From Bacillota bacterium (GTDB taxonomy: Bacteria; Bacillota_I; Bacilli_A; RF39; UBA660), in the NCBI GenBank assembly GCA_015059195.1, contig SVAW01000001.1, forward strand, positions 81,575-145,574: a stretch of 64,000 bases of DNA. The letters are read 5' to 3'. The notes beneath the pieces are model-generated. The model did not search any database, had not been told where the DNA came from, and worked only from the letters and a program-made list of their open reading frames with translations. The position numbers were made by a program, and so were the translations under genes. This document shows, piece after piece, positions 1 through 64,000 of the stretch (its first letter is position 1; the number at the start of each line of letters is the position of its first letter).

Positions 1-1
1 A

Positions 2-292
2 TTGATGGCAATAATTGGTGCTATAGTATTTTTCTTTAAGCGTACATTTAGTGGTTTCGTTTATTCTATTGCAGTAGTTGATATATTCTTAAGATTACTG
101 GCATATTTAAAAATGAATTTATTTACTGGAGAAGTCGCAAACTTCTTCGTCAGATATTTCCCAAATAGTGTTCCTGCGATTATTAGTAAGTACACCTCTA
201 ACACATTAGAGACAGTACTTATTTGGATTTATATAGGCGTGATGATAATATTTGAATGCTACATTATTAAAACGTTTTTTAACAAAAAATAA
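2..292 (+). CDS. 3' part of a hydrophobic membrane protein (5' end probably outside window)
   Basis: Open frame from the window edge to the stop at 290-292. Translation is rich in TM-like helices. No family recognised. Confidence 0.4.
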   Translation: MMAIIGAIVFFFKRTFSGFVYSIAVVDIFLRLLAYLKMNLFTGEVANFFVRYFPNSVPAIISKYTSNTLETVLIWIYIGVMIIFECYIIKTFFNKK

Positions 293-350
293 TAATTGAC
301 AAACTGAACAAAGCGTAATAAAATTAAAATAGACAAGGGAGTAAGATAGT

Positions 351-416
351 ATGGTTAGAGTAAGTACAGAAAATAAATTAACAAAAATAACCACCTGGGG
401 GGGGGTATTTAAGTAA
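351..416 (+). CDS. Cassette mini-ORF L1, 21 aa MVRVSTENKLTKITTWGGVFK
   Basis: ATG lies 9 nt after AAGGGAG. The poly-G tract is read as TGG GGG GGG G. Stop TAA 414-416 lies in the 3' arm of the hairpin. Start, SD and N-terminus MVR(V/I) are conserved in all four copies. Confidence 0.45.
   Translation: MVRVSTENKLTKITTWGGVFK
397..405 (+). repeat. Homopolymeric G9 tract inside mini-ORF L1
   Basis: Direct count: ccacct + 9 G + tattt. I noticed no other G or C run of 8 or more outside the four cassettes. Confidence 0.9.
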
Positions 417-441
417 CCATACTATAATAAAAGAAATAAAT

Positions 442-498
442 AAACACGAAAGAATTTTAGAAAATCCATCGTTCTAAAATTTGTTTTCGTGTTTTTTT
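442..498 (+). terminator. Intrinsic terminator inside leader cassette 1
   Basis: aaacacgaaa-g-aattttagaa / loop aatccatcg / ttctaaaatt-tgt-tttcgtgttt, followed by a T-run. Two 10-bp helices are separated by a small internal loop. Confidence 0.8.
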
Positions 499-530
499 GT
501 ATGCCTTGTTAAGAATAGGAGGAAAGAAAG

Positions 531-1481
531 ATGAAGAAAAAAGGATTTACACTAATAGAATTACTAGCGGTAATAGTAGTACTAGCAATAATAGCACTAA
601 TAGCAACACCAATAGTAATGAATGTAATTAGTAACGCACAAAAAGGAGCAGCAGAAAGAAGTGCAGATAACTACGTAAAAGCAGTAGAAACATTAATCGC
701 AACAGAAAGATTAGATGGGGAACCAGTAGAAGATGGTACATACACAATAGATGAGAATGGAAACATTAAATCTGGTGATGTAGAATTAACAGTTGAGTTA
801 AATGGAACAAAACCAAATGGAGGAAGTATTGAAATTAAAGATGGACAAGTAGTAAAAAATGAAAGTTCAATCAAGGTAGGAGATTATACTGTTACTTTTG
901 AAGATGGAAAAGCTGAAGCGAAAGAATTAGCCAAACTACTAGATGTATGTCAATTAACAGATGGAGAGGAAAATGAAGTAGGAGCAGAGTACAATTGTAA
1001 CCTAGGAGATGGAGATAGAACATTCTATGTATTAGAAGCAGGAACAAGTAGTAAACCAGCAACATTAATACTAGAAGGAAACTATGATACGACGACACAA
1101 AGCTGGTGCGATCAAAATGGTGATTACCCTAATAATAGTTTATTATGCCAAGCAGATGGCTTAGCTGCTAAATTAGATGAAATAGCATTAGCATGGACAA
1201 AATTAGATAGAAGTCAAATAGGAATACCAAGTGCAGAACAAATCATGGTAGCAGATGGCCAAGCAGAAGATGCATATATAGATTATCCAATGTTAAATAA
1301 TGAATGGTTATGGAGTTGGGATAATGAAGCATGGGGAAATTCAGTGAACGGATATTGGACATCTACGCCTGTTGAGGGTGACTCTTATTCTATTTGGCTG
1401 GTATATGATGATGGTAGTGTTAATAATGATTTTGTGGATACTGACTTTGGTGTTCGACCAGTTCTAATGCTCTCAATTTAA
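531..1481 (+). CDS. Type IV prepilin-like protein with C-terminal DUF1566/FISUMP-like module (paralogue P1)
   Basis: N-terminus MKKKG|FTLIELLAVIVVLAIIALIA is a class III signal with Glu at +5. C-terminal motifs are NCNLGDGDRTFYVLEAGTSSKP, IGIPSAEQIM, GYWTST and FGVRPV. Strong RBS. Confidence 0.85.
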   Translation: MKKKGFTLIELLAVIVVLAIIALIATPIVMNVISNAQKGAAERSADNYVKAVETLIATERLDGEPVEDGTYTIDENGNIKSGDVELTVELNGTKPNGGSIEIKDGQVVKNESSIKVGDYTVTFEDGKAEAKELAKLLDVCQLTDGEENEVGAEYNCNLGDGDRTFYVLEAGTSSKPATLILEGNYDTTTQSWCDQNGDYPNNSLLCQADGLAAKLDEIALAWTKLDRSQIGIPSAEQIMVADGQAEDAYIDYPMLNNEWLWSWDNEAWGNSVNGYWTSTPVEGDSYSIWLVYDDGSVNNDFVDTDFGVRPVLMLSI

Positions 1482-1506
1482 TCTAGGTTTAACCTAGATT
1501 TTTTTA
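1482..1506 (+). terminator. Intrinsic terminator after P1
   Basis: tctagg-tttaa-cctaga followed by a T7 run. Confidence 0.65.
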
Positions 1507-1564
1507 TATAACATTTTCTTGCTTGCTAAACAAATGTTTGCTATAATGATTTTAGGGTGATGAT

Positions 1565-2119
1565 ATGTATTCATATGTTACAGGAAAAATAGATTTAGTA
1601 GAAAGTAATTATGTTGTTATAGATAATAATGGCATAGGATATCAAATATATACTCCTAATCCATATTCATTTGCTGAGGGAGAACAATATAAAGTTTATC
1701 TATATCAATATGTGAGAGAAGATGAAATAAGCTTATATGGATTTAAGACAAAAGAAGAAAAAAGTCTGTTTTTAAAATTAATAGAAGTTAAAGGATTAGG
1801 TTGTAAGATGGCGTTACCGATTCTAGCAACTGGTTCTATAGAAGGCATTATTGATGCTATTGAAAGGGAAAATGTTTTATATTTAAAGAAATTTCCAAAA
1901 ATAGGCGATAAAGTTGCTCGACAAATTATTTTAGATTTGAAAGGAAAATTAGTAAGTTCAAATACCACTAACTTTCAAAGTAAAGATTATTCTGAATTAA
2001 TAGAGGCATTAAAAGCATTAGGATATAAGCAAAGCGACATAAATAAAGTTTTACCTAATATTACGGAAGAAGATGTTGAAAAACAAATAAAAGAGGCACT
2101 AAGATTACTTTTGAAATAA
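1565..2119 (+). CDS. ruvA: Holliday junction branch migration protein RuvA
   Basis: N-terminus MYSYVTGKI...NGIGYQIY and overall length are typical of RuvA. ruvB lies downstream. Confidence 0.9.
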   Translation: MYSYVTGKIDLVESNYVVIDNNGIGYQIYTPNPYSFAEGEQYKVYLYQYVREDEISLYGFKTKEEKSLFLKLIEVKGLGCKMALPILATGSIEGIIDAIERENVLYLKKFPKIGDKVARQIILDLKGKLVSSNTTNFQSKDYSELIEALKALGYKQSDINKVLPNITEEDVEKQIKEALRLLLK

Positions 2120-2129
2120 GGAGGATTTT

Positions 2130-2696
2130 ATGAGAGTAGGAATTGATATAGACGATACTATATGCAGTACTTTTGACTATGTTTTGCCATATTTTTGTCT
2201 GTTCTATAAATTAGATTATAAAAGTATTAAAAAACAAAATGTTGATTATTATTATTTTAATAGTAGGTATTCAAACTATTATGATGTGGCAAAAGTTATA
2301 TATCAAAAAATTACTCCTAATATACCAGTTAATAAGGGAGTCATTAAATACTTAAAAAAAATCAAAAAGTTAGGGCATGAAATAGTTTTTATTACAGCTA
2401 GAGGGAATAAAGGATATGACCGACCATATCAAATATCATATGATTATTTAGTACAAAATAAGGTTCCTTTTGATGCATTAATTGTTGATGCCCAAGATAA
2501 AGGTAAAGTTTGCTTAGAGGAACACGTAGATATATTTTTCGATGATGATATTAATAACTATAATAGTGTTTCATCTAGAGGAATAGAAGTTTATTTATAT
2601 ACTATAAATTCAAATAAAAAATATAAGGATATTAGGCGAGCAAATAATTTTAGACAAATATATAAAATTGTTAGGAGGAAGAGCCGTGCAAGATGA
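2130..2696 (+). CDS. HAD-superfamily hydrolase, possibly a 5'(3')-nucleotidase-like enzyme
   Basis: N-terminal DxDDT motif (GIDIDDTI) and a later FFDDD motif. It sits between ruvA and ruvB. Confidence 0.5.
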
Positions 2697-3678
2697 TAGA
2701 GTTATAACCACCCATGAATTGGAAGAAGATACTTTTGAACAAAATATTCGCCCGGCTAGTTTAGATGAATATATTGGTCAGAGTGAGGTTAAAGATAACA
2801 TGTCAGTTTTTATAAAGGCTGCTAAAATGAGAGAAGAATCATTAGATCACGTGTTATTGTATGGACCACCAGGACTAGGCAAGACAACTTTGGCGTTTAT
2901 AATTGCTAATGAAATGGGAAGTAATATTAAAACATCTAGTGGACCTGCTATTGAGAAAAGCGGAGATTTAGCTGCGTTACTTTCAAGTTTGGAACCTGGA
3001 GATGTATTATTTATTGATGAAATTCATCGAATTCCTAGATATATTGAAGAAATTTTATATTCTGCTATGGAAGATTTTACACTTGATATCATTATTGGCA
3101 GTGATGCATCTAGCAGAAATATTAAAATTAATTTACCACCATTCACATTAGTTGGGGCAACAACTAGAGCAGGCGATTTAACAGGACCATTAAGAGATAG
3201 ATTTGGGATTGTGTCTAAGTTAAATTATTATACAGAATCAGAATTAACTGAAATTGTTAAACGAACCAGTAGAGTTTTAAATTGTGAAATAGACGATAAA
3301 GCTGCAGCGGAACTAGCAAGGCGTAGTAGAGGTACACCGCGTATTGCTAACAGATTATTTAAACGCGTGCGCGATTATGCGATGGTTATGGGAAGTGGGA
3401 TTATTGATTTAAAAATTACTAAAATTGCATTAGATAAACTTAAAGTTGATAATCTTGGCCTTGATCAAACAGATTACAATCTGTTAAGAGCTATTATTGA
3501 GCGATTTGATGGAGGACCTGTTGGAATAGAGGCTATTGCTTCCTCTATTGGCGAGGAGCAGACAACTATAGAAGATGTTTATGAACCATATTTGTTACAA
3601 CAAGGATTCTTAAAAAGAACTAATCGTGGTAGAGTAGTAACAGATAAAGCATATGAGCACTTAAATATCCAGAAATAA
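2686..3678 (+). CDS. ruvB: Holliday junction DNA helicase RuvB
   Basis: Walker [17 protein letters not shown] and the RuvB C-terminal domain. I prefer GTG 2686 (AGGAGG 7 nt upstream) over the TTG at 2668 in the ORF track. Confidence 0.9.
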
Positions 3679-3740
3679 TTATGTATTGACAAAATGAACA
3701 AGGCATAATAAAATTAAAATAGACAAGGGAGTAAGATAGT

Positions 3741-3803
3741 ATGGTTAGAGTAAGTACAAAATTTAATTCAACAAACCACCCGGGGGGGGGGGTATTTAAG
3801 TAA
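3741..3803 (+). CDS. Cassette mini-ORF L2, 20 aa MVRVSTKFNSTNHPGGGVFK
   Basis: Same SD and start as L1. G11 is read as CCG GGG GGG GGG G. It ends at the same TAA as L1. Confidence 0.45.
   Translation: MVRVSTKFNSTNHPGGGVFK
3782..3792 (+). repeat. Homopolymeric G11 tract inside mini-ORF L2
   Basis: Direct count: caccc + 11 G + tattt. Confidence 0.9.
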
Positions 3804-3828
3804 CCATACTATAATAAAAGAAATAAAT

Positions 3829-3885
3829 AAACACGAAAGAATTTTAGAAAATCCATCGTTCTAAAATTTGTTTTCGTGTTTTTTT
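3829..3885 (+). terminator. Intrinsic terminator inside leader cassette 2
   Basis: Same hairpin sequence as 442-498, followed by a T-run. Confidence 0.8.
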
Positions 3886-3986
3886 GTGTACCTTGTTAAA
3901 ACAAAAAAGTATATACTATTTGTATAATTTGAAGTTAAAAAGTACAAAATAAGATATACTGAATATGAAAATAGGAGGAGAGAAAG

Positions 3987-4943
3987 ATGAAGAAAAAAGG
4001 ATTTACATTAATAGAATTACTAGCGGTAATAGTAGTACTAGCAATAATAGCACTAATCGCAACACCAATAGTAATGAATGTAATTAGTAATGCTTCTAAG
4101 GGAGCAGCAGAAAGAAGTGCAGATAACTACGTAAAAGCAGTAGAAACATTAATCGCAACAAAAAGATTAGATGGAGAACCAGTAGAAGATGGGACATACA
4201 CAATAGGCACAGATGGGAACTTAAGTTTTGGTGATGTTGAGTTGAATGGAACAAAACCCAGTGGAGGAACAATTACAATTAAAGATGGACAAGTAGTTAA
4301 GGAAAATGCTTCAATAAAAGTAGGAGACTACACTGTAACATATGATGATGGAGCTGCAAAAGCCGATCAAATTATTGTATTGTGTAAAGCTATTGCTCCA
4401 ATACAACAAGAACTATATGATGCAACTACGAAAACAATGGTTCCAACAACCGTTGGAATACAAGCTACTTCATCAGCACCATACGCAGCGGGAGCAGTAT
4501 ATAGTTGTAATTTAGGTGATGGAGATAGAACATTTTATGTATTAAGTTCAACTAAAGACACAGTGTCGTTATTAATGGAGGAAAATATGGAAAGTCCAGC
4601 TACATGGTGTGCGACTGGCGATGATAATTCATGTAATGGAGATGGAGCAATCGCAAGTTTGAATTCGCAAACAAGTGGATGGTCAAAACTATTTAGTGTA
4701 AATGGTAAAGTTAGTTTACCGTCATACGATGATATGTATGGAGTTATAGGTGATGACTGGACTGCAATTAATTTGACTAATGTTGTTGCTAACAACGGAT
4801 ATTGGACATCTACGCTATGTGATTTTGAAATTACTGAGGCATGGATTGTAGAAAAAACTGATGTTACGACTACTGCTAGTGTTAACGCAGAATTCGGTAT
4901 CCGTCCAGTAATCACAATTTCCACAGAATATATATCACTTTAA
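3987..4943 (+). CDS. Type IV prepilin-like protein with divergent C-terminal DUF1566/FISUMP-like module (paralogue P2)
   Basis: The first ~110 codons are nearly identical to 51742-52650. C-terminal motifs are SCNLGDGDRTFYVL, VSLPSYDDMY, GYWTST and FGIRPV. Confidence 0.85.
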   Translation: MKKKGFTLIELLAVIVVLAIIALIATPIVMNVISNASKGAAERSADNYVKAVETLIATKRLDGEPVEDGTYTIGTDGNLSFGDVELNGTKPSGGTITIKDGQVVKENASIKVGDYTVTYDDGAAKADQIIVLCKAIAPIQQELYDATTKTMVPTTVGIQATSSAPYAAGAVYSCNLGDGDRTFYVLSSTKDTVSLLMEENMESPATWCATGDDNSCNGDGAIASLNSQTSGWSKLFSVNGKVSLPSYDDMYGVIGDDWTAINLTNVVANNGYWTSTLCDFEITEAWIVEKTDVTTTASVNAEFGIRPVITISTEYISL

Positions 4944-4968
4944 GAATATCTTCGGATATTCTTTTTTC
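4943..4968 (+). terminator. Intrinsic terminator after P2
   Basis: aagaatatc-ttcg-gatattctt followed by a T-run. Confidence 0.8.
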
Positions 4969-5010
4969 TATCGTTGATATTTTTAATGATGCTATGATAT
5001 AATTATAAAG

Positions 5011-5661
5011 ATGATAGTTATGGAAAATATAGATTTGTATAAATATGAAAAAGAGTTATATAGTAATAATGTTAAGTATATAGGTGGTGTAGATGAAGTG
5101 GGACGAGGCCCACTTATTGGACCGGTTGTTGCTGCTTGTGTAGTATTACCACAAGAGTTTAAATTAAATGGCTTAACAGATTCTAAGAAATTAAGTGAGA
5201 AAAAAAGAGATAGTTTTTTTAAATATATTAAAGAACATGCATTATCTATAGGTATTGGTAGTGTTTCACCTCAAGAAATAGATAAGATAAATATTTATGA
5301 GGCCAGCAAAAAGGCAATGATGATGGCTATTGCAGAGGTTAGAAAAAATATTTCGTTAGAACATGTACTAATTGATGCAATGCCTTTAGAATTAGATATA
5401 CCATCTACTTCTATTATAAAAGGAGATGCTAAAAGTATTAGTATTGCAGCAGCAAGTGTCATTGCTAAAGTAACCCGTGATAAAATGATGTATGAGCTTG
5501 ATCAAAAATATCCTGAATATGGGTTTGCTAGTCACAAAGGATATCCAACTAAAAAACATGTTGAGGCTATAAATCAATATGGCCTTATAGATGGATACAG
5601 AAAAAGCTATGGCCCAGTTAAAGATGTAATAGAAAAGAGAGATAAATATGAGTCCAAATAA
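5011..5661 (+). CDS. rnhB: Ribonuclease HII
   Basis: GVDEVGRGPLIGPVV and DSKKLS motifs. The start could be the ATG at 5020. Confidence 0.9.
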   Translation: MIVMENIDLYKYEKELYSNNVKYIGGVDEVGRGPLIGPVVAACVVLPQEFKLNGLTDSKKLSEKKRDSFFKYIKEHALSIGIGSVSPQEIDKINIYEASKKAMMMAIAEVRKNISLEHVLIDAMPLELDIPSTSIIKGDAKSISIAAASVIAKVTRDKMMYELDQKYPEYGFASHKGYPTKKHVEAINQYGLIDGYRKSYGPVKDVIEKRDKYESK

Positions 5662-5908
5662 TTTTCAAAAAAATCCTTTTGTGAGCAATAATGCCACATC
5701 TTCTTACAAACCTAAACATTTTAGCAACTATGATAAATTAGGAAGAAGAACAGTTGAAGAGGTAAAGCAAGACATGGTTGATGTTAAATATAATAACTTT
5801 AAAGAAAGACAAGAACGTAATACAGAAATTGTTAGCACACCACAACCAAAACACACACCGGATTTTAAAGATAGAGTAAATAATTTGCGCAATATTAATA
5901 GAGGTTAA
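5648..5908 (+). CDS. Small basic hypothetical protein
   Basis: ORF overlaps the rnhB end and has a compact operon position. No family recognised. Confidence 0.4.
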   Translation: MSPNNFQKNPFVSNNATSSYKPKHFSNYDKLGRRTVEEVKQDMVDVKYNNFKERQERNTEIVSTPQPKHTPDFKDRVNNLRNINRG

Positions 5909-5911
5909 TAT

Positions 5912-6430
5912 ATGAATGTAAAAAAAGTTGTGGTTGGATTATTAGAAACAAATTGTTATATATTAGAAAAAGGTAAGGAATGTTTGATAATTGATCCTGG
6001 GGATGAGCCACACAAAATAGAACAACAAATAAATAAAACAGTTAAAGCAATAATCGTTACTCATAATCATTTTGATCATGTTGGTGGAGTGTCATATTTT
6101 AAAGAAAAATATGGTGTAGAAGTATATGATTATGACAACTTAAAAGAAGGAATAAATAATATAAGTGAATTCATGTTTGAAGTATTATATATGCCGGGAC
6201 ATACAGTAGATTCTATAGTTATTTATTTTAAAGAAGAACAGATTATGTTTGTGGGAGATTTTATCTTTTATCACACAATCGGTCGGACAGACTTAGAGGG
6301 TGGTAATTTTGTTGATATGAAAAAAAGCATTAGCCGTTTAAAAGAATATAGAGATATTACTTTATATCCTGGACATGGATGTAAGACTACATTAGAGGAA
6401 GAAAGAATAAATAATAGTTATTTTAGATAA
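5912..6430 (+). CDS. MBL-fold metallo-hydrolase
   Basis: THNHFDHVGG metal-binding motif and later GH motifs. Confidence 0.8.
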   Translation: MNVKKVVVGLLETNCYILEKGKECLIIDPGDEPHKIEQQINKTVKAIIVTHNHFDHVGGVSYFKEKYGVEVYDYDNLKEGINNISEFMFEVLYMPGHTVDSIVIYFKEEQIMFVGDFIFYHTIGRTDLEGGNFVDMKKSISRLKEYRDITLYPGHGCKTTLEEERINNSYFR

Positions 6431-6442
6431 GGGGTGTTTAAA

Positions 6443-7138
6443 ATGGGATTATTTTTTAAAGGGAAAGCTAAATTGATGAGAGGAATTACTCCATATATGG
6501 AGGATCAAAAGGCTGTTTTTGATACCAAAGGTGATAAGGAGAAAACAAAACAACAAGAAAATTATGATCAATACGTGATGAGAAAAAAAGATTATTCGAA
6601 TGTTCCTAAATATAAAGCATTTGATGAAAAAAGTGTGGGAGTCGTTATAGATAAGGACCAACTGGGATATCAACAACTAAACGAATGTGTCCAAACTGTT
6701 GAAATAGAAAAAGAAAATTTATATTCAGATTTGCAAGAAATAGTATCTAATCCTCCTATTGAATCTAGTCATGAATTGCAACACAAGTCTATTGATGATA
6801 AGACTTTAGAAACTGAACTTCCGCATAATTCAGAAGTTGATGTGATAGAAGTTGAAAATAATGAGATTGTTATTTCTGATATTTCCGAAGAACGCATAGA
6901 AAAAGATAAGAAATTATCTATTTTTGGAAATTCGGATGAGCCAATTAAAGCAAAGGTTTATGACATAAAGGAAACGCCAATCACAGAAAATGTGGATATT
7001 ATAGATATAGAATTTAAGAAGGAAGAACTCAAACCAGAGGTTAAATTAAATGAACAAGGTCAGAAAATATGCCCTAAATGTGGAGCACCACTTGATCCTA
7101 GGGCTCCTGTATGTTTCTTGTGTGGCCATAAATTTTAA
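6443..7138 (+). CDS. Acidic hypothetical protein with C-terminal zinc ribbon
   Basis: C-terminus is CPKCGAPLDPRAPVCFLCGHKF. The ATG at 6443 is preferred over the GTG at 6434. Confidence 0.5.
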   Translation: MGLFFKGKAKLMRGITPYMEDQKAVFDTKGDKEKTKQQENYDQYVMRKKDYSNVPKYKAFDEKSVGVVIDKDQLGYQQLNECVQTVEIEKENLYSDLQEIVSNPPIESSHELQHKSIDDKTLETELPHNSEVDVIEVENNEIVISDISEERIEKDKKLSIFGNSDEPIKAKVYDIKETPITENVDIIDIEFKKEELKPEVKLNEQGQKICPKCGAPLDPRAPVCFLCGHKF

Positions 7139-7228
7139 TCAAATATATATTATGAAGAAATGATTATGGCAATCATTTCTTTTCTTGTGTTTTTATATGA
7201 TATATAATATAATAAAAATGGTGATAGT

Positions 7229-7597
7229 ATGAAACGTGGATTTACATTAATTGAGTTGTTAGCTATTATGGTAGTTTTAGGGATGATTGCTGTAATTGCG
7301 ATTCCAAACATTCAAACGGCCTTTTCAAAATCGAAACAAAATCTATTAGAAAATCAAATTAAATCTATAGAAAATGTTGCGCGTTCGTGGGGGGTTAAAA
7401 ATACTAACAAACTAGATGATTGTTATGTTTTAACTTTAGACGAATTAAAAAGATTAGGGTATTTAGAGAATCAAGATGTTATTAATCCAGAAACTAAAGA
7501 GGAGTTAGATGGTTGCATAAAAATTACTTTTGATGAAAGTATAAATCAATATAAATATACCTATACTGAAAGTACTTTATGTAGCTGCAATAATTAA
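7229..7597 (+). CDS. Small type IV pilin/pseudopilin-like protein (ComGC-size)
   Basis: MKRG|FTLIELLAIMVVLGMIAVIAIP. The C-terminal core resembles 50707-51108, 51117-51515 and the N-terminal half of 33261-34190. Confidence 0.8.
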   Translation: MKRGFTLIELLAIMVVLGMIAVIAIPNIQTAFSKSKQNLLENQIKSIENVARSWGVKNTNKLDDCYVLTLDELKRLGYLENQDVINPETKEELDGCIKITFDESINQYKYTYTESTLCSCNN

Positions 7598-7599
7598 TT

Positions 7600-9816
7600 A
7601 TGAAAAAGGTTGAACTTTTAGCGCCCGTTGGGTCATTGGCGTCATTATATGCTGCCATTAATGCAGGATGTGATGCAGTATATTTAAGCGGATATATGTT
7701 TGGGGCACGTCAGTTTGCTCCAAATTTTTCAGATGAAGAAATTGTAGAAGCGATAAAAACTTGCCATATTTATGGAGTAAAAGTTTATATTACTGTAAAT
7801 ACTTTAATCAAAGATTCAGAGGTTGAAACGCTTTTAGAGTATGTAGAGTTCTTGCACAAAAATAATGTAGATGCAGTAATTATGCAAGATTTAGGAATGA
7901 TTGATTTAGTTAGAAAAACGTTTCCACAGTTAGAAATTCATGCTTCTACACAGCTACACATTCATAATTTAGAAGGTGTTAAGTTGTGTGAAAAGTTAGG
8001 GATTAAAAGAGTAGTACTAGCTAGAGAAACAGATATTAATACGGTTAAAAACATTAAATCAAACACTAACGTTGAGTTAGAGGTATTTGTTCACGGGGCA
8101 CTATGCGTTAGTTACTCTGGACAATGCTTGATGAGTAGCTTAATTGGTGGTAGAAGTGGAAATAGAGGCTCGTGTGCGGGAACATGTCGTCTTCCGTATA
8201 CTCTTTTAAATAAGGAGGGCAAAAGAATAAATAAAGAAGACTATATCTTGAGCATGAAAGATTTATACACTTTAGAACATATCGATGAACTTATCGAAAG
8301 TGGAATAGAAAGTTTTAAGATAGAAGGTAGAATGAAAAGACCAGAGTATGTTTACTTAGTTGTTTCTCTATACCGTAAAGCAATAGATTCATATTATGAA
8401 ACAGGACATGTAATTATTGATGAAAATTATCTTGATGATTTAAAGAAGATCTTTAATCGTAAATTTACTAAGGGTTTTTTATTTAATGAGCACAATAATA
8501 ATATTACTAATAGTTATAGGCCAAATCACTTGGGAGTCGAAGTTGGTAAAATAGTAGATTTTAATAATAAAAGCATTACTATAAAACTTTTAGATGATTT
8601 AAGAGTTGGAGATGGAATTAGAATTATTGGTGATGATTTTGGTTTTATGGTGACTAGTATTTATAAAAATAAAAACAGAGTTGACTGCGCTAGTAAGAGT
8701 GACATAGTTACTATATTTATGCCAGAAAAAGGTTGTAAGGTTAGTATAAGTAAAAATAATCTGATAGTAAAAACTACCGATTCTAAGCAGATTGAAGAAT
8801 TAAAATCACAAGTTAATTCTATTAATAAAAAAATAATTCTTGAAGGAACTATTGTATTAACTAAAGGAAAGCCTCTTTGTTTAGAACTTAGTGACGGATT
8901 AAACTGTGTGAGGGTAGAGGGTGAAATGGTTGAAGAAGCTAAAAATGCACCTTTGGATATTTCTCAAATAGAAAAACAAATTAAGAAATTGGGTAGTACT
9001 CCATTTGTATTAGGGAAACTATCAGTAGAAAAAGATGAAAAAATATATATTAATAATAAATATATTAATGATCTGAGAAGAAAAGCGACTGATGAATTAG
9101 CAGCTTTGAGAAATTATAAAACTGATTTTGTAAAGGGAAAATATACTATTTCAGTTCCTAGCTTTGAGCGTAAACAAGAAACAAATATTTTGTTAGAAGA
9201 TAGTAAGTTTTATTCAAAAATTAAAGATTTGAATTTGAATTATATTTATACTGATGATTATAATTTGTTTTCTAATAATGATAGCAGATTGATTTTAAAA
9301 CTGCCTAGAGTTATGCATAAATTTGAAGAATATAATAAACCGTTACTAGTGGGAGAGGTAGGAAGCTTACAACTGTGTAACAAAGTTGCTGGGGATTTTT
9401 CTCTAAATGCATTTAATTCGTATACAGTAGCATTCCTTCATTCTATTGGTGTAGAAAAAATTTTACTATCCTATGAACTTAGTATTGAAGATATTAAAGA
9501 ACTTATTATGGCGTATGAGAAAAGATATACTAAAATGCCAAATGTGGAGGTCCTGATTTATGGAAGAGAAGAGATGATGATCAGTAAATTCAGTTTAAAT
9601 AAATTATATAGAGGGGACAACCTTTATTTATGTGATAGATTTAATAATAGTTATCCTGTGAGAGAAAAAGATGATTTAATGTATATATATAACCATAAGC
9701 CAAGAGTTTGGGATTTAGCAATTAAAGATTATTATGATTTAGGAGTTAATGCAGTTAGAATAAATATTTTTGATAATAAAGACCTAGAGTGGGTTTTGTC
9801 AAAAATAGAAAGCTAA
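7600..9816 (+). CDS. Peptidase U32 family protein (long form)
   Basis: N-terminus ELLAPVGS...AGCDAVYLSG and the E-x-F-x-H-G-A-L-C (FVHGALCVSYSGQC) signature. Confidence 0.8.
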   Translation: MKKVELLAPVGSLASLYAAINAGCDAVYLSGYMFGARQFAPNFSDEEIVEAIKTCHIYGVKVYITVNTLIKDSEVETLLEYVEFLHKNNVDAVIMQDLGMIDLVRKTFPQLEIHASTQLHIHNLEGVKLCEKLGIKRVVLARETDINTVKNIKSNTNVELEVFVHGALCVSYSGQCLMSSLIGGRSGNRGSCAGTCRLPYTLLNKEGKRINKEDYILSMKDLYTLEHIDELIESGIESFKIEGRMKRPEYVYLVVSLYRKAIDSYYETGHVIIDENYLDDLKKIFNRKFTKGFLFNEHNNNITNSYRPNHLGVEVGKIVDFNNKSITIKLLDDLRVGDGIRIIGDDFGFMVTSIYKNKNRVDCASKSDIVTIFMPEKGCKVSISKNNLIVKTTDSKQIEELKSQVNSINKKIILEGTIVLTKGKPLCLELSDGLNCVRVEGEMVEEAKNAPLDISQIEKQIKKLGSTPFVLGKLSVEKDEKIYINNKYINDLRRKATDELAALRNYKTDFVKGKYTISVPSFERKQETNILLEDSKFYSKIKDLNLNYIYTDDYNLFSNNDSRLILKLPRVMHKFEEYNKPLLVGEVGSLQLCNKVAGDFSLNAFNSYTVAFLHSIGVEKILLSYELSIEDIKELIMAYEKRYTKMPNVEVLIYGREEMMISKFSLNKLYRGDNLYLCDRFNNSYPVREKDDLMYIYNHKPRVWDLAIKDYYDLGVNAVRINIFDNKDLEWVLSKIES

Positions 9817-9868
9817 CTCCTTTTTTTTTAAATTAAAATAATATATAATTAACATAGGAGGTAGTAGG

Positions 9869-11155
9869 ATGATAGTAGGAAAAAAGATAGAAGATGGAAA
9901 AGAATTAACCAAAACAAAAAAACTAGGCTTTTTTACTAGACCCAAATACGTATATATACCTTTAATCTGTCAAAGTGATAGAGATATTACTACGATTGTA
10001 AAAAAGGGTGAATATGTGTATAAAGGCTCTATTGTAGGTAAACGAAAAGGTGCCTATAGACTACCGATTTATTCTAGCGTTAGTGGAACTGTTGTTGATT
10101 TTGTAGAGAAAAAACATATAGATGGTTCCTTAGTTAAATGTGTTGTTATTGAAAATGATTTTAAAGAAAAATTGGAAGAAAAACAAGCGGTTCGAAAAAG
10201 CATTAATGATTATTCTAAGCAAGAATTCATAAAGAGATTACAAGAATGTGGAATAGTAGGTATGGGAGGTTCTGGTTTCCCTACTTACTTAAAATATAAT
10301 ACGAGTAAGAAACTAAGAACATTAATTGTTGATGCTGTGGAATGTGAGCCATATATTACTGCAGATGTTAGTCTAATAAAAGAAAAATGTGAAGAAATTT
10401 TGGAAGCCATTGATGCTATTATGGAGATTAATGGTATCAAAGAATGTTTTATAGGAATAAAAAAGGATAGTAAAATAATTGAATTATTAGAAAATTATTT
10501 AGGTACTTATCCTAAAATAAAAATAGCTATTGTTCCTAATATTTATCCCATGGGGTGGGAAAGATATTTAGTTAAATATGTTAAAAAAACAAATTATAAA
10601 TTATTACCCTTAGAAAAAGGAATTGTAGTTAATAATATTAGTACTATTTATGCAATTTATGAAGCGTTAAAGTATAATAAACCAATAATAGAAAGGATTG
10701 TGACTTTTACAGGCGAAATGTTAAAAAGTCCTCAAAATGTGTATGTTAAAGTAGGGACTTCTGTACGAGATGTAATTGAATTTATTGGCGGTTATAAAAG
10801 AAATAAAGATGTTGTTATTATTGCTGGAGGTCCAATGATGGGTAAAAGCATAGATGATGATGACTTTGTAGTTACTGCCAATTTAAATTGTGTTGTTGTC
10901 ATGAAAGAACAAAAAAAAGAAGAGGTGTTAAATTGTTTTAGATGTGGCAAATGTGTTTCGATTTGCCCTAGCAGATTATCACCAGTTCTTATTAAGGATA
11001 GTTTGAAAAATATTGATAATTTAAAAGAACTTCGCCCTGAAAAGTGTATTGAGTGTGGTTTGTGTTCGTTTGTTTGTCCTTCTAAAATTAACATTAGAGG
11101 ATGCGTTATAGAAGGAAAAAGAAAAGTTTTTAAAGAAAGGGGCGACACTAAGTGA
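9869..11155 (+). CDS. rnfC: Rnf electron transport complex subunit C
   Basis: GMGGSGFPT motif and two C-terminal CxxCxxCxxxCP ferredoxin motifs. It heads the rnf operon. Confidence 0.85.
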   Translation: MIVGKKIEDGKELTKTKKLGFFTRPKYVYIPLICQSDRDITTIVKKGEYVYKGSIVGKRKGAYRLPIYSSVSGTVVDFVEKKHIDGSLVKCVVIENDFKEKLEEKQAVRKSINDYSKQEFIKRLQECGIVGMGGSGFPTYLKYNTSKKLRTLIVDAVECEPYITADVSLIKEKCEEILEAIDAIMEINGIKECFIGIKKDSKIIELLENYLGTYPKIKIAIVPNIYPMGWERYLVKYVKKTNYKLLPLEKGIVVNNISTIYAIYEALKYNKPIIERIVTFTGEMLKSPQNVYVKVGTSVRDVIEFIGGYKRNKDVVIIAGGPMMGKSIDDDDFVVTANLNCVVVMKEQKKEEVLNCFRCGKCVSICPSRLSPVLIKDSLKNIDNLKELRPEKCIECGLCSFVCPSKINIRGCVIEGKRKVFKERGDTK

Positions 11156-12903
11156 AAGATTTTCATGTAAAGATAGGTCCTTTTAAAAAAAGTGATAATT
11201 CCACCAGAAGAACAATGGTTCATCTTTTAATTGCATTATCACCAATTATAGTTTTTGCGTTTTACAAAAACGGGATTATACCATATCAAAAGGGATATAG
11301 TAATTTCTTAGAAATGTTTTTTCCAATACTATTTATATTACTGCCAACATTAACTTCGTTTATAACAGAATTATTATATTCTATTATCTTTTTGAAAAAG
11401 AAAAATGATGCATTGAAAGAATATTTAAGTGAATCATTTAGTATTTTCCCAGGATTATTTTTAGGACTTATTCTTCCAATTAATACCCCGATTTCAATTG
11501 TAATTTTGGGTGCTTTTTTAGCTACATTTGTTGGAAAGTTACTGTTTGGCGGGTTTGGCAATAATATATTTAATCCAGCATTGATTGGAAGGTTACTTGT
11601 AGTATCATCATATGCACTTGTTATGAGTGAAAGTGGTGGATATTTAAATGCTTATGAGATAGATACTATTGCTTCAGTAACACCTTTATCTAATGCTGTA
11701 TCCGGTATTGGATCATATGAAACGTTAATTTCTCCGTATGGTAGTTTATGGGATTTCTTTTTAGGGACTATTCCTGGTTCTTTAGGTGAAACTAGTTCCG
11801 CACTTTGCATTTTAGGTTTTATTTACTTAACTATTACGAAAGTTATCAAGTGGAAAATACCTACAACGTATATTTTAACTGTTTTTATGATGACTTATAT
11901 GATTGGAAGTATTAACGAGCTTGGGGTTTGGTATCCTTTATTTCAAGTATTTAGTGGAGGCTTGATGTTTGGGGCTATTTTTATGGCAACAGATCCTGTT
12001 ACCAGCCCGACAACACCGATAGGCCAAATTTTATATGGTATAGGTCTTGGAATATTAACTGTGATATTTAGATATTTAACACCTTTCCCAGAGGGTGTAT
12101 TGACAAGTATTCTTACTATGAACATGTTAGTATTTATTATTGATAAGATAGGGGCCAAAGCTAGATTTAATTTTAAACAAGCGTTACTACCGTTTTTAAT
12201 CATGTGGTTTTTAATTATTGGAATAGGTGGTTTTATAGGTAATCATTATCAAAATCAAGAGCCTAATGTAGATCCTGATTTTAATATTATCTCTAAAGAA
12301 ATAAGGGATAATCAAACCACTTATGTAGTAACTCAAAAAGGATATTCTGGTATACTAAAAGCAAGTATTTTATTTGATAAGGGAGTTATTGCGTCAATTG
12401 ACATTATAAGCCAAAATGATTCTTTTTTTCAAAAAATAGAAGATAATAATTACATTAATAAGTTGATTGAAGATGCACAAAGATTAGAAAACATAGATGC
12501 GGTAAGTGGAGCCACAATTACTTCAAATGCATTAAAACAAATGGTAATAAACACCTTAAATGATTATAATAGGGATATGGCTAACGAACAAAATTTTTCG
12601 GTATTAGATCACTATATAGAGGGTGATAACACTATTTATGAAGTGTCTCAAAAAAGCTTTCAAGGGAACTTGCAATTGAGAATTGTATTTCAAGATAATA
12701 TAATTTCTTCCATTACAGTTATTAAGTGTGAAGATTCATATTTTAACTTGATAATAAATGATGACTATATCCAAAAAATAATAACTAATCAACAAAAATT
12801 AGATGAGTTAGATGTGGTTAGCGGAGCTACTATAAGTTCAAATAGCTTGAAGCAAGCTATAACTAATACCAAAAAGGAGTATCAAAAAGATTATGCAAAA
12901 TAA
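11152..12903 (+). CDS. rnfD: RnfD fused to two tandem RnfG-type FMN-binding domains
   Basis: N-terminal polytopic RnfD (NPALIGR, FMATDPVTSP). The C-terminal ~230 aa contain two FMN_bind-like repeats (DAVSGATITSNALKQ and DVVSGATISSNSLKQ). Confidence 0.8.
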   Translation: MKDFHVKIGPFKKSDNSTRRTMVHLLIALSPIIVFAFYKNGIIPYQKGYSNFLEMFFPILFILLPTLTSFITELLYSIIFLKKKNDALKEYLSESFSIFPGLFLGLILPINTPISIVILGAFLATFVGKLLFGGFGNNIFNPALIGRLLVVSSYALVMSESGGYLNAYEIDTIASVTPLSNAVSGIGSYETLISPYGSLWDFFLGTIPGSLGETSSALCILGFIYLTITKVIKWKIPTTYILTVFMMTYMIGSINELGVWYPLFQVFSGGLMFGAIFMATDPVTSPTTPIGQILYGIGLGILTVIFRYLTPFPEGVLTSILTMNMLVFIIDKIGAKARFNFKQALLPFLIMWFLIIGIGGFIGNHYQNQEPNVDPDFNIISKEIRDNQTTYVVTQKGYSGILKASILFDKGVIASIDIISQNDSFFQKIEDNNYINKLIEDAQRLENIDAVSGATITSNALKQMVINTLNDYNRDMANEQNFSVLDHYIEGDNTIYEVSQKSFQGNLQLRIVFQDNIISSITVIKCEDSYFNLIINDDYIQKIITNQQKLDELDVVSGATISSNSLKQAITNTKKEYQKDYAK

Positions 12904-12988
12904 AAAAATACAAGGTGTTTTAGTTTTAACTTTGACTGCTTTAGTTTGTTCAACATTACTTTACATAGTGGTAACAATGACGAGGTGA
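12893..12988 (+). CDS. Possible 31-aa membrane peptide MQNKKIQGVLVLTLTALVCSTLLYIVVTMTR
   Basis: ATG overlaps the rnfD/G end and the stop lies 3 nt before the rnfE ATG. It has a single TM-like helix. SD spacing is long, so it is speculative. Confidence 0.25.
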   Translation: MQNKKIQGVLVLTLTALVCSTLLYIVVTMTR

Positions 12989-12991
12989 TAT

Positions 12992-13624
12992 ATGAAAACA
13001 ATTTTGAATGGAATAATTAAAGAAAATCCTGTATTTGTACTCTTATTAGGGCTTTGTCCTGCTTTAGCTGTTACTACTACAATAGAAAATGCATTTATGA
13101 TGGGATTTTGCGTGTTAGTAGTTTTGTTCTTTAGTAATTTGATTGTTTCAATAATAAAGAAACTGGTTCCAGAAAACGTAAAGATACCTGTATATATTTT
13201 AATCATTGGAACTTTTGTTACAATTGTTGAACTGCTATTAAAAAAGTTTATTCCTGGTTTATATAATTCTTTAAGCATTTATTTGCCGCTAATAGTAGTA
13301 AATTGTATTGTACTAGGTAGGGCGCTATCAGTTGCCTCTAAGGAAAGAGTAAGTAGGAGCTTACTAGATGCAATAGGAGTAGGGTTAGGATATACCTTAT
13401 CACTTATTGTAATTGCTAGTTTTAGAGAAATATTAGGAGGAGGGACTATCACCTTAATCGATGGATTAAGTTCATTAACTGGATTTAAATTAATTTTAAC
13501 TCTTCCAATATCAAACTTGTTTCCATTTAGTGTTTTATTAACTCCTGCCGGTGCATTTCTTACTTTAGGTCTTATTTTAGGAGTTATTAATTATGTAAGG
13601 AGGGATAAGCATGAATCTAATTAG
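12992..13624 (+). CDS. rnfE: Rnf complex subunit E
   Basis: NPVFVLLLGLCPALAVTT N-terminus and gene order. Confidence 0.85.
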   Translation: MKTILNGIIKENPVFVLLLGLCPALAVTTTIENAFMMGFCVLVVLFFSNLIVSIIKKLVPENVKIPVYILIIGTFVTIVELLLKKFIPGLYNSLSIYLPLIVVNCIVLGRALSVASKERVSRSLLDAIGVGLGYTLSLIVIASFREILGGGTITLIDGLSSLTGFKLILTLPISNLFPFSVLLTPAGAFLTLGLILGVINYVRRDKHESN

Positions 13625-14180
13625 TTTGTTCATCGCCAGTTTTCTTACAGAAAATATTGTATTGGCTAAATTTTTAGGGGTTTGTCCATTTATTGGAACT
13701 TCGAATAAAGAAAAAAATGCATTTATGATGGGCCTTGCGGTTACGGGAGTAGTTACTATTTCTAGTTTACTTACTTATTGTTTATACTATTATGTACTTC
13801 TTCCTACCAATACAGGGTATTTAAAAACTATCGTTTTTATTCTCGTAATAGCATCAATGGTTCAAATAGTTGAAATAATTATACGAAACAAATTTAAAAA
13901 AATACATGAATCTCTAGGAATTTACCTACCTTTAATTACAACTAACTGTGCAGTTTTAGGAACAGTATTATTAAATATTAATAATAATTTTACTTTACTA
14001 GAAACATTAGTGTTTAGCTTTGGTAGTGGTGCCGGGTTTACTTTGGTTATTTATATCTTTTCTACAATTAGGGCTAGATTAGAAACTAGTAATGTTCCTA
14101 AATCATTTCGAGGGACGCCTATTGCATTAATTACAGCTGCAATAATGGCTCTAATATTTGGAAGGTATGTAGGTGGATAA
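13611..14180 (+). CDS. rnfA: Rnf complex subunit A
   Basis: ENIVLAKFLGVCPFIG motif and gene order. Confidence 0.85.
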   Translation: MNLISLFIASFLTENIVLAKFLGVCPFIGTSNKEKNAFMMGLAVTGVVTISSLLTYCLYYYVLLPTNTGYLKTIVFILVIASMVQIVEIIIRNKFKKIHESLGIYLPLITTNCAVLGTVLLNINNNFTLLETLVFSFGSGAGFTLVIYIFSTIRARLETSNVPKSFRGTPIALITAAIMALIFGRYVGG

Positions 14181-14181
14181 T

Positions 14182-14286
14182 ATGGGATTTATATTATTAA
14201 TGTTGTTATTTGGGTTAAGTTTATTTTTATATAGTAAAAGTAAATGTCACCATAATTGCTCTAATTGTAAGAGGTGTATGAAATGA
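14182..14286 (+). CDS. Possible 34-aa TM + Cys-rich peptide MGFILLMLLFGLSLFLYSKSKCHHNCSNCKRCMK
   Basis: ATG lies 1 nt after the rnfA stop. Its stop overlaps the next start in an ATGA arrangement. The architecture recalls small Cys-rich membrane anchors. Confidence 0.3.
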   Translation: MGFILLMLLFGLSLFLYSKSKCHHNCSNCKRCMK

Positions 14287-14549
14287 TTGGAATATTAATT
14301 TTAAGTATATTAGCCTTTATATTAAGTCTTATTCTGGTGACATTAGAATACAAACTAAATAAAAAAGATATTAGACAAGAAAAGTATTGTGAGTTGTTAC
14401 CGGGATATAATTGTGGTGCCTGCGGTTTTGGAAGCTGCGAGGGTATGGCAAAAGCTATGCTAGAAGATATTGATAATTATAAAAAGTGTAAGCCACTAAG
14501 GGGAGAGCCTTTAGAAAAATTAAAAGTTTATATTGAAAAAATAAATTAG
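14283..14549 (+). CDS. rnfB: Short RnfB-like protein: TM helix + N-terminal Fe-S domain only
   Basis: LPGYNCGACGFGSCEGMAKAM matches the RnfB N-terminal cluster motif. No ferredoxin-type CxxCxxCxxxCP domains follow. The ATG at 14283 is preferred (SD AGAGGTG). Confidence 0.65.
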   Translation: MIGILILSILAFILSLILVTLEYKLNKKDIRQEKYCELLPGYNCGACGFGSCEGMAKAMLEDIDNYKKCKPLRGEPLEKLKVYIEKIN

Positions 14550-14605
14550 TGAAATTATCGTGTGAAACACAAACAATAAAGTATAATTTGTATTTAAAAA
14601 TAAAA

Positions 14606-14631
14606 GAAAGAATGAAATCATTCTTTTTTTT
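14606..14631 (+). terminator. Intrinsic terminator after the rnf operon
   Basis: aaagaatg-aaat-cattcttt followed by a T-run. This shows the 5' extension of the trmB ORF in the track is not coding. Confidence 0.75.
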
Positions 14632-14668
14632 AAAATATAAATATGTTATAATTGTTATAGGTGATAGA

Positions 14669-15298
14669 GTGAGATTAAGAAACGTAAAGAATGCAAAAGC
14701 GCAAATTGAGTCATCTAGTTATATCTTACTAGAACCAAAACAATATTGTGGAAAATTTCAAAAATTGTTTGGTAATAATAATCCAATTTATATTGAAATT
14801 GGTATGGGGAAAGGTCAATTTATAATAAATAATGCACTTCAATATCCAAATATTAATTTTATTGGTATTGAGAAGTATGATAGTGTCATAGTAAGGGCTA
14901 TTCAAAAACTTGAAGATAAGGAACTGTCAAATTTAAAGTTAATTAGAATGGATGCCTTAGAAATTAATGAGGTATTTAATAAAGAAATAGATAAAATTTA
15001 CTTAAATTTTTCAGACCCTTGGCCAAAAGATAAACATGAACACAGGAGACTTACTAGCAAACAGTTTTTGCAAAAGTATGATTTTATTTTTAAATCTGAA
15101 AAAAACATAGTGATGAAAACAGACAATAGAAAACTATTTGAGTTTTCTATCAAGTCATTTAATAATTACGGATATAAAATAAAAAATCTATCTTTAGATT
15201 TATATAATGATGACCATGAAACAAATATTTCGACAGAATATGAAGATAAGTTTGTATCTTGTGGTCAAGTTATTTATATGACAGATGTTTACAAATAG
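14669..15298 (+). CDS. trmB: tRNA (guanine-N7)-methyltransferase
   Basis: FSDPWPKDKHEHRRL motif. GTG 14669 (VRLRNVKNA) is preferred as start, downstream of the terminator and of a TATAAT at about 14645. Confidence 0.85.
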   Translation: MRLRNVKNAKAQIESSSYILLEPKQYCGKFQKLFGNNNPIYIEIGMGKGQFIINNALQYPNINFIGIEKYDSVIVRAIQKLEDKELSNLKLIRMDALEINEVFNKEIDKIYLNFSDPWPKDKHEHRRLTSKQFLQKYDFIFKSEKNIVMKTDNRKLFEFSIKSFNNYGYKIKNLSLDLYNDDHETNISTEYEDKFVSCGQVIYMTDVYK

Positions 15299-15377
15299 AC
15301 GTTTTATTTACATTTGTTTTATAAAAATAAAGCAATTATAATTAAAATTTGATATAATTTAGTTAAGTAGGTGAAGC

Positions 15378-15992
15378 ATGAAGAAAATCGTGGTACTACT
15401 ATTAGTGACATTTATCCTAACTGGATGTACAATAGTTAGAATAGACACAGACAGTATTGATAATACTATAAATGTTGTCTTATCTAAAAATAATGAATTA
15501 TTTAATCGGGTTGGGAAAGGGTATAAATATTATGTTCCAAGAGGAGTAGGTTATATTGATACGGTAGAATTTAATGACAAACTATATTCTGATGGAAATT
15601 TCTATTACCTATATATCGATGCGATTAGTTATTATTATAATATTGAGAGTGAATATAAAGAAAAAACAGATATTTATTATTCTCGAAAATTTAATTTAAA
15701 CAACAAAAATGGATATTTAGAAATTGAACAGGTAGGAGATAAATATTTAATTAATTTCTTTTATAATTATGCAAGAATTCAAGCAATAGTAAAAGAGGAA
15801 GAAATTAATGATGTAATTTTAAATTCATCATATATATTGTCTACTGTAAAGTTTAACAATGAAGTAATTAAGTTAATGCTAGATGAAGAGTTCTTTACTA
15901 ATAAGGAAGAAAATTATGATATTTTTGATTCCAAAGAGGAAAGTAATGACAATTTCTTGGAAATTGTGGAAGATGAACAAACCAGTTCGTAG
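15378..15992 (+). CDS. Lipoprotein, unknown function
   Basis: Signal peptide with lipobox LTGC. Confidence 0.6.
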   Translation: MKKIVVLLLVTFILTGCTIVRIDTDSIDNTINVVLSKNNELFNRVGKGYKYYVPRGVGYIDTVEFNDKLYSDGNFYYLYIDAISYYYNIESEYKEKTDIYYSRKFNLNNKNGYLEIEQVGDKYLINFFYNYARIQAIVKEEEINDVILNSSYILSTVKFNNEVIKLMLDEEFFTNKEENYDIFDSKEESNDNFLEIVEDEQTSS

Positions 15993-16004
15993 GAGGGTGA
16001 CCAT

Positions 16005-16727
16005 ATGGGATTTTTAGATAAGATGAAAAATTTATTTACGGAGGAAGTAGAAGAAACTCCAATTAAAAAGGATGTTATTCAAGTAGAAATACCAGCACCA
16101 GTAGCGCCAGAAAAAAAAGAAGAAATGGTAACTGAAAGTGAAGTATTAGTGAAAGAAGATAAACCTCAAGCTCCAGTATTTTTTGATGATAATGATTTTG
16201 CAACTTTAGAAAGACGAGAAGAACCAAAACCAAGAAAATTAGAAGAAAAATATAGAGGCAAAGAGGAAGAAAAGAAAATCTTTAAACCTACGCCAATAAT
16301 TTCTCCAGTATATGGTGTTTTAGATAAAAATTATCATAAGGAAGATATTACACCTAAGAAAAAAACAGTTACAACAAATTTTTATGATAGAGGAACAGTA
16401 ACAATTGATGATGTAAGAAAAAAAGCATTTGGAACATTAGAGGATGAATTGGAAACAATTATTCCTGGTGATGATTACGAAATCGTTGAAGAAAAAGAAG
16501 TAACAATTGAAATGGATGCTCATGATGGAATGTTAGAGGATTTGTTGGATCCAAATTATGAACCACGATTTGCGGCCAAAGCAAATGAGACGGATGAAAC
16601 AGAAGAAAATACAACCGATATGTTTGAAGAATTACATCAGGAATTTGAAGAAGCAAAAGAAGATTTAAGCGAAAGTGATTTATTTAATTTGATAGATTCA
16701 ATGTACGATAAGAAAGATGAGGGATAA
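16005..16727 (+). CDS. Highly acidic hypothetical protein
   Basis: E/D/K-rich protein with good RBS context. No family recognised. Confidence 0.45.
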   Translation: MGFLDKMKNLFTEEVEETPIKKDVIQVEIPAPVAPEKKEEMVTESEVLVKEDKPQAPVFFDDNDFATLERREEPKPRKLEEKYRGKEEEKKIFKPTPIISPVYGVLDKNYHKEDITPKKKTVTTNFYDRGTVTIDDVRKKAFGTLEDELETIIPGDDYEIVEEKEVTIEMDAHDGMLEDLLDPNYEPRFAAKANETDETEENTTDMFEELHQEFEEAKEDLSESDLFNLIDSMYDKKDEG

Positions 16728-16729
16728 TT

Positions 16730-17020
16730 ATGGATATTCTTTTAAAACTTTTACCAATCATATTATATATTTTATTAAGTATATTATTAGTAGTACTTAT
16801 AGTATTAATATTTAAAGCTATGAAAACATTAAATAAAGTTGATAAGACTATTGATGATGTTAATGATAAAATGGGAAAGTTAAATGGAGTTTTCTCATTA
16901 GTGGATCGTGGTGCAGATGCGATTAACATGTTAACTAATAAAATAGTCGGTACAGTAGCAACAGGGATTATGTCTCTGTTCCAAAAAAAAAATAAAGATA
17001 AGGAGAATGAAGATGAGTAA
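16730..17020 (+). CDS. DUF948-like small membrane-anchored protein
   Basis: N-terminal TM helix then a coiled region. It is paired with a YtxH-like gene, as in Bacilli. Confidence 0.5.
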   Translation: MDILLKLLPIILYILLSILLVVLIVLIFKAMKTLNKVDKTIDDVNDKMGKLNGVFSLVDRGADAINMLTNKIVGTVATGIMSLFQKKNKDKENEDE

Positions 17021-17420
17021 GAAAAAAGGATTTTGGAAGTTTTTAACTGGAGCTGCGATAGGTGCAGGATTAGGAATTTTATTTGCTCCAAAAGAAGGAA
17101 GTCAAACACGTAAGGAACTAAAGCAAAAACTTGATGACATGATTGCAAAAGTAAAAGAAATTGATGTAGATGAAGTAAAAGAAAATATTGAAACCAAAAT
17201 TGCAGAAATCAAAGTTTCTTTAGAAGAGTTAGATCAAGAGACAGTTTTAAAAGTTGCAAAAAAGAAAGTTAAGGAAGTAGAGGAAGCAACTAAAAAATTA
17301 GTACAATATGCAGTAGAAAAAGGAACTCCTGTTTTAGAGGACGCTGCTAATGCAGTACGTGAAAAAGCAATTGATGTTACAAGAGAAGTTTTAAACAAAT
17401 TAGAAGCAAAAGAAAAATAG
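17007..17420 (+). CDS. YtxH-like general stress protein
   Basis: GAAIGAGLGILFAPKEGSQTRKEL motif. Confidence 0.7.
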   Translation: MKMSKKKGFWKFLTGAAIGAGLGILFAPKEGSQTRKELKQKLDDMIAKVKEIDVDEVKENIETKIAEIKVSLEELDQETVLKVAKKKVKEVEEATKKLVQYAVEKGTPVLEDAANAVREKAIDVTREVLNKLEAKEK

Positions 17421-17524
17421 GACACGTTTTTTAGTGTCTTTTTTATTACACAGTAAATAAATTTGAAAAAATACGATAAATATAGTATAATTAAAAAGCT
17501 AGTTAAAATGATTGGAGTGAGAAA

Positions 17525-18001
17525 ATGAATATTATTAAAAAACATAAGTTTTTAGTATTGTTTATAAGCATTTTTATTGTTTTAATGATTATTGTTATTT
17601 TTGGAGTGATACAGTCAAACTCTTCTTCTGATAGTAACAGCAAGTACGGGAACAGATTAGTTGGAATAGAAAACATGCAAATTACTGATTCTAGGTTACA
17701 AACTGTTAAGGGAAACGTTTTAAGTGATAAAAGTGTGAATGATTTATCACATGATATAACAGGTAGAATAATTAAAATCTTTATTCAGGTCAAACCGGAA
17801 ACAGATGAAATAAAAATACAGTCATTAATGAATATAATTTTAGAAAATTTCACTGATGATGAGAAAAAATTTTATGATTTTCAGGTATTTATAACTAATG
17901 AGGTAGAAGAGACTGAGTTATATCCAATGATTGCATATAAACATCGTAATAATGTAGCTTTTACGATAACAAAGAAGGTAGGAGAAAAGAATGAAAAATA
18001 A
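17525..18001 (+). CDS. Membrane-anchored hypothetical protein
   Basis: N-terminal TM helix. It overlaps the start of the downstream GGDEF-like gene. Confidence 0.4.
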   Translation: MNIIKKHKFLVLFISIFIVLMIIVIFGVIQSNSSSDSNSKYGNRLVGIENMQITDSRLQTVKGNVLSDKSVNDLSHDITGRIIKIFIQVKPETDEIKIQSLMNIILENFTDDEKKFYDFQVFITNEVEETELYPMIAYKHRNNVAFTITKKVGEKNEK

Positions 18002-20054
18002 GAAATTATGGATTCCTATTATTGTAGGTTTGTTAATATTAGTAGTGGGAACTATTGTGTATTTTGTCGCTTTTAAAGAAGACAAAGATACTACGTTAAC
18101 ACTAATTGAAAAACAATGGATAGAAAAAAACAAAAGCAAATTAATTGATTTGTCTATTGTGAACAATATCCCAATGATAACTTATAATGGTGATGGAATA
18201 TTTTTTGATTTCTTAAGTGATTTAGAAGATGATACTAAGTTGGAATTTAATAAGGTAGCATATAAGCAAGGTGAAGAACCAAAAAGTGAGTATGCTTTGA
18301 AGATTGTTGAAAAGGCTTTAGAAAATCAAATACTTTTATATAGAGATAATTATGTATTAGTTACAAATGGTAATACTAAATATAATAAGTTAACAGAAAT
18401 TAAAGATTTAACAATTGGAGTTTTAAATTCGGATATTGAAAAGGTAAATACATATTTAAATGCTGAATCAAATCTTTTATTAAAATCATTTGATAATTAT
18501 ACGACAATGATTAGTGATTTAACAAATTCTGAAGCATCAAGTAAAACAGTAGATGCAATTGTATTACCTAGATTAATATATTTTAAAGATATAGTAGAAA
18601 ATTCAGATTTAAATATCGCTTATCATATTTCAGAAATCACACAAGATTATGTATTACAATTAGGTAATACCGATAAATTAAATGGTATTTTAGTAAAGTA
18701 TTATACTAAATGGGAGAAAGAGTCATATAATGATTCTTATCAGAATCAATTTTTAAATAATTATTTATCATTTTCAAATGTAGATGATATTACAAAAGTC
18801 GAATTTAAAAGCAAAAGATATTCTTATGGATTTGTTCAAAATAGTCCATATGATTTAATCTATGATGGTAGATACGTAGGAATAAATCATATCTTTATGG
18901 CAAAATTTTCTGACTTTGCGGATATAGAAATAAGCTATAAAAAATATGATGATATTGATTCACTAGTTCATGATTTTAATGAAAACAAATTGGATATTAT
19001 ATTTAACAATGCAACATATTCAACATTTAATATGGATGTTTTAAATACGGTTTCTGCATATGATGAAAAAATAGCTGTTATAACCCATCTAGGAAATAAT
19101 TTAGTCGTTAATTCGATTAATTCATTAAAAAATCATGAGGTTATGGCGGTAGCCTCAAGTAAGATTGCAGATATATTAATTAAAAAGGGAATAAACGTGA
19201 AGTCATATGAAAATGTAGATACTTTATTAAGAAATGCAAATAAGAACAGCGTCATTGTTTTAGATTCTGCAGCATATGATTATTATTCTAATAATAGTTT
19301 AAAAAATTATACTACTGCTTATATTTCTGATTTGGGAGAAGATTATACTTTTACAATTAGAAAAACAGCGGATAATGATCTTTTTGCTAATTTATTAAAT
19401 TTCTATTTATCTTTCAATAATGAACAAGAATTAACAAAAGAGGGATATTATGAAGTTATGGAATTAGCAAGACACCCATTCTCACTAAAGAGCTTAGTAT
19501 TATTCATTATTGGTGTTTTAAGCGCCGGAGTATTAACGTTCTTAGGTTTCTTATTGTTGAAGCCAAAGAAAAAGGTAAAGAAAGTTAATTTATCAAAGGA
19601 AGACAAGTTAAAGTATATTGATATGTTAACGTCATTGAAAAATCGTAATTACTTAAATGATAATATTGAAAAGTGGGACGCTAGTGAAGTGTATCCGCAA
19701 ACTATTGTTATCATGGATTTAAATAATGTCGCCTACATTAATGATAATTATGGTCATGCTGAAGGAGATAAAGTTATTGGAGAGGCTGCTAATATACTAA
19801 TTACTACTCAGATGCCAAATAGTGATATAATTCGTACTAATGGTAATGAATTCTTAATATATATGGTTGGATATGATGAAAAACAAGTTGTAAGTTATGT
19901 TCGCAAACTAAATAAAGAATTTAAATCATTATCACATGGATTTGGGGCTGCGATTGGTTATAGTATGATCACAGATGCTATTAAAACGATCGATGATGCA
20001 ATTAATGAAGCCACTGCTTCAATGCGCGAAATTAAAGAAGAAATTAACTATTAA
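17991..20054 (+). CDS. Membrane receptor with large extracytoplasmic domain and degenerate GGDEF domain
   Basis: TM, ~480-aa exterior region, TM, then a GGDEF-fold region (DLNNVAYINDNYGHAEGD). The signature reads NGNEF instead of GG[DE]EF. Confidence 0.7.
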   Translation: MKNKKLWIPIIVGLLILVVGTIVYFVAFKEDKDTTLTLIEKQWIEKNKSKLIDLSIVNNIPMITYNGDGIFFDFLSDLEDDTKLEFNKVAYKQGEEPKSEYALKIVEKALENQILLYRDNYVLVTNGNTKYNKLTEIKDLTIGVLNSDIEKVNTYLNAESNLLLKSFDNYTTMISDLTNSEASSKTVDAIVLPRLIYFKDIVENSDLNIAYHISEITQDYVLQLGNTDKLNGILVKYYTKWEKESYNDSYQNQFLNNYLSFSNVDDITKVEFKSKRYSYGFVQNSPYDLIYDGRYVGINHIFMAKFSDFADIEISYKKYDDIDSLVHDFNENKLDIIFNNATYSTFNMDVLNTVSAYDEKIAVITHLGNNLVVNSINSLKNHEVMAVASSKIADILIKKGINVKSYENVDTLLRNANKNSVIVLDSAAYDYYSNNSLKNYTTAYISDLGEDYTFTIRKTADNDLFANLLNFYLSFNNEQELTKEGYYEVMELARHPFSLKSLVLFIIGVLSAGVLTFLGFLLLKPKKKVKKVNLSKEDKLKYIDMLTSLKNRNYLNDNIEKWDASEVYPQTIVIMDLNNVAYINDNYGHAEGDKVIGEAANILITTQMPNSDIIRTNGNEFLIYMVGYDEKQVVSYVRKLNKEFKSLSHGFGAAIGYSMITDAIKTIDDAINEATASMREIKEEINY

Positions 20055-20117
20055 TTTCTTCTTTTTTTATGATTTGCCTTTTTTCTACTTTTTTGATATT
20101 CTTAATTAGGTGATATA

Positions 20118-20948
20118 GTGAAAAAGTTTAAAACCTTTATTAATAATATTTATGAAATGATTACTAGACCAGAAATGAAAATATTACCTGGGCAATTAGC
20201 GTATTTTTTAGTGTTATCTGTAATTCCTATTACAGTATTGATAGGTTTTATATGTTCTATTATAAATATATCTTTAGATGGATTTATTAACGCAATTAAT
20301 AACGTGCTGCCTGTAGGGATTGCAGAAATTTTAGTACCATTTATTAATGGAGAAGGTTTGAATATAACTGTCGGAATTTCAATGATAGTGGGATTTATAT
20401 TAGCCTCAAATGGGCCGCATTCGATTATAATTACTTCTAATACATTATATGGAATTAAACATTCCAGTTATCTGTCGCGTCACATAAAAGCGTTCTTATT
20501 GACCATATTAATAGTAAACCTATTTATATTTACAATGATAGTATTAGCTTTTGGAAATCATATAGTTCATTTTATTTTTGATGCACGAATATTTGAAACG
20601 ATAAGTCCATATATATATCAAGGATTTGTATATCTTAAGTGGCCAATTGGACTTTTAATAGTGTTTGTTACTGTTAAGCTAATTTATACAATTGCCCCAG
20701 ATGCAAGAATTCCAAGCAAATATAATACTACTGGTTCTATATTGACTACAGTACTGTGGAGTATAGTCACCATTATTTATTCTTATTATGTTTCAAATTT
20801 TAATAACTATGACGTTATTTATGGAAGTCTAGCTAATATAGCTATATTAATGTTATGGGTATATATATTATCGTATATTTTAGTTTTAGGCATGGCAATA
20901 AACGTTCATGAATATGAAATATCAGAAGATTATAATAAAATTTCATAA
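20118..20948 (+). CDS. YihY/BrkB family membrane protein
   Basis: Polytopic protein with N-terminal LPGQLAYFLVLSVIP motif. GTG start. Confidence 0.65.
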   Translation: MKKFKTFINNIYEMITRPEMKILPGQLAYFLVLSVIPITVLIGFICSIINISLDGFINAINNVLPVGIAEILVPFINGEGLNITVGISMIVGFILASNGPHSIIITSNTLYGIKHSSYLSRHIKAFLLTILIVNLFIFTMIVLAFGNHIVHFIFDARIFETISPYIYQGFVYLKWPIGLLIVFVTVKLIYTIAPDARIPSKYNTTGSILTTVLWSIVTIIYSYYVSNFNNYDVIYGSLANIAILMLWVYILSYILVLGMAINVHEYEISEDYNKIS

Positions 20949-21167
20949 AGTGAACATAATAACAATGGTACATATATTATTACCTATATGTATTAAAACA
21001 CAGACTAGTAAATACTCAATCTAGTTTTACTGTGAACTAACAAGTATTTGTTTATGATGGTAATACTTTCTCCTTTTTAGTAAGACAAGCAAATGCTTGT
21101 CTTTTTTTGAAAATTGAAAAAATAGATAAAAAGTGGTATACTTATCACAGTAATTTGAGGTGATATA

Positions 21168-23195
21168 GTGAAAAAGTTGTTTGATAGAATAAAAAACAAA
21201 TCTCGTTTTAACTATAAGCAATATTTTAAAACAAACATATTGTTTTTCACTTTTGTAATTAGTTCTGTGATAAATGCGACTATGTTACGTTATTTAACGG
21301 TTCGCAATTACTTTGATTTTAGGCCAATAATTGCGGATTTAGCAATTGTATTATTAATTGGTGCGTTTGGATATTTTTTTAAGCCCAAGCATCAATTTAA
21401 ATACTTTTTTTCAATTAGTATCTTATTTACAGCGGTGTGTGTTATAAATTCTATGTATTATACGAATTATTTATCATATGCTTCTGTTTCCTTATTAGCA
21501 ACGTCTATGCAAATTGTAGATGTGGGAGATGCCATTGTAGAAAATGTTATGGAACTAAAAGATTTTAGTTATATATGGCAAATATTTGTTATGTATTTTG
21601 TGCATGTGACTTTAAAATCTAAATCATATTATGTAGAGGTTACAAAAACAGAAAATGGTAAGAAGAATTTTAAAGGAACTATTTTAAGCGGTTTAATTTT
21701 TGCGTTAGTTTTTATAGTAACATTAACCGCAACAGATATAGGTCGTTTAGGCAAACAGTGGAATAGAGAGTATATTGTGATGCGCTATGGTATCTACGTA
21801 TATCAAATTAATGATATAATTGGTAATTTATCACCAACAATTAATAGTATGTTTGGTTATGATAGAAATGCGAAAATATTTAGAGAATATTATGAAGAAA
21901 ATCCGCTAGAGGTAACTAATAATCAATATACAGATATATTTAAAGGTAAAAACGTTATTGCCATTCATGCGGAAAGTATTCAACAGTTCACATTGGGTTT
22001 AAGTTTTAATGATAAAGAATTAACGCCAACATTAAATAAGCTAGCTAGTGAAGGTATTTATTTTTCTAACTTTTATGCACAAGAAAGTGTTGGAACAAGT
22101 AGTGATAGTGAGTTTATCTTTAATACAGGTTTAATGCCAGCTTCTAGTGGTACTGTTGCTATTAATTATTTTGACCGTGAATACATTACTATTCAAAAAT
22201 TGTTGAAAAATCAAGGATATTACACATTTAGTATGCATGGAAATAATGGGACATTTTGGAATCGAAATTTATTACATGAAAGCTTTGGATATGATAATTT
22301 TTATTATCATACAAAAGATTATGTGATTGATGAAACCATAGGATTAGGTCTTTCTGACAAATCATTCTTCTTACAATCGATTCCTAAAATTAAAACAATT
22401 AGTGAATCAAATAAAAATTTTTATGGAACATTAATTATGCTTACAAATCACACCCCGTTTTCTTATATAGAGCCATATAGTGATTATAGTGTTGATTTAG
22501 AAATTGAGACAGTTAATCCTAAAACAGGTAAGAAAAAGGTTGAGATTAAACCATATTTAGAAGGAACTGTTTTGGGTAATTATTTGAAATCAGTTCATTA
22601 TGCAGATGAAGCGATTGGAGAATTGATTGAAGGCTTAGATGAAGAAGGAATTTTAGATAATACCGTTATTATTATATACGGTGATCATGATGCTAAAATT
22701 AAACCAAGTGAGTATGAATATTTTTATAATTACAACCCAGAAACAGGAGAAATGTTAGATAAAAATGACCCTAATTATCATGAGGTAGATGCGTATGAGT
22801 ATGAATTAAATCGTAAAGTTCCGTTTATTATTTGGGCAAAAGATCAAGAATTTTCTACAGAAGTAACAGAAGTGATGGGAATGTATGATGTTTTACCAAC
22901 GCTTGGAAATATGATGGGATTCCATAGTGAATATTCATTAGGTCATGACATCTTTAGTGTAGAGGAAAATTTGGTTGTTTTTCCTGAAGGCAACTGGTTA
23001 ACTAATAAAATGTATTATAATAGTCAAAGACAAGAGGGACTACTATTAGATTTGGATATTCCTGTCAGTGTAGATTATATTGAAAAGAATTGCGAAATAG
23101 CAGAAGAATATATTTCTGTTTCTAACGCAATTATTACATATGATTTAATACGAAAAACTAAAGAGTCAAGTCATCTTTTAAAGACATATAAATAA
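21168..23195 (+). CDS. LTA synthase (LtaS) family sulfatase-domain protein
   Basis: Five N-terminal TM helices plus an extracellular sulfatase-like domain (ESVGTSSDSEF, NHTPF, YGDHD). Confidence 0.8.
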   Translation: MKKLFDRIKNKSRFNYKQYFKTNILFFTFVISSVINATMLRYLTVRNYFDFRPIIADLAIVLLIGAFGYFFKPKHQFKYFFSISILFTAVCVINSMYYTNYLSYASVSLLATSMQIVDVGDAIVENVMELKDFSYIWQIFVMYFVHVTLKSKSYYVEVTKTENGKKNFKGTILSGLIFALVFIVTLTATDIGRLGKQWNREYIVMRYGIYVYQINDIIGNLSPTINSMFGYDRNAKIFREYYEENPLEVTNNQYTDIFKGKNVIAIHAESIQQFTLGLSFNDKELTPTLNKLASEGIYFSNFYAQESVGTSSDSEFIFNTGLMPASSGTVAINYFDREYITIQKLLKNQGYYTFSMHGNNGTFWNRNLLHESFGYDNFYYHTKDYVIDETIGLGLSDKSFFLQSIPKIKTISESNKNFYGTLIMLTNHTPFSYIEPYSDYSVDLEIETVNPKTGKKKVEIKPYLEGTVLGNYLKSVHYADEAIGELIEGLDEEGILDNTVIIIYGDHDAKIKPSEYEYFYNYNPETGEMLDKNDPNYHEVDAYEYELNRKVPFIIWAKDQEFSTEVTEVMGMYDVLPTLGNMMGFHSEYSLGHDIFSVEENLVVFPEGNWLTNKMYYNSQRQEGLLLDLDIPVSVDYIEKNCEIAEEYISVSNAIITYDLIRKTKESSHLLKTYK

Positions 23196-23213
23196 AATTA
23201 TATGTCTTTTTTT
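23182..23213 (+). terminator. Intrinsic terminator after the ltaS-like gene
   Basis: agacatata-loop-tatatgtct followed by a T-run. Confidence 0.8.
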
Positions 23214-23286
23214 GTTAAAACGATATGACTTATTGTTTGCAATTTGTGATATAATGTTTTAAGAAAAGTATACGAGGTGTACAATT

Positions 23287-23538
23287 ATGCTGCCTAAATT
23301 AAAAAAAGATGATTATTTAAATCAAGGTTATGACTTTTGGAAAAACTATCGAGAAAGTTTAACAAAATTGTTAGAAGAATCTGATATAGTAGAAAATAAA
23401 TATGAAAAGAGTGCTGAGAATATAGTAGCTATGGCAAAAGAAACTGGTATTAAGCCAACCGCGAGATATTTTAATATTACCCCGGCATCAGTTAGATATT
23501 ACATCAAAAAAGCACACCAAAAAAAAGATATTGATTAA
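23287..23538 (+). CDS. Small hypothetical protein
   Basis: 83-aa ORF followed by the hairpin gatattgat/atcaatatc and a T-run at 23527-23561. Confidence 0.4.
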   Translation: MLPKLKKDDYLNQGYDFWKNYRESLTKLLEESDIVENKYEKSAENIVAMAKETGIKPTARYFNITPASVRYYIKKAHQKKDID

Positions 23539-23674
23539 ATATATTTATCAATATCCTTTTTGTTTTAGGCATCGTATTGCCCTTATACTATTTTAGGATA
23601 ATTCCAATATAATGGATGATTTATTATAATGTTTATGATATAATTAAATTGTATGTAATAGTTTGGAGGAAATT

Positions 23675-24430
23675 ATGAAATTAAAAATTGCTAGTTATAA
23701 TATTAGCGGCGGATTTTATGAAGGCGATCAAAGTGTAGATTTTTTTGATAAAGAAAAATCTAATGATATTGATTTAAGACTTTTAAATGACATTGTTAAA
23801 ATTATTAATGACGAAGATATAGATATTATTTGTTTTCAGGAAATTATTACAACTAAAAGTATTAATTATATAAACATGATTATAGAAAAAACAAATTTAA
23901 AATATGAAGAACATTTTGAATTAAGCCCATGCCACATTATAGAAAATACAGAATGTGGTGTTGCAATTTTATCAAAATACCAAATGGATAATATTATTAA
24001 AAAAATGTTTATAAACCCAATGCTTTCAAAAACTACAAGTAGTGGTAAAACGTATTATACTTTTGATAAGGGATTGTTAATATCCAGAATTAATATTGAT
24101 AATAATTATATAAATATTTTAACGCATCATGGATTTCCATTTAGAAGATTTAATTCAACGCCTGAAGATAACATCAAGACTTTTATAGAATTTGATAATT
24201 ATATTAAAGAATATAATCCAGATGTTATCACAGGAGATTTTAATAGCGAGAATTTTATTAATATGATGCCTTATACAAAAGATAATTATATTAAAACAAT
24301 TAATGAAGCAACTACAGATGACGGAATGAAATTTGATAATATTTTATTAAAACACTATTGCATATATTCATCAAAAATTATTCAATCATTATCTGATCAT
24401 TTTATGATTATAAATGAAATAGAATTTTAG
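23675..24430 (+). CDS. Endonuclease/exonuclease/phosphatase (EEP) family protein
   Basis: IASYNI...CFQEI...SDHF pattern. ATG 23675 lies after GGAGG. Confidence 0.65.
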   Translation: MKLKIASYNISGGFYEGDQSVDFFDKEKSNDIDLRLLNDIVKIINDEDIDIICFQEIITTKSINYINMIIEKTNLKYEEHFELSPCHIIENTECGVAILSKYQMDNIIKKMFINPMLSKTTSSGKTYYTFDKGLLISRINIDNNYINILTHHGFPFRRFNSTPEDNIKTFIEFDNYIKEYNPDVITGDFNSENFINMMPYTKDNYIKTINEATTDDGMKFDNILLKHYCIYSSKIIQSLSDHFMIINEIEF

Positions 24431-24441
24431 GGAGTGACAGA

Positions 24442-24876
24442 ATGGAAGAGAAATTTTTAAAATTAATTAATATGTGTAAAACCGGTATCGATATAACAAA
24501 TGAAAATGTTGGAGAGGGAATGTTTTTGGTAGATAGAGGAACATTTCAACTTGTAATCCCTTCAGATAATACTGATAGTCATGGTGACTTCTTTGTTTAT
24601 TCAATTAAAGGACATGATTGTTATTCTTATAATAGTGAAAGTACTCACGTTTATCATATTATTGATGGTACAGGGAAATTTATTATAGATGATGAAACGG
24701 TTGAGGTTAATCCCGGGGATACAATTACGATTGAACCCAATAAAGTATTTACATATGAAGGGAATATGATTATAACTTTTGAAATGACTCCTAACTTTAA
24801 GGAAGAAAACGATCATTTCGTAAAACAAGTAGATTATGATGTTGATTTAAAAAAGCAAGGGAGAAAGGCAAAATGA
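24442..24876 (+). CDS. Cupin-like small protein
   Basis: HIIDGTGKFIIDDETVEVNPGDTITIEPN resembles a cupin beta-barrel motif. Confidence 0.45.
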   Translation: MEEKFLKLINMCKTGIDITNENVGEGMFLVDRGTFQLVIPSDNTDSHGDFFVYSIKGHDCYSYNSESTHVYHIIDGTGKFIIDDETVEVNPGDTITIEPNKVFTYEGNMIITFEMTPNFKEENDHFVKQVDYDVDLKKQGRKAK

Positions 24877-25589
24877 GAAATATTATTATTACAGGGGCAG
24901 CTAGTGGAGTGGGTAAAGCAGTTGTTAAAGAACTTAAAAATGAAAATTTAATTTTATTAGATATTGATAAAGAAAACTTACATCAAACGGCTAATGAATT
25001 TAGCAAAGATTTCTATGTATGCAATTTAACCGATTGTGACAGCATTAAAAGCGTAATTGCCTCAATTAAAGAAAAATATAATAAAATTGATTGCCTTATA
25101 AACTGTGCAGGAATGTGGATTTCTGGTGACATGTCAAAATTAGAAGAACCATTGTTTGATAGTATGAACTCGTTAGAGAGAATCAAATCAGTTATAGATA
25201 CGAATGTTTTTGGAACTATTGCAATGGTAAAAAGTATATTCCCAATTATGAAAAACCAAGGTTATGGGCAAATAATAAATATTAACTCTCAAAGTGGAGT
25301 TATGTGTGAACCACCATTTCCTATTTATAATGCGACTAAACGTGGAACTTATGCCTTTAGAAAAGCAGTTCAAGATGATCTGGCAAGAAATAATATAAAG
25401 ATTACCGATGTATGTCCAGGATTAATTCAAACTGAATTTTACAAAAGAGCCAGTAATGAACTACCTCAAAATATAATGGATTGCGGATTAACTCCAGAAG
25501 ATGTCGCTAAAACAGTTAAATATGTTTTTGAATTACCACATGAAATAACAATACCTAGTATTGAAGTTAGACATATCAAAAATTATTAA
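24873..25589 (+). CDS. SDR family oxidoreductase
   Basis: TGAASGVGKA Rossmann motif and the YNATK catalytic motif. Confidence 0.85.
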   Translation: MRNIIITGAASGVGKAVVKELKNENLILLDIDKENLHQTANEFSKDFYVCNLTDCDSIKSVIASIKEKYNKIDCLINCAGMWISGDMSKLEEPLFDSMNSLERIKSVIDTNVFGTIAMVKSIFPIMKNQGYGQIININSQSGVMCEPPFPIYNATKRGTYAFRKAVQDDLARNNIKITDVCPGLIQTEFYKRASNELPQNIMDCGLTPEDVAKTVKYVFELPHEITIPSIEVRHIKNY

Positions 25590-26152
25590 ACGATGACTTA
25601 TAATAACAAGCCATCGTCTTTTTATTTTTCTACAAGTAGTGTATCTACTTTATTAAGCCGGGATAGCTATTTTTCATTTTGTTTTGAATAATGATTTTTC
25701 AATAACTATTTCGTGTTTAATAATATTTGCAATAGAACTCATTACTTCTCCTTAAGGTAGTATTTGTATCACCTCAAACTAAAAAACTAATTCATTTCTG
25801 AATTGGCTGTATTTGAGTTTAATGAGTTTGAGCCAATTTATTTATGAAGTTGCCTTTGATGGAATTACAAAAAAAGAATGGCCTCAATTTATTATAATTC
25901 TACTATTATTTTTCATAGTAATCACCTTACTATTTAAATAATAAAAACATCTGATTTCAACAAGAGTTGATTTCAGATGCAATCCATTAAGGGAATGCAT
26001 TTGATTCTCGCAATCAAATGTATCCTTTTTTATTTTATGAAGTTTCCCTCATCTGTATTCATTTTAACATAAAATTAACCTAAAAGCAAATTTTAATATT
26101 AAATTTTATTATAATAATATATGAACTAAATGTTCGGATCATCTTTATATTT

Positions 26153-26758
26153 TTATAATTTTTTTACTTTTCCATTTTTTAATTTTATTTTTTTAGAAAT
26201 ATGATCAATTATAAACATATAACAAGATTCATTTGGATGTAGGCCATCTTCTGTGTAAATATGGTTAATAATTCCATCATCACCAAGTAATTCATTATAT
26301 AAATCTAAATAATCTATTTCATTTTCTTCACAATATTTTCTTAATTTTTCATTTAATATAACCACTTTAGCATTTGTATTAATATATTTAGTTGGATATA
26401 ATAGTTGAACTAAAATATCTTTACCACTACTAATGATATCTTGAATAAATAATTTTATTTTTTCAAAAGTATCATCTAAAGACTCTTTCCCATCATAATC
26501 ACAATCAGGTCTTAATAAATTGTTTATTCCAATCAGCAAAACAAAACAATCTATTTCATCTTTTTCAACATCTTTCCAACAATAATTATGATAACTACCA
26601 ACTCCTATATTAGAAACTCCACAAATATTAAAAATTATATCATTATCAGGTAATTTATCTGAAACCATTGGAACATTAAAACCTCGTCTCATTTCTTTAT
26701 CTATTACATAAGGCATATATTCAGTTATTGAATCACCTAACAAAGCTACTTTTTTCAT
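26153..26758 (-). CDS. SGNH/GDSL hydrolase
   Basis: N-terminal ALLGDSITE block I and C-terminal DGLHPN block V. Confidence 0.75.
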   Translation of the reverse strand: MKKVALLGDSITEYMPYVIDKEMRRGFNVPMVSDKLPDNDIIFNICGVSNIGVGSYHNYCWKDVEKDEIDCFVLLIGINNLLRPDCDYDGKESLDDTFEKIKLFIQDIISSGKDILVQLLYPTKYINTNAKVVILNEKLRKYCEENEIDYLDLYNELLGDDGIINHIYTEDGLHPNESCYMFIIDHISKKIKLKNGKVKKL

Positions 26759-26918
26759 ATTCCCTCCTTTAGTAAATTATACTTTACATATTGCCTTAAA
26801 AAAAGTCAATTGTTGATTTGTTATAATTTATATATCTTTACCACAAAACAAGACCAATTACAAAAACAAAATTATTTAAATATAAAAAAACCTTGAATTT
26901 CAAGGATAAAAATTCTTA

Positions 26919-26992
26919 TGGAGGGCCTAGTCGGATTTGAACCAACGATCAGGGAGTTGCAGTCCCACGCCTTACCACTTGGCTATAGACCC
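26919..26992 (-). tRNA. tRNA-Cys (anticodon GCA), CCA encoded
   Basis: The reverse complement reads GGGTCTA...GGGACTGCAACTCCC...GGTTCAAATCC...TAGGCCCTCCA. It has a 7-bp acceptor stem, a T-loop and discriminator U. A hairpin plus T-run lies downstream on the minus strand (26891-26905). Confidence 0.9.
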
Positions 26993-27116
26993 GTATTGCA
27001 CATTTAATTTTACACTAATAGTTTTTTTTTGTCAATTATTAAATAAATATCATTTTATATATTTTTAAATAATTGATTGATATCCATATTTAATTTTATG
27101 CATAACAGCATAATTG

Positions 27117-27145
27117 TTGACTAACAAAAACAAACGTGTTAAAAT
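27117..27145 (+). promoter_or_regulatory. Candidate sigma-A promoter of the serS leader
   Basis: TTGACT, 17-nt spacer, TAAAAT. Confidence 0.6.
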
Positions 27146-27149
27146 TAAT

Positions 27150-27352
27150 ACATAAATCGTTGACAGAAATTAGTAATAAATAGTTCATTTGTAAGAGAGT
27201 TCGTGGTTGGTGTAAACGAATAATGGATGTTTATGAATCTCTTCTGGAGAGGTGAGGTAATGTTCGCCCGGCTAGTCCGTTAAAAGAAATTAAGACTGTT
27301 AGTAGGATGGTACCGTGGATTTCACTCCTATATGATGGTCTTTTATTATTAT
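27150..27352 (+). promoter_or_regulatory. T-box leader (Ser-specific by context)
   Basis: AGAGAG box, UCU codons in the putative specifier region (gaatctcttctgg) and T-box sequence AGGATGGTACCGTGG at 27304-27318. It lies directly upstream of serS. The terminator helix was not resolved by eye. Confidence 0.75.
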
Positions 27353-27364
27353 AAGGAGGAAAAT

Positions 27365-28651
27365 ATGATAGATATTAATTTAATTAGAGAAAATAAGGAT
27401 TTAGTAAAAGAAAATATTAAAAAGAAATTTCAAGATAACAAATTACCTTTAGTAGATGAAATATTGGAATTAGATAAACAATATCGTGAAGCAAAACAAA
27501 AGGGAGATAATTTGCGTGCGTTAAAAAATAACAAAAGTGCGGAAATTGGGCTTTTAATGCGTGAAGGAAAAAAAGAAGAGGCAGAAAAAGTAAAATCAGA
27601 AATTGCTGGGTATGCCAACGAAATGAATGAATTAGAATTAGTAGAAGAAAAGTTAAGCACACAAATCAAGGAAAAGATGATGGTGATACCAAATATTATT
27701 GATGATTCTGTTCCTATTGGAAAAGATGACAACGAAAATGTTGAAATCGAAAAATTTGGAGATCCTGTAGTGCCTAATTATGAAATACCATACCATGCCG
27801 ATATTTTAGAAAAACTAAATGGTTTAGATAAGGTAAGCGCGGGAAGAACAAGTGGAAATGGATTCTATTATTTAATGGGAGATATCGCTAGACTTCATTC
27901 TGCAATGATAAGTTATGCTAGAGACTTTATGATTGATAAAGGTTTTACTTACTGCGTTCCACCTTTTATGATTAGAAGTGATGTTGTTACTGGAGTTATG
28001 TCATTTGAGGAAATGGATGCGATGATGTATAAAATCGAAAATGAAGATTTATATTTAATTGGTACGAGTGAACATTCAATGATAGGAAAGTTTAAAGATC
28101 AAATTATTAAAGAAAGCGAATTACCACTAAATTTAACTTCATATTCGCCTTGTTTTAGAAAAGAAGTAGGTGCTCATGGTATTGAAGAAAGAGGAATATA
28201 TCGTGTTCACCAATTCGAAAAACAGGAAATGGTTGTACTTTGTAAACCAGAAGATAGTATGGATTGGTATCACAAAATGTGGAGTTATACTGTGGAATTT
28301 TTTAGAAGTTTAGATGTTCCAGTACGAACATTAGAATGTTGTAGTGGAGATTTGGCTGATTTAAAGGTTAAATCTTGCGATATAGAAGCATGGAGCCCAA
28401 GACAACAAAAATACTTTGAAGTAGGTTCTTGTTCTACATTAGGGGATGCTCAAGCAAGACGGCTAGGAATACGTGCTAAGGGTGATATAGGTAACTACTA
28501 TTTACATACTTTAAATAATACAGTGTTAGCAACTCCTCGTGGAATGATTGCAGTAATTGAAAATAATTATAATGAAGATGGAAGTATTAATGTTCCACAA
28601 GCTTTAAGACCATATATGGGTGGAAAAGAAATTATCGAACCCCAAAAATAA
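27365..28651 (+). CDS. serS: Seryl-tRNA synthetase
   Basis: N-terminal coiled-coil arm and class II core motifs. ATG 27365 after AGGAGG is preferred over the track start at 27332. Confidence 0.9.
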   Translation: MIDINLIRENKDLVKENIKKKFQDNKLPLVDEILELDKQYREAKQKGDNLRALKNNKSAEIGLLMREGKKEEAEKVKSEIAGYANEMNELELVEEKLSTQIKEKMMVIPNIIDDSVPIGKDDNENVEIEKFGDPVVPNYEIPYHADILEKLNGLDKVSAGRTSGNGFYYLMGDIARLHSAMISYARDFMIDKGFTYCVPPFMIRSDVVTGVMSFEEMDAMMYKIENEDLYLIGTSEHSMIGKFKDQIIKESELPLNLTSYSPCFRKEVGAHGIEERGIYRVHQFEKQEMVVLCKPEDSMDWYHKMWSYTVEFFRSLDVPVRTLECCSGDLADLKVKSCDIEAWSPRQQKYFEVGSCSTLGDAQARRLGIRAKGDIGNYYLHTLNNTVLATPRGMIAVIENNYNEDGSINVPQALRPYMGGKEIIEPQK

Positions 28652-28675
28652 AGAATTTGTGTAAGGAGTGAAAGT

Positions 28676-29587
28676 ATGAATAAAAAAGAATTTTTAACAG
28701 AAGAAAATTATGAAAAAAGTAAAAAGAAAATAAGTAAGATGGCTTTAATTATATTAATCATAGGTATTTTACTTGGTGGGAGCTTAATTGTAGCTGGTTT
28801 AGTTAAACGATCTCAAACTAATAATAAATATTCAGAGGAGAGTAAAAATGCTAAAATAGAACAATTAACTGCTCAAAAAGAGCAAATCTCAGATGAAGTA
28901 GATTCAGAAAAACAAAACCTTATTACTGCTAAAACAACATTAGAAAATAAAATTAAACCTGTTGAAGATCAAATTAAAAAATTAGAAAGAGAGCCTTTTA
29001 CAGGATTTAATGATGCATATTATGAAAGAGAAGATAAAATAGACGCATTAGAAGAAAGTATTAAAGCCGATAAAAAAAATATTGGAGTTATTGATGATGC
29101 GTTAGACGAAAGTTTTAATCATTGTAATTTTTATGAAGCTAAAAATAATGTATATACATCTAAATATTGTTCTTTAAAAAAACAATTAGAACAAAAAACA
29201 TCAGAAATATATAATGTAGAAAATGATTTTTCTGATTTTAAGAAAGAGTTTGAGTCTCATGATGCAGTACCATTTTTTATGTTTGGAACATTTATAATAA
29301 TTGCAAGTGGAATGATTGCTTTTGCAATATTTATGTTTACAAAGCGAAGAGAAATGCTTGCTTTTACAGCTCAACAAATTATGCCTGTTGCTCAAGAAGG
29401 AATTGAAAAGATGGCACCAACTATCGGTAGTGCCATGGGTACAGTTGGTAAAGAACTTGCTAAGGGCATGAAAGATGGACTGGAAACGATGACTCCGGCT
29501 ATTGGTAATGCAATGGGAACTATGGGAAAAGAAATTGCGAAAGGAATTAAAGAAGGTCTTAACGAGGCTGAGAATAATAAAGAGTAG
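28676..29587 (+). CDS. Membrane protein with coiled-coil ectodomain, unknown function
   Basis: Two TM helices, a coiled-coil-like middle and a duplicated MxPxIGxAMGTxGKExAKG C-terminal repeat. Confidence 0.4.
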   Translation: MNKKEFLTEENYEKSKKKISKMALIILIIGILLGGSLIVAGLVKRSQTNNKYSEESKNAKIEQLTAQKEQISDEVDSEKQNLITAKTTLENKIKPVEDQIKKLEREPFTGFNDAYYEREDKIDALEESIKADKKNIGVIDDALDESFNHCNFYEAKNNVYTSKYCSLKKQLEQKTSEIYNVENDFSDFKKEFESHDAVPFFMFGTFIIIASGMIAFAIFMFTKRREMLAFTAQQIMPVAQEGIEKMAPTIGSAMGTVGKELAKGMKDGLETMTPAIGNAMGTMGKEIAKGIKEGLNEAENNKE

Positions 29588-29696
29588 TTTCAAAACTTTT
29601 GATTAAACAGGTAGATAAGGTACAACTTGTCTACTTTTTTAATATAAAACATTATAAACTATAAAGATATGATATAATAGTTGGGAAGGTGAAATT

Positions 29697-30431
29697 ATGC
29701 GAATAGGTGTATTTGATTCTGGTATTGGTGGATTAACGGTTCTAAAGGAACTTAGAAAGTATCATAAGGACCAAGAATATATATATTTTGGTGATACTAA
29801 AAATCTACCATATGGAACTAAGAGTAAGGAAGAATTATTTGAAGTAGTTTGTAAAGTAATAGATTTTTTAATATCAAAAGATGTAAAAATAATATTTATA
29901 GCATGCGGAACTGTTAGTTCTACAATATATCAAGAATTGTGCAATAAATATTCAGTTCCAATTGTAAGCATTATTGATGCTACTATTGCGGAACTAAAAA
30001 GACAAGAGATTAAGGATGTCGCTATTTTAGCAACCCCTGCTACTATAAATAGTCATGTGTTTAAAAAGAAATTGGCAGATGTAAATGTTTTAGAAATATC
30101 TTGTTCGAAGTTTGTACCAATTATTGAGAATAAAATAGATTCGAAATTCAAGAAATTATATGTAGAGCAATATTTAAAAGATGTAAAAAAAGAAAGAATT
30201 AAGCATGTTGTTTTAGGATGTACTCATTATCCTTTATTAGAAACAGATATAAAAGCGTATCTGGGTGAGGTTAATTGTTATAATATGGGAACCATTTTGG
30301 CTTATAGCACCTATCTAAAACCAGCTAAAGAAGGCCTTGAAGTTTATTTTAGCCATAATTATGAAGGGTTAAATGAAAAAGCCAATACTATTTTAGAAGA
30401 GAAAATTAATATATTAGAACAAGAAATATAG
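29697..30431 (+). CDS. murI: Glutamate racemase
   Basis: IGVFDSGIGGLTV, ACGT and GCTHYP motifs. Confidence 0.85.
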   Translation: MRIGVFDSGIGGLTVLKELRKYHKDQEYIYFGDTKNLPYGTKSKEELFEVVCKVIDFLISKDVKIIFIACGTVSSTIYQELCNKYSVPIVSIIDATIAELKRQEIKDVAILATPATINSHVFKKKLADVNVLEISCSKFVPIIENKIDSKFKKLYVEQYLKDVKKERIKHVVLGCTHYPLLETDIKAYLGEVNCYNMGTILAYSTYLKPAKEGLEVYFSHNYEGLNEKANTILEEKINILEQEI

Positions 30432-30441
30432 GGGTGATTTT

Positions 30442-31260
30442 ATGCCAGAACTACCAGAAGTAGAAACCGTAAAGAATGCATTAAAAAGATTAGTACTAAA
30501 TAAGAAAATATTAAGTGTAGATGTATACCACAATAATATTATTGCTTATCCCTCAGTAGAGGAGTTTAAAGAAAAATTACAAAATCAAACTATAAACGAT
30601 ATAACTAGACGAGGGAAATGGTTAATATTTGCTTTAGACGATTATTTTTTAGTTAGTCATTTAAGAATGGAAGGAAAATATTTTCTAAAAGAAAAAAACG
30701 AAGAACTTATTAAACATGAGCACGTTGTCTTTAAATTTAATGATAATGAGTTAAGATATCATGATACCCGCAAATTCGGAAAAATGTATTTAATAGATAA
30801 AGATAAGCTTGAAACATCTAAACCAATTAATGAACTTGGATTAGAACCCTGGGACAGCAATTTAACTAGTTCTTATTTACAGGAAAAGTATTCTAATAAA
30901 AATATTCCAATCAAGACAATTTTGTTAGATCAATCCATTATCACGGGAATTGGAAATATCTATGCAGATGAAATTTTATTTAAGAGTAAGTTAAACCCAT
31001 TAGCTAAGCCCAAAGATTTAAAAGATAATGAACTAAATGATATTATTAAATATACTAGGGAAACACTAGAGGAAGCTATTAAAATGGGTGGAACTACAAT
31101 TAAAAGCTATCAATCTGAAAATGGCGTTCACGGGTTGTTTCAAACAAAATTATTAGTTCATTCTCATGCAGGTGAAGAATGCCTTATATGTGGGACTGAA
31201 ATAATTAAAATCGTGGTGAATGGAAGAGGAACATATTACTGTAAGAAATGTCAAAAATAA
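30442..31260 (+). CDS. mutM: Formamidopyrimidine-DNA glycosylase
   Basis: MPELPEVE N-terminus and C-terminal zinc finger CxxC...CxxC. Confidence 0.9.
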   Translation: MPELPEVETVKNALKRLVLNKKILSVDVYHNNIIAYPSVEEFKEKLQNQTINDITRRGKWLIFALDDYFLVSHLRMEGKYFLKEKNEELIKHEHVVFKFNDNELRYHDTRKFGKMYLIDKDKLETSKPINELGLEPWDSNLTSSYLQEKYSNKNIPIKTILLDQSIITGIGNIYADEILFKSKLNPLAKPKDLKDNELNDIIKYTRETLEEAIKMGGTTIKSYQSENGVHGLFQTKLLVHSHAGEECLICGTEIIKIVVNGRGTYYCKKCQK

Positions 31261-31276
31261 AAGAAGATTATTGGCT

Positions 31277-32419
31277 TTAATCTTCTTTTATTATTGGTTT
31301 TTCTAATTTATCTTTAAAATTATTGTCAGTAATTAAATCATATATATTGCTTATTTTGTGCTCCAAATTTAACATTGGATTATCAAATGATTTACAGTTA
31401 GTTATAACAGGAATGGAAAAGTTGTTTTTGTTTTTATTTAAATAATTTTGCCCATTTTTATTAAAACCCAACACACGAATATATTCAATTTCTTTCATTC
31501 TAGCCGCATCTGCTTTAGTAAATGAACACAAGATATGAATAAGCATTCTTGAAATTTTATTATATGTGTATCGTTTAGTTTTAATTGATAATATTAATTC
31601 TTCTAATGAAGAGCACTTATCAATATTTTTAAGAATCCTATTTTCAATACCTTCATCTACTGTTTGATAGATACTTAAGTTATTATCACTTATAATTTTA
31701 TATTTTAATAATTCTAAAAGTTTACCTTGATAATTATTTTTATTTACATATTTACTTACATAATTAGGAATAAAATTATCAATATTTTCATTATGATTAA
31801 TTAGGTTTCTAATTGCTGAGGCACTGATAATGTTGGAATTTATATTTAAATTATGATAACTATTTGTTCTTTTTATAGTGATAGGTTTAATATTGAAGTT
31901 ATTTTTTTTAATTTCTCTTACATAACTTAAACCTAATAGGTCATTAGGCTCACTGATTGTAATCTGGGATATTTGATGAAGTGCTTTGGATAAAGCAGTG
32001 GGGTAATTAACTCCATCTTGTAAATACATATTTACTAAAGTGTTATACTCACTGTTATTTAACTGAATATTGGCTAACTCATTTAAAATTTCTATATTAT
32101 TCGATTCACTTCCAAATACTAAGTACTCACATTTCATGTGTTCAAGTAGTTGAACTGCACCCTTAGCAAACATATCAGCAGATTGAGTAGCAAAAGGAAA
32201 TGGCAATTCTATAACCAAATCTATTCCTGCTTCTAATGCAATTTGAGTTTTATCCCATTTATTAATAACGCTGATTTCACCACGTTCTGTAAAAGAGGGG
32301 CTTACAACCAAAATAATTAGATGCTTAGGGAACATTTCTTTTATCTTCTGCAAATGAAATAGATGACCATTATGAAATGGATTATATTCACAAATTATTC
32401 CAACACTTTTCATCATCAC
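31277..32419 (-). CDS. tmcAL: tRNA(Met) cytidine acetate ligase (YlbM/TmcAL family nucleotidyltransferase)
   Basis: GIICEYNPFHNGHLFH motif. Confidence 0.75.
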   Translation of the reverse strand: MMMKSVGIICEYNPFHNGHLFHLQKIKEMFPKHLIILVVSPSFTERGEISVINKWDKTQIALEAGIDLVIELPFPFATQSADMFAKGAVQLLEHMKCEYLVFGSESNNIEILNELANIQLNNSEYNTLVNMYLQDGVNYPTALSKALHQISQITISEPNDLLGLSYVREIKKNNFNIKPITIKRTNSYHNLNINSNIISASAIRNLINHNENIDNFIPNYVSKYVNKNNYQGKLLELLKYKIISDNNLSIYQTVDEGIENRILKNIDKCSSLEELILSIKTKRYTYNKISRMLIHILCSFTKADAARMKEIEYIRVLGFNKNGQNYLNKNKNNFSIPVITNCKSFDNPMLNLEHKISNIYDLITDNNFKDKLEKPIIKED

Positions 32420-32523
32420 GCCTCCGTTTGATATATAATAACATATTTTTTAAATATTTACTATAAATAAACATTTGCAAAATTATTATATCTTATGTAT
32501 AATGTACATGTTGGTGATATACT

Positions 32524-33009
32524 ATGGAATTTAATTTGTTAAGACTTAAAAACAATTTGGAGAAATATATTAATATTGATTTAACACATTCTTTTACTGA
32601 AGATGAGTTGGAAGGAACAGGGCTTCTTAGTTTAAATAATGTGATGATTAAAGGTGAAATCACAAAAAACGCAATGGATGATATAATGCTTCATTTAGTT
32701 GTTGAAGGTGTTATGGACCTTCCTTGCGCAATAACATTAGTGCCTGTAAGTCATGCTTTTAAGGTCGAAATTGATGGAAGTAGAGATGAATTAATGGATG
32801 AACAGGCGGAAAATGTAAAAAAAGATGAAAATATACTTGATATTTTACCAATAATATGGGAAAATATATTAATGGAAATTCCCATGAGAGTTGTGAGCCC
32901 GGGAGCAGAAGAGAAACTTACCAATTTACAAGGTGAAGGTTGGAAGGTTATCACTGAGGAAGAAAAAGACATCAATCCTGAATTGGCTAAGTTAAAAGAT
33001 TTATTGTAA
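32524..33009 (+). CDS. YceD/DUF177 family protein
   Basis: Acidic ~160-aa protein immediately upstream of rpmF, a conserved pairing. Confidence 0.7.
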   Translation: MEFNLLRLKNNLEKYINIDLTHSFTEDELEGTGLLSLNNVMIKGEITKNAMDDIMLHLVVEGVMDLPCAITLVPVSHAFKVEIDGSRDELMDEQAENVKKDENILDILPIIWENILMEIPMRVVSPGAEEKLTNLQGEGWKVITEEEKDINPELAKLKDLL

Positions 33010-33024
33010 GAAAGAGGTGGAATC

Positions 33025-33216
33025 ATGGCTGTACCATTTAGAAAAGTAAGTAAAACTAGAGGAAGAATGAGAAGAACTCATTATAAAATAAGTGCTAATG
33101 AAACAACTAAATGTCCAAAATGTGGTGCTGATGTAAGACCACATCGTGTATGTCCAGAATGTGGATCATATAAGGGAAAAGAAGTTGTAAAGACTACTGA
33201 AGAAACAACTAAATAG
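33025..33216 (+). CDS. rpmF: 50S ribosomal protein L32 (Zn-ribbon form)
   Basis: [17 protein letters not shown] plus CPKCG...CPECG. Confidence 0.9.
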
Positions 33217-33260
33217 TTGTTTTTTTTGTTGTATGTTGTTATAATTATGATGGTGATAGT

Positions 33261-34190
33261 ATGAAAAATAAAGGCTTTACTTTAGTAGAACTACTTGCAG
33301 TTTTAGTTCTTATTTCTGCAATAATATTAATTGTTGTTCCAAGTATTATTAATTATGTAAATGAAAGTAAGGATAATATTAGTGAAGCGACAGCACAAAT
33401 ACTTTATTCTGGTGCGCAGTTATATGTAGATGCTAATCCAGACAAGTTTTCAAAAGTTGAAGGAAGACAAATTTGTGTAACGCTAGAAGAAATAGTTGCT
33501 TTAAACTATTTGACAGAACCAATAGTTGATAGTATAAGTGGTGAGGAGATAGATTTAGAAACTGCAATAACGATTACTTATACATATGACAAAAATTTGC
33601 AGTATTTAAAACCAGAATATGATGTTTCTGATTCTTGTAAACTTTGTACATTAGTAAATGGCGCGTTTAATGAAGTTGGTTCAAAATATACTTGCGACTT
33701 AGGAGATGGAGATAGAACATTTTATGTATTAGAAGCAGGAACAAGTAGTAAATCAGCAACATTAATACTATATGGGAATTATGATACAATGACTTTGGCG
33801 TGGTGTGACCAGAATGGAGATAATCCGAAAAACAATTCGTGTCATGCAGATGGCTTAGAACTAAAATTAGATGAAATAGCATTAGCTTGGAACAAATTAG
33901 GTAGAAGCCAAATAGGATTACCAAGCATGGAGCAAATTATGGTGGCAGATGGAAGAGGCGAAAATGATTATGAAGGAGGGCAACTGCAGCTAAGTAACAA
34001 ATTTTTATATAGTGGTTATCCGACAACCGATACAACAACACAGGGTTATTGGACATCTACAGGCAGTCCCACTAATGCCTATTATGCACTGCTTTTAAAT
34101 CGCTATGGCAAAACTGCCTCAAATTATGTATATGCAAATCATCTTTATGGCATTCGCCCAGTAATTTATTTAGATTTAAAACAAATATAA
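33261..34190 (+). CDS. Chimeric pilin: small-pilin body fused to the shared DUF1566/FISUMP-like C-terminal module (paralogue P3)
   Basis: MKNKG|FTLVELLAVLVLISAI. Residues ~1-125 resemble the small pilins at 7229, 50707 and 51117. The rest carries TCDLGDGDRTFYVLEAGTSSKS, IGLPSMEQIM, GYWTST and YGIRPV. It has an ordinary promoter region and no leader cassette. Confidence 0.85.
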   Translation: MKNKGFTLVELLAVLVLISAIILIVVPSIINYVNESKDNISEATAQILYSGAQLYVDANPDKFSKVEGRQICVTLEEIVALNYLTEPIVDSISGEEIDLETAITITYTYDKNLQYLKPEYDVSDSCKLCTLVNGAFNEVGSKYTCDLGDGDRTFYVLEAGTSSKSATLILYGNYDTMTLAWCDQNGDNPKNNSCHADGLELKLDEIALAWNKLGRSQIGLPSMEQIMVADGRGENDYEGGQLQLSNKFLYSGYPTTDTTTQGYWTSTGSPTNAYYALLLNRYGKTASNYVYANHLYGIRPVIYLDLKQI

Positions 34191-34214
34191 CGAATGCAGT
34201 AGCATTCGTTTTTT
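34190..34214. terminator. Bidirectional terminator between P3 and the ftsW/rodA-type gene
   Basis: acgaatgc-agta-gcattcgt followed by a T-run. It lies between convergent genes. Confidence 0.8.
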
Positions 34215-35352
34215 AGTTAGTAAATCTAATTAATTCATTTGATATATTAAAAACTATGCCAAGCATGATCATATAGCTAATCAAGCTAGAACCACCATAG
34301 CTAATAAATGGTAGAGTAATGCCCGTAATCGGCATTAATCCTATAGTCATTCCAATATTTTGGAACTGTTGATAGATTAGCATCCCCACAATACCACTGA
34401 TAATATATTTATTTCTGTTGGAATTAGTTTTAATAGCCAAAAATATTAATTTGATATCAAAATATGCGATTAATATGAGTAATATAATTGAACCTAGAAA
34501 TCCAGTATTGTTGCTATAGACTGCAAAGATAAAATCTGTCTGTGGTTCAGGAAAGTATATTGGTGTATTAGTAAAACCCAAACCCAATATTCCTCCAGAA
34601 CCAATAGAGGCCATTCCGTGTTCTAATTGATATCCGGAAGCACTTGACCAATCTAGAATGCGGTCTATTCTTAAAAAAAAGCTTGTGCCAAATATTTTAA
34701 CAAATAATTCCTCATTTAAAAAATATATTATTAATATGCCTCCAATTAAAATAAAAGCTAGAGAAAAACAAATAATAAACCACCTATATCTGATACCTGA
34801 AACAAAAAGCATTGTTAGTGTTGTTAGCAGATAGATTAAAACTACACCAGTATCCGGTTGTAGGAAAGTTAATAAGCTTGGTATTAGTACTACTATCATT
34901 ACTTTAAATAAAAAAAGGAATTCTTGTTTAATACTCGGATTTGGGTCTTTTTCATGAAACTTTTGGATTAATGATCCTAATGTGATTATTAAAATGATTT
35001 TCATAAATTCACTGGGCTGGAAAGCACCAATTCCAGGAATTGTAAACCAACATTTCGCTTCATTAATTGGTTCTGCAAAAATTAGTAATCCAATTAATGA
35101 TAATATACCAATAATATATAATATCCATATATGTTTGTATATATATTCATTACCTATATACATAATAAAGAAAATTGTTAAAAAACCAATTCCATACCAC
35201 ATAATTTGTTTCAATACTAAATTATTCATGTAACTTGGCAATAAATTTTGGGCACTATAAATACTTAAAACACTGATTAAGAAAAACGATATTATACAAA
35301 AAAGTAATTCTCCATTTATTTTATATTTTGATATTTTTTTCATTAATATCAC
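34213..35352 (-). CDS. FtsW/RodA/SpoVE family peptidoglycan polymerase
   Basis: Polytopic SEDS protein (QPSEFMKI, FISYGGSS motifs). Confidence 0.8.
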   Translation of the reverse strand: MILMKKISKYKINGELLFCIISFFLISVLSIYSAQNLLPSYMNNLVLKQIMWYGIGFLTIFFIMYIGNEYIYKHIWILYIIGILSLIGLLIFAEPINEAKCWFTIPGIGAFQPSEFMKIILIITLGSLIQKFHEKDPNPSIKQEFLFLFKVMIVVLIPSLLTFLQPDTGVVLIYLLTTLTMLFVSGIRYRWFIICFSLAFILIGGILIIYFLNEELFVKIFGTSFFLRIDRILDWSSASGYQLEHGMASIGSGGILGLGFTNTPIYFPEPQTDFIFAVYSNNTGFLGSIILLILIAYFDIKLIFLAIKTNSNRNKYIISGIVGMLIYQQFQNIGMTIGLMPITGITLPFISYGGSSLISYMIMLGIVFNISNELIRFTN

Positions 35353-35461
35353 CCGTTATTATCTTGTACTAAAGTTTTGATTATATAATAAATGTTAATT
35401 TATTATATAAAGTAATAGTAAAATGTTTCTATTTATAGTATAATATTGGTAGGTGATAAAA

Positions 35462-35776
35462 ATGCAATATATAGAGTATTTAATAATAATTGTTATTTTA
35501 CTTATCGTGGCTCTTTCTATTACAAAAACAAAAAAGAAAGATTACAAGATTGAAGTAAATAAATTAGTGGATTATTTAGGTGGCAAGAAAAACATTATTG
35601 ATTATGAGTTTAATAAATCCAGATTTGTTGTAAGATTGGAAAATGTAGAATTAGTCAATAAAGAAGCAATACAAAAGATGGGTGCTCAAGGAATTGTTGA
35701 AATTGATAATCAGCTAAAAATTATTTTAGGACCAGACGCTAAACAAATAAAAAAATATATAAACGATTTAAAGTGA
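35462..35776 (+). CDS. Membrane-anchored PTS EIIB-like domain lacking the phospho-Cys
   Basis: LVDYLGGKKNIIDYEFNKSRFVVRL aligns to the EIIB(Glc) motif, but the Cys position is not Cys. N-terminal TM helix. A terminator lies at 35771-35797. Confidence 0.5.
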   Translation: MQYIEYLIIIVILLIVALSITKTKKKDYKIEVNKLVDYLGGKKNIIDYEFNKSRFVVRLENVELVNKEAIQKMGAQGIVEIDNQLKIILGPDAKQIKKYINDLK

Positions 35777-35853
35777 AAAAATTCACTTTTTTTCTTTTTT
35801 CGACAAAATACGACATGCGAATTTGGTATATTATTGTCGAAAGGGGAGGAAAT

Positions 35854-37101
35854 ATGAATTTTTTTGAAACATTAATATTAAATACGATCTATATATTGTT
35901 CCCATTAATACTGTATTTATTTTATTTCGCACATAATAAAGCATTTGAAAAAGATGTGCAGAATATTGTGCTTGATTTTTGCTTATTAACATCTTTTTAT
36001 TTAGTAAGTAGGTTTGGATGTTTATCTGATATACAAATGTCAGTTTTAATTTTTAATATCCCATTATTAATTGCCTATTTATACAAAAGAGATTTGAGTA
36101 TTATAATTCTATCACTATGTATTGTGGTTTATTATCACAAATTTAATCCTAGCTTTTATATATACACTTTAATTGAATATTTTATTTATTATTTGATTTA
36201 TCTAAAAACTTTTAAAAAAAATAGCAATTATAATTTATTCACACTTTTATTTATTATTTTAAAAGTTATTTCAACCGCCATATTCATTTTTTTACTAAAA
36301 GTAGATAATCTATATTTAGAAATAGGGATATCACAAGTATTAATTTACCTAGTTTTATATGTTTTTTTAAATATATTAGTTATTTTTATTTTAAAAAAGG
36401 GCGAACAAATAGTTAAACTAGAAATGACCTTAAAAGAACTTCAAAAAGAAAAGCAGGTGAGGATGTCGTTATTTAAAATCACGCATGAAATAAAAAATCC
36501 TATTGCGGTGTGCAAAGGCTATTTAGATATGTTTGACATTAACAATGAGAAACACAGTAGAAAGTATATTCCTATTATTAGATCAGAAATCAATAGGACG
36601 TTACTATTATTACAAGATTTTCTCGACTACAATCATTTAAAGATTAATAAAGAAATTTTAGATATTAATCTTTTATTACAAGATGTAGAGGATGAATGCA
36701 CACCATTATTAGAAAATAAAAAAATTAATTATATTTCTAATATAGATGAAGAAGAATTATACATAGAGGGAGATTATGAAAGACTAAAGCAAGTTTTTAT
36801 TAATATCGTAAAAAATAGTGTAGAAGCTATAGTCCCTAAAGATGATAGTTATATTGAAATTACTACATTTGTAGATAAAAGTTATATTCATATTATTATA
36901 GAGGATAATGGTTCAGGAATATCTAAGGAAGATTTGAATAAAATAAAAGAACCATTCTATACCACTAAACAAAATGGCACAGGATTAGGAATAACTTTAT
37001 CAACAGAAATAATTGAAGCACATAACGGAAAAATCATTTATTCATCAGAGTATGAGAGTTGGACTAAAGTAGAGGTAATATTACCATTAAAAAACAGCTA
37101 A
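35854..37101 (+). CDS. Sensor histidine kinase with polytopic N-terminal domain (sporulation-kinase-like)
   Basis: H-box THEIKNPIAV, N-box and G-boxes (DNGSGI, GTGLGI). ATG 35854 lies after GGGGAGG. Confidence 0.8.
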   Translation: MNFFETLILNTIYILFPLILYLFYFAHNKAFEKDVQNIVLDFCLLTSFYLVSRFGCLSDIQMSVLIFNIPLLIAYLYKRDLSIIILSLCIVVYYHKFNPSFYIYTLIEYFIYYLIYLKTFKKNSNYNLFTLLFIILKVISTAIFIFLLKVDNLYLEIGISQVLIYLVLYVFLNILVIFILKKGEQIVKLEMTLKELQKEKQVRMSLFKITHEIKNPIAVCKGYLDMFDINNEKHSRKYIPIIRSEINRTLLLLQDFLDYNHLKINKEILDINLLLQDVEDECTPLLENKKINYISNIDEEELYIEGDYERLKQVFINIVKNSVEAIVPKDDSYIEITTFVDKSYIHIIIEDNGSGISKEDLNKIKEPFYTTKQNGTGLGITLSTEIIEAHNGKIIYSSEYESWTKVEVILPLKNS

Positions 37102-37102
37102 A

Positions 37103-38041
37103 TTAGTTAGCCGTTTTTGTTTCCAAATAATAATTTTTATTAAATGTGTGTTTGCTTGTATTGATTTTTTCTAGTTGGTCTGTATTAATTAAAAAGAAAT
37201 CATATATTAACATATCATTGCCCTCAACTAAAGGATCATCCCAAGTTAAGTCTAAATGATACCATTTACCGTCAACAAAAGCATAGTTCCATACGTGTCC
37301 TTCATCTGGATTGTCGGATAAAACATTAGAAATCTTATAATTTTTAATCCCAATCTTATCTAAAAAAATTGCCATCACATCACTATAACCGCTGCAAACT
37401 GCCATTCCTTCGACTAAAGGTCCATAAGCACTATATGGATGGTAGGGGTAGGCCTCTTTATCTGTTGCAGCCGTAAAGTTTTTATCATATTTAGTTTGAT
37501 TTATGATCCAGTCGTGAAATAATTTAATTTTCTTGCGATCATTCATATCATCTGTAATGCTCTGCTTTATAAAATTATCTATAATTTGATTAATGATTAG
37601 CTCGTGTTCTGTTGAATATAATTTTTCTATTTTAATCGTTATCTTGTTAAAATTATTTGGAGTTACAACAATTTTATCAAACGAATTAAATGGATGTACA
37701 TAATTATTAATAACCTCTACATAATCACTTGTTGTAATATACTGTGTAAAGTCATTGATACAGTCAGTATATTTAAAATCACAGAAAAAGGAAAAGGAAG
37801 TCCATCCACTGTTCAAAATAGTATATAAAAAATTATTAAAATCATCTTTGTTTTTTACCGTTAATTCCTTCTGATTTTCAAACAATAAAAATTCTTCCGT
37901 CTTATAATAATTATTTGGTGTCTCTAACTCAAATTTATCTTTAAAAATGACTTTTTGTACAATAAATTGTGAAACTTCGTCTTTTTTCCAAACGATTATT
38001 CCGGCACTAATTATAAGTAATAATACAAATATTTTTTTCAC
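37103..38041 (-). CDS. Transglutaminase-like (Cys-His-Asp) domain protein, membrane anchored
   Basis: CSGYSDV...GHVWNY...HLDLTWDD triad. The GTG start (VKKIFVLLL) after AGGTGA is preferred over the track start at 38095. Confidence 0.65.
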   Translation of the reverse strand: MKKIFVLLLIISAGIIVWKKDEVSQFIVQKVIFKDKFELETPNNYYKTEEFLLFENQKELTVKNKDDFNNFLYTILNSGWTSFSFFCDFKYTDCINDFTQYITTSDYVEVINNYVHPFNSFDKIVVTPNNFNKITIKIEKLYSTEHELIINQIIDNFIKQSITDDMNDRKKIKLFHDWIINQTKYDKNFTAATDKEAYPYHPYSAYGPLVEGMAVCSGYSDVMAIFLDKIGIKNYKISNVLSDNPDEGHVWNYAFVDGKWYHLDLTWDDPLVEGNDMLIYDFFLINTDQLEKINTSKHTFNKNYYLETKTAN

Positions 38042-38095
38042 CTTATCACCTAGATTAATTATATCAAAAAGCAAATAAAAAAAGAAGTATAACAA

Positions 38096-38359
38096 TTACT
38101 TCATTTCATTTACTTTTTTTGTTAAACGAGATTTGTTACGAGCACAAGTGTTCTTTGCGGTAACACCTTTAGAAGCGGCTTTATCAATTCTTTTGATTGC
38201 GATTTTTAAAGCGCCTTCAGCTTTTTCTTTATCTTTAGCTACAACTGCTTTTTCTACGTTTTTAATTGCAGTACGCATACTAGCTTTATATTCATTATTA
38301 CTTACATTTTTCTTACCGATTACTTTAACAGCTTTTTTTGCATTTTTCATATTTGGCAT
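38096..38359 (-). CDS. rpsT: 30S ribosomal protein S20
   Basis: MPNMKNAKKAVK...RNKSRLTK. Confidence 0.9.
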   Translation of the reverse strand: MPNMKNAKKAVKVIGKKNVSNNEYKASMRTAIKNVEKAVVAKDKEKAEGALKIAIKRIDKAASKGVTAKNTCARNKSRLTKKVNEMK

Positions 38360-38481
38360 AATCTCACCTCCAAGTCATTTCAACACATAATATTTTAACA
38401 AACATTTAAGTAAAATGCAACGTTTTTATTAAATAATCATAATATTTCAATAATTGATAACACTATTATTGGTGAAATGTT

Positions 38482-39519
38482 ATGAATCATGAAATAGATT
38501 TATCTAAATATGGAATTAGAACAGATTTAGCAATAGAATTACTTAATGAAAATACAGGAATTGAAGGAATAGTTTGTGCAAAGTCATCTTATGAGAAAGT
38601 AAATATTACAGATGTAGAAGTAAATCCTTTAGGAAGCAAGGCGATCGGGAAAAAGCCGGGTTTATATATCACTATAGAATTTGAGGATGTGACTGATAAA
38701 AATAATCAAAATCAAGTCTTAGAAGTTTTTCAAATAAAACTAAAAGAAATGTTACAAAAATTAAATATTGAAGCAGAAGATAGTTGTTTAGTTATAGGAC
38801 TTGGCAATGATCGATCTACCCCAGATTCCTTAGGGCCGCTTTCTATAGATAATATATTAGTTACAAATCATTTATTTGAATTGGGCGAATTATCTTCTGA
38901 TTTTAGAAGAGTAAGTGCTATAAACCCAGGAGTAATGGGGACAACGGGAATTGAAACAAGTGATATCATAGTAAGTGTTGTTAAAAAAATTAAACCTGAC
39001 TTTGTTATTGTGATTGATGCTCTAGCTAGTCAATCTGTTGAAAGAGTAAATAAAACAATTCAGATGACTGATACGGGAATACACCCAGGAAGTGGAGTAG
39101 GCAATAGTAGAAAAGAAATTAGTAGAGAAGTACTAGGTGTTCCTGTTATTGCAATAGGTGTCCCAACCACAGTTGACGCAGTAACAATTGTAAGTGATAC
39201 AATAAATTATATGTATAAACATTTTTCATATACGAAAGATAATATTAATAATCCAAGCCACAAACTAATGGTATCAACACCTAACTATTTAAAAAAGAGT
39301 TTTAAGGTTGATAAAGAAGACAAGCATAAATTGCTAGGAATGATTGGCGATTTAAATGAACAGGAAATAAGACAGTTAATCTTTGAAGTACTCACTCCAG
39401 TTGGTTATAACTTAATGGTTACTCCAAAAGAAATAGATTTTTTAATAGATAAATTAAGCTACATAATTGGAGAAGGAATCAATATGTCATTACATAATAA
39501 TCTTGACGACTTTTGTTAA
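38482..39519 (+). CDS. gpr: Germination protease
   Basis: GLGNDRSTPDSLGP and IVIDALA motifs. It lies in the rpsT-gpr-spoIIP neighbourhood. Confidence 0.85.
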   Translation: MNHEIDLSKYGIRTDLAIELLNENTGIEGIVCAKSSYEKVNITDVEVNPLGSKAIGKKPGLYITIEFEDVTDKNNQNQVLEVFQIKLKEMLQKLNIEAEDSCLVIGLGNDRSTPDSLGPLSIDNILVTNHLFELGELSSDFRRVSAINPGVMGTTGIETSDIIVSVVKKIKPDFVIVIDALASQSVERVNKTIQMTDTGIHPGSGVGNSRKEISREVLGVPVIAIGVPTTVDAVTIVSDTINYMYKHFSYTKDNINNPSHKLMVSTPNYLKKSFKVDKEDKHKLLGMIGDLNEQEIRQLIFEVLTPVGYNLMVTPKEIDFLIDKLSYIIGEGINMSLHNNLDDFC

Positions 39520-39555
39520 AAAGTGTATACTGAATACAGTAGAGGTGATTGTCTT

Positions 39556-40932
39556 ATGAATCAAAAATATTGCGTTTTGAAGATGAAACACTCTGTAAAG
39601 AATATAGGCAAGTTTATGGGCATTTTTATTTTTGTATGTGTTTTTTTTCACGGAAAAATTAATGTTCAAGCGCAAGTTTTTCCACCGTTTGACGGGTGGG
39701 CATGTCAAATCACTAATAATGCTATGAATCCACTTCAATGTTATATGTCTGGAACGCAAAACGCAGATATTACGTATAAAGGTGGTACAACGCATTGTGG
39801 TCCAAATGACGAATGGTGTTGGCAATATGATACGGGGTTATTTTGGTCTAAATCGGGTTCATGTCAGTTACATTTTACGCAGGAGGCAACTCCCACTTTA
39901 GAGGATCAAAAAAATGAAAACTGTGATCTACAGTTGAGCGACGTAGGGTCAGGATATTATAAATATCCAGCATCCTACTATGAATCAAATTGGGAATTGC
40001 AGGTTTCATCTACTAATCCAATTGTTGGTATTTGGGACTTAGAAAAGAATGCTGGTAGTAATGGTTCATGTCCTATTGTTGATGGAAATATCGGTGTTTA
40101 TGATGAAGAGGAAAATAAGTGTTATTACAGTATGTATGTTCAAGAACCGACAGGTGGATCTTGCGGAACTATAGCTGGTGTTACAGGTAGATTGCAAACG
40201 TTTATGACGGCACAGTACTGTATTTATACATTATATGGTTATGAAGAAAGCGATTGTGTTAATGCTGAATTGGATGTTTCTGGGAAGTATTTACCTAACT
40301 ATGAGGGTTGTATTGTTGGATCTGTAGATAATAACGAAGAAGTGGATCCTTATGATGGGGACATTTATTGTTTTGATGGTGCTTCAAAGTTTGAACCGAT
40401 TGAACATTATGATGGAGCTTATGAAAATAAGAAACATTATTACTATTTTTGCCCAGCTACGCAAGAAATTATGGGAGATTATGAAACTGTGTGTAATATG
40501 GGATACAACTTTATGGATGAAGCTGCTGTTGTAGGGAAATTTGGGACAGCCAATTCTGGACATATTGCGCTTTATTGTGAAAAAAGTATAGAACAAGCCC
40601 CACCCCCTCCACTACCTGAGCCAGAACCTGAACCTGAACCTAACCCTGGGGATCCAGTGACTGGTTGTGAAGTAATTCCTGCTTCTATTAGAATATGGAT
40701 AAAGGATACATTAAATTTAGTAAAATATGTTGTACTAGTTGTAGTAATAGTACTAGGCATATTAGACTTCTTAAAAGCAGCAGGAAGTGGAGAAGCAGAA
40801 GCCATGAAAAAGGCTGGAACAGACTTTTTGAAACGAGTTATAGCGGTAATAGTATTATTCTTGCTTCCATTAATAGTAGATTTAATATTAAATTTAATTG
40901 AAATCTATGGGGCAGATTCAACTTGCCTTTAA
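39556..40932 (+). CDS. Secreted Cys-rich protein with PEPEPEPEP linker and two C-terminal TM helices
   Basis: Signal peptide ...GKINVQA|Q and many Cys in a ~330-aa ectodomain. PPPPLPEPEPEPEPNPGDP linker, then two hydrophobic helices separated by KAAGSGEAEAMKKAGTDFLKR. ATG 39556 lies after AGAGGTGA. Confidence 0.6.
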   Translation: MNQKYCVLKMKHSVKNIGKFMGIFIFVCVFFHGKINVQAQVFPPFDGWACQITNNAMNPLQCYMSGTQNADITYKGGTTHCGPNDEWCWQYDTGLFWSKSGSCQLHFTQEATPTLEDQKNENCDLQLSDVGSGYYKYPASYYESNWELQVSSTNPIVGIWDLEKNAGSNGSCPIVDGNIGVYDEEENKCYYSMYVQEPTGGSCGTIAGVTGRLQTFMTAQYCIYTLYGYEESDCVNAELDVSGKYLPNYEGCIVGSVDNNEEVDPYDGDIYCFDGASKFEPIEHYDGAYENKKHYYYFCPATQEIMGDYETVCNMGYNFMDEAAVVGKFGTANSGHIALYCEKSIEQAPPPPLPEPEPEPEPNPGDPVTGCEVIPASIRIWIKDTLNLVKYVVLVVVIVLGILDFLKAAGSGEAEAMKKAGTDFLKRVIAVIVLFLLPLIVDLILNLIEIYGADSTCL

Positions 40933-41024
40933 TAAATTAATTTAATTGAAATTATAAGAGAAGATTGCTGATAAAATTCAACAATCTTTTTTTTCATATT
41001 GTGATATTATTTGAATAATATAGA

Positions 41025-42038
41025 TTGGGTGATAATGTGGCAAAAAAATTTAAAGGTAAAAAGAGTAAAATTAAAATTTTAAAATATGCCGTTATATTAA
41101 TCGTTATATATTTAATATATTCATTATTTTCGTTTTTACTTTTGAATATTAAGTTAGTAGATAATAATGAAGATTTTATTAGAAACTTGTTAGGGGATTC
41201 TAATTATCATATGTTTTATGAAAAAAGAAGTCAAAATGTGATTTATCGTATTGCTAGCATTTTAACTAATTTCAATCTTAAAGAGCCATTATCAATTTTG
41301 GAAAATAGTTTTGGCTATGAAAGCGTAGATAATTCTAACTCCAATTTAGTTTATAATGGGGATTATGAAGTTGATAATTCAATACAGTCTATAATAGATT
41401 ATATGAGTAAGGATGAAGATATTAAAGAACCTCTAGTATATATTTATAATTCACATCAAACGGAAGGATATAGTAAAGAATATTTAAAAAATGAAAATAT
41501 TACACCAAATGTGTTAATGGCAGGATATCTTTTGAAGGAAAAGTTGGATAAATTAGGGGTCCCTACAATAATAGAAGAATCAAACATTTCAGAGTTTTTA
41601 AGAATCAATAATTGGAATTATAATGCTAGCTATAAAGCGAGCAGATTTTATTTGTTAGATGTAATGGAAAAGTATCCTAGTATTAAATTATTTATAGATT
41701 TGCATAGGGATGCACTTTCTAAAAATAGTTCTACAGTAACTCTTAATAATAAAAAGTATGCGAAAGTGTTATTTGTGGTTGGAAAGGAACACAAAGATTA
41801 TCAACAAAATCTAAATCTTGCTAATCAATTAAATGATCTGATTAAGGCTAAATATCCAACGCTAACAAGAGGTGTTTTACAAAAAGAGGGTTCTAACGTA
41901 AATGGAATATATAATCAGGACTTAAGTTCCAATATTATCTTATTAGAACTAGGTGGTCATGAAAACACGATAACAGAAGTATTAAATACTATAGAAATTA
42001 TATCTATAATTATAAAGGAGCATATAAATGAAAACTGA
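41025..42038 (+). CDS. spoIIP: Stage II sporulation protein P
   Basis: YIYNSHQTEGY, IDLHRDA and LELGG motifs. An N-terminal TM helix is present. The start may be the GTG at 41037. Confidence 0.8.
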   Translation: MGDNVAKKFKGKKSKIKILKYAVILIVIYLIYSLFSFLLLNIKLVDNNEDFIRNLLGDSNYHMFYEKRSQNVIYRIASILTNFNLKEPLSILENSFGYESVDNSNSNLVYNGDYEVDNSIQSIIDYMSKDEDIKEPLVYIYNSHQTEGYSKEYLKNENITPNVLMAGYLLKEKLDKLGVPTIIEESNISEFLRINNWNYNASYKASRFYLLDVMEKYPSIKLFIDLHRDALSKNSSTVTLNNKKYAKVLFVVGKEHKDYQQNLNLANQLNDLIKAKYPTLTRGVLQKEGSNVNGIYNQDLSSNIILLELGGHENTITEVLNTIEIISIIIKEHINEN

Positions 42039-42372
42039 AACTAAAATTAAACGCAGAAATAAAATATTTAGGTGGACAATGTTTTTCCTTTTTCTTCTTT
42101 TTTTAACATTGTATCTATCTCAAGCTACTGGATATTATGAATATGAACAAAGTAGAAAAACAGCTTTTACAGAAGAGCAAATAAAACAATTTGAACAAGA
42201 TGTAAAAGATGGGAAAGAAATAGATGTCAACTCATATTTAGAAAATACGAATAAAAATTATCAAAACAATATATCGAAAGCTACGCTTAGTATATCTGAG
42301 GCCATATCAAAATATATGAAATTAGGAATCGAAAAAATGTTTGAAGGTATAGCCAAAATAATTGAGGAGTAA
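42028..42372 (+). CDS. YqxA-like small membrane protein (by position after spoIIP)
   Basis: 114 aa with an N-terminal TM helix, overlapping the spoIIP end. B. subtilis has yqxA in this position. Confidence 0.45.
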   Translation: MKTETKIKRRNKIFRWTMFFLFLLFLTLYLSQATGYYEYEQSRKTAFTEEQIKQFEQDVKDGKEIDVNSYLENTNKNYQNNISKATLSISEAISKYMKLGIEKMFEGIAKIIEE

Positions 42373-42385
42373 TGGATGATTACCA

Positions 42386-42443
42386 AAACATGAAAGAATT
42401 TTAGAGATTACGTTATTCTAAAATTTGTTTTCATGTTTTTTTT
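42386..42443 (+). terminator. Intrinsic terminator related in sequence to the pilin-cassette terminator
   Basis: aaacatgaaa-g-aattttaga...ttctaaaatt-tgt-tttcatgttttttt. The scaffold matches 442-498, with a compensatory C-G to T-A change and a different loop. Confidence 0.8.
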
Positions 42444-42486
42444 GATTGTTTAATATGTTATAATTATTTTAGAAAAGAGGTTAGTT

Positions 42487-43395
42487 ATGGAATTAATTAT
42501 AGGTTCACATGTGTCATTTAAACATAAAGATCAATTAGTAGGAAGTGTAGCTGAAGCGTTATCTTATGGGGCTAATACATTTATGTTTTATACTGGGGCA
42601 CCTCAAAATACTAATAGAGCAGAGATAAATGAAGATTTAACTAAGGAAGCATTTAGTCTTATGCAAAAAAATAACATTAATCCACTTAATGTTATTGTTC
42701 ATGCACCATATATAATTAATCTAGCCAATAACGGAATAAATTTTGACTTTGCCATCAAATTTTTAAAAGAAGAAATTAGACGAGTTGAAAAATTAGGAAT
42801 GAAATATTTAGTTCTTCATCCAGGAAGTCATGTGGGGCTTGGTGTAGATGCTGGTATTAAAAATATTATTGAAGCTTTAAACTTTGTACTTACAGAAGAT
42901 ACTAATGTAGTTATTTGTTTGGAAACTATGGCTGGAAAAGGTAGTGAAATTGGCTCTACTTTTAATGAGCTAAAAAGAATAATTGATGGAGTTAAATTTA
43001 ATGATAAATTAATGGTTTGTATGGATACATGCCATATGCATGATGCCGGATATAACGTAGAAGATTTTGATTCGTTATTAGAAGATTTTGATAAAATTAT
43101 TGGTATTGATAAAATTGCTTGTATCCATATAAATGACAGTAAAAATGTAATAGGTGCACATAAAGATCGCCACGATAACTTTGGTATTGGAAAAATTGGC
43201 TTTGATAATCTTATTAAAATCATTTATAACGAAAGACTAGATGGTGTGCCTAAAATTTTAGAAACTCCATATATTGGGGAGGTTGATGACTCCAAAGAGC
43301 GACTTTATCCACCGTATAAATTTGAAATTGAAATGATTAGAAATAAAAAGTTTGACCCTGAGGTTTTAAAGAATATTAGAAAATACTACAAGTAA
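42487..43395 (+). CDS. nfo: Endonuclease IV
   Basis: HAPYIINLA, LHPGSH and CMDTCH motifs. Confidence 0.9.
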   Translation: MELIIGSHVSFKHKDQLVGSVAEALSYGANTFMFYTGAPQNTNRAEINEDLTKEAFSLMQKNNINPLNVIVHAPYIINLANNGINFDFAIKFLKEEIRRVEKLGMKYLVLHPGSHVGLGVDAGIKNIIEALNFVLTEDTNVVICLETMAGKGSEIGSTFNELKRIIDGVKFNDKLMVCMDTCHMHDAGYNVEDFDSLLEDFDKIIGIDKIACIHINDSKNVIGAHKDRHDNFGIGKIGFDNLIKIIYNERLDGVPKILETPYIGEVDDSKERLYPPYKFEIEMIRNKKFDPEVLKNIRKYYK

Positions 43396-43649
43396 GAAGA
43401 ATATTTATTTTTAAATTCAATATATAAATTTTCAATTTTTTGATATGTTAAGCCATCTACTTTAGACCTTAAGTCTTCTAAGATTGGTTTAGGATTGCCA
43501 TAAACAATTGTTCTCCAATTGTTTTTTATGTGGTAAAAAACAAGTTCTAATTCATCATTGTTTAAAACAATTCCATTTTTTCTTGCGAATGAATCAATAT
43601 CATTTAGATTCATTCTGTTTATATATTGAATAATTAATTTTTCAATCAT
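43386..43649 (-). CDS. Small hypothetical protein
   Basis: 87-aa ORF convergent with nfo, with SD GAGGTGAAAAAATG. No family assigned with confidence. Confidence 0.4.
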   Translation of the reverse strand: MIEKLIIQYINRMNLNDIDSFARKNGIVLNNDELELVFYHIKNNWRTIVYGNPKPILEDLRSKVDGLTYQKIENLYIEFKNKYSSYL

Positions 43650-43730
43650 TTTTTCACCTCACAATAATATATGAAAGTAACTCTGAATAATGTAATTTAA
43701 ATGTAATAAACTATAATAAGGAGGTATTTT

Positions 43731-44336
43731 ATGTATAAGTTAGAATCATTACCTTATGATTATAATGCGTTAGAACCATTCATTAGTGGTACTACGGTAA
43801 ATATTCATTATAATAAACATCACAAACATTATTTAGAACGACTAAATAATCTTTTGAATAGTATTAACTATCAATATAATAAGCCTATTGAAGATATTAT
43901 TATAAATATAGATAAATTCCCAATCAGTGCTAGAGGCGATATTTTATTTAATGCTGGAGGAGCGCTTAATCACGATTTATATTGGAAAAGCATGAATCCA
44001 GTTTCCAAAATGCCTATAGGATTATTATTAGAGCAAATAACAAATACCTATGGAAGTTTTCAAAATTTTAAACAAGAATTTATTGAATCAACTAAGAAGT
44101 TAGTAGGGTCTGGATATACATTTTTGGTTATGGACAAAAATAAAAATTTAAAGATAATAAATACAAGTAACCAAGAAAGCCCGTATAGTTATGGATTTAT
44201 TCCGTTATTAACCATAGACTTATGGGAACATGCCTATTATTTAGATTACCAAAACAGAAAAGAAGATTATGTTAATAGTTTTTTTTCAATTATAAACTTT
44301 GAATACGCAGAACAAATATATGAAAAAAACCTATAG
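43731..44336 (+). CDS. sodA: Fe/Mn superoxide dismutase
   Basis: LPYDYNALEP, HYNKHH and DLWEHAYYLDYQNRK. Confidence 0.9.
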   Translation: MYKLESLPYDYNALEPFISGTTVNIHYNKHHKHYLERLNNLLNSINYQYNKPIEDIIINIDKFPISARGDILFNAGGALNHDLYWKSMNPVSKMPIGLLLEQITNTYGSFQNFKQEFIESTKKLVGSGYTFLVMDKNKNLKIINTSNQESPYSYGFIPLLTIDLWEHAYYLDYQNRKEDYVNSFFSIINFEYAEQIYEKNL

Positions 44337-46401
44337 AAAAAAAGTTTCAAAAAGATATAATAAATATAAACAGGATCAAACAATCAAAGAGAAAATTGAA
44401 AAAAGATATAAAGTATTAATTACAATAATATGTGTTATTTTGAGTTTTTTAATGTGCACATTATTTTATATTCAAATTATTAAGAATTCATTTTATAAAG
44501 AACGGGTCGCATTTTTAACACAAAATATAGTTTATGGTAACAGCGTGCCAAGAGGAAGAATATATGATAGAAATGGCAAAGTATTAGTTGATAATGTTGC
44601 AGTCAAGGTTATTTCTTATAAAAAAAATAGTGGAATATCTACATCAGAGGAAATCAACATGGCTTATAAGATTGCTTCTTTAATTGAAATGAATACAAAT
44701 CTGTTAAACAATTCAGATCTAAAGAAGTTTTGGATAGTTAACAATGCTGATTTAGCTAAAATAAAAATCACATCAGAAGAATGGCGATTATTAGAGGAAA
44801 GAAAAATTACTCAGAAGGAAATAGAAAAACTTAAATTAGAACGAATAACAGAAGAGGATTTGAAACAATATACTGAAATTGATCAAGAAGCTGCTTTAGT
44901 ATATACTTTGATGAATAAAGGTTATTCTTATAGTGAAAAAGAAATTAAGAAAAATGTTACTGACGTTGAGTATGCGCTGGTTGCTGAAAATATAGAAGAT
45001 TTACCGGGCTTTAGTACGAAGTTGGACTGGGATAGAATTTACCCATATGGAAGCACTTTTAGAAGCATTTTAGGTAATGTTTCCACAAGAGAATCAGGTA
45101 TTCCATATGAATTAAAAAACCACTATTTAGCCTTAGGATATAGTTTAAATGATAGAGTAGGAACTAGCTACTTGGAATATCAATATGAACATCTCTTAAA
45201 AGGAGAAAAAGCATTATATAAGATATCTAATATTGGTGATAATATTCTATTAGAAGAAGGTAAGCGAGGAAATGATATCGTTTTAACCATTGATATTGAT
45301 TTACAAATAGAAGTCGAAAAGATTTTAGAACAGGAACTTGTTAAAGCGAAAAAAGAGGCTAATACAGAATACTATAATAAGTCGTTTGTTGTGATTACTA
45401 ATCCAAAAACAGGCGAAATATTAGCTATGTCAGGTAAACAAATAATACAAAGTGGAGAAAGCTATAAGATGTATGATTATACCCCAGGTGTTTTAACATC
45501 ATCAGTGGTTGCTGGTTCTATAGTAAAGGGTGCTTCGCAAATTGTAGGATATAATACCGGAGCTTTAGAAATAGGAGAAGTAAGAAGTGATGATTGTATT
45601 AAAATTGCCGCAACTCCATTAAAATGTTCTTGGAAATATTTAGATAATATAGATGATATAGAAGCGCTTAAATATTCATCAAATACTTACCAATTTAATA
45701 CCGCTATTAATGTAGGAAAAGGAGTGTATCGTTATGATAAACCGTTAATTTTAGATCAAGAAGCATTTTCAATTTATCGTAATACATTTGCTGAATTCGG
45801 ATTAGGAGTAAAAACAGGAATTGATTTACCTAATGAAAGTTTAGGTTATATGGGAACTAGTACTTTATCAGGACACCTATTTGATTTTTCAATTGGCCAA
45901 TATGATACATATACTCCAATTCAACTTGCGCAATATATTAACACTATTGCAAATGGCGGCATGAGACTTTCCCCATATTTACTAAAGGCTGTTTATGAGC
46001 CGACTAGTGACCCACTAACCAATTTAATAACTGAAACTAAGCCTAATATATTAAACGAGTTAAATACTAATATAGAATATTTAAATAGGGTCAAATTAGG
46101 ATTTCAGGCTGTTATGGAAAAAGGTGGAACTGGGAGTGGGTATATAAATCTTGAATATAAACCTGCAGGGAAAACTGGCACTAGTCAAAGTTTTATAGAC
46201 TCTGATGGCGATGGCAAAGTTGATAAAGAAACCATTAGTGCGACTTTTGCGGCCTATGCTCCTTATGATAATCCTATAGTATCCTTTACCGTAGTTTCTC
46301 CTGATATATATCATTATGGCAATAATAGTTCTTTAAGAACCAATGTAAATATGCGTATTAGTAAAGAAGTTTCAAAAAAGTTCTTTGAAATTTATCAATA
46401 A
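44320..46401 (+). CDS. Class B penicillin-binding protein (PBP2/SpoVD-like transpeptidase)
   Basis: N-terminal TM helix, dimerisation domain, and SxxK (GSIVK), SSN and KTGT motifs. ATG 44320 is preferred over the TTG at 44299. Confidence 0.8.
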   Translation: MKKTYRKKVSKRYNKYKQDQTIKEKIEKRYKVLITIICVILSFLMCTLFYIQIIKNSFYKERVAFLTQNIVYGNSVPRGRIYDRNGKVLVDNVAVKVISYKKNSGISTSEEINMAYKIASLIEMNTNLLNNSDLKKFWIVNNADLAKIKITSEEWRLLEERKITQKEIEKLKLERITEEDLKQYTEIDQEAALVYTLMNKGYSYSEKEIKKNVTDVEYALVAENIEDLPGFSTKLDWDRIYPYGSTFRSILGNVSTRESGIPYELKNHYLALGYSLNDRVGTSYLEYQYEHLLKGEKALYKISNIGDNILLEEGKRGNDIVLTIDIDLQIEVEKILEQELVKAKKEANTEYYNKSFVVITNPKTGEILAMSGKQIIQSGESYKMYDYTPGVLTSSVVAGSIVKGASQIVGYNTGALEIGEVRSDDCIKIAATPLKCSWKYLDNIDDIEALKYSSNTYQFNTAINVGKGVYRYDKPLILDQEAFSIYRNTFAEFGLGVKTGIDLPNESLGYMGTSTLSGHLFDFSIGQYDTYTPIQLAQYINTIANGGMRLSPYLLKAVYEPTSDPLTNLITETKPNILNELNTNIEYLNRVKLGFQAVMEKGGTGSGYINLEYKPAGKTGTSQSFIDSDGDGKVDKETISATFAAYAPYDNPIVSFTVVSPDIYHYGNNSSLRTNVNMRISKEVSKKFFEIYQ

Positions 46402-46443
46402 TTTGTTATAATATTAGCGTATTTAGTAAAAAGGAGGGAAATT

Positions 46444-46611
46444 ATGGCAAAAAAAGGAGAAGCAAGAGAAAGAATTACGCTTGCATGTACTGTTTGTAAA
46501 GAAGAAAATTACCGTACTGAAAAAAATAAAAAGAATACTACAGATCGTTTAGAATTAAATAAATTCTGTCCTAAATGTAAAACAACAACAACACATAAAG
46601 AAAAGAAGTAG
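46444..46611 (+). CDS. rpmG: 50S ribosomal protein L33 (Zn-ribbon form); not in the ORF track
   Basis: Hand translation: [66 protein letters not shown]. Confidence 0.85.
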
Positions 46612-46618
46612 GTGAATT

Positions 46619-46813
46619 ATGGCAACAAGTAAAAATGGCCCAATTATATCTGTTGAAAATTTCGTCGACAATAGAGGTATGAGACCATTAATTGAATCTC
46701 AAGCAAATATCCAAACGGGTACAGTTAATAGTAGTGAAGTTAATGGTAAAAATGCTCCAAAGGTTAAAAGAAAAGATTACATAAGAATAAATCAACCTAA
46801 AAAAACAAAATAA
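46619..46813 (+). CDS. Small hypothetical protein between rpmG and efp
   Basis: 64-aa ORF with an SD-like GTAGGTGA upstream. No family recognised. Confidence 0.35.
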   Translation: MATSKNGPIISVENFVDNRGMRPLIESQANIQTGTVNSSEVNGKNAPKVKRKDYIRINQPKKTK

Positions 46814-46825
46814 TGGAGGTGTTCT

Positions 46826-47383
46826 ATGATAAATGTTAATGATATAAAAAACGGAATGACTATTATATTTGAAGATAACCTATATATGATTTTAGAATTT
46901 TTACACGTAAAACCTGGAAAAGGAGCTGCTTTTGTTAAAACTAAACTTCGTAATTTAAGAACAGGTTCTATTGTGGAAAAAACATTTAATTCTAGTATTA
47001 AATTAGAAAAAGCTATGATTTCTAAAACAAACATGCAATATTTATATGGTTCCGGAGATGTTTATAATTTTATGAACATGGAAACATATGAACAAATAGA
47101 ACTTACAAGAGACCAAATTGGTGAAGATGCTAAGTTTTTAAAAGATGGAATAAATGTAGATATTACTTTCTATGAAGGCGAAATGTTAGGAATTTCTCTT
47201 CCTGACAAAATAGAATATACCATTACGCATACAGAACCAGCTGTTAAAGGAAACACTACTAATAACGCATTAAAAGACGCTGAGTTAGAAAATGGATTAA
47301 TGATTAGAGTTCCTTTATTTATCCAAGAAGGAGAGCACGTTCTAGTAACTACAAGTGATGGTAAATATGATTCAAGAGCATAA
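46826..47383 (+). CDS. efp: Elongation factor P
   Basis: HVKPGKGAAFVKTKLRNLRTGS motif. Confidence 0.9.
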   Translation: MINVNDIKNGMTIIFEDNLYMILEFLHVKPGKGAAFVKTKLRNLRTGSIVEKTFNSSIKLEKAMISKTNMQYLYGSGDVYNFMNMETYEQIELTRDQIGEDAKFLKDGINVDITFYEGEMLGISLPDKIEYTITHTEPAVKGNTTNNALKDAELENGLMIRVPLFIQEGEHVLVTTSDGKYDSRA

Positions 47384-47429
47384 TTAACTTTATGCTTTTT
47401 TGTTATAATTATGGCACAAAAAAAAGCAA

Positions 47430-47600
47430 TTAACTTGCTTTTTTTAATGTTTTTAATTCTTTAGCAGTCATGCGAATAGTTTCACCATTATCTAAAGTAA
47501 CTTTTTGTAGATTTGGTTTTTGTGCATGTCTAGTAGCACGACAAGAGTGTGATCTTCTATTTCCAAATAAAGGTTTAGTTGCTGTAACTTTCTTAGCCAT
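47430..47600 (-). CDS. rpmB: 50S ribosomal protein L28; not in the ORF track
   Basis: Hand translation of the minus strand: MAKKVTATKPLFGNRRSHSCRATRHAQKPNLQKVTLDNGETIRMTAKELKTLKKAS. SD AAGGAGGA. Confidence 0.8.
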   Translation of the reverse strand: MAKKVTATKPLFGNRRSHSCRATRHAQKPNLQKVTLDNGETIRMTAKELKTLKKAS

Positions 47601-47741
47601 AATAATCCTCCTTTTATAATTAAACTTTTTTCCCTATGCCTTATAACTTTACCATAATATTCTTTTTAAGTCAAATAATTTTGGTAAAAATATTTAAAAA
47701 TAGTACAAAATATAGTAGAATAATGTTAGGGAGGTTAAAGT

Positions 47742-50663
47742 ATGAATTATGTTCCTTTATATGTAAAAACACACAATTCCTTATTGTCTAGCTTCATTAA
47801 AGAAAATGATTTAATTGAATATGCGAAGAAGAATGATTTAACCTCACTTACTATAACAGATAATAATATGTATGGTGTATTAGATTTTTATCATTTATGT
47901 CTAAAAAATAATATTAAGCCAATTGTTGGTTTAGAAGTTAATTATTTAGATAAAAAAATAGTTTTGTATTGTAAAAACTATGAAGGCTATCAAAATTTAA
48001 TATATTTAAGTACTAAAATGTCTGAAGGAAATATCACTTTAGATATAATTAAAGAAAAAAGCAGTAATTTAATATGCATTGTACCTTTTAATAGTAGAGA
48101 TTTGTATTATATCTTGTTAGATATTTATGTTGATATATTTCAGGGATACAGCACAATTGCAGAAAGAAAAGAGTTAGACGGGGATAATTTAATTTATCTA
48201 AGTGAGACATTATGCCTTGATGAGAAAGATTCTAAATATCTAAACTATTTAGAATGTATTAAAACTGGACGTCCAATAGATGAAATAAATTTTGATAAAA
48301 AAAACAGCTTTATGCATGAGGTAAAAACAATACTAATTGAATTTAAAGAGGATTTAAAAAATAATGAATATATTTTTAAAAATTGTAATTTAGAAATAAA
48401 AACCAATCAACAATTACTGCCTATTTATCAGTGCCCTAATAATTTAGATAGTTATTCATATTTGAAAAAACTATGTATAGGGGGCTTAAAGAAGATATTT
48501 GGTGAAAAAGTTAGCGTTATATATCAAGAAAGATTAAAGTACGAATTAGAAGTTATAAACAAAATGGGTTTCTGCAACTATTTTTTAGTAGTATGGGATT
48601 ATGTAAAATATGCGAAAGAACACGATATTTTAGTAGGACCAGGAAGAGGGAGTGCGGCAGGTTCATTAGTGTCTTACTTGTTAAATATTACTACAATAGA
48701 TCCGATTAAATATAAGTTATTATTTGAAAGATTTTTAAACCCTGAAAGAATAACTATGCCTGATATTGATATTGATTTTGAGTATACAAGAAGAGAAGAA
48801 GTAGTAAATTATTGTATAGAAAAATATGGGTTAAAAAAGGTTGCGCCAATTATAACCTTTGGAACACTAGGAGCAAAACAAGCTATTCGTGATGTAGGAA
48901 GAGCAATGAATATTAGTTTAAAGTCGGTAGATCATTTATGCAGTTTAGTTGATTCTAGGCTATCCTTAAAAGAAAATTATAATAAAAATAAGAAAATACA
49001 AGATTATTTAGAAATAAATCAAAACTTTAAACAGTTATTTAAAATTGCTAGTAAATTAGAGGGGTTAAAAAGACACACCAGTATCCATGCTGCTGGCATT
49101 GTTATGAGTAATATAGATTTAGATTTAGTGATACCATTGGATAAAAATCACGACAATTTTTATACCACAGCCTATTCTATGGATTATTTAGAAGAGTTAG
49201 GGCTTTTAAAAATGGATTTTTTGGCCCTTCGTAATCTTACATTAATAAAAGAGGTATTGGATGAAATACCTGATTTAACATTTGATTTAGTGCCTTCTAA
49301 TGATCCTAAGGCAATTAATATATTTACAACTGTGAATACTTCAGGAATTTTTCAATTTGAATCTAGTGGAATGATTAATTTTTTACGGAAATTTAAACCA
49401 AATTCTTTTGAAGATATAGTGGCTTCAATTGCGCTTTTTAGACCAGGACCTATGAATAATATTGATTCCTATATAAAAAGGAAAAAGGGACAAGAAAAAA
49501 TTGATTATATTGATGATAGTTTGGTAGATATTTTAAAACCTACTTATGGAATAATAGTTTATCAAGAACAAATTATGCAGATAGCCAATGTACTAGCTGG
49601 TTATTCATTTGGTGAAGCAGACGTTTTAAGACGTGCCATGAGTAAGAAAAAAGAAGATATATTGCTTGCTGAAAAAGAAAAATTTATAAAACGCAGTATT
49701 AATAAAGGATATAAAGAAGAAGTAGCAACTAAAGTTTATAATCTTATCTTAAAGTTTGCTTCATATGGATTTAATAGGGCCCATTCGGTCGCGTATTCGA
49801 TGATCTCTTATCGAATGGCTTATTTAAAAGCACACTATCCATACTTATTTATGAAAAATCTGCTTACTATGAATATTGGTAGTGAATTAAAAATAAAAGA
49901 ATATATTTATGAGTGTAAAATGAATAATATAAATATTTTACCCCCTAATATTAATTTAAGTAGTAATAGATTTGAGGTAGAAGGGGAAGCAATTAGATAT
50001 CCATTAACTGGTATTAAGAGTGTGGGTGTAAACTCAATTAACGCTATTTTAGAGGAACGCAAGAAAGGACAATTTAAAGATATATATGATTTCATCAAGA
50101 GGTGTTATGGAAAGAGCATTAACAAAAAAACAATTGAGAGTTTAATTTTTGCAGGTTGTTTTGATGATTTAGGATTTAATAGAAAAACACTTTTTGCTAA
50201 TTTAGATATGTTGATTAATTATGGGGAAATAGGAGATATTTTAGCAGAAGAAGAATCATTAAAACCGGTTTTACAAGAATGTCCTGAATTCTTAGAAAAA
50301 GAAATTCTTTTAAATGAATTATCCGTGTTTGGGTTTTATTTAAGCAGCCATCCAATTATTAACTATAAAAACAAATATCCGGAAACGGTATTTATATGTG
50401 ATTTGGGTAATTATTTTGATAAACATATAGATATAATTGTTTACGTGGATAAATTAAAAGAAATAAGCACAAAAAAAGATGATAAAATGTTATTTATTAC
50501 TGGTAGTGATGAGCTAAATACAGTGGATATTGTTTTGTTCCCAAGGGTGTATGAAAATATTTCAGATGTTAATATAGGGGATATAATTAAAATTAGTGGC
50601 AAAGTTGAAAAACGCTTTGATAAGCTGCAAATCATTGCGAGTGAGCTTAATAAGTTAGATTGA
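47742..50663 (+). CDS. dnaE: DNA polymerase III alpha subunit (DnaE type)
   Basis: N-terminal PHP domain, GPGRGSAAGSLV, MPDIDIDF and an OB fold at the C-terminus. Confidence 0.9.
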   Translation: MNYVPLYVKTHNSLLSSFIKENDLIEYAKKNDLTSLTITDNNMYGVLDFYHLCLKNNIKPIVGLEVNYLDKKIVLYCKNYEGYQNLIYLSTKMSEGNITLDIIKEKSSNLICIVPFNSRDLYYILLDIYVDIFQGYSTIAERKELDGDNLIYLSETLCLDEKDSKYLNYLECIKTGRPIDEINFDKKNSFMHEVKTILIEFKEDLKNNEYIFKNCNLEIKTNQQLLPIYQCPNNLDSYSYLKKLCIGGLKKIFGEKVSVIYQERLKYELEVINKMGFCNYFLVVWDYVKYAKEHDILVGPGRGSAAGSLVSYLLNITTIDPIKYKLLFERFLNPERITMPDIDIDFEYTRREEVVNYCIEKYGLKKVAPIITFGTLGAKQAIRDVGRAMNISLKSVDHLCSLVDSRLSLKENYNKNKKIQDYLEINQNFKQLFKIASKLEGLKRHTSIHAAGIVMSNIDLDLVIPLDKNHDNFYTTAYSMDYLEELGLLKMDFLALRNLTLIKEVLDEIPDLTFDLVPSNDPKAINIFTTVNTSGIFQFESSGMINFLRKFKPNSFEDIVASIALFRPGPMNNIDSYIKRKKGQEKIDYIDDSLVDILKPTYGIIVYQEQIMQIANVLAGYSFGEADVLRRAMSKKKEDILLAEKEKFIKRSINKGYKEEVATKVYNLILKFASYGFNRAHSVAYSMISYRMAYLKAHYPYLFMKNLLTMNIGSELKIKEYIYECKMNNINILPPNINLSSNRFEVEGEAIRYPLTGIKSVGVNSINAILEERKKGQFKDIYDFIKRCYGKSINKKTIESLIFAGCFDDLGFNRKTLFANLDMLINYGEIGDILAEEESLKPVLQECPEFLEKEILLNELSVFGFYLSSHPIINYKNKYPETVFICDLGNYFDKHIDIIVYVDKLKEISTKKDDKMLFITGSDELNTVDIVLFPRVYENISDVNIGDIIKISGKVEKRFDKLQIIASELNKLD

Positions 50664-50706
50664 CAAAATCCGTAATTTAACTTATACTGAAAAAGTAGGT
50701 GATTGT

Positions 50707-51108
50707 ATGAATAAAAGAGGATTTACACTTGTAGAGTTAGTGGCAATAATTACACTCCTTGCGGTAATATTAATGATAGTTGTTCCAACAGTCGGGACAT
50801 CCATTAAAAATGCTCGTGAAAACTCATATCTGAAGCAAATTGATTTGATAGAAAAGGCGGCTAAAAATTTTGGAGTAGAGAATGACCACCTTCTTCCTGA
50901 ATTTAATTCAAATCAAATTATAACGATAGATTTTAATACATTATATACTTCGGGTTATTTAAAAGATAAAGCACCTATGAATCCCAAAACAGAAGAGGGG
51001 TTAACTGGTTGTGTGAAAGTTTCATATAATTCTGATTATAACCAATATGAGTATAAATATATTGATAATTTAGTAGAGTGTGATAACTATAATATAAATA
51101 ACAAGTAG
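50707..51108 (+). CDS. Small type IV pilin/pseudopilin-like protein
   Basis: MNKRG|FTLVELVAIITLLAVILMIVVP. The C-terminus ...GCVKVSYNSDYNQYEYKY is shared with its neighbour. Confidence 0.8.
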   Translation: MNKRGFTLVELVAIITLLAVILMIVVPTVGTSIKNARENSYLKQIDLIEKAAKNFGVENDHLLPEFNSNQIITIDFNTLYTSGYLKDKAPMNPKTEEGLTGCVKVSYNSDYNQYEYKYIDNLVECDNYNINNK

Positions 51109-51116
51109 GTGATAAA

Positions 51117-51515
51117 ATGAAAAAAGGCTTTACACTAGTAGAACTGCTTGCGGTTTTGTCAATTTTGGGGATATTAGCGGTGATTATAATTCCATCCGTA
51201 GCTACTACTATAAAAAATTCAAGAGTTGCTGCCTATGATAAACAGCTTTATGTTTTAGCTACGGCCACAGAAAAATGGGGAACTCAGCACCTAAACGAAC
51301 TTCCTGAGACAACATCTAACAACATAGTTGCAGTTGATTTTGAAACACTATATCAAGCTGGGGAAATTGCTTCTTATCCTGTACAAAACCCAATTACTGG
51401 GAACGACTTAGAAGGCTGTATCTTAATTTCGTATAACTTGCAATATAAACAATATGAGTACAAATATTCTGATAATTTAGCAGTATGCGATGATAACCAT
51501 TATAATAATGATTGA
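51117..51515 (+). CDS. Small type IV pilin/pseudopilin-like protein (tandem paralogue)
   Basis: MKKG|FTLVELLAVLSILGILAVIIIP ... GCILISYNLQYKQYEYKY. Confidence 0.8.
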   Translation: MKKGFTLVELLAVLSILGILAVIIIPSVATTIKNSRVAAYDKQLYVLATATEKWGTQHLNELPETTSNNIVAVDFETLYQAGEIASYPVQNPITGNDLEGCILISYNLQYKQYEYKYSDNLAVCDDNHYNND

Positions 51516-51566
51516 CAAAATGAACAAGGCATAATAAAATTAAAATAGACAAGGGAGTAAGATAGT

Positions 51567-51623
51567 ATGGTTAGAGTAAGTACAAAATTTAATTCAACAA
51601 ACCACCTGGGGGGGGGTATTTAA
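51567..51623 (+). CDS. Cassette mini-ORF L3, 18 aa MVRVSTKFNSTNHLGGGI
   Basis: Same SD and start. G9 is read as CTG GGG GGG GGT. It ends at the alternative TAA (ATT TAA), a different frame from L1 and L2. Confidence 0.45.
   Translation: MVRVSTKFNSTNHLGGGI
51608..51616 (+). repeat. Homopolymeric G9 tract inside mini-ORF L3
   Basis: Direct count: cacct + 9 G + tattt. The flanks are otherwise almost identical to copy 2, which has G11. Confidence 0.9.
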
Positions 51624-51652
51624 GTAACCATACTATAACTAGAAAAATAAAT

Positions 51653-51709
51653 AAACACGAAAGAATTTTAGAAAATCCATCGTTCTAAAATTTGTTTTCG
51701 TGTTTTTTT
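51653..51709 (+). terminator. Intrinsic terminator inside leader cassette 3
   Basis: Same hairpin as 442-498, followed by a T-run. Confidence 0.8.
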
Positions 51710-51741
51710 GTGTACCTTGTTAAGAATAGGAGGAGAATTTT

Positions 51742-52650
51742 ATGAAAAAGAAAGGATTTACATTAATTGAGTTACTAGCGGTAATAGTAGTACTAGCAAT
51801 AATAGCGTTAATCGCAACACCAATAGTAATGAATGTAATTAGTAATGCTTCTAAGGGAGCAGCAGAAAGAAGTGCAGATAATTATATTAAAGCAGTAGAA
51901 ACATTAATCGCAACAAAAAGATTAGATGGAGAACCAGTAGAAGATGGTGTATACACAATAAGGGCAGATGGGAACCTTAAATTTGGTAATGTTGTGTTAA
52001 ATGGAACAAAACCAAGTGGAGGAAGTATTGAAATTAAAGATGGACAAGTAGTTAAAAATGAAAGTTCAATCCAGGTGGGCGACTACGTAGTAAGTTATAA
52101 AGATGGAAAAGCAGAAGCAAAAGGATTAGCGAAACTAGACGATGTATGTCAATTAACAGATGGAGAAAAAAATGAAGTAGGAGCAGAGTACAATTGTAAC
52201 CTAGGAGATGGAGATAGAACATTCTATGTATTAGAAGCAGGAACAAGTAGTAAACCAGTAACATTAATATTAGAAGAAAACTATGATGTGGAAACTCTAG
52301 CATGGTGCGATCCTGATGTAGAACATTCTGAAGAAGAGGGTTGTAATGCAGATGGATTAACAGAAAAATTTAATTCGATTAGAGGAGCATGGTCGAAATT
52401 GGATAAAAAACAAATAGCTTTACCAACTTATGAGCAAATTTATGCGGTTAATGATGATGAATCATTCAAAAACGTTGGTTGGTTATATGATAACTTGGAG
52501 GAATCATCAGCACCATACGGTTATTGGCTTTCTGATTCATTGAATTGGGATGAAACATGGTTTGTTGACTATACAGGAATTATGAATTTTGATTCAACAT
52601 CGATAGCTAATAGGTATGGTGTTCGCCCAGTAGTAATGCTTCATATTTAG
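51742..52650 (+). CDS. Type IV prepilin-like protein with DUF1566/FISUMP-like C-terminal module (paralogue P4)
   Basis: The N-terminal ~190 codons form a mosaic of P1-like and P2-like sequence. C-terminal motifs are IALPTYEQIY, GYWLSD and YGVRPV. Confidence 0.85.
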   Translation: MKKKGFTLIELLAVIVVLAIIALIATPIVMNVISNASKGAAERSADNYIKAVETLIATKRLDGEPVEDGVYTIRADGNLKFGNVVLNGTKPSGGSIEIKDGQVVKNESSIQVGDYVVSYKDGKAEAKGLAKLDDVCQLTDGEKNEVGAEYNCNLGDGDRTFYVLEAGTSSKPVTLILEENYDVETLAWCDPDVEHSEEEGCNADGLTEKFNSIRGAWSKLDKKQIALPTYEQIYAVNDDESFKNVGWLYDNLEESSAPYGYWLSDSLNWDETWFVDYTGIMNFDSTSIANRYGVRPVVMLHI

Positions 52651-52702
52651 TTTTGATTGCAATTTAAAATAGGAAAATAGAAAAAGAGGAGTATATCCTC
52701 TT

Positions 52703-52909
52703 TTAATTTAGACCCTTTTTTAATGTATTTAAAATATATTCTTGACTAGATGAATCACTATATTCCCAAAGTATTTCAAAAAATACCCCCATACCTGGTA
52801 ATGTTATCTCATCATGCTCTGTAATTGAAGATTCAATTGAAGCTTTAATTTCATCTGGTTCTGCATCTTTAAAATTATTTTTAATATGATTTCTAATATC
52901 AATGTTCAT
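52703..52909 (-). CDS. sspI: Small acid-soluble spore protein SspI-like
   Basis: MNIDIRNHI...LPGMGVFFEILW...LNTLKKGL parallels B. subtilis SspI. The internal ATG at 52909 is preferred over the track start at 52960. Confidence 0.65.
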   Translation of the reverse strand: MNIDIRNHIKNNFKDAEPDEIKASIESSITEHDEITLPGMGVFFEILWEYSDSSSQEYILNTLKKGLN

Positions 52910-53004
52910 AAAATCATCCTTTCTTTTGTTATAGTGAGAAAAAATAGAATAATTATTCAAAATTTATTGTAAAAAGCTGTATTTTAATATATACTTATAT
53001 TAGA

Positions 53005-53574
53005 ATGGAGAGGATAAATATGGATTGGATTTGGATAATTATAATTGTGACAATCGTTTTAATTACAGTTTGGGTAATAGGAAGTTATAACTCACTAGTT
53101 CAATTAAGAAATGCAGTAAAAGATCAATGGAGTCAAATTGATGTACATTTAAAACGTCGTGCAGACTTAATTCCTAATATTGTGGAAACTGTAAAAGGAT
53201 ATGCCGGACATGAAAAAGAAACACTAGAAGCGGTTATTAATGCCCGCAATAAAGCAGTAAGTGCTGGAACTAAAGAAGAAGAAATGAAAGCAAACGGAGA
53301 ATTAACCAATGCTTTAAGTCGTTTATTTGCTTTAACTGAAGCTTATCCTGAATTAAAAGCAAATACTAACTTTATGGATTTGCAATCCACATTGAAAGAA
53401 ACAGAAGATAAAATTGCGTTCGCAAGACAATTTTATAATGATACTGTTTTAAAGTATAAAAATAAATTAGAAATGTTTCCAACAAACTTAGTAGCTTCAT
53501 TATTTGGATTTAAACCAGAACTATTTTTTGAAGCAACAGCTGCAGAAAAAGAAGCTCCAAAAGTACAATTCTAG
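53005..53574 (+). CDS. lemA: LemA family protein
   Basis: YNSLVQLRN...WSQIDVHLKRRADLIPN motif. Confidence 0.85.
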   Translation: MERINMDWIWIIIIVTIVLITVWVIGSYNSLVQLRNAVKDQWSQIDVHLKRRADLIPNIVETVKGYAGHEKETLEAVINARNKAVSAGTKEEEMKANGELTNALSRLFALTEAYPELKANTNFMDLQSTLKETEDKIAFARQFYNDTVLKYKNKLEMFPTNLVASLFGFKPELFFEATAAEKEAPKVQF

Positions 53575-53607
53575 GCTTACTAAGGTAAGTCTTTTTTAGG
53601 AGGAATT

Positions 53608-55671
53608 ATGAAAAAAATATATATAATTATTACATTAGTTCTACTGATGATGTTTATTCCTGTAAAAATTAGTGCATATGAAGAGGGAATTAGTAAATAT
53701 TATATTGATATGACTATTTTGGATAATGGAGATTTGCATGTTAAAGAACTGATTATCTTAAATGGCGATTTTAATGGATTTCAAAGAATCATTAATTATA
53801 GTAACAATAGACTCCAAAAGTTTGATGGCAGCTTGAATTCGTTTCGTGGCAGCGATATTTATAATGGAACAGGAATTGAGTTAATAAGTATTAAAAATAT
53901 TAAAGCTGATAGTAATTCAGATTTTAATGTGTTATATAATAGTGGTGATATATTTGAAGAAGTTTCATCGGCTTCAAAGGGTGATTATGGAGTTTTTGTT
54001 AGGGATATTAATGCTAATGGTGAGGAATATTTAATTTATAATCCTGATAAGGGTAGCGAAAAAGGATTTTATTTAGAATATACACTAGAAAATGTTGGAG
54101 TAGTACATAATGATGTTTCTGAAGTTGCAGTAAATTTATTTGATGAACTTACAGAGTATGTAGATATCTTGGAAATGAAAATTCATGTCCCAAATAATGA
54201 AAATTTATTAAGAGGATGGGCGCATGGACCATTAACAGGAGAAATTACTCTTGTTAATAATAATTTAATAGAGGTCAGAGCAACTAAAATAGAACCTAAC
54301 AATCCAATAGATGTTAGATTTGCCTTTGATAAAGCGGTATTAAATAATTCTACTAAATTTAGTAACGTAGAAGCACTGGATAAGATTGTGGAAGTTGAAA
54401 CGGAGTTAGCTAATATAGCAAATTCCGAAAGAGAACAATATAAAAAGTATTTAGAAGCAGAAGCAAAAAGTTTGGTGGCTTATGCAAAAGAAAACCCAAC
54501 AAGGGAAAACTATGAAGCAGCACTAACAAGCGTTAACTATTTATCTAATGGAATAGTAAAAACTGATTTAGAAGATCAATTAAAAGACATTTTATTAATT
54601 GTAGAGACAAAGGAAAAATATGTTAAAATCTTATTTGTTTCTATTCTTGCAGTATGGTCTTTAGGGCTTATTTTAATTATCAGACATGTTTATAAAAGAT
54701 ACGATAAAGAATATGAAGCCCAATTTAAGGGTGATTATTATCGTGAAATACCCGCTAATTATGGCCCTGAAGTTTTAGGATACTTATTAAATAAAAAGGT
54801 TGGCTCGAATGAATTATCTGCGTCACTTATGAATCTAGTCTATAAGAAGGTTGTAATAGCAGAAAAGGTGCCGAATGTTAAAAAGGAAGACTATATTTTT
54901 AAACGACAAGAGTCTAGCATTAAAATAACAGCGCCAGAACAAAAAGCTTTGCAACTGCTATTTAATGATAGAACAGAAGTAAAATTAAGCGTATTTAAAA
55001 AGGAAGCTAAAACCTTATATACTAGCTTTTTAGATACTTATAATGACTGGGTGTTACAAGCTACAGCATTATCTGAGGCTGAGGAGTTTTATGAAGAAAA
55101 TAACAAAAAGTATGTTTGGATTCTATATTCTGTTTTGGGGTTTATATTAACGTTTATGCTATATCGTAATTATATAAATATGTTTATTTACATAATAATG
55201 TTCTGTTTAAGTTTAGGATCTTTGATTTATTTTGCAAGCATTACTAAACGAAGTAAAAAGGGTAATGAAGATTATGCCAAGTGGAAGGGACTACAAAGAT
55301 TTTTAAATGACTTTAGCACCATGGATACTAAGTCTTTGCCAGAAATTGTTTTATGGGAAAAATATTTAGTATATTCTATAACATTAGGGTGTGCTAAGAA
55401 ACTTGCTAAAGATATGCAAATAAAAGTTCAAGAAATGAATGTTTATGATTCAACAATGCTAGATATGTATGACATAGGTTATATGTTAAATTTGAATAGA
55501 GTGATTAACTCCACTATTATTAGTTCCGTACAAGCAGCCCAAGCTGAGCTTACAAGAGAAAAAATGTCTGAAATATCTAGTTCTTCTTCATCTTCAGGTG
55601 GTGGATTTGGGGGAGGTTTTTCATCAGGAGGAGGTTCCTTTGGTGGTGGAGGTGGTGGAGGCCGCTTCTAA
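53608..55671 (+). CDS. DUF2207-type membrane protein with Gly-rich C-terminus
   Basis: Signal peptide, a large exterior domain, TM helices and a GGGFGGGFSSGGGSFGGGGGGGRF tail. The pairing with lemA is conserved. Confidence 0.7.
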   Translation: MKKIYIIITLVLLMMFIPVKISAYEEGISKYYIDMTILDNGDLHVKELIILNGDFNGFQRIINYSNNRLQKFDGSLNSFRGSDIYNGTGIELISIKNIKADSNSDFNVLYNSGDIFEEVSSASKGDYGVFVRDINANGEEYLIYNPDKGSEKGFYLEYTLENVGVVHNDVSEVAVNLFDELTEYVDILEMKIHVPNNENLLRGWAHGPLTGEITLVNNNLIEVRATKIEPNNPIDVRFAFDKAVLNNSTKFSNVEALDKIVEVETELANIANSEREQYKKYLEAEAKSLVAYAKENPTRENYEAALTSVNYLSNGIVKTDLEDQLKDILLIVETKEKYVKILFVSILAVWSLGLILIIRHVYKRYDKEYEAQFKGDYYREIPANYGPEVLGYLLNKKVGSNELSASLMNLVYKKVVIAEKVPNVKKEDYIFKRQESSIKITAPEQKALQLLFNDRTEVKLSVFKKEAKTLYTSFLDTYNDWVLQATALSEAEEFYEENNKKYVWILYSVLGFILTFMLYRNYINMFIYIIMFCLSLGSLIYFASITKRSKKGNEDYAKWKGLQRFLNDFSTMDTKSLPEIVLWEKYLVYSITLGCAKKLAKDMQIKVQEMNVYDSTMLDMYDIGYMLNLNRVINSTIISSVQAAQAELTREKMSEISSSSSSSGGGFGGGFSSGGGSFGGGGGGGRF

Positions 55672-55737
55672 GCTAGAAAACATACAAATTTTAGTAATTT
55701 GTGATATAATATTTCTATATGCTAAAGAGGTGTAACT

Positions 55738-56139
55738 ATGAGAGAATCTATGTGGGGTGTATTTGTCATTACAGTAGGAGTGTTTTTAATAATACTTATA
55801 TATTTATTTCAAGGGATAACAAACACTGATGAACATAATTATTATTTATTAAAAGAAGTGACAGAAGCTTCAATGATTGATGCTTTAGATGTTGCGGATT
55901 ATAGAGTTACGGGTAATGTATCTATAAACCGTGAGAAGTTTGTTGAGGTTTTTGTAAGAAGATTTGCAGAAAGTGCGAATCTAGCTAATACTTATGTGAT
56001 AGAAATATATGATATTAATGAAACTCCTCCTAAGGTGAGTTTAATGGTAAAAGCAAAGACTCAAGGAAATGTAAGCAGTGAAACAATAGAGTTTGATATT
56101 TCAAATAGATTGGACGCTGTTTTAGAGTCTTTGAACTAA
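55738..56139 (+). CDS. Small membrane-anchored hypothetical protein
   Basis: N-terminal TM helix. No family recognised. Confidence 0.4.
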   Translation: MRESMWGVFVITVGVFLIILIYLFQGITNTDEHNYYLLKEVTEASMIDALDVADYRVTGNVSINREKFVEVFVRRFAESANLANTYVIEIYDINETPPKVSLMVKAKTQGNVSSETIEFDISNRLDAVLESLN

Positions 56140-56160
56140 AATATTATAATAAAAAAATAC

Positions 56161-56204
56161 CTAATTGAAATTGATTTTCAATTAGGTATTTTATATTGTT
56201 TTCA
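56161..56204. terminator. Bidirectional intrinsic terminator
   Basis: 15-bp perfect stem aatacctaattgaaa/tttcaattaggtatt, flanked by an A-run and a T-run, between convergent genes. Confidence 0.85.
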
Positions 56205-56207
56205 AAC

Positions 56208-56501
56208 CTACATTACTTGATAGTTTGAATTGTTATATTTGGAATTAGGACTCCCCACTAGTGATTCTAATGACATTATTCTTCTTTCTAAAGAGTTTAC
56301 TTGATTAGTTAAATTAGAAAGTTGTTGCTCGATGATGCCGGACATGTTATTCATGTCGGGCGTGTAATTAGGTGTTGTATTAAACATATTAGGCATCATG
56401 TTGTTCATAGGCATATTTTGAATAGGCATTACACCTGGATAAGCAGGATAAATAGGGTATGGCATACCACCACCACAATTGCGATCTTTTTTCATAAACA
56501 C
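56208..56501 (-). CDS. Small Met/Asn/Pro-rich protein with C-terminal coiled segment
   Basis: MPYPIYPAYPGVMPIQNMPMNNMMPNMFNTTPNYTPDMNNM then LSNLTNQVNSLERRIMSLESL. SD AAGGAGTG. Confidence 0.5.
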   Translation of the reverse strand: MFMKKDRNCGGGMPYPIYPAYPGVMPIQNMPMNNMMPNMFNTTPNYTPDMNNMSGIIEQQLSNLTNQVNSLERRIMSLESLVGSPNSKYNNSNYQVM

Positions 56502-56551
56502 ACTCCTTTAACATTTCTAATTAATTATATGAGTTATGTTTTGAATTGTGC

Positions 56552-57487
56552 TTATATTTCTAAATTTTTGCCTTGATAACTATCTCTTCTTTTCATCTCT
56601 TTATCTATTTCATTTAGCACACAGAATTTTTTTACTAACCAATCGGGTTCAATTAAGTCACTAGCTTTTGGATCTCCTGTGATACGATTAATGACTATTT
56701 CTGGTCTTAGATATTCTAGTTGATCACAAACGATATCTACATATTCTTCTTTGGTTAAGACATGAAACTTTGTTTTAGTATATAAATTTGCTAAAGCAGT
56801 ATTTTTTAATATACTAAGCATATGAATTTTTATACCCTGAATATCTAATTGGTTTAAAAATTTAATTGTTTCTATCATCATCTCTTTTGTTTCATATGGA
56901 AGACCATTGATTATATGAACTACCACGTTAATATTTCTTTTTCTCAAACTTAATACCATTTTAGTAAAGCAATCCAATGAATGACAACGGTTAATCAATT
57001 TAGAAGTGCTTTCGTGAATGGTTTGCAATCCTAATTCTATAGTTAGATAAGTTTTTTGAGATAATTCCTCTAAATAGTTTAAACATTCATCGCTAATAGC
57101 ATCTGGCCTAGTTGCAATATTAAGACCAACCACATTTTCTAAATTTAAAATACTTTCATATTTTTCTTTTAATATTTCTACTGGCGCATATGTATTGGTG
57201 TTTGCTTGAAAATAACCTATATACAAACTATTTGGCCACTTTTTAGATATAATATTCTTTATTTCGTTGAATTGAGTGATTAAATTATCCTCCTTGTTAC
57301 CTGCATACTCTCCACTACCAAGTTTAGAACAATAAATACAACCTCCGAAACCCACAGTGCCATCTATATTTGGACAAGAAAATCCTGCATTTAGACTAAC
57401 TTTAAAAACCTTACTATTGAATTTGTGCTTATAAAAATAATCTAGAGTATGATATCTTTTATTTGAATCACTGTATTTAAAACTCAT
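56552..57487 (-). CDS. Radical SAM protein, TIGR01212 (YhcC-like) family
   Basis: CPNIDGTVGFGGCIYC cluster motif and typical length. Confidence 0.8.
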   Translation of the reverse strand: MSFKYSDSNKRYHTLDYFYKHKFNSKVFKVSLNAGFSCPNIDGTVGFGGCIYCSKLGSGEYAGNKEDNLITQFNEIKNIISKKWPNSLYIGYFQANTNTYAPVEILKEKYESILNLENVVGLNIATRPDAISDECLNYLEELSQKTYLTIELGLQTIHESTSKLINRCHSLDCFTKMVLSLRKRNINVVVHIINGLPYETKEMMIETIKFLNQLDIQGIKIHMLSILKNTALANLYTKTKFHVLTKEEYVDIVCDQLEYLRPEIVINRITGDPKASDLIEPDWLVKKFCVLNEIDKEMKRRDSYQGKNLEI

Positions 57488-57587
57488 AATTTCACTTCCA
57501 TATTTATTATATCGTAAATTAGGATAAATTTGGTTGGCAAAATGAACAAAGCGTAATAAAATTAAAATAGACGAGGAGTAAGATAGT

Positions 57588-57716
57588 ATGGTTAGAATAA
57601 ATGTAAAAAAACAAATAACAAAAAAGCTCCTGGGGGGGGGGAGGTATTTAAGTAATCATACTATAACTAGAAAAATAAATAAACACGAAATAATTTTAGA
57701 AAATCCATCGTTCTAA
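57588..57716 (+). CDS. Cassette mini-ORF L4, 42 aa MVRINVKKQITKKLLGGGRYLSNHTITRKINKHEIILENPSF (read-through frame)
   Basis: G10-A-GG puts the ribosome in the third frame. The ORF runs through the hairpin 3' arm and the terminator 5' arm and loop. It stops at TAA 57714-57716 inside the terminator 3' arm. Confidence 0.4.
   Translation: MVRINVKKQITKKLLGGGRYLSNHTITRKINKHEIILENPSF
57632..57641 (+). repeat. Homopolymeric G10 tract (then AGG) inside mini-ORF L4
   Basis: Direct count: ctcct + 10 G + a + gg + tattt. Confidence 0.9.
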
Positions 57717-57736
57717 AGTTTGTTTTCGTGTTTTTT
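57681..57736 (+). terminator. Intrinsic terminator inside leader cassette 4
   Basis: Same scaffold as the other copies, with one wobble substitution and a T6 run. Confidence 0.75.
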
Positions 57737-57768
57737 GTATGCCTTGTTAAGAATAGGAGGAAAGAAAG

Positions 57769-58296
57769 ATGAAGAAAAAAGGATTTACACTAATTGAATT
57801 ACTAGCGGTAATAGTAGTACTAGCAATAATAGCATTAATAGCATTAATAGCATTAATAGCAACAGAAAGATTAGATGGGGAACCAGTAGAAGCTGGTACA
57901 AACAGCAAACCAGTAACGTTATTACTATCAGGACTCTATGATGGAACACCTATAAACTGGGTAGATGCTCACACTACCAAATTAGATGAAATGGCACGTG
58001 CTTGGACAAAATTAGATAGAAGTCATATAGGATTACCAAGCTTGGAACAACTTCTAGTAGCAGATGGTCAATCAGCAGATGATTATATTCTTGGTGATAC
58101 CATGTTAGGCAGACAATGGTTAACTCAATGTGATCATGAGGAGTGGACTAATACAATACACGCATATTGGACATCTACTTCTATCAATGATAATACTGCA
58201 GTTGATATTCCTGTTGGTGGTATGTTGGAGAGCTCTAGTATTACAGTCGTTGGTGATGTAGGTATTCGCCCAGTTATAACATTATCTATAAATTAG
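57769..58296 (+). CDS. Internally deleted pilin-like paralogue P5 (prepilin helix joined to C-terminal module; possibly a pseudogene)
   Basis: MKKKG|FTLIELLAVIVVLAIIALIALIALIA-TERLDGEPVE-AGTNSKPVTLLL... Two in-frame deletions relative to P1 and a 9-bp tandem expansion at 57822-57857. It retains IGLPSLEQLL, AYWTST and GIRPV. Confidence 0.6.
   Translation: MKKKGFTLIELLAVIVVLAIIALIALIALIATERLDGEPVEAGTNSKPVTLLLSGLYDGTPINWVDAHTTKLDEMARAWTKLDRSHIGLPSLEQLLVADGQSADDYILGDTMLGRQWLTQCDHEEWTNTIHAYWTSTSINDNTAVDIPVGGMLESSSITVVGDVGIRPVITLSIN
57822..57857 (+). repeat. 9-bp tandem repeat (agcattaat x3 plus one imperfect unit) in the P5 N-terminal helix
   Basis: agcaataat agcattaat agcattaat agcattaat. P1 has only two imperfect units at the homologous site. 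Confidence 0.85.
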
Positions 58297-58365
58297 GATT
58301 TAAAATCCCAATTTTTTTTGTATAAAAATGTTGTTTGTTACCATAATACTTTTAGGAGGTAATAT

Positions 58366-58806
58366 ATGGAAAAAAGTAGATATAAGCAAATTGTGGATAA
58401 ACATACTCCTAAAGAAAATAGGCTTATCAATGTGTTAGTCTGTTTTTTTACTGGGGGAATTATGGGAGTAATTGGACAAGCTTTAATAGACACATACTCC
58501 AATTGTTTAAATATTCCGACAAAAGATGCATCTGTTTTTATGATAGTTACATTAATTTTTGTAGGGTGTTTATTAACATGTTTAGGTTGGTTTGATAAAA
58601 TTGTTAATTTTTGCAAATGTGGACTTATAGTTCCAATTACAGGATTCGCTCATGCGATGATGAGTGCTGCTTTAGAATATCGTAAAGAAGGAATGGTTAC
58701 AGGAATAGGGGCAAATATGTTAAAACTTGCGGGCAGTGTTATTATTTTTGGAGTTGTTAGTGCCTGGTTTTTTGGCCTAATTAGAATTTTTATTATGGGT
58801 GCTTAA
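58366..58806 (+). CDS. spoVAC: Stage V sporulation protein AC
   Basis: Typical N-terminus YKQIVDKHTPKEN..., four TM helices and the spoVAC-AD-AE gene order. Confidence 0.85.
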   Translation: MEKSRYKQIVDKHTPKENRLINVLVCFFTGGIMGVIGQALIDTYSNCLNIPTKDASVFMIVTLIFVGCLLTCLGWFDKIVNFCKCGLIVPITGFAHAMMSAALEYRKEGMVTGIGANMLKLAGSVIIFGVVSAWFFGLIRIFIMGA

Positions 58807-59795
58807 TGACGACAAAATATAATAATGTATATTTAAATGAAACTAGTACTGTAACCGGTCCGTACGAATCAAAAGGACCCTTTAGTAAACTTTACGATAA
58901 AAGCTATGATGAATTTTATTTTAATACAAAAACTTGGGAACAAGCCGAAAGCAAGCTTATCGATGATAGTGTAGATATTTTACTGGCAAAAATAGGTAAA
59001 ACTAAGTTTGATATTGATTTATTTATTTCGGGTGATTTATTAAATCAAATCACCGCTTCTAATTATGCAGCTTCGCGTTTAAAAATACCTTATTTAGGAA
59101 TTTATAATGCTTGCGCCAGTAGTGTAGAAGGATTAATAATTGGAGCGAATTTCGTGGAACAAGGTCAAGCGAATAGCGTCATTACATCTGTGTCTTCGCA
59201 TAATAATAGTGCAGAAAAACAATTTCGCTATCCAGTTGAATATGGTGGGCCTAAAAGAAAAACAACAACCTTTACAACTACGGGGGGAGCTAGCGCATAT
59301 TTATCACAAGAAAAATCTGATATAAGAATTGAAAGTAGCACTATTGGGGTAGTAGAAGATTTAGGTATTACAGATGTTTATAGTATGGGTGCAGTAATGG
59401 CGCCAGCAGCAGCAAGTACTATTTATAAACATTTAAGTGATCTAAAACGAGAAGTTGGTTATTATGATTTGATTCTGACTGGGGACTTAGGCATATATGG
59501 TAAAAAGATATTAAAGGAATATATGAAAGTTGAATATAATATAGATTTAAATAATTATGATGATGCTGCTTCGATGATTTTCGATATAGAAAAGGAGCCG
59601 GTTTATTCTGGTGGAAGTGGGCCTGCATGCCTACCATTAGTTACTTATAGTTATATTTTATCCGAAATGAAAAAAGGAAATTTGAAAAGAGTTTTGTTGG
59701 TAGCAACTGGAGCGTTAATGTCGCCGACAACAGTAAACCAGAAACTAAGTATCCCAAGTATTGCGCATGCTATTAGTTTGGAGGTAGTATCATGA
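58806..59795 (+). CDS. spoVAD: Stage V sporulation protein AD
   Basis: Thiolase-like fold protein of ~330 aa (NACASS motif) between spoVAC and spoVAE. Confidence 0.85.
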   Translation: MTTKYNNVYLNETSTVTGPYESKGPFSKLYDKSYDEFYFNTKTWEQAESKLIDDSVDILLAKIGKTKFDIDLFISGDLLNQITASNYAASRLKIPYLGIYNACASSVEGLIIGANFVEQGQANSVITSVSSHNNSAEKQFRYPVEYGGPKRKTTTFTTTGGASAYLSQEKSDIRIESSTIGVVEDLGITDVYSMGAVMAPAAASTIYKHLSDLKREVGYYDLILTGDLGIYGKKILKEYMKVEYNIDLNNYDDAASMIFDIEKEPVYSGGSGPACLPLVTYSYILSEMKKGNLKRVLLVATGALMSPTTVNQKLSIPSIAHAISLEVVS

Positions 59796-60142
59796 TATAT
59801 ATAAATTCATTTATATTCTGCGGTTTAGTATGTGTTTTAGGGCAAGTGATTTTAGATAATACAAAACTAACTCCGGGACATGTTACGACATTATTTGTAG
59901 TTATTGGAGCACTTTTAGATACATTTAATATTTATGACAAGATTATTTTATGGGCAGGTGGGGGAGCTTTAGTGCCAATTACTAGCTTTGGGCATTTATT
60001 AATTCACGGAGCAATGGCTGGTGCATATGATTATGGCATAATGGGATTATTTATGGGGATATTTGATTTGACTGCTTCTGGTATTGCTTCTGCTATTATA
60101 TTCTCATTTGTATTAAGTTTACTTTTTACGCCGAAAGATTAA
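59792..60142 (+). CDS. spoVAEB: Stage V sporulation protein AEb
   Basis: 116-aa polytopic protein. PITSFGH parallels the spoVAC motif PITGFAH. Confidence 0.8.
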   Translation: MIYINSFIFCGLVCVLGQVILDNTKLTPGHVTTLFVVIGALLDTFNIYDKIILWAGGGALVPITSFGHLLIHGAMAGAYDYGIMGLFMGIFDLTASGIASAIIFSFVLSLLFTPKD

Positions 60143-60171
60143 AAAACTTCAGCAATAATGCTGAAGTTTTT
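60141..60171. terminator. Bidirectional intrinsic terminator
   Basis: aacttcagc-aataat-gctgaagtt flanked by an A-run and a T-run, between convergent genes. Confidence 0.85.
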
Positions 60172-60811
60172 ATGATGGAAATTTCTTTGACTTTTGAAAT
60201 GATATCTCTGATATAGAGGATTCTGGGATAGATGTTTCTATATGTTGTTGTGATATTGTTTTCGTTGTCGGAACTCTTTCACTGCACATTTGTTGCTCTA
60301 TTTCACTAATCAGCTTTTCTAAATCTCTTAATTCTTTGTTTTTTAAGATGATTTTGTCGACTATAGCATCCAGCTCTTTTTTGCTGTTTTCTAATTTTAT
60401 TTGTAATTCTTCTGGATTTTCGTGAACTAGGCTTTTGTTGTAGCTGGTATATGCATAAAATGATAATCCAGATAAGGATACTGTTGAAATTGCAGATGAA
60501 GCAATTAATGCGGTAATAATTTCATTTATTTTAAAACCGGTTTCTAAATTATAACCCCTACAAGCAACGATAGAAGTTATAAAAAAGGTAAATAATAATA
60601 TTGTCAAAATATTATATTTTATTAAATCTTTTCGTTTTTTCTTTAAATAGAGCGGTGTCATTCTTGCTTCTAATGCTAATGATGTTAATTTGACGACTGA
60701 TTCCTCTAGTTCTAGTTCTTTTGAATTGAGTTTTCTTAGTTCTTTGTGTATGCTACCATATTGAGCTGTTAATCTTGCATGTTGTTGTTTTAATGTTAGG
60801 ATATCATCCAT
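60170..60811 (-). CDS. Coiled-coil membrane protein, unknown function
   Basis: Two central TM helices flanked by coiled-coil-like segments. Confidence 0.4.
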   Translation of the reverse strand: MDDILTLKQQHARLTAQYGSIHKELRKLNSKELELEESVVKLTSLALEARMTPLYLKKKRKDLIKYNILTILLFTFFITSIVACRGYNLETGFKINEIITALIASSAISTVSLSGLSFYAYTSYNKSLVHENPEELQIKLENSKKELDAIVDKIILKNKELRDLEKLISEIEQQMCSERVPTTKTISQQHIETSIPESSISEISFQKSKKFPS

Positions 60812-60920
60812 AAAACATCTCCTTTACGCACTAGACATTATAGACTAATAATAGTTCCTAGTCAAGACATCAATTGCATTTGCCAAGTAAATGTGCTATT
60901 ATCATTACGGAAGTGATTTT

Positions 60921-62339
60921 ATGAATTTACCAAATTTAAAAGAAGCGCAAAAAAGAACTAAAAAAGAGGTATTAGTAAAAACAAATGAATATATAGTAAG
61001 CGAAAATTTTAAAAACTTAGGTTTAGGTAAAAAGTATTTTGTAAAGACTTATGGCTGTCAAATGAATGAACATGACAGCGAAAATATTAAAGCTATTTTG
61101 GAAGATATGAATTTTACTGAAGCTAGTTCGATGGAACAAGCAGATTTAATTCTTTTAAATACTTGTGCGATTAGAGAAAACGCGCACAATAAGGTATTTG
61201 GGATGGTAGGAAGAATTAAACATTTGAAAGAGTCTAAGCCTAATTTAATTGCGGGTATTTGTGGGTGTATGGCACAGGAAGAACACATCGTTGAAGAAAT
61301 TTTAAATAAATATAGATGGTTAGATATAGTGTTTGGAACTCACAATATTCATGAATTACCAAAAATACTAAATGAATCATTACAAAAACAAAAGCTAGAA
61401 ATAGATGTTCAAAGTATCGAAGGTGATGTTATTGAAAATGTTCCTGTTAAAAGAGATAGTAAATATAAAGCGTGGGTTAATATTATGTATGGGTGCGATA
61501 AATTCTGCACTTATTGTATAGTTCCCTATACACGCGGAAAACAAAGAAGTAGGACGCCGGAATTTATTATTAATGAGGTTAAACAATTAGTAATAGATGG
61601 TTATAAAGAAGTAACTTTGCTAGGACAAAATGTTAATGCATATGGTAAAGATTTAAATATTAATTATGGTATGGCTAATTTACTTAGAGATGTTGCGGAA
61701 ACAGGGATAGAAAGGGTAAGATTTGTTACTAGTCATCCATGGGATTTTACTGATGATATGATTGATGCAATTGCCAAATATGAAAATATAATGCCTTATA
61801 TTCATCTTCCATTACAATCTGGTTCTTCTAGTATTTTAAAGAAAATGGGAAGACGCTATACTAAGGAAGAATATTTAGGTTTATTTAATAAAATTAAAGA
61901 AAGAATTCCGGGATGTGCGATTACCACCGATATTATTGTTGGTTTCCCTAATGAAACAAATGAGGATTTTTTAGAAACACTAGATGTGGTAAACAAATGT
62001 AAATATGATTCTGCCTTTACATTTATCTTTTCTCCAAGGATTGGGACTCCTGCTATGCGTATGGAAGATAGAATTTCTTTAGAAGTAAAAGAGTCTCGTC
62101 TTCAAGAATTAAATCAATTAATTAACAAATACTCTAAAGAAGCAAACGATAAATATTTGGGTCAAGTTGTTCCTGTTTTACTTGAAGGCTATAGTGAAAA
62201 GGGAGAAGATATGCTAATGGGATATACTGATACAATGAAACTGGTTAATGTTAAGGGTAATAAAACAATGATAGGTAAAATTGTAGATGTTAAAATAACA
62301 GATGTCAAAACCTGGAGTATGGACGGGGAAATTATTTAA
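60921..62339 (+). CDS. miaB: tRNA-i6A37 methylthiotransferase
   Basis: KTYGCQMNEHDSE, the radical SAM CDKFCTYC motif and a TRAM domain. ATG 60921 is preferred. Confidence 0.9.
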   Translation: MNLPNLKEAQKRTKKEVLVKTNEYIVSENFKNLGLGKKYFVKTYGCQMNEHDSENIKAILEDMNFTEASSMEQADLILLNTCAIRENAHNKVFGMVGRIKHLKESKPNLIAGICGCMAQEEHIVEEILNKYRWLDIVFGTHNIHELPKILNESLQKQKLEIDVQSIEGDVIENVPVKRDSKYKAWVNIMYGCDKFCTYCIVPYTRGKQRSRTPEFIINEVKQLVIDGYKEVTLLGQNVNAYGKDLNINYGMANLLRDVAETGIERVRFVTSHPWDFTDDMIDAIAKYENIMPYIHLPLQSGSSSILKKMGRRYTKEEYLGLFNKIKERIPGCAITTDIIVGFPNETNEDFLETLDVVNKCKYDSAFTFIFSPRIGTPAMRMEDRISLEVKESRLQELNQLINKYSKEANDKYLGQVVPVLLEGYSEKGEDMLMGYTDTMKLVNVKGNKTMIGKIVDVKITDVKTWSMDGEII

Positions 62340-62407
62340 TAGAGTCTATACTCTTTTTTGTGCACTTTTCCCAAACTTTATCATACATTAAAGTGAGGGG
62401 TGATTAT

Positions 62408-62944
62408 ATGGCTTCATTCAAAGAAATAGTTACAAAAGCTATCATTGGCAAAGGGAAAAAGTATTTTAAAAACAATTATAGTATTGGCGTTACTGATAAT
62501 CCTACTACAGTATTAGGGTGCTGGGTTATAAATCATAAATTTAAAGGATATAAATCAGGAGAAAAGATTGGTGTAGACGGGTCTTATGATGTAAATATTT
62601 GGTATTCTTATGATAATGACTCTAAGACTACTGTTGTTAACAAGAAGGTTGATTACAACGATATATTTAATGTTAGAGTCAGAGAAAATGCGGATTTAAC
62701 AGGGGATACTGATATTATTGTAAGAACGTTAAAACAACCAACTTGCTCTAAAGTAAATATTGAAGAAGATGGAAGTATTAGTTTCGATATAGAAAAAGAA
62801 CTTGGCGTTGAAATAGTAGGGGAAACAAAAATGAAAATTTCGATAGAGGAAGATGAGGAACCTTGGGATGAAATTGATGATGATATAACTGAAGAGGAAC
62901 TTCAAAATATTGATGCGACTGTAACGGCTGATTATATAGAATAA
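62408..62944 (+). CDS. cotE: Spore coat morphogenetic protein CotE-like
   Basis: MASFKEIVTKAIIGKGKKY...GCWVINHKF...NIWYSYDND... and an acidic C-terminus parallel B. subtilis CotE. ATG 62408 is preferred. Confidence 0.7.
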   Translation: MASFKEIVTKAIIGKGKKYFKNNYSIGVTDNPTTVLGCWVINHKFKGYKSGEKIGVDGSYDVNIWYSYDNDSKTTVVNKKVDYNDIFNVRVRENADLTGDTDIIVRTLKQPTCSKVNIEEDGSISFDIEKELGVEIVGETKMKISIEEDEEPWDEIDDDITEEELQNIDATVTADYIE

Positions 62945-62972
62945 GCACTAATAAGTGCTTTTTGTTTTTTTG
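62944..62972 (+). terminator. Intrinsic terminator after cotE
   Basis: agcact-aata-agtgct followed by a T-rich run. Confidence 0.7.
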
Positions 62973-63094
62973 AAACAAAAAATAAAAAAATAAAAAAATG
63001 AGTTGAAAGAAAAAACAAAAAGTTTTCAAAAAAAACATTGACTTTAGACTCGGTGTTTGTTATGATGATGTTAACCTAAGATAGGAGGTAGAAC

Positions 63095-64000
63095 ATGATT
63101 GACAAAAAGATACTAGATAATCTTATTGTGGTTAAAAGAAGTGGTCAACGTGTAGAGTTTAATAGTACCAAAATAGTTGTTGCTATCAAGAAAGCTTTTG
63201 ATCATGTTATGCCTTTTAATAGTGAAAAAGAAATAAATAAAACATATGAAGACGTTTTAAATTATATTAATGATAATTATGCTGAACGTAAGACCATACA
63301 TGTAGAAGATATTCAGGATATTATAGAAACTAAATTAAAAGAAAATGGTTTTGTTGATGTTTATTTGGCATTTAGTGGATACAGAATTAGAAGGGCTAAC
63401 TCTAGAAAAATGTTTGAATTAAAACAGCAACATAAATTTGCACGTGCAATTGAAAGAATTGCTGCGCGTAGTAAAGACAACGCTAATTTAACTCCAAACG
63501 AAATAATGCTTGATTTTGGTAAAACAATATCGTGTGAATATACAAAAGCTTTTGTATTAGATAATAAGTTTGTAAGAGCCCATGAGGAAGGGAATTTATA
63601 TATTCATAACTTAGATTATTTTAATTTAGGAAAGCTTTCTTCTACACATCTTATTTTTGATAAAAATATAGATGATACTTTTCCTAGCGACTTAATTTGT
63701 GAAGCAATTAATGCGAAGTGTGAGATAGATGGGGAAGTTTGTATCGATTCAATTGACGAGTTAGTTATTCCTTTCTTACATAAAAAAACAAAAGAAAAGT
63801 TTAAAGAAAATTTATCTAATTATCTAGCTGTTGCGGGTTTGTTAGAATATATAAATTTAAAAAAAGTTGAAGAAATAGTAGAGAGGCAATCAAGTATTTA
63901 TTTTGGTGAGTATTTGTTTGAATCTTTTATACTAAACAAACAGGTGGGGGAAATTTTTTCGTTAGCATATCAAAATAGTATTGATTATATTTCTGAATTT
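63095..64000 (+). CDS. 5' part of an ATP-cone-containing ribonucleotide reductase, probably class III NrdD-like (runs off window)
   Basis: ATG follows AGGAGG, with TTGACT-17-TATGAT upstream at 63039-63067. It has an N-terminal ATP-cone (VVKRSGQRVEFNSTKI) and HEEGNLYIHNLDYF. The frame is open to the window end and is not in the ORF track. Confidence 0.6.
   Translation, partial: MIDKKILDNLIVVKRSGQRVEFNSTKIVVAIKKAFDHVMPFNSEKEINKTYEDVLNYINDNYAERKTIHVEDIQDIIETKLKENGFVDVYLAFSGYRIRRANSRKMFELKQQHKFARAIERIAARSKDNANLTPNEIMLDFGKTISCEYTKAFVLDNKFVRAHEEGNLYIHNLDYFNLGKLSSTHLIFDKNIDDTFPSDLICEAINAKCEIDGEVCIDSIDELVIPFLHKKTKEKFKENLSNYLAVAGLLEYINLKKVEEIVERQSSIYFGEYLFESFILNKQVGEIFSLAYQNSIDYISEF

Follow-up and report, generated by a model that had tools for sequence, protein, structure and literature searches.

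A predicted two-part type IV pilin at a conserved locus, with a head module apparently exchanged with a paralogue on an unrelated stalk

The gene P3 lies in a window of 64,000 nucleotides (the whole stretch of DNA that was analysed) from an uncultured gut bacterium with a genome of 0.75 Mb. The gene order at the locus is tmcAL-yceD-rpmF, the pilin gene and a convergent ftsW-type gene, and the following features were mapped (window coordinates).

33025-33216: rpmF (L32)
33196..33229, + strand: hairpin and U-run at the rpmF end, a probable, rather weak intrinsic terminator that parts P3 from rpmF (RNA folding)
33237..33245, + strand: TGTTATAAT, a putative extended -10 box 15 nt before the start codon (conservation of TGnTATAAT)
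33252..33257, + strand: ribosome-binding site GGTGAT (sequence reading; kept in orthologues)
33261..34190, + strand: P3 coding sequence, a predicted bimodular type IV prepilin of 309 amino acids (open reading frame, prepilin models, AlphaFold2)
33261..33275, + strand: predicted class III signal peptide leader MKNKG (sequence reading; N_methyl and TIGR02532 matches; peptidase gene in the genome)
33276..33638, + strand: pilin module or stalk, residues 6-126, alpha-1 helix and small beta-sheet, with Cys72 and Cys126 (AlphaFold2, hhalign, orthologue alignment)
33639..34187, + strand: head module, residues 127-309, DUF6273/Lcl_C-like (alignment, Pfam, models, Foldseek)
34189..34210, no strand assigned: two-way terminator hairpin common to P3 and the convergent gene
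34213-35352, - strand: ftsW/rodA-type gene, convergent with P3

The hairpin at the rpmF end has a folding energy of -10.8 kcal/mol (z -3.7 versus shuffles) and its sequence is kept in the orthologous loci. Downstream of it, TGnTATAAT occupies the same position in all five loci compared (P3, L002, L003, L008 and L016). A simple two-hexamer scan called no promoter at TGTTATAAT, so that its promoter function is inferred, as a consensus match. Elsewhere in the genome, about 19 family copies, including the paralogue Q described below, are preceded by a 235-bp poly-G leader (with terminator). No match to this leader was found near P3, where the extended -10 box stands in its place. The first-pass annotation had presented P3 as the sole module gene with an ordinary promoter region; the absence of the leader before P3 holds, but a module gene outside the window (G000:C6:32676-33410) lacks it as well. 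Transcription of P3 may thus start at this extended -10 promoter, with no slippage switch involved, and the earlier description of the gene as 'non-phase-variable' fits both the absence of the leader and the conserved box. An Rfam search of the whole window returned tRNA only, with no known riboswitch before P3 or the family genes. One alternative is that P3 serves as a donor cassette, being silent or in decay, and is not expressed as a pilin. A search for RNA runs with the P3 gene found none, and at least one family copy in the genome is start-less (C10:150812), as this alternative would have it. It is nonetheless very improbable, given that P3 retains an intact frame of 309 codons with a start codon, a ribosome-binding site, a signal peptide and Glu5, that its stalk is 73% identical to that of an orthologue, that the -10 box and the ribosome-binding site are conserved across the genus, and that a terminator lies 3' of the gene.

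The N-terminus of P3 reads MKNKG followed by FTLVELLAVLVLISAIILIVVP, which is the type IV pilin signature (class III signal peptide). Cleavage is predicted from the sequence after Gly5, giving a mature protein that starts with FTLVE and carries Glu at +5. Both prepilin models match above their cut-offs, with 25 bits for Pfam N_methyl (cut-off 21.2) and 24.2 bits for TIGR02532 (cut-off 16.3). The genome encodes one pilus machine, located on contig C7, with one PilB-type ATPase, a platform protein, a prepilin peptidase and minor pilins. Its Pfam domains are placed as follows.

C7:7471-8235: Peptidase_A24
C7:8270-9634: T2SSE ATPase
Within C7:4761-7454: two T2SSF domains

Hence, the peptidase, ATPase and platform protein that mark a type IV pilin at the genome level are all present. 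P3 would be cleaved by the prepilin peptidase and then assembled into the pilus or onto its tip.

In the AlphaFold2 model of the full protein (mean pLDDT 91.3, pTM 0.77), two modules are visible. In the stalk, residues 8-58 form a helix and residues 70-74, 102-110 and 115-123 form strands (pLDDT mostly >88), and in this predicted model it has the long alpha-1 helix on a small antiparallel sheet that defines the pilin fold; the sequence match to solved PilE1 spans the helix only (E 0.003). In the alignment of orthologues, C72 and C126 are invariant and divergence begins directly after C126, while stand-alone pilins terminate 0-6 residues past the Cys equivalent to this stalk-closing residue. 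The stalk was compared with the stand-alone pilins and with the module-bearing genes of the window, for which the main comparators are listed here.

51117..51515, + strand: stand-alone small pilin, comparator of the first-pass annotation, related but of a different subfamily (BLASTP, hhalign)
7229-7597 and 50707-51108: the other two comparator small pilins (BLASTP, hhalign)
531..1481, + strand: P1, the closest module copy in the window, with a big-family stalk and a poly-G leader (79% DNA identity; leader alignment)

P1 belongs, with P2, P4 and about 14 more genes, to a phase-variable, putatively lectin-headed family. As the genome is 87% complete, such copy counts are lower bounds. For hhalign, the conserved hydrophobic helix was removed and profiles were built from mature residue 28 onward. 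The globular stalk of P3 and its orthologues matched the relatives' stand-alone pilins of 120-128 amino acids over the full globular length (99.8% probability, E 6e-29), which, together with their ending near Cys126, bears out the proposal that residues 1-126 make up a complete small pilin. The same profile matched the window small pilins (7229, 50707, 51117 and relatives) with 94.7% probability (E 6e-8, 69 columns) and gave no match (0.4%, E 0.16) when set against the N-terminal region of P1, P2, P4 and their family. In BLASTP with P3 residues 1-136, pilins 7229 and 51117 aligned over nearly their full length (29-30% identity, E ~1e-11 to 1e-12), whereas the big family aligned over residues 1-45 only; pilin 50707 aligned over residues 1-39 only in this search and over residues 1-133 (26% identity) in a window-only search. 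P3 lacks the N-terminal stalk shared by the big family (MKKKGFTLIELLAVIVVLAIIALIATPIVMNVISNA... and a globular part) and stands outside it in this respect. The N-terminal half is thus closer to small pilins than to P1, P2 and P4, as had been proposed. The likeness to pilins 7229, 50707 and 51117 in particular is one of homology, but the nearest kin of the stalk form another subfamily, with the stand-alone pilin at C1:~57646-58017 as the best relative within the genome (38% identity, E 4e-22). When the globular stalk (28-136) was searched with phmmer against all collected pilins, orthologues and the relatives' small pilins were recovered, and neither the window small pilins nor the big family were found; profile-profile comparison was therefore required to see the former link.

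The shared module follows the stalk at once, without an intervening stretch, in both the alignment and the AlphaFold2 model. P3 thus combines a complete pilin module, a short link and a separate module, the arrangement by which modular pilins are recognized. This 180-residue head is common to about 17 paralogues and carries the family motifs Y.C, FYVLE, LPS.EQ, GYWTST and YGIRPV. DNA similarity to P1 has a sharp start at 33669 (residue 137, NEVGS) and extends to 33952 (P1 972-1258) at 79% identity, in agreement with the closeness to P1 at the nucleotide level noted before. At the protein level, most family heads share 42-58% identity with the P3 head, and that of P2 shares 34%. The stalk profile match, the module alignment and the absent leader together confirm the central proposal of the first-pass annotation, namely a small pilin fused to the shared C-terminal module without the cassette.

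On Pfam evidence, DUF6273 occurs in 9 of 15 family modules (E up to 0.1) and Lcl_C in 4 of 15, the latter matches being weak (best E 5.7e-5). The P3 head itself matches DUF6273 (PF19789) with 13 bits (E 0.095), below the gathering cut-off of 23.5, and does not match the Lcl_C model; P1 reaches 23.8 bits for DUF6273. A profile of 15 heads gave no match to PDB sequences. A Foldseek search of the PDB with the full-length model returned a single useful match, 9qa6, and the head was therefore folded alone (pLDDT 88, pTM 0.87). Searched against BFVD, this module-only model gave six matches (E up to 0.001), most of which are annotated as DUF6273 (phage), with a probability of 1.00 and TM 0.50-0.65; by this comparison, in which both sides are predicted models, the head has the DUF6273 fold. 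The IgA peptidase of Thomasclavelia ramosa (PDB 9qa6) was matched with a probability of 0.93, while matches to solved C-type lectin domains were weak (TM 0.25-0.46, probability ~0.1). Phage DUF6273 domains are found in receptor-binding proteins of gut phages and in DGR targets, the 'tentaclins' (PMC10743442), and the T. ramosa peptidase carries an N-terminal domain annotated as DUF6273 (PMC12402451, PDB 9qa6). The domain has been described as C-type-lectin-like, with a binding surface tolerant of great variation (PMC10743442, PMC12402451). The P3 head resembles these phage proteins and the peptidase by its predicted fold, possibly a C-type-lectin-like one, and is probably a ligand-binding domain; given the weak matches to solved C-type lectins, ligand binding is deduced from the relatives of the fold. 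Lcl_C (PF07603, formerly DUF1566), the C-terminal domain of the Legionella collagen-like adhesin, is borne on a trimeric collagen-like stalk, whereas the P3 head is borne on a pilin. The motifs ...YW.S... and ...RPV... are common to the Lcl_C family and the P3 head family. Taken together, the sequence comparisons and models describe P3 as a two-part (modular) type IV pilin consisting of a complete small pilin and a DUF6273-like head.

Pilin genes that keep this stalk occupy the interval from rpmF to the ftsW-type gene in four related genomes (G002, G005, G001 and G004) and two metagenome lineages (P0002 and P0024). The head at this locus varies. A same-family module is present in G002 and P0002, and P0024 carries a head with the same GVRPV ending but no Pfam match, which was left out of the tree. 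In G001, the head consists of two dockerin type I repeats (Pfam E 5e-24), and likewise, by sequence, in G004. The head of G005 is an unknown domain; by eye it was suspected to resemble a 499-amino-acid pilin at C10:219743, a candidate that was ruled out (E 0.26). The same-family and related-looking heads at the locus are 33-52% identical to that of P3. The conservation of this housekeeping locus implies that the stalk-plus-head design is old, and by this comparison the P3 fusion is itself old and not a recent product of this genome.

Against this old background, the P3 head has a very close paralogue within the same genome. Q (G000:C10:14008-14949) lies outside the window, 100 kb from P3, and has a big-family stalk and a poly-G leader. 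The relevant features in P3 are the following.

33669..34160, + strand: recombinant tract common to P3 and Q, attributed to gene conversion, 492 bp versus G000:C10:14437-14928 (sliding-window best-paralogue scan)
33697..33750, + strand: block of DNA with the highest conservation across all paralogues, LGDGDRTFYVLEAGTSSK (scan windows 33693-33767; 96-98% identity to several copies)
33754..33915, + strand: run of perfect identity between P3 and Q, 162 bp, inside the tract

The tract is ungapped, has sharp edges and shows 93.7% DNA identity. The 'own variable tail' previously attributed to P3 is therefore not its own, as 33669-34160 finds this near-copy in Q when the whole genome is considered. 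Over about 380 bp, sliding windows give 96-100% DNA identity between P3 and Q, and 44-70% for the other paralogues. The two proteins share 20% identity in the stalk and 86% in the head (pairwise global; 89% in the module alignment). Versus the closest positional orthologue, P0002, the P3 locus is 82% identical in the neighbouring FtsW, and P3 itself is 73% identical in the stalk and 52% in the head. A head that is 86% identical to Q and 52% identical to the positional orthologue points to a gene conversion between P3 and Q as the recent event. The most conserved blocks of the family lie near both tract ends (LGDGDRTFYVLEAG on the 5' side and YGIRPV at the 3' end), where they probably anchor recombination, with the block at 33697..33750 as the likely 5' anchor. 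In the maximum-likelihood tree of the module, P3 and Q are sisters (100/100), and the pair nests among big-family heads within one clade. Stalk type changes four times in this tree, with at least three changes forced by well-supported branches, and a third stalk type under the same head family is present in the genome; the earlier suggestion that the module occurs on different pilin scaffolds is thus upheld and extended. A polytomy in the tree also includes the head of the orthologue P0002, and neither the tree nor the flanks pointed to a direction for the P3/Q transfer.

The reading that best accounts for these observations, and that we consider highly probable, is that of an old modular pilin at a conserved locus with a head recently converted with Q. 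Across the related lineages, the stalk would have passed down vertically, while the head would have been overwritten or substituted. The recent step in this genome would be a gene conversion, through homologous recombination, of the P3 head with that of Q, a member of a phase-variable pilin family of ~17 copies on an unrelated stalk. A recent one-off fusion in this genome, in which a stand-alone small pilin gene beside rpmF would have acquired the 3' portion of a family member (by illegitimate or homologous recombination), would also produce the abrupt start of family DNA similarity at 33669 and a head near-identical to that of a paralogue. Such an event is highly improbable, since a stalk plus module is found at the same locus in G002 and the P0002 lineage, with a related-looking head in P0024, and the heads at this orthologous locus have diverged to the 33-52% given above. 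Moreover, features of the stalk lineage flank the tract: the module starts with C.LCTLV.G as in P0002, and the C-terminal tail of P3, LDLKQI, is similar to the P0002 tail IDIQELLK, whereas big-family proteins end in ...LSI. The identity of the P3 and Q heads could alternatively be that of an old common head held constant by strong purifying selection. The 31 differences in the tract fall in 10 synonymous and 15 non-synonymous codons; as both heads are intact and 15 of these 25 codons change the residue, selection is acting in some form. Purifying selection nevertheless leaves synonymous differences, and it would hardly yield the 162-bp perfect run and the 96-100% identity that other paralogues do not approach, or a head so much less conserved versus the positional orthologue than FtsW, making it barely credible as the cause of this identity.

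That P3 is an assembly chimera, made by an assembler jump from a small pilin to a family copy through a shared repeat, is the least probable alternative of all, for although the genome is metagenome-assembled with about 20 similar copies and Logan contigs branch within 33954-34160 into P3-type and Q-type paths, the junction at 33669 lies in sequence unlike every paralogue (62-87% identity in 45-nt windows, 33648-33722), the 3' end of P3 is joined to unique ftsW-side sequence, independently assembled orthologues have the same design, and contigs of four runs cross the junction without differences. These are Logan contigs of three faecal runs of 2018 (X1, X3 and X6), which span 33198-33983 or 33198-34108, and a 151-bp contig of a sheep-gut run (2021) at 33583-33733. 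The junction between stalk and head is not an assembly artefact. The phasing of the few P3/Q differences at 33916-34108 varies among the Logan contigs, which could reflect assembler paths through the shared repeat and not strain differences. Separately, bases of the Q type occur at 33916-34067 of P3 in the Logan contigs of X3 and X6, and in a JGI contig (L106) a start-less leader junction runs into the head and flank of Q. Both are equally explicable as assembler paths via shared repeats and are not used as evidence here.

Modular pilins have been described in Streptococcus sanguinis, where PilB combines a pilin with a vWA domain and PilC combines a pilin with a concanavalin-A-like lectin, and >1,200 modular pilins in 264 architectures have been reported (Raynaud et al. 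2021, PMC8179133). Modular pilins are therefore a known design. Like PilB and PilC, P3 has a small class III pilin module with a bulky, probably ligand-binding C-terminal graft on a very short link, and in both monoderm hosts the head is expected on the pilus, probably at the tip. P3 differs in its DUF6273/Lcl_C-like head (versus vWA or concanavalin-A-like) and in its gene, which stands alone between housekeeping genes and not in a pilus operon. Unlike in S. sanguinis, one head family sits on three unrelated stalks, and is apparently exchanged among them, in one genome of 0.75 Mb. In the pilE/pilS system of Neisseria, homologous recombination transfers variable stretches of pilin sequence among scattered gene copies, in tracts bounded by conserved blocks. 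There, one expression locus is fed, frequently and in one direction, by promoter-less silent copies of the same pilin, in a RecA- and G4-dependent manner. P3 and Q resemble this system in the inferred recombination between dispersed pilin copies, with a tract near conserved blocks. However, a single recent tract is seen, most copies of the family keep their own promoter and a leader with its switch, and the exchange crosses two pilin stalks and involves a whole grafted domain. The diversity of phage DUF6273 has yet another source, as a retroelement mutates one hairpin, whereas the P3 family appears to rely on a multigene family and recombination.

Modules let simple pili gain many functions, yet how such modules are acquired and renewed is little documented. 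P3 offers a natural example from an uncultured gut bacterium with a 0.75-Mb genome, in which a tract with sharp, mapped edges is shared between two stalk types and the head at one chromosomal locus differs among sister lineages, being of the same family, a dockerin or an unknown domain. A further, rather unlikely possibility is that P3 is an always-on display site, with a stalk transcribed constitutively from its fixed place among housekeeping genes, into which head cassettes are repeatedly copied from the ~17 phase-variable genes and the start-less copies. If true, there would be two layers of variation, namely the slippage switches of the family and a pilE/pilS-like conversion into P3 across unrelated stalks; over the long term, this copying would also have left its mark in sister species, where the locus now bears dockerin and other heads. 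P3 is the first copy to examine for constitutive expression. On the sequence comparisons, this organism swaps heads between pilin stalks, and these heads, by analogy with the relatives of their fold, would bind a surface ligand and act as adhesins. The case of P3 suggests that these pili routinely change their binding targets through homologous recombination of heads, and the unusual share of a tiny genome that is spent on these pilin genes points to attachment as central to the lifestyle of this bacterium.

The P3 open reading frame (33261-34190, plus strand) is intact and encodes 309 amino acids from an ATG start with GGTGAT upstream. Its N-terminus, MKNKG/FTLVELLAV (the slash marks the cleavage site), is a class III (prepilin) signal peptide with a Glu at mature position 5, and the protein scores above the cut-off in both Pfam N_methyl (25 bits vs 21.2) and TIGR02532 (24.2 bits vs 16.3). 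The P3-encoding genome (hereafter the own genome) amounts to 753 kb in 12 contigs and is rated 87% complete; the window, with a G+C content of 29%, is part of its contig C10. Besides P3, seven prepilin genes are found in the window by a motif scan.

Prepilin genes in the window other than P3
531-1481, P1, big pilin family
3987-4943, P2, big pilin family
51742-52650, P4, big pilin family
57769-58296, truncated copy
at 7229, small pilin
at 50707, small pilin
at 51117, small pilin

As the hydrophobic helix is common to all pilins, profile comparison of the N-terminal part (the stalk) was limited to the parts past mature residue 27. The profile of P3 and its orthologues matches small pilins of the window type with a probability of 94.7% (E 6e-8, 69 columns), versus 0.4% (E 0.16) for the N-terminal part of the big family. 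The N-terminal half of P3 is thus nearer to the small pilins than to P1, P2 and P4, as the first-pass annotation had held, and BLASTP agrees. In an own-genome search with P3 1-136, the pilins at 7229 and 51117 align almost end to end (29-30% identity, E about 1e-11 to 1e-12), and the big family at residues 1-45 only. The pilin at 50707 aligns at residues 1-39 only in that search, and at residues 1-133 (26% identity) in a window-only search. The top own-genome match, at 38% identity (E 4e-22), is the 124-aa product of a stand-alone pilin gene on contig C1, and the profile matches stand-alone pilins of 120-128 aa from related genomes over the full globular length (99.8%, E 6e-29). By these comparisons, the pilins at 7229, 50707 and 51117 are cousins of the P3 stalk, whose nearest relatives belong to a different small-pilin subfamily. 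The C1 member of this subfamily (C1:~57646-58017, minus strand, outside the window) begins MKKNA/FTLIE, with Ala rather than Gly as the -1 residue of the cleavage site. When the stalks of P3 and its six syntenic orthologues are aligned, Cys72 and Cys126 are invariant and divergence sets in directly past Cys126; the stand-alone relatives end 0-6 residues past the equivalent Cys. Because the stalks diverge where the stand-alone relatives end, P3 1-126 represents a complete small pilin with an addition grafted at its end. This boundary and the full-globular-length match uphold the description of P3 as a complete small pilin fused to a module.

Four further genomes of the genus encode, between rpmF (L32) and a convergent ftsW/rodA-type gene, a pilin built on the P3 stalk, the G004 locus being visible on the rpmF side only. 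Two metagenome lineages, P0002 and P0024, have the same neighbour genes as P3. The relatives' public records, from the gut of humans, rabbits, chickens, sheep and goats, bear titles of uncultured Tenericutes or Bacilli bacteria. Since the design of the locus is the same across relatives, the stalk-plus-head fusion at this site is old.

Head domains of the syntenic P3 orthologues
G002, 275 aa, same module, in a very diverged copy
G005, 373 aa, ~245-residue head without a Pfam match
G001, 273 aa, two dockerin type I repeats (PF00404, E 5e-24), from 4 residues past the last Cys
G004, 273 aa, dockerin repeats by sequence, protein nearly the same as that of G001
P0002 (JGI metagenome), 313 aa, same-family module
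P0024 (ENA, 213-kb contig), 328 aa, head ending in the same GVRPV motif, no Pfam match, outside the head tree

The G005 locus is L003:1501-2622 (record UQVP01000016.1), and its head has no relative in the own genome. The dockerin-headed orthologues are located at L008:1069-1902 (minus strand, G001) and from L016:257 onward (G004); Pfam was run on the G001 protein. At the rpmF-ftsW locus, the stalk descends vertically, and replacement of the head has occurred at least twice.

The DNA likeness of P3 to the family starts sharply at 33669 (residue 137), reaching 71% identity with P4 and, across 287 bp, 79% with P1, in line with the proposed switch to a shared C-terminal module close to P1 at the nucleotide level. 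In an own-genome search, 33669-34160 is 93.7% identical, ungapped, to C10:14437-14928. The latter tract is part of Q, a 313-aa paralogue (C10:14008-14949) whose gene lies outside the window, on the same contig some 100 kb upstream of P3, and which has a stalk of the big-family type and a poly-G leader. The tail first regarded as P3's own is therefore in fact common to Q. The 31 differing positions correspond to 10 synonymous and 15 non-synonymous codons, and the longest identical run measures 162 bp (33754-33915). In a sliding comparison with 15 paralogues, the P3 head is a mosaic: 33708-33767, the family's most conserved block, is 98% identical to P1, P4 and other copies, and 33753-34127 has its best match in Q at 91-100%, all other copies reaching only 44-89%. 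Past 34160, P3 has an ending of its own, IYLDLKQI, more similar to those of its positional orthologues than to the ...LSI of the big family.

The P3 stalk is 73% identical to that of P0002, the closest orthologue, and 20% to that of Q; for the head, the values are 52% (P0002) and 86% (Q). FtsW, the product of the neighbouring ftsW-type gene, is 82% identical to its P0002 counterpart. Discordance of this kind marks ectopic gene conversion; the fusion is old, and the recent event is a head exchange. In a maximum-likelihood tree of 45 heads, P3 is sister to Q and a Q-like fragment (100/100), within a clade otherwise made up of almost only big-family heads, and the P0002 head falls in the same polytomy as P3/Q. 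Four changes of the stalk label are required on this tree, and well-supported branches force at least three; no label shuffle out of 500 did equally well. The module is likewise present on a third stalk type: the 244-aa protein encoded at C6:32676-33410 (minus strand, outside the window) begins MKLNNRG/FAVTS, without Glu5, and has a single helix followed by the module. The idea that the C-terminal module moves between pilin scaffolds is thereby sustained.

The junction at 33669 is crossed by contigs from three public faecal sequencing runs of 2018, spanning 33198-33983 with 0 (X1) or 2 (X3) differences and 33198-34108 with 9 differences (X6). These runs are not all independent, because some may be the source of the own genome. 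A 151-bp contig from a sheep-gut run of 2021 (33583-33733, 0 differences) is probably independent, and the orthologues certainly are. In the public-run contigs, the 3' end of P3 runs on into the unique ftsW side. The X3 and X6 contigs beginning in the P3 stalk show Q-type bases at two and nine head positions, respectively (33916-34067), either because the conversion boundary has moved at the strain level or because the assembler chose that path inside the repeat. On a 1030-bp contig of JGI metagenome 3300019378 (L106), a start-less leader-to-module junction, 96% identical to own-genome C10:150722-150935, is joined to a Q-type head and the Q downstream flank (98.9% identical). This contig reflects either a strain with a 5'-deleted Q locus or an assembly path via a shared 115-bp stretch.

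The leader of the big family, roughly 235 bp, comprises a promoter, an inverted repeat around a G9-G11 run and a terminator. In the window it stands before P1, P2, P4 and the truncated copy; of about 19 copies genome-wide, one lies before Q and, in the genome-wide comparison, none before P3. P3 was hence correctly described as lacking the cassette. Its position as the sole module gene without a switch holds within the window but not genome-wide, as the C6 gene has no poly-G leader either. A lone 57-bp copy of the leader's terminator part (86% identical) occurs at 42386-42442, before an ORF at 42487-43395 and far from pilin genes. An extra 70-88 bp separate leader and start codon in P2 (3900-3969) and Q (C10:13920-14007) and are absent from the other copies. 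The rpmF-P3 spacer of 44 nt contains a hairpin with a U-run (-10.8 kcal/mol, z -3.7) and, past it, TGTTATAAT at 33237-33245, an extended -10 box. This box and the ribosome-binding site are kept in all five loci compared, and a two-way terminator lies 3' of P3 (34189-34210). Such an arrangement suggests constitutive expression of P3. That P3 is a constitutive expression site repeatedly given heads from the phase-variable family seems rather improbable; this reading draws on a single recent tract.

AlphaFold2 (57 aligned sequences) yields a confident two-module model of P3 (pLDDT 91.3, pTM 0.77), in which alpha-1 (residues 8-58) is followed by a small sheet, extending to residue 123, and by the head, which reaches pLDDT 88 and pTM 0.87 when modelled alone. 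By sequence, family heads match DUF6273 (9/15) or Lcl_C (4/15), the P3 head staying below the cut-off. Its fold matches gut-phage DUF6273 proteins (probability 1.00, TM 0.50-0.65) and, with a probability of 0.93, a chain of the Thomasclavelia ramosa IgA peptidase. Against solved C-type lectins, its direct matches are weak. The N-terminal domain of this IgA peptidase is annotated as DUF6273 (PMC12402451), and phage DUF6273 domains are described as C-type-lectin-like, receptor-binding targets of diversity-generating retroelements (PMC10743442).

A single pilus machine is encoded in the genome, on contig C7 (C7:4761-10782, outside the window). It consists of a PilB-type ATPase, a prepilin peptidase, a platform protein and the products of two minor-pilin-like genes. 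At 897 aa, the platform protein is of unusual length; it has a large N-terminal extension, and both T2SSF domains sit at its C-terminal end. By analogy, P3 most likely works like the modular pilins of Streptococcus sanguinis (PMC8179133), from which our working model is taken: the stalk would be cleaved and polymerised, and the head would be displayed, probably at the pilus tip, as a binding domain. P3 combines a modular type IV pilin with family-wide recombination; both kinds are known, and their combination is a variant and no new class. At the same locus in relatives, a dockerin-headed type IV pilin could bring cohesin-bearing proteins onto the pilus.
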